Part shown: positions 1 through 64,000 of the stretch, piece after piece | Numbering within the stretch: position 1 is the first letter of the stretch | Layout of the letters: every line of letters starts with the position of its first letter | DNA from: Convolutriloba macropyga | Taxonomy: Eukaryota | NCBI RefSeq assembly: GCF_964194025.1 | Contig: NC_134470.1 | Span: 64,046,001 to 64,110,000 of the forward strand | DNA length: 64,000 bases | Reading direction: 5' to 3' | Translations under genes and position numbers: made by a program | The notes under the pieces: model-generated | What the model saw: only the letters and a program-made list of their open reading frames with translations | Told to the model about the DNA's origin: nothing | Database searches by the model: none

Positions 1-2760
1 ATCATTTTTCGATAGAAATAATTTTTTTACGTAATGAAAGGCAAAAACGCAAAAGTCCCAAAATATTTTGTAGGGCAATTGGCGGCTCCATTTAATTCTA
101 GCCTGCTAAGGAGGGGGGACTTCGGTGCGCTTATGATTAGTGATTAGACATTTAATAGTAGCCTGCCGTCAATTAAGTCGGCGGCGTAAATTCTAACCGC
201 AAGCAACTTAGTTCACGCAAAAATCAACAACTCCAGCGTAAAAATGTTGCCCAAAATTCAAATCAGCCAAGCGAGAGAAAGAATGTCCTAAAAAGTGGTT
301 ACGCAAAAATTGGATCTATTCTGTTTCGGCCCCCCACCTCAGTGAGCTTGTATTTTTACGACCACCAGGCGCAAGTGCTATTTTTCAAAACAGTAACATG
401 CCATATAACATATAGGGCACGTATAACGTGACACATATAACTTGTAATGGGGGGTGTAAAAAACACTAAGGGGGGTGCAAAATAGAATAGCTCCCAAAAA
501 ACGCATAAAAAAGAGACTCGTCTGAAATAATTGCTTCAAATTGCGTTGGAGAGCATTAAATAATTGCCACATTAAACTTCCAAATAAAAACACCAATACC
601 CGTGACAAATTTTCACCCCAAAAAGATTGACTTTTAGGGGGTAATGGGGGAAATTTTAGCCAAATCCACTTAAAACTCTTACATTATTTTAGGGGTACTG
701 AGAGTAATTTTGGGGCGTAAAATGGTAAAATTGTAGAGGGGTAGTTAAATGACGCAAGAGTAGGGAGTAAGGGGCTAATGGGGAAGGAGGGTAAAACAAA
801 GCAAGAGTAGAGGGTAATTGGGGTCAAAACGATGCAAGATTAGGGGGTGTTGGGCTGTAATGCGATGCAGGAGTAGGGGGATAAAGGGTAAAACGATGCA
901 AGAGTAGAGGGTAACTCATTGCAAGAGTGATGGCGTAATAGGGGGTAAAACAATTCAAGGTAAGATCATTTTTGGTCAGTTTTAGATATTTTGTGACTTT
1001 TATAGTAAACTTTCTTGAAATTATGTTTTCAAGATGGTAAGTCACGATATTGCTATTTTGAAGGTCTCGTTGCGGCCACGAATCAGGAGGTTTTTTTTCA
1101 ATTAAAGATCTCGTTGCAGTTTCTTTGATTCATTTGATTAAATGAGAAGTTAAATTTATTTTTTTTAATTGTACTGATTTTTGGCATTTTCTACATATAT
1201 CCATAACTTTGTAAACTTTGCTGAAAATGTTATAGTTGTGCACCATAATGGCATTGCTTTCAATTTAAAGATAAAGGGAGATTGCAGAAGTGGTCAACTT
1301 ATTTGACTGCTCCGTCTAACAAATTGCTAGAATTTCTCTAAAAAATTCCTTTTTGCAAAAACCTTTTATCAAAAGTATTTGGTATGAACTAGAATAAAAT
1401 AAGCCGATTTGTGTAAAGTCATACAGATTTATTAATCATTTTTCGATAGAAATAATTTTTTTACGTAATGAAAGGCAAAAACGCGAAAGTCCCAAAATAT
1501 TTTGTAGGGCAATTGGCGGCTCCATTTAATTCTAGCCTGCTAACGAGGGGGGACTTCGGTGCGCTTATGATTAGTGATTAGACATTTACTAGAAACCTGT
1601 CGACAATTAAGTCGGCGGTGTAAATTCTAACCACAAGCAACTTAGTTCACGCAAAGATCTACAACTCCAGCATTAAAATGTCGCCCAAAACTCAAATCAG
1701 CCAAGCGAGAGATAGAATGTCCTAAAAAAGTTGTTAAGCAAAATTGATGAATAAAAAGGGAGCCGACTGAAATAATTGCTTCAAATTGCGTTGCAGAGCA
1801 ATAATTAATTTCCACATTAAAGATACCAAGGCCCGTGCCAAACTTTCACCCCCAAAAAAAGTAAGGTTAGAGGGGGGTAATCGGGGGAACTTTTCGACAA
1901 TTCCCCTTAAAACCCTTGCATCATTTTGGAGGCAATGGGAGTAACTCAGTGCAAGAGTGGTGGGATTAATGAGCGACAATTTTGGGGGGTAAATTGTAGT
2001 AAGAGTAGGGAGTAATTTGGTGGGAGGGGGGTGGGTGTAAAGTGACGCAGATGTAGGGGTTAGGGGGTTAAAAGAACAAAAGAGTAAGGGGTTATGGGGG
2101 TTAAAACGAGGCAAGAGTAAGGGGTATTGGGCGGTAAAACGATGCAAGATCAGGGGGTAATGGGGGGAGTAAAACAATTCAAGAATAGGGTGACAAGGAG
2201 TGTGAAACGATGTAAGAGTAGGGGTAAATCAATGCAAGAGTGATGGTGTAATGGCGGGTAAAACAATGAAAAAGTAGGGGGCGTTTTTGGGCAAGTTTTA
2301 GAAATTTTGTCAATATTCCGGAAATAACGGTTTTCAATACGGGAAGCCTCAACGTGGCTATCTTGATGGTCTCCTTGCGGCTTTTTACAAACAAGAGGAT
2401 TTTTGTAGTCACTTGAAGATCTCTTCAATTTCTTTGATTCATTTGAGTAAATGAGAACACGATGATTTTTTTTAAATGTGCTGATTTTTGGCTTTTTCTT
2501 CATTTATCCATAATTTCGTAGAGTGTTGTTGAAAATGCTAAAAATGTGTACCATATTGCTGTTGCTTTCAATTTAAACAAAAAGGGAGATTGCTAACGTG
2601 ATCTAATGTTTCTGCTAAAATACGCATAGCTAAAATTTCTCAAAAACATTCTCATTATCCAAAAATTAGATCAAAATTTTTTTGGTGTAAACTAAAATAA
2701 TAAAAGCCCGGTTTTGTAAATCCAGACAGACTTATTCACCAATTTTTGATAAATAAATTT
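1..2760. repeat. Tandem duplication of a ~1.43-kb unit with G-rich internal arrays
   Basis: ATCATTTTTCGATAGAAATAATTTTTTTACGTAATGAAAGGC at position 1 recurs at 1435 and similarity continues through both units; internal degenerate repeats of AAAACGATGCAAGAGTAGGGG at ~700-960 and ~1950-2290. Confidence 0.85.
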
Positions 2761-4451
2761 TTTAAATTGAAATTTGTTGTACCGTTGTTCGCTGCGATTA
2801 TTGTTTCAATGTGGAGCAAAAGCTATTTTACGAAATCACCCATATTTCTTTATAAATTGGCCTGAAAATGTCAGTTTTTCGAAAATGTTCATTTTGACAA
2901 TAGAATTTCCTGTCATTTTCTACCAAGCTCGTGTGTGCCTTGTCAAATAAATTTTGATTTTTAATGAACCAGCAGAAGCTCAAAAAATATTCAATTTTGC
3001 TGTCTTTCTTCCAACTTGTATTGAAAACAATTATTGGGAGTTTTTTGTGATTTTAGTTTTCTATTCGTGCAGAACTCAATTAAAAAATTTTATTTCGATT
3101 ATATTACAATATTTTCCGTTGTTTTTAAGATTAACCAAAAATACCCAAAACAAATTCAAAAAACGTTTGACAATTGTTTTAATTCTGTCAGTGTATTTAG
3201 CGTTTAATGTTTCTGGAAGATTAAAATGCAACGACAACGCTTAAAAAAATCTGTTTGACAGACCGAAAAACAATTGAAATTTCAAATTACGTGAATCCGT
3301 TTTTCCAGACTGGAAGCATGATTGTTTCCAATTAAAATTATAAATTGAGTCTCGATTGATTGCATTTTTTTAAACGTTTTTCTGATTATCGTCATTGCAA
3401 CTTCTTCAAAAAGCACAGAACAGTAAGTTTTTGCAACACTAAAATTTTTTATTGGAATTAAGTGTTGTGTTTGCTATTGTAGGCGCATTTCTCATGTTTA
3501 TCATCGAGAACATTCCGAAGTTGCAAATTGTAAAGCTAAAGTAAGATATCTTTAATTATTCGCTGATAAACAACTTACAAAAGCTGTCTGCAAATTGTAA
3601 AGCTAAAGTAAGATATCTTTAATGTTTTGCTTGTAAACAACAAAATGTAACAAAAACTGTCCAAAGTTTGTAGCGCGTAACCAATTTTTCCACCATTAGC
3701 TGTTTCTACAATATTTGAGCAACAAGAAAATTGAACAAAGTGTGACATATTTTTTTGAGCCCAATTGAAAAATTTTAAAAATCCAAAAAAATGGAGCAAT
3801 ATTATTGTTTCTTTCAAAATCGTAGCTCAAGTTAAGGTCAATTACAATCGTTTTATGAATCATTAATTTTGGTCACTGAAATCTTTTTGTCATTTCCCTT
3901 TAAGAAAAGTTTAGAACGGTTCACGAGTTTTTTATTTAGTTTTATGAATGCTATCTGTTCATACTACTTTTCATTTCTCAGCCTAATTGATTGCTCAGAA
4001 TATGGACTGACTAAGTTTTAATAGTATAGTTGGTGCGACGTGACAACCAAACAATTTTTAAAGGTTAGATAGACAAATTTGTTGAAGAGCAAATGTTTAG
4101 TGTTTATCACAAAAATGAAAAGATGGGGCCCAAAAACCTCTACGATGAAAGTTTTCAATATGCTGCAAAATACTGCATTGAGTGACTTCTCACAACGTTT
4201 GAACAATTTTTTGGATAATGAAATTTGTAATCAGGAGGCTAGTCTTTAACATCCAATATTTTTTGAGAAATCGTTCAACGTTTTTTAAAAAAACTAAATC
4301 TCACAAATTTACGTCAAATGAAAAGCAGGTCAAGCGCCAAATTTCATACCTTGAGTACTATTTTGTCGGGAAGGTTTGTGGACAAGAGGGGTCACAGCAT
4401 TATGTGCGAACGCACATTACCCAGCCTCCTGGTTTCCTGTAGCCCACTAAC

Positions 4452-4677
4452 CATTAGGTGTAATAAACCTGTGGAAGTCAAAAATGGCGCAATTTATGAA
4501 GTTCTCTCTGACGAAGCCAGTCCTCTCTATTTCGTACCAGGAACCCAATAAGTCTTCCAACTGTACATTAAGCACGGGAAATTTAAAAGTGTCTGGGCAT
4601 GTGGTAATATGGTCGTCGATATCAGAAAGTAAAACCAGATCGAACACCAGCAAACAACAGACGAGGACTAAGTACAT
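4452..4677 (-). CDS. Lipocalin (apolipoprotein D-like), first coding exon; further exons not identified
   Basis: Signal-peptide-like MYLVLVCCLLVFDLVLLS, then CP...V...D-LLGSWYEIER (lipocalin GxWY motif) and a downstream Cys; frame ends at a G|GTTAGT donor at 4452/4451. Confidence 0.65.
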
Positions 4678-5136
4678 TCTGTCCATAAGGTTCATAAATA
4701 CCATCAAGCAAGAACCAATGGTTTGATACAAATAAACATTTCATGCAGAAAGTGTTGTTTGCTGTAAGTGTTTGTTTACGTTGATGTACCAATCGCCTGA
4801 TAATGAGCTCTGTTATGATGAAACGATTAACTCCAAAGGGCAGATAATTGAATTTGTTTTCAGACGACTCACAGTTAAACATGAACAATATCCTCGTGGT
4901 TATTTCAGTTCAGAAACACTATTCAGCAAGCTCTTGTATTAGGAAAAACTGATACATAAAACATAAATTTGGAAAAATACGAAAATCAGACAAAATTGAA
5001 GTTTCAACACAGTTAATCAAGAATGTTTTTCATTTCCCGAAACAGACTTCTTTCTCATTTCATAAATCCGATCATCAAACAATGCAAAATGCAGTCGGAC
5101 AGATTGCAAAAGGAAAGGCAAATGCCTTCACTCTGT

Positions 5137-8100
5137 TCATTTGGCTGCCTGCGCAGCTTCCTTCCTGCACGCATCCTGCAACAACTGGGTGTCCACTTCG
5201 TCGGCAGGCAGTTGCACGTACCTCACAACAGATCCTCTGATGAAACAGTTCTTCACACTCAACATGTGTGGGTGTCTGCATTAAATCACATCACACACAA
5301 CAAACATATCCCAATTGTTACTCTTTTCATTGCCACGTTTTACTCGGAAATGTGTAGCAATTTGTACAAATGTTTAATGTCCTCAACCATTTCCTCCACT
5401 TTTGAAGTACGAGTGGTTAAGGGGTTAAAAAGCGGCCGAAAGGAGCTGCAATGATTGAACACTTCAGTAACCTTCTTTCCAGGTGAAAACCAACTATATA
5501 GAAGTAGGCCACAATGAGAGAAATTATTCCCAAAAAATTGAAGCATTAAATGTTAATTTTTTGATTATTTTTCTTCCATAAAAAGACTTTCGTTAATTGT
5601 CTGCTGAGGGAGAGAGTAATTTTGTTGGCTAGCTGTGAAACACTTTAATTTCCCAGTATTGCGCAGTCATATCAAATTTTTCACTTGAAGTGTACAGAAA
5701 TCAGCAATTCATATCACAGTTCAAAATTAGCGCACAAACATCTCTAATGTTTGAGAAAAATCTGATTATATTCCCGGGCTGACCACCCAGATTATTTCAG
5801 TACGAAACCTGCCTATTTCAATATTAACTTCTAAAACCAGGACTGAAAGAGCTTAATTACATCATAAAAGTTGGTCATTATGTCCAAACAACAAACAGAA
5901 CAAATATTCAGACTGTTCAGATTAATTCCCTAGTAAAAACAGTACAATAAATAATCAAAAATTATGAAACTACCTGAGCATGTTAGAAAAGCATGCAATT
6001 TGTAAAGACACGATACAGGTTAACATAGCCGGCAGGTTGCCGGAAAATAACCGCGATAGACGCGTGTGGCCTTCCATGAATTGAAACAACTAAAGAAATA
6101 ATAAGATAGACAGATCGACCACTAGTCCTTTAATAGAGCGCTAGACTTTTTGGTTATATTCGGACTGTCAATTTTATGACAGAACGGTCTATAAGGAAAA
6201 AACCTTAAGAGGTTTTTCAAAATTGATATTCGAAATCAAAAACTCAAAGACTAATAATCAAGAATTGGGGCATATAAGTTTGGCACTACTTAGATGCACA
6301 CTACTAACTATTAAATGTTCATAAAATTTAAAGTTCCATGAGTGAGTTCAGAAGTCACTTTTTAGTGAGGTAAGTCACGCAAATGACCTAAAATTGACCC
6401 AGAAATCACGTCAGGTACACAAACTTTAACTGCAAAGCAGTAGAGGTCACTGAAGTCATTGAAAAAGTCAATTCCAAGAAGTCAGGTTGTAAGAATCATC
6501 GATGGAGCGGACGAATTGAAAAAACAACAACGATGTCCCCAATATTAGCCGCTATCGCTTCGCGGCTATTAAAAACAGTTACATACATTCTGCATACTGA
6601 TAAGCTGCAAAAAGAGTGGGCTCCGGCTGGGTTTAAGGTGCGTTAGGGTTTCGTTTCGGGTGCAAACTGCAGCAGAGGTGTGCTGTAGTATCGTGTGGGT
6701 ATGTGTGATATAGTATGGTGTGGGTATGCCTGTGGTGTGATAAAGCATGATGTGAAAACGCACGTGGTATGATAAAGTATAGTGTGCCTGACAATTGATG
6801 CACAATCAGCACTGGAACATGATGAAAACAGTATTTTGGGCTGACAATCTGCGCTAAAAACAGGTTTAAAACAATGTTTTTAGGATGACAAGATTTATAC
6901 AATAATTTTGATTCTGCTGATAATTTCATGATGATAGTTAAGGACAGATCAAAATCAGGATGAGAACATAAGTACAATTTTATTTTTTAAAAAATACTGC
7001 TCAGTGTATATTTTGCTATGAACAGATTATGTACAAGAGTAGAAATGTTTATAAACAGTTTCTGAATTTACAATGGTTCAGTACTGAAATGCTCTGGGTG
7101 CTCAGCCCAGGTTACTCTCACTCGACCATTGGAACAGCAGAGAGCTTGAAGGTCTAGATTAAGATTTGACTAGGCTCAAATTTTCCATACTGAATTATAA
7201 AGAACTTTGCGTTATCGAAAGTTAAAAACTATTGGAGTTTTTGATTCAAGGGAAGAAATATGCTGGACAACTATTATGTTTCTGATGTATTGCCTTTACA
7301 TTTACCAGTTCTGAGCAGTTAATACTTCGTTTTGATTTCGCTATAATATTCCAAACACCCTCCAAACATTTCTCCACAAGGAATCTCTCGAAGCTTAATT
7401 TTTATCATTTTAATAAACAACATGCAGGAAAAGTAAAGATGACTTAACATTAAAATTTTAAGCAATTATCATTTTTTGTAACTAATCACGGAAACATTTA
7501 ATTGCTTGTATCACAACAACGAATTTCAGATCGTGGCCTGTTTTATATATTCCATTTCGGCTTTCGTATTTTTCCATCTTTGCAAACTATAGCAAACTAA
7601 GATTTCAATAACCCCTTGGCTTGTGAAAAGTCTACACAATATGGCATGAAAAACTACGTACACCTTGATTTATGTTCTTTCAGCATGATTTGTGATAACT
7701 TTTACAAAAAACGAGAAAGTTTTTTGTCTTAAATATTTTTTCGTTCACAATGGCACAGCCAAAACCGAAAAAAATGATGGTTAAACTACTTCATTCTTTT
7801 ACTGTCTGTCGATTTTCTAGGCTACGAAATGTTTATTTTTCATGAAGCAAACTAATAAAACCACTCAAAAACAAGACCAAGTTCACAGCATGCAGAAACA
7901 CTTCAGTTAAAAATGATGTTCAGGGCCAAAAAATAGAGCGGAAGAACCCCAAAATAGGCGAACAAATCCGAATAGTAAACGATGTTCTGCAAGAACTTAA
8001 AAATATCACTAACACATCACGTGGCAGCAATTTTTTTAGTTCACATGATTTGCTGGGAACAAATTAGTTCAGGCAATCCAATGGACGCAAACCGCTTCTT

Positions 8101-8580
8101 ATATGATGAAACAACTAACGCGTAAAATTTTGTGAAAAATGAATATTGAAGACCAATTCAAGATGATAATGCGGCTCTGCATAAATCGAAGACCGTCCGC
8201 AATTTCATCCGACAAACGATGGGGGAGGTTCTATAATGGGGGTCAAGCAAGCTGATAGGCAAGCAAGTAGAAATTTGGAAAATGAGTCAAGACAAAAAAT
8301 TTTTGAAAATTGTTGTATTATAAGTTAACCTTGGCCCAGAATAGTAAGAACTGCGTTATATCTAATTTAATTCAGCGTATAACTATTTATAAAACGTCAT
8401 AAATAGATATGTTAGTTGTGTGTGCTGTTGCCTGTCTGGATCTGTGACAGTGATGTCTGACAACTTGATGTTGAGGAACTGGTCAACTGAGTGGAGAGTT
8501 CCACAGATACTCAGGTCATTCTTCAGTTCCACCACAACTGTCTTCCCAACTAATGACTTGAAAAAGGAGAAAAAGAGCAT
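5137..8580 (-). CDS. LSM2: U6 snRNA-associated Sm-like protein LSm2, 95 aa; exons 8580-8432 and 5275-5137
   Basis: Exon 1 MLFFSFFKSLVGKTVVVELKNDLSICGTLHSVDQFLNIKLSDITVTDPD + split codon AG|A (R) + exon 2 HPHMLSVKNCFIRGSVVRYVQLPADEVDTQLLQDACRKEAAQAAK*; near identical to known LSm2 with no gap at the junction. Confidence 0.97.
6021..6572 (+). mobile_element. Non-autonomous Helentron-type (HINE/DINE-1-like) element in the LSM2 intron
   Basis: 5' end AACATAGCCGGCAGGTTGCCGGAAAATAACCGCGATAG (small hairpin plus subterminal repeat) and 3' hairpin TAGCCGCTATCGCTTCGCGGCTA followed by TTAAAA; the same ends occur at 33701 and 35718. Confidence 0.6.
7750..8240 (+). mobile_element. Degenerate Tc1/mariner transposase fragment in the LSM2 intron
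   Basis: Reads QDDNAALHKSKTVRNFI at ~8158-8210 (Tc1 QDNAxxH second-Asp motif) and SGRTPK at ~7936-7953 (GRPR-like); stops and frameshifts present. Confidence 0.6.
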
Positions 8581-10302
8581 CGCAAACAATAAAACACCCT
8601 CTTCCTGTCTGATGTCTTCACAATCACATCAATCTGAAAGCATTTAACATTCTTCATAACAAAGGCAAACAGGTAATTCTGAGAAAATAAAATCTGCATT
8701 TCAATAATTTTTTTAAATTATCTTTGTTAAACTAAAAACTGAAATAAATATGAGACATTCTCTAATAACTATTTTTGGCGAACGGGTTGCGAGATTTTAC
8801 TCACTACCTTGAATATTTTGCATCACAGATTTAAATTTATACTATACTCAAAAATAGTCTCTTTAGAAAAAATGCTCTCGGCTGACTAAAAGTTATACTA
8901 CTCTTATATTTATGACAAAATGTAATCAAAAGTGCTAAATTTGCAATACTTTTTCGTTGTTAAACTCTACCAGATCAATTGCAACTAGTATAAGCTAGTA
9001 CAACCCGCAGAAGAATAAGAATTTGAATTAAAAGACATCGTTCCCTCAACATAATCAAATTCTCAATTCCATACGTGATATAACAATTTTGTTGTCGAAT
9101 CCTCAATTCTAACTTACCTATTTACTCGAGCAGCACTTTTTTAAAAACGAACATATTTAAGATGTCCGTTGCTAATTAATAATAATTTTGGTTCTTGCGT
9201 AATCGCAGCGGAACAGCATTAGGCTACTGTGGCCTGTTCTCTGCTGCCCTTTTTCTTATTATTCCCCACATTTCAGACTGTTCTTTTTATGAGCAGAATT
9301 GCTCTTTTTTGGTGACTATGGCCACTTTTTTTCTGAAACTTTCACGTGGTACCATCATTGCAGCCCACATTGGTCAGGCTATGGTCAACCTAAAGCTATG
9401 GTTAAGTAAGAGCTCATCCTTACACGGATTATGAAGTACCGTTCCAGTTCAATTGTAAATAGGCAATAACAAGCTTTCGTCTATTTTCTCTACCCTTTCA
9501 TCTGAGTAATGAAAACAATTCTATGCACATTTATTGTCGACAGAAACCGGAAGATTTACAAAATTATACAAGTACAGAGTTCTATGCACTAAAGCAAATG
9601 TGATATAGAACAAATAATCACTCTCAGAGACAAGAATTTAAAGGTCATTTTGATTTAGATTAAAAAATCAATAATCACCGTAGAGCAGAGACAGTTATTT
9701 AATAAAACAGTATGTTTTTTTCCTTTCACAACCGCGAGTCACCTGCTAATGAGGTTTATATTAGAGATTAACTGAAGACAAAAGAGAGTCTACACTGTAA
9801 GGCCAGGAGCTTCCTCTATCTCCTTTTCATCTTTTAACTAAACAGAGGGATGTGCACGTATACATTACATACGGTAGATTTCAATTGCCCATAATTATGC
9901 CAATCCGAAACCATGAAAATTTATAAGTGCAGCAGGATGGACAATTTTCATCGTGATCGAAAACGCCAAAAAGACGCAATCAATCCCTGAGCGAAATAAC
10001 GAATTTTTAAAACGTCACAGGCCACGCAGAGTTCGATTGTGCAGGTTAATTATCAAACTACAATTTGACACTTATCAACGCCACCCTATCACGTCGAAAC
10101 AACAGTCCAATTGTTGAATGGTGATGACTTTGAGTTTTATAACTTAGTTGAATTAGCAAAGTAACCATGTGGAATAACTTCATATCTGTTTCATAACTTC
10201 ATAAAGCTCTCTCTGATAAAAGAAACAATGTCTTCAATTGTTCCGAATTCAGCTTAGTGGTGTAAAGAGCTATATGCTAAATTGGGTTTTTTCTTCAGTC
10301 AA

Positions 10303-11928
10303 TTTTGTCGTCTTCTGATTTTCGAACTAGGCTAACAGTGAGGGGAAGCTGTCGCCCGGAATATCGATCACCCTTTCTTAGAACAAACCGAAGGTAGAGA
10401 TAAGATAACGTAACCCAAAGAGATAAAGCTGTAATCAAGTAATCTAAAAAAAAGTAGACAGAGAGAGAATAACTGAGGATCAGAGCAGTTGGTTTAGTGG
10501 GACCAAACCTTCGAAACTGAGTTGAAGTTGCAAGACCAGTCAAAGTGCTGTAAAAAACTTGTTTCATTCGAAATTCTTGGAAGAGTCGCGAAAAAATTTA
10601 AATTTGACTCAAATTATTTCCAATTTTTTTTGTTCTTAAGTTGTTAATTGCTTGGGAGTGTTGATTAAGTTACTACTGTGGGACATAATCCTATATTGTT
10701 GCTCTTCAGTCAAGAAACGTGTTTTGGGACAAAGCACTTAAACAGCCTGCAAGAGTGGACGAGGGGAAATTTCAAGAGGAAAACAAGTTAGCGCTTGCTT
10801 AAATTTCTTTATATCTTCGGTTTGTTCTAAGTAAGGGTGATCGATCTTCTGGCCGACAGCTTCCCCTCACTGCTAGCCTAGCTCGAAATTCAGACGACGA
10901 CAGTGGAGCTCCATGGTGGTCATCGCTCCTGGTAATTTTAAGAAAGTTTACCTTTTTTTGGAAGTTGAAAAAAATCGTCCTGAAATGAGTGAGAACGGAG
11001 ACGACCTACCCAAAGATCATCTGATTCTGGACAGAGACGACGAGAACGCGCGTGACGACGCGCCAGACAACGGTCGTGGGGCTTTGGGTTTTGAGTGGGG
11101 AACTTTGAGGCCGGATCGGTATCCCTCGAAAAAGCTCTCGACCTGGATCAACTGGAAGCATCAATTTTTATGGCTAGGAGACACAACTGGTTGGGATGAC
11201 GCCACAGCGATTCGGGCTCTTTCAGGTTTTTTGACATCGTGGGCACTTGACGAATTCACCGCAATGCCGGCTAGGTTTAAGAGACAAGTGGGAAGAAATT
11301 TACCTCCAACTCTAGCGAGGGCTTTTGAGTATCTGGACCCGAGGATGTCGCCTTACAGAGATCAAAGAAGAGCGAGAGCTGAGTCCAAGGCCCTTTTGCA
11401 AGGTGACAAGTAGGAAACGCGCGAACATTCGAGAATATTACGAGGTGGATAGTCTTGGGGGATATTGCTCATACACACATCTGGAAAGTTAGCGCGTTTC
11501 CTCCTTGTCACTTTGCAAAAGGGCCTTGTACTCAGCTCTCGCTCTTCGTTGATCTCTGTAAGGCGATAACCTCGGGTCCATATATGCAAAAGCCCTCGCT
11601 TTGTCCCAAAACACGTTAATTGATCGAAGAGCGCTAATATATGATTCCGTCCCACAGTAGTAATTTATTCAACACTCCCAAGCAATTAACAACTTTAGAT
11701 TTAAAAAAATTGGATAAAATTTGAATCAAATTTAAATTTAAATTTTTTCGCGACTCACTCAAGAATTTCCAATGAAACAAGTTGCTCACAGCACTCTGAC
11801 TGGTCTTGCAACTTCAACTCAAATTCGAAGGTCCCACTAGACCAACTGCCCTCAACCTCAGTATTTCTTTCAGTCTACTTTTTTTAGATTACTTGATTAC
11901 AGCTTTATCTCTTTGGGTTACGTTATCT
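10303..11928. mobile_element. Rearranged LTR-retrotransposon relic with three inverted-repeat pairs
   Basis: 10303-10400 is the reverse complement of ~10812-10902; 10402-10735 of ~11598-11928; 11332-11432 of ~11482-11582. The + strand LTR-like end ...GACGACA is followed by a TGG-initiated PBS-like sequence and a gag-like ORF. Confidence 0.7.
10913..11413 (+). pseudogene. Truncated Gypsy-type gag (capsid N-terminal region)
   Basis: WINWKHQF...GWDDATAIRALSGFLTSWALDEF fits the retrotransposon gag W..W...F....W.D....L...L...A pattern; ORF stops inside an inverted repeat. Confidence 0.6.
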
Positions 11929-13332
11929 AATCTATAATAAATACACTTAAAGCCCTTAGGTAAACGCTGTATCTTGAGTGATTGACACATCCCAAGGAAA
12001 GCCCCTTACTACTAAACAAACATATCAACGTCAAATTTCGAGATCGGTATCGCTCTCTTTGAGTAGGCCAAATTGACGCTAAGCTAATTTTGCCACTATT
12101 GTTCCTTAAGGGCCATGGTTCCAGATGTATAAGTATTTCGCTAATTAATGCCCTCTGAAGCTAAAAACAATGGCTCGGGGTTCGTTCCCACCAATCCCTG
12201 CAATTCGTTGTGCAAAAACAATCACAAACCATAATTGCCCAAAAACCTAAAAATTTGACCTCTAAGGGTCAATCAGGGTCAATCATTTGTCACTAAGTCC
12301 TTGATTATCATATTTTTACCACATCAAACACATTTGGGGACTAGAAATTCATATTTTTTGTTGTTCGGCTTCCGGGTTGTCCTGCAGAACTGGCACGCCG
12401 TTGAAATCTAGCGTAAAAATATCACCATTCGAAAGCCCTTAAAAAGTTACACTAACCCTCCAAAAACTATAGGACTACTACCAATACTCCTCTAGTAATT
12501 CAAATTTTACGCTCCGCAGCACGGGCGTGCGCTAATTTTGAGCAAGGTTGGTGTGGGGTCAAATCTTACATTAAAATCGGATTCCTTGTACCCAAATTAG
12601 TCAATTCCCCAAATTTCAGGTCAATCCGATTTCAACTTTTCGAAAAAATACTACTTCAAGTTATGTGTTAACTACCTTCCCGTGATACTCAATAATCGTC
12701 ATTTTCCAACCTAAAGTCTTCCCAAGATCATGCAAAACCTTAATTCATACGAGCATGAAATTACGACTGATTAATAATCCCATTATTTCAAATCGCGCTA
12801 CTTCTGGTGTTAATAACTGGAGGGTGGGTTGTATGATTGGGCTGTAAATTATACCCGCAATGGAGGACCATTTAGGGTTCCTCCCAGCATTGATAATTCC
12901 TTGCCGTCTTGGGGGGGGGTCGGACAAGTTCTGTCTCAGGGTATATCGAAAAACTGAAATTGCCATTATATTTACTCTAAATCAAAAAAATTCTACTTAA
13001 CTAACTAATTATCTCTTATTTTAAGCACATTATTAAGCCATATACATTCTCAGTTGAAAAGGATAATCACATCTACTTTGAAATCGTTCATTATTTTGAA
13101 TCTGGCCTTCATCCGAGAAATTGTACGCGGATTTACAAGAAAACTTGCAGTCGAAGTAAAAATTATTATCTTTCGAAAGCGGTTTTATTGCAAGTTGGTT
13201 CAGGGCTCACGGTTCTAAACCTAGGTAACGCCAGGACTAAGCTTAAAGAATTGTACCGAAAAAAAATCATCCCTCCAGAGAAATACTGAACCTATGGCAC
13301 AACAAAACATTTAGTGTTAGACACCTACGGGT

Positions 13333-13791
13333 ATGGTCCCAAGAGATGGTAAAAAATGTCTCGATTGTGACGCTGAAACACTTTTTCGCGCTACTTGTGG
13401 TCCTATGCGGTTTATAACCGAAGCAGAACTAAATCGGGTTTGCCGGGAGCTTCGCTTAGAACAAGAGCAGCGTGACTGCTACGAGCTATTTCAAAGGTAA
13501 GCATTATTATCCCAACCCAAATTCACTCTGGCTACCTTAAAAATATAATCTTGGGTTTTTAGTTGTCCCGAGTTCGATACTGCACGGCATGATCCAGTTA
13601 CTTTATATGTAGCCCATCCCAAATTTAATTGCGTGGCCGCCTGTCTATCAACCATTATCACTGTAGATTGCACTCAGGCTGGAGAAATCGAGCAGCATTT
13701 TGTTACATTACCGAATGGACCAAACAAATACTTAATTAATTGTCCTGGAAAAAACCCCCGACCAGAGGAATCGAGGATGTGGAGTACGTAA
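13333..13791 (+). CDS. Orphan spliced ORF, ~130 aa, Cys-containing (exons 13333-13496 and 13563-13791); possibly a frameshifted pseudogene
   Basis: AG|GTAAGC donor at 13497 and TTTTTAG acceptor at 13562 define a 66-nt intron that keeps the frame open; AATAAA at 14002. Confidence 0.4.
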
Positions 13792-14045
13792 ACACTACAG
13801 ACTTACGATTATTTGCTCGCCAGTGTCGTTTAAACAATTATGTATACTATGATCCTGAGGGTGGGGATCAACCTTATTACCTAGAAATACCTGGAACACA
13901 TTGAGTGCAAGATTGGGGGCTATTCTTGAAATTTCAGGAGATAGAGCGTGTACAAAACTGCCTCCTAATATATCAATGCGAATTGAAATCAACAAGCGGG
14001 TAATAAACTTTTATTATACGTAATACAGATATATGCAGTGATATT

Positions 14046-14234
14046 TTAGTTTTTCTCGGCCTTGGCTTGCTCCATAGCGAGCATTTTCTCGACGGCCCAG
14101 ACCATTTTTTGATCCCGTTTTCGGATAACAGATATCTCGGATGCGGACACAGAAATCTCGGAACCTGACAAAATCGATTGAGATTTTCCTATTAAGTTGT
14201 GAATAACTTGTCTGGTTTGCTTTGATCTGGCCAT
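14046..14234 (-). CDS. Orphan 62-aa ORF beginning MARSKQT (histone H3 tail-like)
   Basis: AAAATGG start context; minus-strand AATAAA at 14010-14015, ~30 nt after the stop. Confidence 0.35.
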   Translation of the reverse strand: MARSKQTRQVIHNLIGKSQSILSGSEISVSASEISVIRKRDQKMVWAVEKMLAMEQAKAEKN

Positions 14235-17200
14235 TTTAGCTTGAAATACTTTCTTTACTGACTATTACTGTGCTTATATTCATTTATTTACACATTCACC
14301 GCCGCCTGTTTGTCTCATCAATCTAACCTGACAACTTAGTCTGCTTTTATCCGGTTTGTAACTTTGCTTGCTTTTACGCATATTTGTTACAATGAGAATT
14401 TGGGGCACTGTGTTGGCTTTCAAGAGAGAGCATAAATTTGTTCAAATTAGCTTCGGTGTAATTATCTTATAAAGATTGTTCTAATTACGAGCTTTCCAAC
14501 CAGCCTACATACAAGCATATTTGTCGCTTCAGTCAAATTCCATGCTCGCTAAAATTTTGACCAATCGACATGTACGAAATCTGAGTGGTTGTTCATGATT
14601 TCGTTCACTTTTTCAACAATTTCATTCGATTTAAAAAATAAAAGAAAAACAAAAGAAATTAATTGCAAGAAAATGAAAAGAAAAAAATCCAAAATTAAAA
14701 GAAGAAGATTTAATAGAAGAAGAACCAATTACGTGATTTAATTTTTTTTAAAAATCAAAAGTAAGAAAAATTTGAACTTGGTACCGTTTGCGATTTCATT
14801 TCTGTCCAATTTCAGCTCGGTCTCAATAATGTCAGGACCACTCCTTTTTCTGGTAAAATAAAAACTAATCAGCTAAACGGCTTTTTGTTTTTAACTACTG
14901 GTTCTATAACTTTGAACAACCTGTTTTTATAACAAACATGTAATTTTGTTATTTGTTCATACATATCTCTTTTTCTAAGCATTGTCGCATCATCAAACTT
15001 AGGACAGGTCATTTGGGCATTGAAAACAAAAAAATTACTTATCAGGTCTAAAACTTTCAGATTTCATTCTTTAAAACTGAGACTTCATTCTGATTACGTA
15101 AAAGAATTGATTTACTACTGAGGTTGATTTGGACATATTTGAGGCATTAAATTGACTGCTAATTGTTTTAATTACCTACAAACTACATAAAGTTCTCACA
15201 AATGTGTCTTTTGAATGTTCGCTAAACTGTATATTCTTGAAGTCTTGTCACTATTTTACAAAAATGGCAAGTCACGTAGCCATAAAAAAATGGCCAATCA
15301 AACTTTTATGAAAAAATTTCACCAATGCCAGATCCCATAAACTTTCTCTTAAAGCATACATTAAACTATTGGTTTCATGTTTTAAGTATTGTTTTACGCA
15401 TTGGACATTGTGTTTTCAAAAATTTCGTAAGTTTATGATACTTAACAATATTTGTGGTTCCTTTTGCGGCCTTTTTAAAAAGTTCTTTCAATAAGAAGTT
15501 CGATTGACGATAACATGAGACCCAAATGAACATAAATCTTTTCATTTAACTGCTAGTTATTCTAACGGCTTCAAAACTTCAAGTTCCCGTAAATCGTTTG
15601 TCAATTTTTCGAGTTTTGCCTGACGTCATTGTTAATTTGCCTGACGTCATTGTTTTGCCTGACAACATTGTTAACACTAATCCAATATTATTTCTTAAAA
15701 GCTAATAGTTGGTATGACTCATGGTTTTAAAAAATTCAAGCCTTTCAAACTTTGACTCTTTTCTGCCGAAAAGCTACCAAGTACTATCAAGGCAAGATTC
15801 CATCTCATTTCTGTAGAACGACAAATGTTGTAGTATAGACCGTACTCTGTGGCATTTTTGACTTATTTAAAAAGCGTTTTAAGTTTTTTATTCAATTTAT
15901 TTGATTTTTTTGTTTCCTTGTCTTAATATCGTTACGTCTCATCGGACCTCTAGTTCGACACGGTTCAGTTCTTTTAGTTTGTTCAGTTTTTAACGAGTTT
16001 TATCCAAACAATGATTTTCGACCAGTTAAGTTTTCTATCTCCTTTTCATTTGGTAGACAATTAAATTTAGAAAACGTGGACTAGAAGAATCGGAACATTG
16101 TGTGCAAACGCAAAATACCAAGTCCCTCCTTTTCGCTTTAAAACAAATAATCGTTGGAGTAAAAAAACAGTTGCAAGAAAATGTCAAATTCAAAGGATTA
16201 GTATGGATATTATTTATTTCTCGCGGCCAACTCTGATTAGTTTTCTCTATATCGTTCAAGATGTTTTACCACTCATTCACAAACGGTTTAATGTAGAAAA
16301 ACATTGGGTATCAATTTCAAATGCTGATGGTAAACACTGGATTTGATTATTGCTATCAATAAACATTTGGTTGCATTTGCAAGATTGCCATCTTGAAAAC
16401 ATAAAAAGAATGAGCATTATGCAGCAAAAACACCTCAGTAACGCAAGCTACACATTGATATACAGATGAACCTCGCGGACAATTTCAATTCAATTATTTG
16501 AATGATGTTCAAGTGATCACCCATCAAAATAAACACCCCAATAAGATTCTTCCTTGAAAACAATTAACAACAATGGACTAATGAATCGAGTTGTTGACAG
16601 GAAGCCTGTGCCCTCTGAACTAAATTAAGCATTATCCAAAGATAACTTTCTTTCAAGGGCCGCATTAAAAAAGTTGCCGTCTTCACTTCTCTTCTGAGAA
16701 AAAGCATGCGTTTTTTCTTGACTATTCGACTGCGGAATGGAGAAACCTAACGTTATGTTTTGATAATCAACTTCCAGACTACTTGTCTCAAATGAGTGTC
16801 AAAGAATATCGTGAATGAAGTCCTCTGTGTCGCAAAAGCGCTTATGCTGGTAAATTCATATATGTTAGTCTGTCGGAAACCTCATCACGCAGCAGCAAAA
16901 CTGTCTTGAGAAAAATTCCTCGCAAATAAAAACGCATGATACATCGAAAAAGAAGATGACATTCAAGGAAAAATGCTGTTGTGTTGTCCCCATTTCTGAC
17001 ACTAACGAAGAAACTCCATCAAATGTCTAGTACATACGCTTTAGAACAAAACCTTCGGTCCAGTCACTGCTTAATGGTTATCTGAGGAAGTCCCGATCCG
17101 AGCGCTCCGATATCTATACCGAAAAAAAAAGATTTGTCGTTTGAACCCCGCCTTCAAAAACAGTAAATACTTGTTCCTGGACGCTGCTTTCGGAAATGAA

Positions 17201-17519
17201 ATCAGACAGCTGCTGATTTAATTACTTCAAAGGGCAAATTACACAATACGACCAAAATTACTTGAAACGCAAAACCTCAATTGTCCATCAGTGAATGCGC
17301 ATAATATGATTAACTTACGTTAAGGGCATTTTAAGAGAAAAGTCCGACTCAGAAAATGTAAAGACTGAAGTGATCCTAAAAATTCACTACGCTGAATTAT
17401 GGTGTATACATTGCGACAAAGAAGCGTAAAACAGAAGTTATTATATAAAAATTTGCGTTCAATCGACAGTTTCAAGTTCTTACTCAGAAGATTGAGATAT
17501 AACAAATTCATAATTTTGG

Positions 17520-19770
17520 ATAACTTCTATCGTGAAAACAGTCAGAAACAAAGTGAATTGCTGAACTTGGAAAAACTTGCCGTACTGCGATGTTAATGGT
17601 TTCGATAAACTGGATGACCTCGAACTTTCCAATCTGAGACATTGGAAAAAAGCTTGCAGAAGAATAGCATCGAAATAACAGCCTCAAAACCTGGCCAGAT
17701 TAAGAACGTATTCACGGAAATCAATTATGAAAACTAAGTGCAGTTCTAACTCAGTTGAGAAGTTCTTCAAATTCCGTGGTGCTCATCGTCTGTTTGATAC
17801 AAAACGCACACACTTGACTGCGCCCAACAAAGCCTTAAATCTCTCTGGTACTGCATATCTGAAAAAGTTCTTACCGGAACTCTAGCCGTTGATAGACCGT
17901 AGTTTGCTCAACATGAAAGGGCGTAAGATTCGAAGTGGGTAGCATCAATCTTCTCAAGTCTGTAAACTGTTTAAAATCTTCTGTTACCCAACTGTGATGC
18001 GCCGAACAAGCAGGCATCACCAAAATATATGGACACCAGAAATCTTCTCAAGGGTATAATGTTGAAATAACACCTAGAATGGGAAGCGTTTGAATTCGTT
18101 GTTGAAATTCTCGGAAGGGTCATCAAAAATTGATCGAAGACCTCAAATTCAAGACAAACAAACCATTTAGAAAACTCTGACTCAGTGCAAAATTGACAGA
18201 AGAGAGTTACTGTAACTTTAATCCCACCCAAAAAAAACTTAGAAGCTAAATCTGAGGGTAACACTCTTCCTCCAGTCTGACAAAAAAAATTTTACCAAAA
18301 ATTGACACGCAATTGACAACAATTTTCAATAATATCTAGCGAAAAGGCCCACCTTGTTTACCCTCTTTGATCTCTCGAATAGCCAAAAAATTATCCACTA
18401 TTTGATCGCTCCAATAAAAAAGTTCAAGGTCACAGACGGGCTAGCTCAAACGCTCATTGAAAAGTTTTGCACAGTCAAACAAACTCCCTTGCCCACTTGC
18501 CGGTGGTTTTGAAAAAATTTCTGCAACTGGTACCAAGAAGTTTGGTCAATCTAAGTTTGTTTCTTCAGTTGAGGTTATAACCAAGGGAGGAAAAACAAAT
18601 GTCACAACTAATACAATAAACTATTTATTGTCATACACCAAATTCACAATTTTATCGTGCAAACAGTGGAAAACGTGAATTGCTGAAACTAAAAAGAAAC
18701 TTGCCGTACTCCAATGTTATTAGTTTTGATTTTAAAAAAGATTCACAATGAACATCCCAATCTGAGATATTGAAAAAACAGCTTGAAGGACAATAGCATC
18801 GAAATAACATGCGCAGAACCTGACCAGCTCAAAGAGGAATTCAAAGAATTCAATAAAAAAAACTGAAAGCAGCTCTAACTCAAGAGGATAAATTCTTCAT
18901 CTGGCGTGCTTCTTATCGTCTGTTTGACACAGAACGCATATACATGACTGTGCCCAACACAGCCTTAAATGTCTTGGCCGCTGCATATCCTAAAACATTC
19001 CTAGCGGAGAAACATTCCTAGCGGAGTTCTAGACGCTGCTTGACCGTAATTTGAGCAACATGAAAGCGCGCATGATTCGAAGTGGGTAGCATCAGTCTTC
19101 TTCTCAAGTCTGAAAACTGCTAATAATCTTCTCTAACCCAACTGTGATGCGCCGAACACAATGACATCACCAAATTATATGGATGCCAACAATCGATATA
19201 GTGGGATAAAGTTGAAATAACACTGGGATGTTAAAATAACACCTAGCCCTCAAGGCATTTGAATTGGTTGTTGAAATCCTCACAAGGATCGACAATTGAT
19301 CAAAGACATCGAATTCTGCCAAATTCAACATTTTGATAAAGATTTTGATACAGATTACGGAAGTGTTACTGTAGCTCTTAATCGCACAGAACACGAACTT
19401 AATACCTACATCTCGGGGTAGCATCCACTCCTTTACTCTGGCAATGGAAATTTCAGCAAAAATTGACACGGGCAATTTTCAAAAAGGTCTAGCGAAAAGG
19501 CCTACCTTGTTTACCCTCTTTGATCTCTCAAATTGCCAAAAAACACCGTCCACTATTTGATCACTCCAATAAAAAAATCAAGCTCAAAGACGAGCTAGCT
19601 CAGAGGCCTATTGAAAAGTCTTGCACACTCGAACATAAACTCCGTTGCGCATTTGGCGGTATTTATGGAAAACTGTCGGAAACGGGCATCAAAGAAATGG
19701 TCAATCAAAAAACGTTGCTTCAGTTGAGGTTAAAACCTTGGGTGGAAAAACAAAAGTCACACTTCTTACA
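17520..19770. repeat. Diverged tandem duplication (~1.13-kb unit) of decayed coding-like sequence next to the Polinton relics
   Basis: Shared anchors: AATAGCATCGAAATAACA (~17664/18792), GATTCGAAGTGGGTAGCATCA (~17927/19075), CTGTGATGCGCCGAACA (~17992/19142), CACCTTGTTTACCCTCTTTGATCTCTC-like (~18350/19503). Confidence 0.85.
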
Positions 19771-22039
19771 AGATATCTATCTTTCTCTGATAGGAAGCAA
19801 AGTATTTACACTTTTAACCTATCTTATCTTAATCTAATATTGAAAGGAGTGTTACTTTTGAGTAAATAGGTAACACTTAGCTGAATCTGTAAAACTTTTT
19901 AATGGATCTTTTCATCTTCTAATGGATATGTCTAATTTTTAAAGGGTGTCAGCAACATTCAATAGGTTGTCAAAAAACTCCATAAGGATTAACTAATTCA
20001 CTGCCGGATTCACGAGACTAGTTGAGAAGAATTTCCTGCTCAACAAAAATATCATTCCAAATCCTTTCACTTCTTCATTCAAGTTACTGTCCTTATAAAA
20101 AAATGTTCAGAATCTCTTATGACATTTCAGATATTGCACTTAAGACTTCAGATACGTCGTTTCATATCTTGAAAATCTTTGCCAATTGTGAATCTTGCCA
20201 GAGATTATTTCTTTACGCTTTCAGTCTCATTCCTACCCTTTTCGCTTCGTCATTCAAGTTACTATTCCATGTAATAAATTTCAGATTTTCCTATCATATT
20301 TCAAATAATCCACTTCACATTTCATACACTGTTTCACATATTCAAAAAAATTCTTTTCAAAAAGTGAATCTTGTTATGACTGATTGATAAACTCCCATAA
20401 CCTTTCAATCAGACCAATTGCTAATTTTTTGTAACGTTGTAGTTAAAAAAATCTACTTTCTGGAAACATAATTGCTACTGTTTTTAACATATTTTGATAT
20501 TGCGCTCAATCTAATTCAGCAGCACGCGTTTCAACGATGAAATTAAAAATATTTCTTAAAGAGTCAGACGGAATAAACAAATTTGACATTTAGTTGAGCT
20601 AATTTAAAATTTCAGACATTAACTTTATCACAATTTTCATAAGTTTTGAAGTTCGGTTTAGCTGTATTATTAAGAATTCCTTGAAATCAGTTACCTGCGA
20701 TATCTTACTCCGAGTTTACTCTTCGCAATTTTTTATCAACGACGTAAGGTATCATTGTTTGTTACTTGATACTCTGAGTTATTGATATCAATGTTACTTC
20801 TCAACTAGCAACCTCATCACCAAATTCTACTCAAAAATCAGCAGCCTTTGCACAAACAACTGAGATATCTTGAAAGTTAGTCTATGTTCGATTGTGATTT
20901 AGAAATCGTCCTTTGAATGGATTTTAGAGAGGGAATATTTATTGTTAAACATATAGTGAATGAGAACAGAGAATTTAACCAAACATTGAATAATAGGACC
21001 AAACAGTGATCATCAGATAAAATGCCCAGATGAATCATTCAAGCGTACAAAAAACACTAACTATTTGAACTTGTAAACAACACTTTAATTTTTCAAAAAT
21101 GTATGTGTAATGATTCACAAGTAAATTTTTTAAAATTAAAAAATGTAGAAATGGTTATAAAAATAGCGCTATAGGGACCACTAAAGTGAAGAAAACTTTT
21201 GTCAAATTTTATAAATTGTTACTATTCAACCGTGAGTTTTTTTAGAAGAATATATCAAATCATTTCTTAAGAAACTCTGCAATATAGTTAAGTAGTTGAT
21301 GAGTTTTCCAACTAAGACAGCGTTAAATATCTATCTATTTACGTCATGTCATGTAGATACGATCAATAATTTAATTTATCTGGTTGTAACTTTTGTTCAG
21401 ATAATTTGTTTATACTAAGGAAAAGTTGTCCCTTCTCATGTCGCTTTCTTTTCACCATGCAAGTGTTGCTAGTTCAAACCTGATTGAATCAAAACAAGTT
21501 CCATCGTTCTCGCAAAATAATAACGTTACTCTAATGTTCTGGACAATATCACAACCTTTGAATTTAGTTCAAGCAATAGGCAAAAAATTTTTTCTTATTG
21601 TTCTTTGTTCTAATTTTCTATGTTCGTCATTTTGAAACAATCGTGGAGACTTTGCACTTCAGAACCCCAGTTAGTGCTCAATATCGGGGTCCAAGAGTTG
21701 GTTCAAAAATTACAGTAAAAAATTTCCACCCTAAGATTTGCAATAAGAAAAAACCAGAAATCCGAAATCAAAGCTCTCACTGTTTCGTTAACAGATATGA
21801 CCACCAAATCAGTGCAGATAAATGAAAAACAGCGCATTAACTTTTTCCCTGATTTTAACGAAGACGTTGCGCTGCTCAGGGTGGAAAAATGGAACACGAT
21901 TGGAAAGTGTAACCAATGATGGTGCTTCGCGCTTCTTTTCAAAAATATTACCTTAATTCGAAAACAAAACGCTGTTGAGTTTGACTACAAACAATTTACA
22001 GTCGCCTTCTATCAGAATCGTGAAGACCTGTTACAGATG

Positions 22040-22190
22040 CTATTGGAATTAACCGAATTAATAAAAAATTTGTTTTCCGAAATAACTTTTGGAACCAGAT
22101 CAGCAGGGAAACAACCAAGAAACTTGTATTTTAGTTGAGAAAATTGAAAACTTACTTTGTAAAGTTGTGAACCCTCCACGTTTTGTAACT
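22040..22190 (-). pseudogene. Adenain-like cysteine protease fragment (Polinton PRO)
   Basis: LKYKFLGCFPADLVPKVISENKFFINS resembles the N-terminal F/YLGxFPxD...IIN motif; lies directly downstream of the capsid relic. Confidence 0.6.
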
Positions 22191-22199
22191 TCACTAGTA

Positions 22200-22650
22200 T
22201 TAATTACAACAGTAGTCAAACTTCTCTCCATTAATCATAAATTCAATTGTCTTTCAAATTTTTACTGAAATATAATTCTAATCTCAATCCAGCGGCAATT
22301 ATATCTGGATAGTATAGCTACACCTTGGACTCTTGCATTGTCGTTAAATCAATGAAAAGGAGATAGTGGTCGATTTTCAGTTTTGATATTTGTCCATGCC
22401 CCTTCCATAGTAGTTATATAAGAACAATTTCATCGCGTAATTCTAACTTCTCTTTGTCCATATTTCGGAAAAAGAAATGGGTTCCGTTCTTTCTTTCCTG
22501 TGGAATCTTTGTTCTTATGCAAACAATCCCGAATGAGCGAATGGGTCCGTTGTTTAAAACATTTTCTTGAATGATTTGATTTTGACCACCAGGAATGATA
22601 TCTCTTATTTTTATTAAAAATTCTTATTTTTCTGAAGTAATTTTCATCCA
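22200..22650 (-). pseudogene. Major capsid protein C-terminal fragment (Polinton/adintovirus)
   Basis: Frameshifted peptides IIPGGQNQIIQENVLNNGPI and HYLLFIDLTTMQESKV*LYYPDIIAAGLRLELYF resemble, from memory, adintovirus-type capsid C-termini. Confidence 0.6.
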
Positions 22651-22715
22651 CAGCAACTTGTCATGTCAAAATTTACGCCTCAATAATTAGCGCTTGACCG
22701 TTATCCATACTCGAG

Positions 22716-23562
22716 ATCAAATGAAATGATGGTCTGGAGCGAATGTTTGATTCTGCATTAACGTTTGGTAGAATTTATTTATCTTTTTTGAAAATATCCG
22801 CATGAAAACGTCCACCATCTTGAAAAGCTCCACCATCAACTTTAATTGGATTTCCTGGTAAAAACAACCTTCGCAGACTGATATCGAGTAACTAGTAAGC
22901 AACAAGTTTTACAGAAATTTCAAGGAAATAGACAAAAACATATTTGAGGTTGATCTTAAAAGCAGTACTGTTGAACACAAAGAACCACTGGTCGTTGGGT
23001 TCTTTGTATTACAGTAGGCGGAACTAACATTGATTGAACTCGTTTACAACTTCTTCGATCGGTTCTAAGACTCAGACAAGCACGAACTCATTAAAAGGGA
23101 CACAGGCAGTCTTTATATTGCAATGAGTGAAAAATATAAAAATATTTTTAAGCCAACTATTAGTGACTATAGGTACGACTTTCAAGCAGACAATATAGCG
23201 AGTTTTTCCCTCGTGAAAGTTGTGCTCCCCAACAGACACGATCAGACAACCCCAGGATTATTTAAAGAATCCCTCTGATGGTTGCAGAGTGCTCTAAGAC
23301 CGAATGCTGTTTTGAAACTGTACAAAAAATTAAACTGAGTTGCAAAGTCCTGAAAAAATGTATTCTGATTAACGATAATCCCTTACAGAATTAAAAATCT
23401 GTGTTATTTGAAGGAGTATATGGTTATTATAAATCGTGATTTCAGAACTATAGACAGCGAAAAAAGTATGTACATATAAAATGAGAAAAAGAGGACTGTC
23501 CTAAGTCATTCCCAAAGAGATCATTGAAGCCGACGAAATATACACCAAAAACTTTGAACTTA
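22716..23562 (+). pseudogene. Protein-primed family B DNA polymerase, C-terminal part
   Basis: VEHKEPLVVGFFVLQ*AELTLIELVYNFFDRF...RDTGSLYIAMSE (decayed DTDS motif at ~23099), TPGLFKE, CSKT, NRDFRT, KRGLS; many stops and frameshifts. Confidence 0.85.
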
Positions 23563-26388
23563 AAAAACTTTCATTTTTTAAAATAATTATGTGTAATGAT
23601 TGAGATATTTAATTTTAGAATTCACAAAAATCGTAGAAATGTAAAAAAAAATTATATCGCTATAGGGTTAACTAAAGAGCGAATTTTTGTCAGATAAAAA
23701 TTCTTACCAGTCTACCGAGAAAATTCAAATTCTTTCGATGAGAAATTTTTACATTATAGCTGTGACAATCTTTTTAAGTTCTCGGTGAGTCTTCCAAAAT
23801 AAATTGTGTTTAATATCATCGTTCAATTTCGCCTTGTGGAACTTCATATAAGTTGTGATCAATAATGTTTATTTCAATGTAGAAATTCATTTTTCTGATC
23901 TGTATATACCCCAGTTGACGTTGAATCATCACGTCGATTTTCCTTACTAATTAAAATTTCATTAGCTCAAACGTCTTTGAATCAAATTCAGTTCCAACGT
24001 ACTTACAAAAGAACAAGGGCACTTTATTGTTCTGAAGAAAATATTAAATTTTCAAATGATTCGACAGAACGCACAGTCAAATTAATCAATCTTTTCTGAG
24101 ATCATTTCTTTTCGACAGTTCTTGAAACTCATCACTTGATAAATTGTTGTATCTTTAAGATCCCCACATGGAATTTTCTTCTTACAACTCGGTTTTCGTT
24201 TGAGGGCTTTTCAGAGAAGTACCCCTAATTTTTTTTGATAAAAAATATTGAGGAGGATTATACTCTGGTAGCCCTGAGTTTTGTAGTTAAGAAAAATTAA
24301 ACCTGATTTATTTTTTTTCAGAACTTTGTACCAATAGTGGAAGTTTTTTCTCTGCCAAAACAGTCCAAGCAAAATGGGCATCTTGACAGTTTTCATACTC
24401 AAATTCATTGAGTCCACATTTCCTACAACCGGATACCAAATAGCAGAACAATACATTTCTTCATGACTCCCATGTTTTTTTCTTTCGACGACAGTTCTTA
24501 GTGTAATTCCTGGTACGGATCTGAGAAAGATTACCGACAACTTTATTAGATTGCGCAAATGAGACTGATTTGTCTGAACGTATCTTTCAATCAAGTTATC
24601 TTCAACATTTTAGTGGTGGAAAACTTTTCTTGCGCCCATTCATTTCTACATTCTCCACAATCTATCAAAAAAAATTATTTAATCCCGCCAAGTTAACTCC
24701 CTATAAACAATTGGGTTAATGAACGGCACCAAAATGCAGCTGAAATACTCAAACTATACTACTGGTAATGCTCAAGTTCATTTGGTTCCAGATTTTGCTA
24801 TCAAGTTCACCAATTCACCGACACTGTTTATCGTTAATGAAATCAGAATTTTCCCCTACTGCCGCAAAAACAAAACCTCCGTAAACAAAATTTGAGAAGT
24901 CTAAAAAATTTTGATTTAAAAGGTATGCCCCACATACCCGCTAAATAGAATTTTCAAAACACCAAAAACTAAATTCCCAAAGGCTCAACAAACAAAAACA
25001 TCGCTCATAAGAAAATAGGGACACGTATTTGAAATTTCCATATGCCCAGAAAAATGCCACGAAATCAGATTTTTAGAAATACGATGTGTAGTAGAAGGGG
25101 GGTCAGAATCCCTCCTCCTCCATACAAGCAAATGGCAGATTAATAAACTACTCATGTCTTCTGTGTATGTACCAAATTTCTGTTTAAGGAATTGGGCGTT
25201 TTTCAAGCTAGACACGCAAAAGCTGTTTGCGATTACCTCTGACAAGAGGCTGCGAACGTTTGAGAACGTATAATATTGTGACGATTAGATGAAGAGGAGC
25301 TACATAAGCGTGATCGTTTTTTTCTTCTACATCACGTCAACTGTTTTAAAAAATCTCAATGATATTCGACTCTATTAAAAACTCAAGATCATTTTTTTAT
25401 CTGAAAGAACCTGCTAACGAAACCAGGTAACCTGCTGTTCGACGTTTTAACACTTCAAAACTTTGGTCACTCCATCCTCCTCAGCAAAAATTCCCCATTC
25501 ACAACTGGTGTCCAGAAACTTTTGACGTTCGAAAACATTTCATAGTGGCAACTGGACTTCATTCGGGCCTCAAGACTCCTCCAATACAGTTGCGCAAAAA
25601 TTGTTGCGCAAAAATTATGTAAACAAACAAAAAAATAGATTGAATCAAGGTCATACTTCACTTAGGACATACATCGAACCTAAAGTGCTTTAACCAGTCT
25701 GACCCGAGTGCTAAGTCACAATTTTTGTTGGTTAGACTAAAAACTGTCGAAAATCGGTAGCACAAAAATTGCATTGAAAACGATCAACCAGAATAACAGA
25801 ATTGCTGCGAACTTTGTTTCAGATTAATTAAAAATATGATGAAAGAAGTTATGATCAAAACGAGCAAGCTTGAGAAGATTCCTGGACTACTATCTTCAAA
25901 TGGTTAGTTATGGTGAAAAATCTGTCGGCAGAGCTTGTATACTTCGAGTATTCACAATTCTATGACAATTTATTGACAAAAATTTGATTGCTTGTAATAA
26001 GCGTCAGAGATCAATCCTAGCAGACGTGTCGCGCATTGTCGAGACTGGCTGTACTCAAACCTTCATCATTCTGAGGAGTCATTCTCAATATAATTTTCCC
26101 GTGAGGGAAACGAGGAACTATAAGGTTAAAAATGCGTCTAAAAATTGCTCGAAAAAAAGTATTAAGTCTGCGAGCGAATTTCTCTGAGAGTGATATTTGC
26201 CATTATTACAGCAACAATTTGTACAAGCAATGCGACATCAATTATCTGTTAAATCACATTGTGAGTGACAATCTGAGTTTCTCAAATTAAAATTAAAATC
26301 CCTCAAATGGAAAGAAGCCGACGAGCAATTCACGACATAATGTCGCATTGTTCCTGTACATTTTAAAGAAATATTCAGATAGATAACA

Positions 26389-27960
26389 CTACACAATTTT
26401 TGCTAATATGAAAGTAACTACAAATGCATAGTGAGAGGCAAACTCCAAATTAGCCCACACAGAAAAGGTGTGATCAAAATTATATCCTACATTTGACACG
26501 TCACTGTTATCAAAGGGAGCACCAAGGTATATAAGGTGGAACACATTAAACATAGTGAAGCAGAAATTAGCAAAGATCACTAGAATATTTCCAGATTTGT
26601 ATTGATGTTGGCAAGTTTTAGAGCATGGGGAGCTTTGTATGCAGGCTGAGAAAGTCCTGGCGAGCCTATTCCGCAACATGTACTCCGCATAACTTACGAA
26701 TCCGATTGTGAGCAAAACAGCCGACACTTGAAACTTCGCACCATGAAGTAAGGAAGACATAAGGTACACTCCAAAGACAGCTTTGAAAACTCCGTAAGGC
26801 TTCAATTCGTGGAAAACGTATGTTTTGAACCATTCATTCATATACAGATTCCAGTTATTAGCTATAGACCCCATTGATCTGGGAAGTTCCACTTTAGCTG
26901 GATTGACAAAATGAACCGGTACATACTTAAAATGATGTTCTTTTTTGTCTTCGTCCTGGGCATTGCCTCGTTCGTCCGAAATCGAGAACCCAGCAACTGT
27001 TGCCGACATCGAAGCAATATACTGTACAAAATAATGACTTGTCCTGAAACTTTGTGCAACGAAGAACGCCTTCAGCCATTTATTGGCTCCAGGTCCGAGA
27101 ACGAAATTTGTAAAACAGCTTGAGTAAAGCAGCGAAAAAGATGAAAATAGTGCGAATTTGATCGCGTCTCTCATTATGTTTGCAAAGCACTTGAGTGGCA
27201 ACTTCAAAAACGAATTTTGATACATGGTGAAATTAACCCAAGGACCAAATATAACTGTAGCAGGGTGAAACAAATAGCCCATAATCGAATCCAGACTGGG
27301 TTCCGTTTGCAAACGACCCGATGAAAGGTCAAACTCCAGGGATAAGATCTTCATACAAAGAACAATTTGAGGTCCCATTACTTGATGCCACGTTTTTGCA
27401 TCAACGAAGAAGTTACAATACGACAGAAATAGAAAGTAAACAGCTGTGATTATGTATGACCGCTTTTTGTAATCAACATTATCAAACAAAATACACACGG
27501 ATGTATATCCCAAAATAGCTGTGAGCATATAAAACACAGCCGCGCTGGTGTAATAATACAAAACAAAAACCCCAGCAACGACATTTGCGACATTAATTAC
27601 AAACTTATTATTCAGATATTGCGATATAATTCTGCACAAGAGAGATATAAGCAAAATAGGGATAATTATTTGCACGGAGCTTGTGAATACAGGTTTTATA
27701 CATTGGTCGATAACTCCCGGAAAATTGTCAAATAGAACAAAAATCCGGTCATCAAATTCGGGAGCACCGGCTTCGGCTGCTGAAACCAACTGTTCAAACA
27801 GTTCCGGATTGGTTTGCTCCAATTCTTCTAAAAATTCTGGAGTCAGCTGTTCGAGGAAATCAGGGGGTAAATTTTGGAGCATGTTTTCGTCAAAGTATTC
27901 GTTTTGGAAATCTCCATACTCGCCGCCTTCTCCCATGTCAAAATCGTCATAATACTCCAT
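26389..27960 (-). CDS. PORCN: Porcupine, Wnt O-palmitoleoyltransferase (MBOAT), 523 aa, single coding exon
   Basis: Multi-pass hydrophobic protein with GPQIVLCMKILSL, IFGPW, VELPRSM, WNLYMNEWFKTYVF, SSLLHG (catalytic His) and the C-x3-C-x3-C-x-H zinc motif CIQSSPCSKTCQH; ATG at 27960, TTTTCAG acceptor at 27980-27979. Confidence 0.95.
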   Translation of the reverse strand: MEYYDDFDMGEGGEYGDFQNEYFDENMLQNLPPDFLEQLTPEFLEELEQTNPELFEQLVSAAEAGAPEFDDRIFVLFDNFPGVIDQCIKPVFTSSVQIIIPILLISLLCRIISQYLNNKFVINVANVVAGVFVLYYYTSAAVFYMLTAILGYTSVCILFDNVDYKKRSYIITAVYFLFLSYCNFFVDAKTWHQVMGPQIVLCMKILSLEFDLSSGRLQTEPSLDSIMGYLFHPATVIFGPWVNFTMYQNSFLKLPLKCFANIMRDAIKFALFSSFSLLYSSCFTNFVLGPGANKWLKAFFVAQSFRTSHYFVQYIASMSATVAGFSISDERGNAQDEDKKEHHFKYVPVHFVNPAKVELPRSMGSIANNWNLYMNEWFKTYVFHELKPYGVFKAVFGVYLMSSLLHGAKFQVSAVLLTIGFVSYAEYMLRNRLARTFSACIQSSPCSKTCQHQYKSGNILVIFANFCFTMFNVFHLIYLGAPFDNSDVSNVGYNFDHTFSVWANLEFASHYAFVVTFILAKIV

Positions 27961-30900
27961 AATAAAAACATTCACAATCTGAAAACAAAGCCAATTAGCT
28001 TCGAACCAATTGCTCTCAAACGATAGACGGGGCTTGGTGGTACTATAGCTTGCTTCAGCCAGGAGAGAGGGGTCATCGCTTGCTTTAGCGATGGAAAATA
28101 TCTTCCCTAAGGGGCTTTACATGATCATATTAGAGCATATTAGAGTTATCGGCCGTTTAACGTTTAATAGTTAGTTACCGCCAATTGAGTTCAACTGCAT
28201 AAAATTAAGAATGAGAGAGAAGCTTTATTACCGCAACACTCAAAAGTCTCTAGTCAATCGGAACGCCAAAATGGTCAAGCGTAAATTTTTCAAAACAAAC
28301 AGCCGGAATATTTCCGGAAGAGAATCGAAGTGGGAAGCTGGCCACACTTTTATAAGGGTCACGGACTTAAAAACTATCAAATTACAGTCAGAATACAAAA
28401 AGAATTCTACTTCAATCTTTTCTTCAACCAAAAAATTACTTCGGCAAAATATTTTAGGAAATTATATCTTGGCCATCTACATCGTGTTTTGTAGAACTAC
28501 GAAAGTTGCACAACATTGGAAACAAAATCATCTATTTTCCATTATCGTTTCTTTTGTCTTGGAGCATAATTTCTACAAAAATTGGTAAGAATTTCCATCT
28601 GTAGTTCTGTGTCTTTTTACAAAAAAAATTTCTGGAAATAAAACTTTTTTACAAAAATAATGGACTTCTGTGTCGGACAGGTGTGGAAACCATAGTTTTC
28701 CACATTGCAAAAAAACAATTACTAGGAACTAAGACAAACAATAAACAAAAAGTCACTCAGTATTGAAATATATTCCCTCTCAAGTTCCCAGACAATGCGA
28801 TCTAAAGGCTATTCAGTTCCCAAGATACTGAATAAATTAGAACCAGATACCTTGCCGAGAAAAACGAGAAAAGAAAACATTTGTAATTTCATTCAAATTA
28901 AGAATGTTTCTTCCAACAATTCACCTAAAGATCTGTACTAAAAACTCAAAACGTTTATATCTGGGAATGTTTCTTTTCCACGGTCCAGAACCAGATATTG
29001 ATCAGGTTAATAAACAAAGGAATCCCAAAAATAAAAACTGAAACAACGATTTTAAGGATTTTGAAATTGAAACTATTTTTAGGGATTTATGGATTCTCTT
29101 TGTTCTAACCATCTGTTCAGTGTCTAGTTTAGATCTTTATCTTTATCTAGACCTTCATCTCAGCATCTTAAAGTAGTAAAAAATGACGTTGTGGTTTGAA
29201 ATAAAAATTATCATACTACAGTACAAAATTGCTAGATGTTAACAAAATTGAGAAAATAAGAACATCGTCAAAGCAGTCAATGTTTTCTTGAAAACTTTGT
29301 TAACCTTTTGAAGTTATGTCTGACAAAAACAAAAGTTCATATTAGTAAATATTGGCCTGCACTTGATTTTAAAAACGCGTTACAATCGCCATAGAACCAA
29401 AAACTATATAACAATTATGATAAATCGCATATTAACTAACCGAAATTGGTTAAAAAAAAAAACTGGAAAACACCTGCAAAAATTTTATTGCACCTGCTTT
29501 GCTCGCTATATCTTAAAATGTGCCATGCACAAAAACAGTCCCTCTTCCACCAACTTTTCCACAAACACTCTTCGAAGCGAAAAAAGGCACACATGACAAC
29601 TTCTTTTAATACATAAGTTTGTATACCTGAAACTGAAACCAAACGTTAGAAAAGGTGATCTGAAATAGCATCAAGTATCGGCAAAATCAATTTTCAACAG
29701 GAAACAACGCACACCATTCTGTAAAAAGCAGCGGTTATATTTTACAAGATTCTTTTGAAACGCAAACAAAAATGTTGGCAAATTGCAATAAGTTTCAGAC
29801 AGGTTAAGACTACGACCGTTCCCGGCCAATTTGGAGAGCTTTTATATTAAAGCTCATCAAACATCTCTTTATTGTTTTAAACTGACTTAATATCCCAATA
29901 CTTGATGCAAATAAGATGTTAGTTTTGTAGCATTTGAACTTCATAAGTACATGGACATAGTTCTGTTAAGCTTACCAAATGTATAACACGCGTCTAGCCT
30001 GCACGAGGCGCTGCGCGAACAACATCCTGAACATTTCCAAACTATACGAACTCAGACCAAATTGGTAATTTTTGATGCATACGAAGATAAAACTTTCAGC
30101 CTTTCAACTAAATATATACCCGCAAACAACAAAAGAGCAAACGCATCATATATTTTAAATTGAAATTCTTGAAACAATCTTGCATGTCTTTAGTTGACTC
30201 TATTGTGCCTGTGTCTTCTATCAAAAGTAGCCGTACAAAACTGAGGTCAAGCAAAATCTGCTCAACGTTCTGCAAATTTCATACTATGTCAGTTGCTGGC
30301 TTAGTGCTATACTGCAGCCAACTAGAATTGCCGGAGAAAATCACTAATTATCTAAGATTCTACTTGGGCTTCAAAGTAACTGGGGCTAATTGACAGAGAA
30401 TCCTTGAAGTTAACAGCTTAAACAGTTAACGCTTAAACTGACATCAGAATGAATGACTAAATTTTAGCAGAAATCCTGAGTCGAGAAGCGCTCAAAACAA
30501 ACCCTACGCTGTAAAAAGACAAAAAAACATATCGGAAGAATTCCGGAAACGACTCGAAGTCATGCCCCCCTAAAGACCTGGCTTTTCAAGCAGCTAATAT
30601 CTCTTTGTAGAACGCATCAATATAGAGAGAACAACAGTCTTAAGTAAGTCAAACAAAAAAAGAATTCGCCAAAGTAGATTAACATTTTTAAAAAATTCAT
30701 TTTTCATACAGTACAAATAAACATACAACCGACAAACGTTGTTTCAGGCTGTGACACCTAGTAATCCAACTACAAACCAACAGATAAAAGTAAATGAGCT
30801 CACAAACGCATCCAGTTTCGAAAAGGAGAATGAGAAAATGAAAAAAATTGTTTAAAATTTTCCAATTTATTGTCAGCTGCAAAATGAAGCACGTGAACAA

Positions 30901-31239
30901 TAAAATTCTTTCGTTCAGCAACAACTTTTGACACCTACATTTCTCGTTCTCTTTCAAAAGAAGATATCAACAAAAAACCACTCTTTTCTCCGTCCTTCGA
31001 TTTTGATTACTAAAATAATTTTTGAAAACTTTGTACTCCTTGACCTTCCGGTTTCTTTGCTCGCTCAATTATAAAAAAAAGCAGAAACCCATAACGCCTC
31101 TGCCAGTCGTAAAAAGAATTTCTCCAATACTTCTCTTCGAAATTTGGAAAAACGAGACATAACCAATATAACCCAAATTCTTTGGATAGCAAAAACATTT
31201 CCTGCTCTCAAAAAAGTCGTCTCAAATATCAAAAAAATG

Positions 31240-31640
31240 ATGAACTAATGAAAAAAAGCAAATAATAACTTTAAAAAATCGAGAAATTGAAACGCATTAT
31301 TAGGCTCTCAAAAACACTGTGGTATAAATTTCAGAGGTTCAAGTCTCAAAACAGCATCAAGTAAAAATTATTTCTACAAAAAACTAAACTACAACGGAAA
31401 AATCTGGTCTAATTGTACAAAAAAAACGGCTAAAAACGGTTATATATTCGCCATTACATCAAAAAATATATTCAAAGTCGAAAAGTCATCCACTGCACGT
31501 GGCACATGATCAAAAAAACTGCTCCCGCTGAGACATAATTAGTTCACACGGCAATTTTACTCACTTTCACGTTTAGGTCAAAACGCCGTCTGAACGAATA
31601 GTAATTCCGGTGAAAAAAAACCTTAAGAAAACCAATACAC
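31240..31640 (+). repeat. Dispersed repeat; second copy at ~35220-35647
   Basis: Shared blocks AAAACGGCTAAAAACGGTTAT, TTAGTTCACAC, TTTAGGTCAAAAC, CGTCTGAACGAATAGTA, CCTTAAGAAAACCAATAC. Confidence 0.8.
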
Positions 31641-32833
31641 CAATACACGAAGTATAGAGCAATCAAACGTTTGACGCATGAAACATAAACTATGTTAAGG
31701 AAACTTTGTTAAAAATTCCACTTCTAAAAAACTTCTTAATAAGCACTTTTTTTAATTTTATCTTAAATTATTTTATCGCTCTTAATTTGCCAAGATCTTT
31801 TAACACATCGTTAATTTAATGCAAATTTAAACCTTCTCAATACGTGCTGTTTATTCATCTATAATTCATAACATTGGATTGTCTTTAAACTGTATTTTGT
31901 TAAAATGTTCGGTATTTTGTAGTTCATACTCAAAGGAATTAAAAATTCGTCTCTTTGAAAAACGTCTCAGAAATCAATTTCATTATTTTTGCTGAAATTT
32001 TTTGTTATGAATCGTAACGGCTTGGCTGCCATGCCAAATGTTGACAGTTTTAGAAAAACCATTGCACCAAATAAAGAAACATTGAACAAAAGACCGCATT
32101 TTTCTTTTCGCCAAGGATCGGCAAAGCGGCTTAAAATAAATAAATTTTAATTTCCAGTTGCCTCCTCGAACTTTTTGAACTATTGCGTCAAACGAATGCA
32201 TCAAACTACTGAATCAAAATTAGAAGTTGAAAGATTTTTTCGTGGAGATCACAAATCAATTTGCTATTTTAACTGGTGAGGTTGAACCAACGAACCAGAG
32301 GTTGATTTGTTAAAATGACATACACATTTGTTACCAAGTTCAATTACCAGTGTTAGTTTATAGAGCGAACAAGAAATAAGTGCTTTTAGGCAACGATTTA
32401 CACATCGCAGCTCGGATACAAACACGTTTGCACTCCAGCTCTATCGCTTGTTACTCCTGAATTTGCAAAAAATTTTGTTAGAATTAGTGATATTTTCCAA
32501 AACGTTGAAAAATACTTTGCCGTAAAATATCGATAGATCACATTTGTCAACATAGCCACCGTGTTATACCTCCATCCATCATTTCGCAAAATCGGAATGA
32601 AACATTCCACCTATTCTGCACGCAAATATGCGGTTAAAAAGATACAATTAACTCAAAGCAGACTGCAATATAACATATTGGAAAAAAGTAATTTGGAAAA
32701 AGTTTGAAACGGTCAAGTTTTTCAGCGAATTTTTAATGCACTGTGAGAATGCTTCAGAAGACATACGTCAAACACGGGCCTCGAGAATAAACCTTCGCAA
32801 ACAAACAATTTGAAACTAGGAAGCCATCTAATG

Positions 32834-33166
32834 CTATCTCTTTTTGAATCCATATTTCTTCCGCTCGTAGAATAAATCAGTTTTTGCACTTCCGAGATTG
32901 ATAATTTTTGGACATCCATCTCTGTCCTTCTCCAAAATAGTGCACTCTTTACAGTAATATGCGTCACTAACACCAGGACCTCCACAGATGGTGCATCGGC
33001 CCTGATATGAACCATAATTGCATTCATCACAGATTCTGACAAGAGTACATGGACGAACGTAGCTGTCACATATTACACACCTCCCATCGCATTTGTCACA
33101 CAGTCTGCCAATGGCAACACCAGGCTGTTTCCGGCAGAAGATTAGATCAGGATGATGCTTCGCCAT
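32834..33166 (-). CDS. PHF5A: PHD finger-like domain-containing protein 5A (SF3b14b/Rds3), 110 aa, single coding exon
   Basis: [58 protein letters not shown]...[14 protein letters not shown], near identical to known PHF5A; TTTTTCAG acceptor 6 nt before the ATG. Confidence 0.98.
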
Positions 33167-33349
33167 ATCTATCTGAAAAAGATACAAAACTATTATAGCA
33201 ATCTTGGAGGTATAACACCAACATATTTCATCTTGAGGTTGAATACAATGCTTGTTACTAATCTAATTTTTTCAGCATAATTTAAAGGGATCCAATTATG
33301 TGTCCAGATAAAGAAATAAATAATTAGCCATTTAGCTGGTCCTGAGTTT

Positions 33350-36300
33350 TCACCACCCCCTACAAGGTGTGAGAACCTGAGAAACTTTGTTAAACGTTTC
33401 GCCTTCATACACGTAATACTGGCCGTGCATTGCAGCCGTAGCGCAAGAATGCCAAGGATATACTTCCAGTTCTTTACCAATTGGAAACTCCTGGAAATCT
33501 AACTCGGATCCATCGTTCGTTGTTACAATTCCAACTTCCTGAAACTCAGCAAAAATTAATTGACCAAAACCTACGAAACAAAGAATGGTGGCCAGCTAAT
33601 GACTTAAAAGAAGTAAAATAATTGAGACACAGACTATTAACGGCCAATTCTATTTGGTTGAAGTCAATCCTCTTCACGCGAAAAGGTTGCTCTTCAAAGC
33701 TAAACATAGCTGGCAGATTGCCAGAAAATAGCCGCAATAGATTCGCAGATCGGTAGTCTAAAAAAACAGTAAAAAAGACAGACCAAAAAAATTCGTCTTT
33801 TCATTGAAGGTTGATCTGTTATATTTTGATTAAAAATCTGTATAAGTTATTGCTGCCTCTATTAGCTGCTCTCTAATAACATTCAATTAGAGTGACACAC
33901 ACCCATTTGACCTTATCTCTTTGAATTAAAGTAAATAAAAGTCGATTTCAAAGTGAGGAAGTCATTTTTGAGAGTGAGGTAAGTCAAGTGTGACCAAAAA
34001 TTTAATCACGCGCATGAACAAAAAAATTCGCTCCACTAAGAGCGAAAAATGACGTCACACATGCAATTCAGTTGAAATTGCATGAACGAATGAACAAAAA
34101 GCCTGACAAAACTGACAGGGCCATCAATTGCCCTCAGATAATTATTGATTCTAATCTCAAACAGATCGCGAAAGCAAACGGCAGATAAAAACTTTTCAAA
34201 AAAGACAGGAAAGTCAAAATTATTCAAAAAAGAGTGCTCAAACTTAAGAATCAGAGAACCACTACAATTAGATTTCTAATCACGGCAATTGAGACAAAAA
34301 TAATACATGCTTCTTCCTTGTTGTATATATGCTAGACAACATGATCTCATACTAATTCAAAAATTAAATTAATCATAGAAAAACAAAAGCAACAATAATA
34401 TTCAAAGGCAAAAAATCGTCTAAAAACAATACCAAGCCCGGAAGAAAATTGCAATGAATAGTAATAAGTAGAAATGTTGGAATTGACTTTCTAGCAAACT
34501 CCCAGTACTGCCTTATTTTGAATTAAATCAATTGCAAACCGAAGAAACCAAGATCTAAGAAAAAGCTGAATTCATTCAATTTTTTAACAACTGAAAAAAT
34601 CAATATAACGAATATAAAAGTAGGTGCCAGGACAAAACTAGAATGATACAAACGAGAATGTGAAGAATATGGACACAATGTTAGGAACACCGTAACAAAA
34701 AGACCAATTCTTGATTTTTGAAAGTTAAAAATCAAATTTAAAAAAATCAAGAAAAACGAGTACATTTCATTGATCAGCATTCGAGACATAGAAAAGACAA
34801 CGAGTCATTCGAGACAAAAATCCAACTTGCTGAAGAGAATAAAACAAGAAAAAGCAGAATTCAGACATGCAAAACAATGAAACATTTTGCAAAAAAGTGG
34901 TCAAAAAATATTTAAGACTGCATTTATGAAAAAAAATTATCTGTTTTTTCAAAAACTTAACACCAAAAAATGATTGAATTTTTATTGAAACAAAATTAAA
35001 GTCCCTCGTGTTCCCCAAAATACTATTTTTGTAATTAAAAGCAAAATACAAACAAAAAAACTGAAAAAAATTGGCAAAAAAACTACGAAAATCGGATTAG
35101 CAAATGCACAATTTTATGAAACAAAATTACATCGAGGTAGAAAGAGGCATTGAGTATATGAATTATCAAAGAGAAGTTGCCATATTAACTGATTTTTGAC
35201 AAAAACAGCTAAAAGATCCAAAAATGAAGAAATTAATAGAAAAAAGCCAAAACTTAACTAAAAAATCAAGAAATATGTGCCAATTTTGCATTTGAAACGC
35301 AATCTCAGGCTATGCAAAATACTGTGCTATCAATTTCCGGGGTTTATATTTCTTCAACATAGCATCGATTAAAAATTATTTCTACAAAAAACCAAATTAC
35401 AAGCAAAAAAACTAGGCCACTTAGACGAAAAAACGGCTAAAAACGGTTATCTATATGTGCCATTCAGTCAAAAACTACTTTTCAATGTCAAAAAGTCATT
35501 CACTAAACGCAGCGCATGATCAAAAAACTTCTCTCGCTCAGAAAAAATTAGTTCACACTGCAATTTTACTCGCTTTCGCTTTTAGGTCAAAACATCGTCT
35601 GAACGAATAGTACTTCCGGTAAAAAAAAACCTTAAGAAAACCAATACTCCTCTTCGAGTCGTAAAAAAACCAAGAGAAGGCCAATAATAGCCCCAGCTAT
35701 CGCTGTGCGGCTATTAAACAAAAAGATAAATTCATTTTACGACTCTTGGCAACTCGTGGCTGTCTTAGAAGTCTGCTGACCTTGGTCTGAATTGACGGAG
35801 ACCAAAATGATAAACGCAGTTTTTACAGTCTGTCCCATAAAGTTGAAATAACCGAACGTTCGAAAAACTCTAAAACATGAAATTGAGAAAGCCACTTCTT
35901 CCTGGAATTCCATATTATCGGCTTTTTCTAGGTTTTAAATTTGAACTTCGTTCACTAATTTTCGAAATGTTTGCTTATTTCAACTTTATGAAAAACGCTA
36001 TAGCTTATATAAGAACGAAATCTGGTTCAACCAACATTTGCTTTTCATTTACTGCCCAATCATTGTTTCACTCAATGGTCCTCTTTCGAAATAGAAATAC
36101 TCAGGGATCAATCGTCATCTTACTTGAGACATCTTGAGTAGCTTCAGATGAGGGTAGTCTTTGAATCGAGCATAACCATATTTCTGGTAGTATTCGGAAT
36201 TATTAGGCGTTTCTCCCGATAGACCTTCCCATCCACAATCAATCACCATAGTGTTTCTGTCCCAGTAATTCGCAATAACACGGGTCAGAACAGTACCGGA

Positions 36301-37083
36301 GATATGTTCTATCTTGCAAGAACTTAACATAAACTGCTGAGCGTCGTAAAAGACGTAGTTTCCAGGGTGTACCTCATCAACGCCATCGAAGAGATCCTTT
36401 TCGTGAATACTGCAAGACGGCGTGGATCCGATCGACAGAACACTGTTATTAATATTCAACTTTTTCAATTCACTCTTCAAAGCCTTCAAGGCGTTGATAG
36501 ACTGTTTAATTACACGAATTGAGTCAACTTGAGTTTTGGAATGATAAGAACTACCGCAATGCATGTAAAGACCTAGATAATTTATGTTGGATGACGCAGC
36601 AACTTTTTGGATAAACTTTAACGTGGCAGGATCCAAAGCCATCAAGCCTGTCCGCTTATACAAATGGTCAATTTCAACGAGCACATTCCACTTGCCTTCT
36701 CCTGAAGGCGGTTCCTTTTGCAGTGCTCTTAAAATAGTTTCATTTTCAAGGAGCAAAGTAAACTTTATCGCTTTCTGTGTTAGGGCAGCACACTGCGGAA
36801 TTTTATCTGGAGTTATGTGATATGCATAGATAATTTCGTCAAACGGTGGATCTGTAGAGAGCACAAACATTTCTGCTTCGGAAAGGGTAGACACCACAAC
36901 TCTGCGTTTTTCGTTACAATCTGTCATCATCTTTCCCAGTTCAAGAGTTTTATGTGTTTTCATGTGAGGAACTAAATGGATATTCTGACCACGGAAAAAT
37001 TTTGCCATTCTTTTACAATTATCTTCCGTTTTCGCTTTACTTATGATGAAACATGGCGTTCGTATTTCTTTACGAGATAGCAT
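33350..37083 (-). CDS. DSD1: D-serine dehydratase / D-threonine aldolase family (PLP fold type III, Zn-dependent), 382 aa; exons 37083-36124 and 33538-33350
   Basis: TPCF, PHMKTHKT (PLP lysine), RTG, HCGSSY, SIGSTPS, EVHPGNYVFYD in exon 1; phase-0 donor CAA|GTAAGA; exon 2 after TTTCAG reads EVGIVTTNDGSELDFQEFPIGKELEVYPWHSCATAAMHGQYYVYEGETFNKVSQVLTPCRGW* with the HSC zinc ligands. Confidence 0.9.
33701..35718 (+). mobile_element. Second, longer copy of the Helentron-type non-autonomous element, in the DSD1 intron
   Basis: 5' AACATAGCTGGCAGATTGCCAGAAAATAGCCGCAATAG, internal AGTGAGGTAAGTCA (also at ~6365), 3' ATAGCCCCAGCTATCGCTGTGCGGCTATTAAA. Confidence 0.55.
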
Positions 37084-38299
37084 TGCGCAATAAATTAACT
37101 TTCAGCAAAATGTTCAATTGAGGCAATGAGTTCACTCAAACATAACTTCACCTGGTAAATCATTTAAGCTGATTCTGTTGAAGATCTTTGAGGATAAAAG
37201 TTTGATACAAATCTTTGAGCTTGATGAAAGTCTGCATACAAATTTATTTAAAATGGAAATACGATCCACCCAATAGACGGAACCGTTAGTCCCCACTATA
37301 AAACACAGAGCAGCATATGAAAAACTACAAAAACGCATTGTGTACTGCTAGGCTGCGCCAGAGGGTTGAATTAATACTATATTAATTAGGTTTGAAGCCA
37401 TCTCTCCCGCACAACACTACAGGTACAATGAACCTCCGTTACACGTTTAGAACCACTGCAGCCTCTAAGACAGCTGTAGAGTAATTGTCAATTAAAAATT
37501 GATTAAAAAAACAGATGTTTTCGAACATTGCGTTAATCGTCAGGTTTAAAAACTAGATGAAATCATTTACAAAGTATATAAACTTCTCTTTGACTCTAAC
37601 TCTAAGAACAACATTTTATTTACACTTAATACACTAACCAATTGAATTTTTATTCCGGAATTTTTGAAAATCCCGGGTATAATGCTTTCTATTCCTGAAG
37701 GGATTTTGACGTTCATTCTTATCTGTTTTTATTTTTTACATGTTGGGATTTACAAAATTTCGAATTAACATGTATCTTTTTTGAATTTCAAAAGTTAAAT
37801 TTTTGGCTTTCGAACTAATACTTCATTGTCAATTCCTGCCCCGGTACTCATCGCGCGTATTTAATTGCGGTTTCAGCTTCTATGGTCATTAGTTTTTCAA
37901 CTGTGCTGCGTAGGAGAGCAAAACCGTTCTCCGTGAGTAGTTAATATTGCGTGCCAGCAGGTGTCGTCTTTTCTCCGTGTTAATTTTGTTTCTAATTGGT
38001 TTACAGTGCGTTTTGCAGATAACCAAGCGTCTCCCATACAGGAAAACACAAGCGAAACATATTTAATTTCCAAAAAAGTGTAACATTTAAGAATTTTAGT
38101 GCCTCCTAATATCTGTAGGCTTTCATGTGGGCATAACCTTGCGGACGTGTTTAATTTTTTACGTCGAAGAAAACTCTGCGGAATAACGACACTCACAAGC
38201 CCATTTGCTATGGCTTCAAGTCGAGATCGAGTTGATGGGCGAAAATTTCTCCCTTCTATCAACTAAGTGGTGACTCAACTTGGACATATAGGATAAGTC

Positions 38300-52855: not shown

Positions 52856-55143
52856 TTGGTTTCCTTAGGAGCCGAAATCCTTATCAAGCGTAGATCTTAC
52901 ATTTTTCGCGTTGAATTTAGCGTAGAACTTACATATTTTGCGTTGATTTTAGCGTAGACCTTAGGTATTTTGCATTGAATTTAGCGTAGAACTTGCATAT
53001 ATTTCGTTGAATTTAGCCTAGATTTTACATATTTTTCGTTGAAATCAACGTAGATCTTACATATGTGGCGCTGAATTTGGCGAAGATCTTACACGTTTTG
53101 TGTTGAATTTAGCCAAGATTTTACATGAATTCAACGTATTGAACGCATTTACCATATGAGGCGTACTGAGAAGAATTTAGTTTTTTTCATAAAGTAGTCT
53201 GAAATGGAATTCAAAAAATTCAACCTTAAATTTGTAAGATCTATGCCAAAATTCTACGCAAAATATGTAAGATTGGTGTTGAAAGCGTTGAATTTATGTA
53301 AGATCTACGCTAAATTCAACGCTAAATATGTAAGATCTACGCTAAAATTCAACGCTAAATATGTAAGATCTACGCCAAAATTCAACGCAAAATTATGTAA
53401 GATTGACGTTGAATGCGTTGAATTTATGTAAGATCTACGCTCAAGCGTAGATCTTATATAAATTCAACGCAAAAACGCCAATCTTACATAATTTTGCGTT
53501 TTTTAGCGTTGACACCTCGGCCCGGGCATCAAAAACGCGAGACAACTGCTTAACGTGCAATAACAAGTGAAAGAAACAAATTCACTTTGATTTAACTGCA
53601 ATAAAGCACATCATCTCGCTGAACATCGTACATTGTTCACTTACAACGAAGTACTGGTCCTCTTCAATAAACGAGAGAAGTTGCCCATATCTGCAATGAA
53701 TGCTTGCCAAAACACAAAAATTTCACAAACCAAATGTAATCTCTTCTGTGTTTAAAATCAACAAACAAAAAAGAACTAAAAATTAAAGAACCAATCGAGA
53801 AAAATCAGAGGCAAGATTATCACAAAAAATGGGAACAACCAACAAAATTTTTGCTCTTCTCAAAGCTGAAGACCTAAAACAATTAGTGCTCCTTGAGTGT
53901 TTAGTTTCAACCCTCAAAAATTCATCGTACATTGCTTTTGAGTACGGAAAACGTTTCAGCTTAAATAAGATCCTGAAATCAACCGAGATTCTGAGATAAA
54001 GTTTTCGAAATTTTTGGTCGTTACCCAAAACTTCCCAAAGAGAAAACAGAAAAGATCAACTGCCTCAAAACACGGCGTGAGCCGATTAAAAAAATGAACG
54101 GGACGATGATTGGGGTAACAAAAATCAAACGCTGGAAAAAAAAAGAAAAGATCAAACGGATACCTCTTGAAAAGTGCAGACCTCGGAAAAACTTATATCA
54201 ACCGATATATCGAGCAGAGCAATTAATTTCGAACAGTGAAGAAGCTAACATTTGACATCAGAAGTATACTAGAAACAAATACTGATACCCATTTTGCGAA
54301 AGCAACACTAAGCATCAACTACGAAATGATCTACCTCGTCTAAACCTTAAAGCAAGAAAAGGAAAATTCCTAACGTTACCTTATCAATTATCTTGACCAG
54401 CGAAATGATCGGGATAGCGTTGAATTTAGCTTAGATCTTACATAAATTCAACGCATTCAACGCCAATCTCACATAATTTTGCGTTGAATTTTGTCGTACC
54501 TCTTACGTATTTAGCGTTGAGTTTTAGCGTAGATCTTACATATTTAGCGTTGAATTTAGCGTAGATCTTACATAAAATCAACGCAATCAACGCCAATCTT
54601 ACATAATTTTCAGTTGAATTTTAGCGTAGATCTTACATATTTAGCGTTGAATTTTAGCGTAGATCTTACGTATTTAGCGTTGAATTTAGCGTAGATCTTA
54701 CATAAATTCAACGCTTTCAATGCCAATCTTACATATTTTGCGTAGAATTTTGGCATAGATCTTACAAATTTAAAGTTGAATTTTTTGAATTCCATTTCAG
54801 ACCACTTTATGAAAAAAATTAAATTCTTCCCAGTACGCCTCACATGGTAAATGCGTCCAATACGTTGAATTCAAGTAAAATCTCGGCTAAATTCAACACA
54901 AAACGTGTAAGATCTTCGCCAAATTCAGCGCCACATATGTAAGATCTGCGTTGATTTCAACGAAAAATATGTAAAATCTAGGCTAAATTCAACGAAATAT
55001 ATGCAAGTTCTACGCTAAATTCAATGCAAAATATGTAAGGTCTACGCTAAAATCAACGCAAAATATGTAAGATCTACGCTAAATTCAACGCGAAAAATGT
55101 AAGATCTACGCTTCATAAGGATTTCGGCTCCTAAGGAAACCAA

Positions 55144-55211
55144 GGTACGGTGGCGCAATGGTAGAAGAGGCGACAAGTAAACAGGAGGTCAGTGGTTCGA
55201 GTCCTATACCC
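55144..55211 (+). ncRNA. tRNA-derived Pol III unit, third copy
   Basis: Same sequence as 52335-52402. Confidence 0.6.
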
Positions 55212-55719
55212 AGAGTTCTACGCGTTGATTTTTTGTAAGATCAACGCTAAATTCAACGCAAAGATATGTAAGATCTACGCTAAATTCAACGCTAAAAATG
55301 TAAGATCTACGCTAAATTCAACGCTAAATATGTAAGATCAGCGGCAACTAGCGTTGTCAAGTCGGAAAATTCACCGCCATTTCTTACATAATTTTGCGAT
55401 GAATGCGTTGAATTTTTGTCTTTAAATTCACCGCATTCAACGCAAAATTATGTAGGAAAATTGCGGTGAATTTTCCGACTTGTCAACGCTAGTTGCCGCT
55501 GATCTTACATAATTTTGGCCAAATTCCTCGGCCCGGGTGTTCAGTTTATAACAAAGAAAAATGACACACTAACTAATTATGATAAAAGAGATAAATATAG
55601 CTCTGACATTGTTTTATGACGGGCAAATAGTCCATTTCTAAAGCGAAGCAAAGACAAATATCTGTTTCAAAACATAGTGCATAAAGTCCAGTTCAAACAG
55701 TATTGCTTTTTTAATACTA

Positions 55720-56155
55720 CCCGGGTCGGGGTGTCAGCGCCGTTTAGCGCATTTTTTGTAAGCAGTGCGACCAATGCGCCAAAATTATGTAAGAAAAGCG
55801 CTGAATGCGCTGAAATGCGCTGAAACTTTGAGAAGGCGATGAAAATTCAAAATTTCAGCCGATTATAAGCGCACTTCTTACATATTTTCACCGCATTTTG
55901 AGTACAATTCTTGCGAAAGTTTCAGCACCTTTTTCAGCGCATTTCTTACAAAGTTTCAGCGCAAATACAGCACATCCGTAGAAAAATATCAGCGCATTTG
56001 AGAAAACGTAAAAACAATAAAATTTAAGCGCATTTCTTTCAAAAATGAAGCGCAAATTCAGCAAATCCGTAGAAAAAGTTCAGTGCTTTTGAGAAAATTA
56101 AAATCAATAAAATTTCAGCACGTTTCTTACAAAGCTTCAGCGCAAATTTAGCACA
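55720..56155 (+). mobile_element. Left end of a related CCCGGG-terminated element with CAGCGCATTTCTTAC-type subterminal repeats
   Basis: TA|CCCGGGTCGGGGTGTCAGCG resembles CCCGGGCCGAGGTGTCAACG; a complementary end CCGACCCGGG|TA occurs at 49688-49699. Confidence 0.55.
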
Positions 56156-56479
56156 TGATCAGACTCATGCTCGTTTTTCATACGAGCTTGCTGCAAGCTC
56201 GTTCAATTCATGAAAAGGCTCTCTAACAGTAAAATATTCGTGTTTTCTGAGTACTGTATTTTCCAGTGTAATACCTGTGTTTTCTGGGTACTGTAATAGT
56301 CTATTAGCTGCATATTCTTGAATTAAATAGAAAGCTTTTAAACGCTCCAACTTTGCTAAAATTGTGGCCAAAAGTCTAAAAAACGAGCTTTTATGGAAAA
56401 AATTGTTACTAAAACTATGATATTGATGTTTTACACGAATTTCTTGGACCTGCTTTAAAACATGGAATCAGCATCTTTA

Positions 56480-56920
56480 GGCGAACATTGGCCTGAAAGA
56501 CTTGGGTTTGGGACAGGTGGCTCCAGGTCGACTATACCCACAGTTAGTTATTGGCCAGGCCAAACAGACTTTGGCTGCCCTTGGCCAGACCAAAGAGATT
56601 TTTGCCACTATTGGTCAGAGTAAACAGAGTTTGTCCAGAACGTTGGTCAGACCGAACAGACACTAGGGCAAACCGATGGCCGGACTATCAGGTATACTGT
56701 TATCTAGACTATTGGACAGATTGATCAGATTTTGTTCAGAACAATGGCAAAACCAAACAGACTCTAGACCAGACCGCTGTCAAAACCGCTGGCCAGACTA
56801 AGGGGACCCTAAGCCAAACCATTTGCCAGGCAATTGGTCAGACTTTTGACACAACCGATCCAAGGCTATCAGATCAGATCAAAATGTGGATATTGGTCAA
56901 AACGAACAGACTGAGAAGTG
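56480..56920. repeat. Degenerate minisatellite (TTGGCCAGACCAAACAGAC-like)
   Basis: About ten diverged copies of TTGG(C/T)CAGAC..AACAGA. Confidence 0.65.
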
Positions 56921-58229
56921 TGTATTCAACAACTATGATTTGATTCATTGAAATCAACCATCCATTTGCTTAAAGTTTTACCTTCAAAAATTGCTATTTG
57001 ACTTAACATAGCGGAAAAATTAGTCAGAAAAAAATTGCTGTTCTTCTATGAATATTATTTTTTTTCAAAATTACTCTGCACGATTTTTTGAACGTATACA
57101 GAATTTTTTGTCATCCTGATTTTGATTTTTTTTCCTTACTGAGGCATCAACAAAACCACCCTCTTAAAGACTATAAAATGCGTTTTGTATTAATTCAACC
57201 TAATTTTGGTTTTACTGGGGCACGAAAATTGAAAAAAAATTTCTTTATAAAAGTATATAAACAGGTCAAGTTAGAGGAGGTCAAACGTGCTTTTAAGCCA
57301 AAATCAATGCGTAATTAATTTTTTAAATACTAAGACAAAAAAAATTTCCCAAGCTGTTTTCATTCCTATGCCAAAAGTTCGAATCATCCAGTAAAATTGC
57401 AAAAAATGCAGCTTATTAACTACAAAAAAGTTTTCAAGGATTTTATTTCTTAGAACAATATTTGAACTCTTTTAAGCTGTGCTCTCTTTAATTGATATTC
57501 TATGAATTATTGGCATAGTGAAACTTGTATGTACTTAGCATAGGAGAATATTAAGATATCAGAGTGTAATGATTTCTCTTTTCATCGATTAAATATTTTT
57601 CTAAACTCTTTAAAAGTTCAGTGCAAGTAAGCAAATATCTATGCCCTAGGAGGTCTTGAATCCGTTTTTGTTGGTTAAGCTTCTATAGATTTTTTTTCAA
57701 ACCAGAAGCTCTCGTTTCTGTTTCTTTTCAACTCTTTTTTGTTTTAATTTTGACATCAACATTGCTAAAAATGTAATTTCTGGCAGTCAATAAACATATT
57801 AATGTAACGAGAATCAATGGCCAATTTAGTATAATACAAAATAAAACTGTGTTCTCTTTTTCAATGAGCTCAATCAAGTCCTATTGAAACCGGCTAGCTT
57901 TGACATAAACAAATCCTAATTCTTTCAAAAAGCAGATTTTTTTAAACCAGATTTTGAAATGATTTTTTCCTTATAAAGCAGTTTTGAGCTCAATTGTCGC
58001 CGGCTCACTTTTATTGCAATTACCTCAACCACTATCATGATAAAAAATTATTGATTTAACATAGAAGAGAAAAAGATTTCGGAAAGTTTTGCTGGATTTT
58101 TTTGCAAACTTTATTTCGCAAATCATTTTTTCTTTGCACACGAACAAAATTTTTCCTCGGGGCAAAAAGAACCCTCCTTCAAAACCATGAAAATATTTTT
58201 TGTAACACGTCTTTTCGCTTTCAGTGCTA

Positions 58230-61200
58230 ATTAATATTGTAAAAAAATTGGGGCATATCTAACGTTTAAAATGATTTTTCCTGAACTCCTGACATGTTCT
58301 TGTCAACAGTTTTTAATTTGTTACTGAAATCAACTTTCTAAGAAGATTAATCAACTAAAAAGAAAAAAAACATTGTTTCAAAATGTTTTTCAGTATTGAT
58401 GCAGTTTTTTGTGGTATTGCTACATGCAAATTGTTTTACTTAGGCTTTATTTGGGTCCATGAATCTTCTGGAGTTTCTAAGGTTTCCAGCTCAATGTTTT
58501 TTCAATTTTTGTGAAATCATGAATTTCTTGTTTAAGTTCTTTTTTAGTCAAAACACATAAAACAACCTGGCCTTTGCGACGAGGAGGCAAATTGTTCTCA
58601 CTTTACGGAAGAGGTCTTCAGCGTCCAAAAATTAAAAAATGCCCTTACTTTGCGACCCGAATCATGTCCGAGGTGCAGGATTATGTTGCTTTGTTGAAGT
58701 TTTTGTTAAAATTATATTTTATTAGCAGAAAAATCGGGGATCATCCCACGTTCAATTCAGACGGGCATAGTCGCCTTTTGTTGAAAATAAGTTGTATTTG
58801 TCTAGAGTAATTAATTTGTTACTGCAATCAACTTTCTCAGAAGGTTATTTGGCTAAAAATTAAAAATATTGTTTTCAAAATAATTTTTTAGTATTGATGC
58901 AGTGTTTTTGTGGTGTTGTTTTTGCAAATTGTGTACCTTAGTTCTTGTTTGGGTCCACAAATTTTTTGAATTCCCTAATTTTTCTGATTCAATCTTTTTT
59001 CAATTTTTGTGAAATCATGAAATTCTTGTTTGTGTTTTTTTTGGTCGAAACAAAACAAACACCCTTGCCTTTCCGGGGTGGTGGAAAAACGTTCCTACTT
59101 CATGGATGAGGTCTCCGGCGTCGAGAAAGGTAAAAAAGCGCTCATTTTTTGAGGGAATTGTGTCTGAGGGGAAAAATTGTGTCGCTTTGCTGAATTCTGT
59201 GTCAAAATTATATCCTACTTAAAGAAAATTTGGGACGCGAATCACGTTCCTAATGATTTCTCCCAAAATACTGTGTTAATTTATACGGGCATAGTCGTTT
59301 CTTGTTGAATATGAGTTCTCATTTTTCGCAGTTTTTGATTTTTTTTGGAATCGCCCTTCTTAGAAGAAAAATCTGGACATATCTCACGTTTATAAAAATT
59401 TTTCCTGTATTTTTGACATGTTCTTGTACGCAGTTTTTAATTTGTTATCGATATCAGCTTTCTCAGAAGGTTAATAGTCTAAAAAAATAAAGAAAAAAAA
59501 TTTTAAAAAACAATTTTTTAAAATATTTTTGAGTATTGACGCAGTTTTTTGTGGTATTGTTACTTGCAAATTTTGTTACTTAGGCTTTATTTGGGTCCAT
59601 GAATCTTTTGGAGTTTCTAATGGTTCCAAATCACTGATTTTTCAATTTTTGTGAATACATGAAATTCTTGTTTAAGTTCTTTACTTGTCAAAACACACAA
59701 AACATTCTGGCCTTTGCGATGAGGAGACAAATTGTTTGAACTTCACGGAAGAGGTCTTCAGTGTCCAAAAAACAAAAAATGCCCTTACTTTGCGACTTGA
59801 ATCATGTCCGAGGTGCAAGTTTATGTCGCTTTGCTGATATTTTTGTGAAAATTATATTTTATTAGCAGAAAAATCGGGGAACATCTCGCGTTCAATTCAT
59901 ATTGGCATAGTCGCCTTTTGTTGAATATAAGTTGTTTTTGTCTACAGTATTTAATTTGTTACTGCAATCAACTTTCTCAGAAGGTTATTTGGCTAAAAAC
60001 TAAAAAAATGTTTCAAAAAAATTTTTTAGCATTGCTTCAGTTTTTTTGGTGTTGTTTCTTGCAAATTGTGTAACTAGTTCTTGTTTGGGTTCACGAATTT
60101 TTTGAAATCCCTAATATTTCTGATTAAACCTTTTTTCAATTTTTATGAAATCATGAAATTCTTGTTTGTGTTTTTTTGGTCGAAACAAAACAAACACCCT
60201 TGCCTTTCCGGATTGGTGGAAAAATGTTCCTACTTCGTGGATGAGGTCTCCGGCGTCCAGAAAAGTACAAAAAGTGCTCATTTTTTGTCTGGAATCATGT
60301 CTTAGGGGAAAATTGTGTCACTTTGCTTAATTTCGTGTCAAAATTATATCTTACTAGAAGAAAAATTGGGACGCGCATCACGTTCCTAATGATTTCTCCC
60401 AAATACTGCCAATTTAGACGGGCATAGTCGGTTCTTGTTGAAAATGAGTTTTCCTGGTTTGCAGTTTTTGATTATTTATTGAAACCGTCCTTCTCAGTCA
60501 GTTTTCAGGTGGTAAGTTTAAGAAAAATCGAAAAAAAAAATTCTTCATTACGTTTTTCATTTTTGATGATGTCACTCTTCTAATTTGGGGTATTGTTACA
60601 TGCAAACTGTGTTGCTTAGACTTAATTTGGGTCCATGAACCTTTGGAGTTCCCAATGTTTCCAACTCAAGGTTTTTTTCTCAATTTTTGTGAAATCATGA
60701 AATTCTTGCTTGAGTTCTTATTTTGTCAACACACACAAACCAACCTGGCCTTTGCGAAGAGGAAGCAAATTGTTCCCACTTCACAGAAGAGGTCTTCAGC
60801 GTCCAAAAATCAAAGAAAGCCTTTTTTTCCCTCCTGAATCAAGTTCGCGGTGCGGGTTTATGTCACTTTGCTGAAATTTTTGTGAAAATTATTTTTTGTT
60901 AGCAGAAAAATCGGGGAAAATCTCACGTTTAAAATGATTCCTCCTGAACTTTTGTTTCAACTCAGACGGGAATAGTCGCTTTTTGTTGAATTTGAGTGGT
61001 TCTTGTCTACAGTTATTAATTTGATACTGCAATCAACTTTCTCAGAAGGTTATTAGACTAAAATTAGAAAAAAACTAAAAATGTTTCTAAAAGTTTCTTT
61101 TTATTGCTGCAGTTTTTTCTGTGGTGTTGTAAATTGCAAATTGTGTAACTTAGTTTTTGTTTGGGTCCACGAATTTTTTGGAATCCCTAATTTTTCCAAT

Positions 61201-63160
61201 TCATTCTTTTTTCAATTTATGTGAAATCATGAAATTCTTGTTTGTGTCCTTTTTTGGCCGAAACACAACAAACACCCTTGCCTTTGCGGCGTGATGGAAA
61301 ATTGTTCCTACTTCATGGAAGAGGTCTCCGGCGTCCAAAAAGGTAAAAACGCGCTCATTTTTTTTGTCTCGAATCATGTCCCAGGGGAAAGTTTGTGTCA
61401 CTTTGCTGAATTTCTTGTCAAAATTATATCTTATTAGCAGAAATTTGGGACGCGCATCACGTTTCTAATGATTTCTCCCAAAATACTGCGCCAATTTAGA
61501 CGGGCATAGTCGGTTCTTGTTTGCTTTGTGTTCTCCATGTTTGCAGTTTTTGATAATTTACAGATATCGTCCTTCTTAGACAGTTTTAAGGTGGTAAGTT
61601 TAAGAAAAAACTAAAACTGATTTGTTTCAATACGTTTTTCATTTTTGATTATTTTATTCTTCTAATTTGGGGTATTGTTCCTTGAAAATTGTGTTACTTA
61701 GACTTCTTCTTTTGAGTCCATGAACCTTTTGGAGTTTCTAATGTTTGCAACACAATGTTTTTTTAATCTTAGTGAAATCTTGAAATTCTTGCATGAGTTC
61801 TTTTATTGTCAAAACAACAAAACAACCTGGCCCTTGCGACGAGGAGGCAAATTGTTCCCACTTCACGGAAGAGGTCTTCAGCGTCCAAAAACAAAAGAAT
61901 GCCCATAATTTAAGTCCTGAATCATGTCCGAGGTGCAGAATTATGTCGCTTTGCTGAAATTTTTGTGAAAATTGTTTTTTGTTAGCAGAAAAAAGGGGAC
62001 CATCTCTCGTTTAGAATGATTTCTCCTGATGTGTTGTTTCAAACCAGACGGGCATAGTCGCCTTTTGTTGAACTTGAAGAATTTGAGTTGTTCTTGTCTA
62101 CAGTATTTAAATTGTTACTGCAACCAACTTTCTCAGAAGGTTATTAGGCTAAATATGAAAAAAAAATAAAATAATGTTTCAAAATATTTTTTTGCTGCAG
62201 TTTTTCCTGTGGTGTTGTTATTTGCAAATTGTTCAAATTAGTTTTTGTTTGGGTCCACGAATTTTTTGGAATCCCTAATTTTTCTAATTCAATCTTTTTT
62301 CAATTTTTGTGAAATCATGAAATTCTTGTTTGTGTTCTTTTTTGGTCGAAACACAACAAACATCCTTGCCGTTGCGGCGTGGTGGAAAATTGTTCCTACT
62401 TCGTGGATGAGGTCTTCCGCGTCCTGAAAGTTAAAAATGCGCTCATTTCTTGTCTCGAATAAAGTCCGAGGGGAAAGTTTTTGCTGCTTTGCTGAATTTC
62501 GTGTACAAATTATATCTTATTAGCAGAAAAATTGGGACAAGCTTCACGTTTCTAATGACTTCTCCCTAATTACTGTGCCAATTTAGACGGGGATAGTTGG
62601 GTCTTGTTGGATATGAGTTCACCTTGTTTGCAGTTTTTAAATATTTACTGAAATCGGCCTTCTCAGACGGTTTTCATGTGGTAAATTTAAGAAAAATCTA
62701 AAAATAAATTGTTTAAATACGTTTTTCATTTTTGATGTTTTTATTCTTCTAATATGGAGTTTTGTTACTTGCAAATTTTGTTATTCAGGCTGTGTTTGGG
62801 TCCATGAAGCTTTTATAATACTTTGTTTTTGGGAATTCAACAATTTTTCTTTTTTTGAGAAATCATGAAATTCTTGTTTGAGTTCTTTTTTATCAAAACA
62901 CACAACAACCTGGTCTTTAGGGCGAGGTGGGGAATTTTTTTCCCAATTTGCAAGAGAGGTTTTGGGTATTCAGTAAATACGGAGTGGACCTGAATTGCGT
63001 TCAGAATTATCTAAGTGGCGCTGCTTTTAGTCGTTTTGAGCAATTTTGCGAGAAATTGGGCTCTCCTGTTAGCCTTAAAATCTGCGTACGCTTCATGTCA
63101 TCTAGGATTTCTCCAAAACTGCTGTACCAAATTGAACGGGAATAGTCGAGTTTTGTTGAC
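58230..63160. repeat. Satellite array: ~500-640-bp monomers alternating as A/B dimers
   Basis: Anchor GGGTCCA(T/C)GAA at ~58453, 58951, 59593, 60087, 60629, 61163, 61714, 62251, 62798. Confidence 0.9.
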
Positions 63161-64000
63161 ACTAAACTTTTCTTAATAACAGTGTTCAGTTGATTTCATA
63201 AATCGGCCTAATCAAAAAGTTATTAAAGTTTTAATTGGAAAAAGGTCAACTTTTCGGGCTACCCTGGTTGACCACATATCGGTACAACAAAAGAACCGAT
63301 TTTTGGAATAAATGTTGCTGATTCAGAATCCCCTTTTGTTGGGGAGTAACCCCATATATATTTTAAGTTCCATTTTATGATGTTCAGACGGTCAATTTGG
63401 GCTCTGAATAGAGGTCACTTCGCTTTTTCGCAATTTGGTACTGTACCTTATTTCTGCTATAACACTTCTACAGTGCACTGGTTAGGCTCATTATTTAACA
63501 TGACGCGTATCTCAATCGGTGCCCAAATTGATCGAAAAGCGTTTCTTCTGGTTCGGTTGTTTGGAGAAATTACCCTGTTAACTTGACCCCATTTTGACCC
63601 CAGAAGTGGATGACTGGTCAGGTCTGGTCACTTTCTAAAGTATGAACTTCAAAATTGTTCAAGCCAAAATTAGTGAGTTGAATAGTCCGTCCAACGTACA
63701 TTCCTAGTATATATACTCAATACAGCGTTTTTTGAGGAATAGGTGTCGAATTTTAGCTCTGAAGGTGGTGTATCCTTCCTCTAATGTCATTTGTTACGGC
63801 ATGCTTTTTGGTTACATTGTGCTCATTTTTTAATATGATGCGTCTTTCAAGCAGGGCTACAATTTCCACTAAAGACGTTTTCTTTGTTCAGCCGTTTTTG
63901 AGAAAGTGGCCAGGAAACTTGACCTCAGTTTGACCTACTGAGGAGAGAAACACTAAACACTACCTTGAGTTCTATTTTAAACCTTGATTTGCGTGAATTG

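What the first reader, a model, noticed from the sequence alone, without database searches (positions are those of the whole stretch)
32834..33538. Candidate operon / spliced-leader trans-splicing: DSD1 ends 176 nt before a splice acceptor at the PHF5A ATG
Seen: DSD1 TGA at 33352-33350, a pyrimidine-rich acceptor (TTTTGTATCTTTTTCAG, AG at 33174-33173), then ATAGAT and the PHF5A ATG. The 176-nt spacer is T-rich on the coding strand and has no AATAAA and no GTRAG donor. It seems too short to hold a 3' UTR, a promoter, a 5' exon and an intron. Established: this layout is typical of downstream operon genes resolved by SL trans-splicing in nematodes, flatworms and tunicates. Inference: PHF5A is produced from a polycistronic DSD1-PHF5A transcript.
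Basis: partly seen in the sequence, partly recalled or inferred. Interest (0 to 1): 0.8.

Follow-up and report, generated by a model that had tools for sequence, protein, structure and literature searches.

The report
Candidate trans-spliced gene pair in acoel
In the acoel worm Convolutriloba macropyga the splicing-factor gene PHF5A sits 183 bases behind a D-serine dehydratase gene and has a leader-type splice acceptor 6 bases before its start codon; it is probably trans-spliced, but no RNA data could be reached to show that the two genes share one transcript.

Summary
The window comes from the acoel Convolutriloba macropyga (GCA_964194025.3).

**Trans-splicing of PHF5A: about 0.85, on indirect evidence.**
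- S. roscoffensis also has an intronless PHF5A with an acceptor exactly 6 nt before the ATG, in flanks that do not otherwise align.
- In 93 SL-headed acoel transcripts from metatranscriptomes, the median distance from SL junction to ATG is 14 nt, and 41 of 93 are 10 nt or less.
- An RNA contig from a third acoel shows the SL joined to the DSD1 orthologue.
- No GTRAG donor lies anywhere between DSD1's own intron donor and the PHF5A acceptor.

**Operon (shared transcript): about 0.5, untested.**
- For: the 177-nt spacer is about as long as a typical acoel 3' tail (median 154 nt). The order DSD1>PHF5A>PORCN is kept in S. roscoffensis.
- Against: the S. roscoffensis spacer is 572 nt. Two more distant acoels lack the adjacency. 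An internal promoter cannot be excluded.
- The four runs I laid on the locus turned out to be DNA, and no RNA run was listed.

If real, this is a new member of a known kind. I found no paper describing operons in acoels. The scan's first readers had already noted similar candidate operons elsewhere in this genome.

The parts
36124..37083 (-). DSD1 (D-serine dehydratase-like) exon 1, 320 codons. The donor GTAAGA starts at 36123.
   Evidence: ORF and Pfam Ala_racemase_N 6.1e-14; sequence; the 382-aa model has the same length as RefSeq XP_075241231.1.
37099..37112 (-). Weak candidate acceptor (cattttgctgaaAG) 15 nt before the DSD1 ATG. It is a possible SL site for DSD1 itself.
   Evidence: Sequence. 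The DSD1 orthologue of another acoel carries the SL just before its ATG (L009). This site fails my strict acceptor definition.
33539..36123 (-). The single DSD1 intron (2.6 kb), filled with very high-copy repeats.
   Evidence: Sequence. Contig word depth is 1e5-1e6 across 33616-35916, against 60-80 on the flanks.
33350..33538 (-). DSD1 exon 2 (62 codons plus TGA at 33352-33350).
   Evidence: Pfam D-ser_dehydrat 1e-07. 74% identical to the spliced RNA contig L009.
33190..33349 (-). Spacer between the DSD1 stop and the PHF5A acceptor tract. It should hold the DSD1 3' UTR. It has no AATAAA, ATTAAA or GTRAG, and it holds a TATAA at 33197-33193.
   Evidence: Single-copy depth and no variant letters in four DNA runs.
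33173..33189 (-). Pyrimidine tract plus AG (TTTTGTATCTTTTTCAG). This is the proposed SL trans-splice acceptor; the exon would start at 33172.
   Evidence: The position (6 nt before the ATG) is conserved in S. roscoffensis.
33167..33172 (-). Six-base genomic 5' UTR (ATAGAT) between the acceptor and the ATG.
   Evidence: 28 of 93 SL-headed acoel transcripts have 6-10 nt here.
32834..33166 (-). PHF5A coding sequence, intronless, 110 codons plus TAG.
   Evidence: Pfam PHF5 1.4e-49. The protein is identical to that of S. roscoffensis.
32732..32737 (-). ATTAAA, the likely PHF5A poly(A) signal, 97 nt after the stop.
26389..27960 (-). PORCN, intronless, the next gene on the same strand, 4.87 kb downstream. 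Its acceptor ttgttttcAG (AG at 27980-27979) lies 18 nt before the ATG.
   Evidence: 70% identical to S. roscoffensis porcupine-like.

Best explanation
The AG at 33174-33173 is most likely a spliced-leader trans-splice acceptor. The acoel SL is published for S. roscoffensis and ends ...TTATTAAATAG. Joined to position 33172, it would give PHF5A mRNA a capped leader of roughly 38 nt (SL plus ATAGAT).

The favoured, but inferred, source of the pre-mRNA is transcription that starts upstream of DSD1 and reads through the 177-nt spacer. DSD1 3'-end formation and SL addition would then resolve a DSD1-PHF5A polycistronic precursor. The same SL would serve both genes, as in flatworms, tunicates and chaetognaths. 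A nematode-style SL2 is not implied.

What is shown: the anatomy, the conserved acceptor position, and the SL on an orthologous DSD1 mRNA. What is inferred: SL addition to PHF5A in this species (about 0.85) and co-transcription with DSD1 (about 0.5 overall, which is the confidence given here).
For: 1. The organism is the acoel Convolutriloba macropyga. SL trans-splicing affects 30.2% of genes in the related S. roscoffensis.
2. L005-L007 are S. roscoffensis. Its PHF5A is also intronless, with cttttAG placed 6 nt before the ATG, while the flanks do not align.
3. Such acceptors lie within 30 nt upstream of only 6% of random ATGs in the window.
4. In 93 SL-headed acoel transcripts from JGI metatranscriptomes, the median SL-to-ATG distance is 14 nt. 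41 of the 93 have 10 nt or less.
5. RNA contig L009 encodes a DSD1 orthologue (64% identity) and starts with 21 nt of the SL 2-8 nt before its ATGs.
6. No GTRAG lies on the gene strand between DSD1's donor at 36123 and the PHF5A acceptor.
7. The 177-nt spacer is about the length of a typical acoel 3' tail (median 154 nt, a lower bound). That leaves little room for a promoter and an outron.
8. It lies under the operational operon thresholds used for other phyla: 250 bp in chaetognaths and 1 kb in Macrostomum, where the mode is about 100 bp.
9. The order and strand DSD1>PHF5A>PORCN are conserved in S. roscoffensis, although DSD1 is only 47% identical and both clusters are flanked by transposon fragments.
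10. The three genes lie within 10.7 kb of a 64-kb window in which no other ORF of 130 aa or more matched a Pfam family.
Against: - There is no RNA evidence for this locus. X1-X4 were DNA runs: depth was flat and no DSD1 intron joint appeared. No RNA run was listed.
- No transcript contig for C. macropyga or S. roscoffensis PHF5A, DSD1 or PORCN was found.
- A direct pattern scan for SL joined to PHF5A in JGI contigs found nothing.
- The C. macropyga SL itself was not seen in this window.
- In S. roscoffensis the DSD1-to-PHF5A spacer is 572 nt and has AATAAA at +192, which leaves about 370 nt that could hold a promoter.
- Two more distant acoels have no PHF5A within about 9 kb behind DSD1.
- A TATAA lies 31 nt before the ATG here, and a TATAAA lies 41 nt before it in S. 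roscoffensis.
- None of the SL-headed contigs was convincingly bicistronic.
Confidence: 0.5

Rival explanations
1. PHF5A is SL trans-spliced at 33173/33172 but is transcribed from its own promoter. That promoter would lie in the spacer, in DSD1's last exon or in the DSD1 intron. The discarded upstream piece is then a private outron, and the closeness to DSD1 is a compact overlap rather than co-transcription.
For: Only a fraction of SL-spliced genes are operonic in other animals: about 40% in Macrostomum, and 18% of genes against about half trans-spliced in chaetognaths. The S. roscoffensis spacer is 572 nt, with a canonical AATAAA at +192. PHF5A is a core housekeeping gene and DSD1 is a metabolic enzyme, so different expression needs are expected (inference). 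The adjacency is absent in two other acoels.
Against: 177 nt would have to hold the DSD1 3' UTR (L009 has 134 nt, and the typical tail is 154 nt or more) together with a promoter and an outron. Such closeness is unexpected by chance in a 1.18-Gb genome (gene-poor window). The adjacency is kept in a second genus.
Confidence: 0.3
2. There is no splicing. A TATA-type promoter in the spacer (TATAA at 33197-33193) starts transcription a few bases before the ATG, and the acceptor-like tract is simply T-rich promoter-proximal sequence.
For: TATAA lies 31 nt before the ATG in C. macropyga, and TATAAA lies 41 nt before it in S. roscoffensis.
Against: The resulting 5' UTR would be only about 0-11 nt, which is poor for scanning initiation (established knowledge). 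TATAA is frequent in sequence that is 70% A+T. A strong YAG acceptor at exactly 6 nt in both species matches the most common geometry of real SL acceptors. PORCN shows the same layout in four species.
Confidence: 0.1
3. The acceptor is used in cis. A non-coding 5' exon of PHF5A lies far upstream, in or beyond DSD1. Alternatively, DSD1's exon-1 donor sometimes skips to it and makes a chimeric transcript.
For: A splice from donor 36123 to 33172 would be in frame in C. macropyga (...CAA|ATA GAT ATG; sequence).
Against: No GTRAG donor other than DSD1's own lies in the 2.95 kb upstream on the gene strand. In S. roscoffensis the same junction reads AAT TGA, which is a stop, so no fusion is conserved. 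The lineage uses an SL on a third of its genes.
Confidence: 0.07

Closest known systems
SL trans-splicing in the acoel Symsagittifera roscoffensis (Martinez et al. 2022, PMC9911081)
   Same: Closely related acoel. The orthologous three-gene cluster is present. PHF5A has the same acceptor-to-ATG distance. The published SL is found unchanged on a DSD1 orthologue's RNA and on 93 metatranscriptome contigs.
   Different: That paper reports the share of trans-spliced genes. Neither the paper nor its preprint contains the words operon, polycistron or (preprint) intergenic. Nothing is published there for C. macropyga or for this locus.
[quoted passage not shown]
   Same: A single SL is used both inside and outside operons. 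Intercistronic distances peak near 100 bp and are inflated by repeat insertions. Conserved housekeeping genes are favoured. This fits the 177-nt spacer here and the repeat-bearing 4.87-kb gap to PORCN.
   Different: Different phylum, and the SL has an independent origin. In Macrostomum, operons were called genome-wide with mapped SL reads and poly(A) reads; here there are none.
Chaetognath and tunicate operons (Paraspadella gotoi, PMC12460157; Ciona)
   Same: Same-strand genes less than 250 bp apart, downstream genes SL-spliced, and no operon-specific leader.
   Different: Those are supported by SL-read counts. Ciona operons typically have almost no intercistronic spacer (from my own knowledge).
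Caenorhabditis elegans SL2 operons
   Same: An intercistronic spacer of about 100-400 nt, with 3'-end formation of the upstream gene followed by trans-splicing of the downstream gene (established knowledge; cites a mode of about 100 bp).
   Different: Nematodes use a dedicated SL2 and a U-rich element. Only one SL is known in acoels, and no such element was identified here.

Membership tests
SL trans-spliced gene (acoel spliced leader) | The organism makes an SL RNA and trans-splices it to mRNAs. | tested here: inconclusive
   Met for relatives: published for S. roscoffensis; SL seen on RNA contig L009 and on 93 JGI transcripts; SL RNA genes with a GTAAGT donor in L057 and L070. For C. macropyga itself there is no SL copy in this window. 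Earlier scan notes say its LINEs carry the published SL, but I did not re-test that on this genome.
SL trans-spliced gene (acoel spliced leader) | A 3' splice acceptor close upstream of the start codon. | tested here: met
   TTTTGTATCTTTTTCAG lies 6 nt before the ATG. Background is 6% per 30 nt. The position is conserved in S. roscoffensis. It falls in the most common class of real SL acceptors.
SL trans-spliced gene (acoel spliced leader) | No upstream cis donor pairs with that acceptor. | tested here: met
   No GTRAG on the gene strand from 36122 to 33173. Weaker, non-consensus donors were not excluded.
SL trans-spliced gene (acoel spliced leader) | cDNA or reads with the non-genomic leader joined at the acceptor. 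| not testable with these tools
   The runs found were DNA. No RNA run was listed. No transcript contig of this gene was found.
SL-resolved eukaryotic operon | Same-strand neighbours with a short intercistronic distance. | tested here: met
   177 nt from stop to acceptor and 183 nt from stop to ATG. This is below the 250-bp and 1-kb thresholds used elsewhere.
SL-resolved eukaryotic operon | A polycistronic precursor: RNA continuous across the spacer. | not testable with these tools
   No RNA data for this species. L009's 134-nt tail ends 28 nt after an ATTAAA, so it is an ordinary 3' end and not read-through.
SL-resolved eukaryotic operon | No independent promoter or TSS for the downstream gene. 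| not testable with these tools
   Needs CAGE, cap-trapping or ATAC data. A TATAA at 33197 is noted.
SL-resolved eukaryotic operon | Adjacency conserved between species beyond the neighbourhood background. | tested here: inconclusive
   Kept in S. roscoffensis, with spacers of 572 and 249 nt. PHF5A>PORCN is kept in metagenome scaffold L013. It is absent in two other acoels, where PORCN follows GrpE and CLPTM1. Only transposon fragments flank the cluster, so background synteny could not be measured.
Nematode SL2-type operon | A specialised second leader and a U-rich element in the intercistronic region. | not tested
   Only one SL is described in acoels. I do not file the locus under this type.

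The most novel reading that the evidence does not exclude
Acoels (Xenacoelomorpha) have SL-resolved operons. DSD1>PHF5A(>PORCN) is one of them and is conserved between Convolutriloba and Symsagittifera. In other acoels PORCN has been recruited behind different same-strand neighbours (GrpE, CLPTM1). That would add another animal phylum in which operons accompany SL trans-splicing, and the operons would tolerate kilobase-scale transposon insertions in their spacers.
Probability: 0.45. Interest if true: 0.55.

Novelty: new member of a known kind. Interest (0 to 1): 0.4.

Why it matters
SL trans-splicing has a patchy spread across animals. In nearly every lineage that has it, operons have followed. 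Acoels sit at a debated, possibly early-branching position among bilaterians, and so far only the share of SL-spliced genes has been published for one species.

Showing that co-oriented, closely spaced pairs such as DSD1-PHF5A are co-transcribed would add a phylum to the list of operon-bearing animals. It would also improve gene-model building in these repeat-rich 1-Gb genomes. In practice, annotators should not search for a 5' exon or a promoter for PHF5A in the spacer. The RNA-seq library that already exists for this species could settle the question in one mapping run.

Tried and rejected
1. **Read laying on X1-X4.** The runs are genomic DNA: depth is a flat 60-80 across exons, intron edges and spacer, and no DSD1 intron joint appears.
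2. **Second run search restricted to library word 'RNA'.** None was listed.
3. **PHF5A protein search and cluster listing.** The protein is too conserved across eukaryotes to pick out acoel transcripts.
4. **L009's 134-nt tail with a 'tttcag' near its end.** I first read this as read-through to a downstream acceptor. I rejected that reading because ATTAAA lies 28 nt before the contig end, which makes it an ordinary poly(A) site.
5. **L012, a PORCN RNA contig.** It starts with only AATAG, the last 5 nt of the SL. That is too short to count, and the matching genome is from a different species (82% identity).
6. **Bicistronic contigs among 93 SL-headed transcripts.** The second ORFs look random and have no acceptor before them.
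7. **Absence of AATAAA as an argument.** Most acoel 3' regions that I checked lack a canonical signal, so this is uninformative.
8. **DSD1 exon 1 to PHF5A in-frame fusion.** It is possible in C. macropyga but is blocked by a TGA in S. roscoffensis, so I rejected it as a conserved product.
9. **Other scans.** The Rfam scan of the window found nothing. The SL was not found in the window with up to 3 mismatches.

Full report
**What is there**

On the minus strand the window holds a two-exon D-serine dehydratase-like gene, DSD1. Exon 1 is 37083-36124 and exon 2 is 33538-33350, with TGA at 33352-33350. A 177-nt spacer follows and ends in TTTTGTATCTTTTTCAG, with AG at 33174-33173. After six more bases (ATAGAT) comes an intronless 110-codon PHF5A, with ATG at 33166 and TAG at 32836-32834. 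Pfam confirms both identities. The 382-aa DSD1 model has the same length as a RefSeq protein. The spacer has no AATAAA, ATTAAA or GTRAG.

**Which organism**

An exact-protein look-up placed the window on OZ077301.1 of GCA_964194025.3. A genome note identifies that assembly as the acoel Convolutriloba macropyga, with a 1.18-Gb genome.

SL trans-splicing is already published for an acoel. In Symsagittifera roscoffensis 30.2% of genes receive the leader GCCTAATTGTTGTGATAAACTTATTAAATAGA. Neither that paper nor its preprint mentions operons. Four literature searches found no paper on operons in acoels or Xenacoelomorpha.

The four runs returned for the locus are DNA. Their depth is a flat 60-80 over exons, spacer and intron edges, and no joint appears across the DSD1 intron. 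A second search restricted to RNA libraries listed none. No transcript contig of the C. macropyga genes exists in the protein collections. Everything below is therefore comparative or statistical.

**Evidence that the acceptor is an SL acceptor**

- Contigs L005-L007 are S. roscoffensis; their PORCN is 100% identical to the NCBI protein. PHF5A there encodes the identical protein at 80% nucleotide identity and is also intronless. It has ttattcttttAG exactly 6 nt before the ATG, in flanks that otherwise do not align.
- In the window, a strict acceptor motif lies within 30 nt upstream of only 6% of ATGs.
- A scan of JGI contigs for the SL core gave 110 hits. Of these, 93 are transcripts that begin with the leader. 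Their median distance from SL junction to ATG is 14 nt. 41 of the 93 have 10 nt or less, and 6-10 nt is the largest class. PHF5A's 6 nt is therefore typical of real acoel SL targets.
- A Logan RNA contig (L009, run ERR1712226) encodes a spliced DSD1 orthologue (64% identity). It starts with 21 nt of the SL just before its ATG. The upstream gene of the pair is thus itself an SL target in at least one acoel.
- On the gene strand no GTRAG occurs between DSD1's own donor (36123) and the PHF5A acceptor. This removes the obvious cis-exon alternative.
- PORCN shows the same ATG-proximal acceptor in C. macropyga, S. roscoffensis, scaffold L013 and L014.

I put SL addition at 33172 at about 0.85.

**Evidence on co-transcription**

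In favour:
- The 177-nt spacer must contain the DSD1 3' UTR. L009's UTR is 134 nt, and the 93 transcripts have a median 3' tail of 154 nt, which is a lower bound. Little room is left for a promoter and an outron.
- The distance is below the cut-offs used to call operons in chaetognaths (250 bp) and in Macrostomum (1 kb, with a mode near 100 bp and repeats inflating spacers).
- The three genes DSD1>PHF5A>PORCN occupy 10.7 kb of a 64-kb window. No other ORF of 130 aa or more in the window matched a Pfam family.
- The same order and strand are kept in S. roscoffensis even though DSD1 is only 47% identical. Only transposon-like fragments flank the cluster in both species.

Against:
- In S. roscoffensis the DSD1-PHF5A spacer is 572 nt and has AATAAA at +192.
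- In two more distant acoels PHF5A is not within 9 kb of DSD1, and PORCN instead follows GrpE and CLPTM1 on the same strand.
- A TATAA or TATAAA lies 31 or 41 nt before the ATG in the two species.
- No SL-headed contig was convincingly bicistronic.
- L009's tail past the DSD1 stop ends 28 nt after an ATTAAA, so it is an ordinary 3' end rather than read-through.

I put the full operon claim at about 0.5. A private promoter with SL addition is the main rival, at about 0.3.

**Comparison and verdict**

The layout works like the single-leader operons of flatworms, tunicates and chaetognaths. Membership in the class 'SL-resolved operon' is met for spacing. It is inconclusive for conservation of the adjacency. 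It is untestable here for the three RNA-level criteria: the leader on the downstream gene, a spanning precursor, and the absence of an internal TSS.

SL trans-splicing in acoels is already known. Operons in acoels appear not to have been described. If real, this locus is a new member of a known kind. First readers of this scan noted many similar candidate operons elsewhere in the same genome, but none of those has been followed up. Other follow-ups reported that the genome's LINEs carry a DNA copy of the SL. I saw the same thing in another acoel's contig (L011). The existing RNA-seq library of this species would settle the question directly.

Noticed in passing
window 33616-35916 (DSD1 intron): Contig word depth reaches 1e5-1e6 in four DNA runs, against 60-80 on the flanks. 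The intron is built from elements present in roughly thousands of copies in the genome. One piece (35292-35650) recurs at 31287-31641, in the PHF5A-PORCN gap, at 81% identity.
   Followed up: partly
window 37070-37497 and 41132-41638: The 5' flank of DSD1, including its ATG and first 14 coding bases, is duplicated about 4 kb upstream on the same strand, at 95% and 84% identity in two blocks. This is either a segmental duplicate or a repeat that supplies the DSD1 start.
   Followed up: no
L011:15539-15570 (minus strand), contig ctg181183 of ERZ25074608: A full DNA copy of the acoel spliced leader sits directly at the head of a LINE-like ORF1/RVT_1 element and is not followed by a GT donor. This fits retrotransposition of an SL-capped LINE RNA. 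Earlier scan notes report the same for C. macropyga.
   Followed up: partly
L057:70-91 and L070:540-561; also L010:4240-4330: In JGI metagenome contigs the leader is followed by GTAAGT, so these are bona fide SL RNA genes of unidentified acoels. L010 holds a variant copy (…AAATG|GAGAAT) followed by a stem-rich stretch with an Sm-like ATTTTAG; it may be an SL RNA pseudogene or a variant.
   Followed up: no
L014:262-11686 and L015:1-13340: In two other acoel genomes PORCN lies behind GrpE (spacers about 870 and 556 nt) and CLPTM1, all on one strand, and in L015 an LSM gene follows. PORCN has a close same-strand upstream neighbour in four of the five species examined, but the neighbour differs.
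   Followed up: partly
window 36123 to 33172: A splice from the DSD1 exon-1 donor to the PHF5A acceptor would be in frame (…CAA|ATA GAT ATG) and would give a DSD1(1-320)-PHF5A chimera. In S. roscoffensis the same junction reads AAT TGA, so the chimera is not conserved.
   Followed up: yes
window 38500-47300 (minus strand): Several reverse-transcriptase-like fragments lie upstream of DSD1. They resemble the RVT_1 ORFs that flank the S. roscoffensis and L011 loci (tblastx). The three-gene cluster is an island in transposon-derived DNA.
   Followed up: partly
L016-L125 (JGI contigs Ga0073937, Ga0073981, Ga0073986, Ga0073941): About 93 marine metatranscriptome contigs begin with the acoel leader. 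In 68 of the 93 the base after …AAATAG is A, which agrees with the published leader ending in …ATAGA. None of the contigs ends in poly(A), and only 10 have AATAAA or ATTAAA in their last 45 nt.
   Followed up: partly
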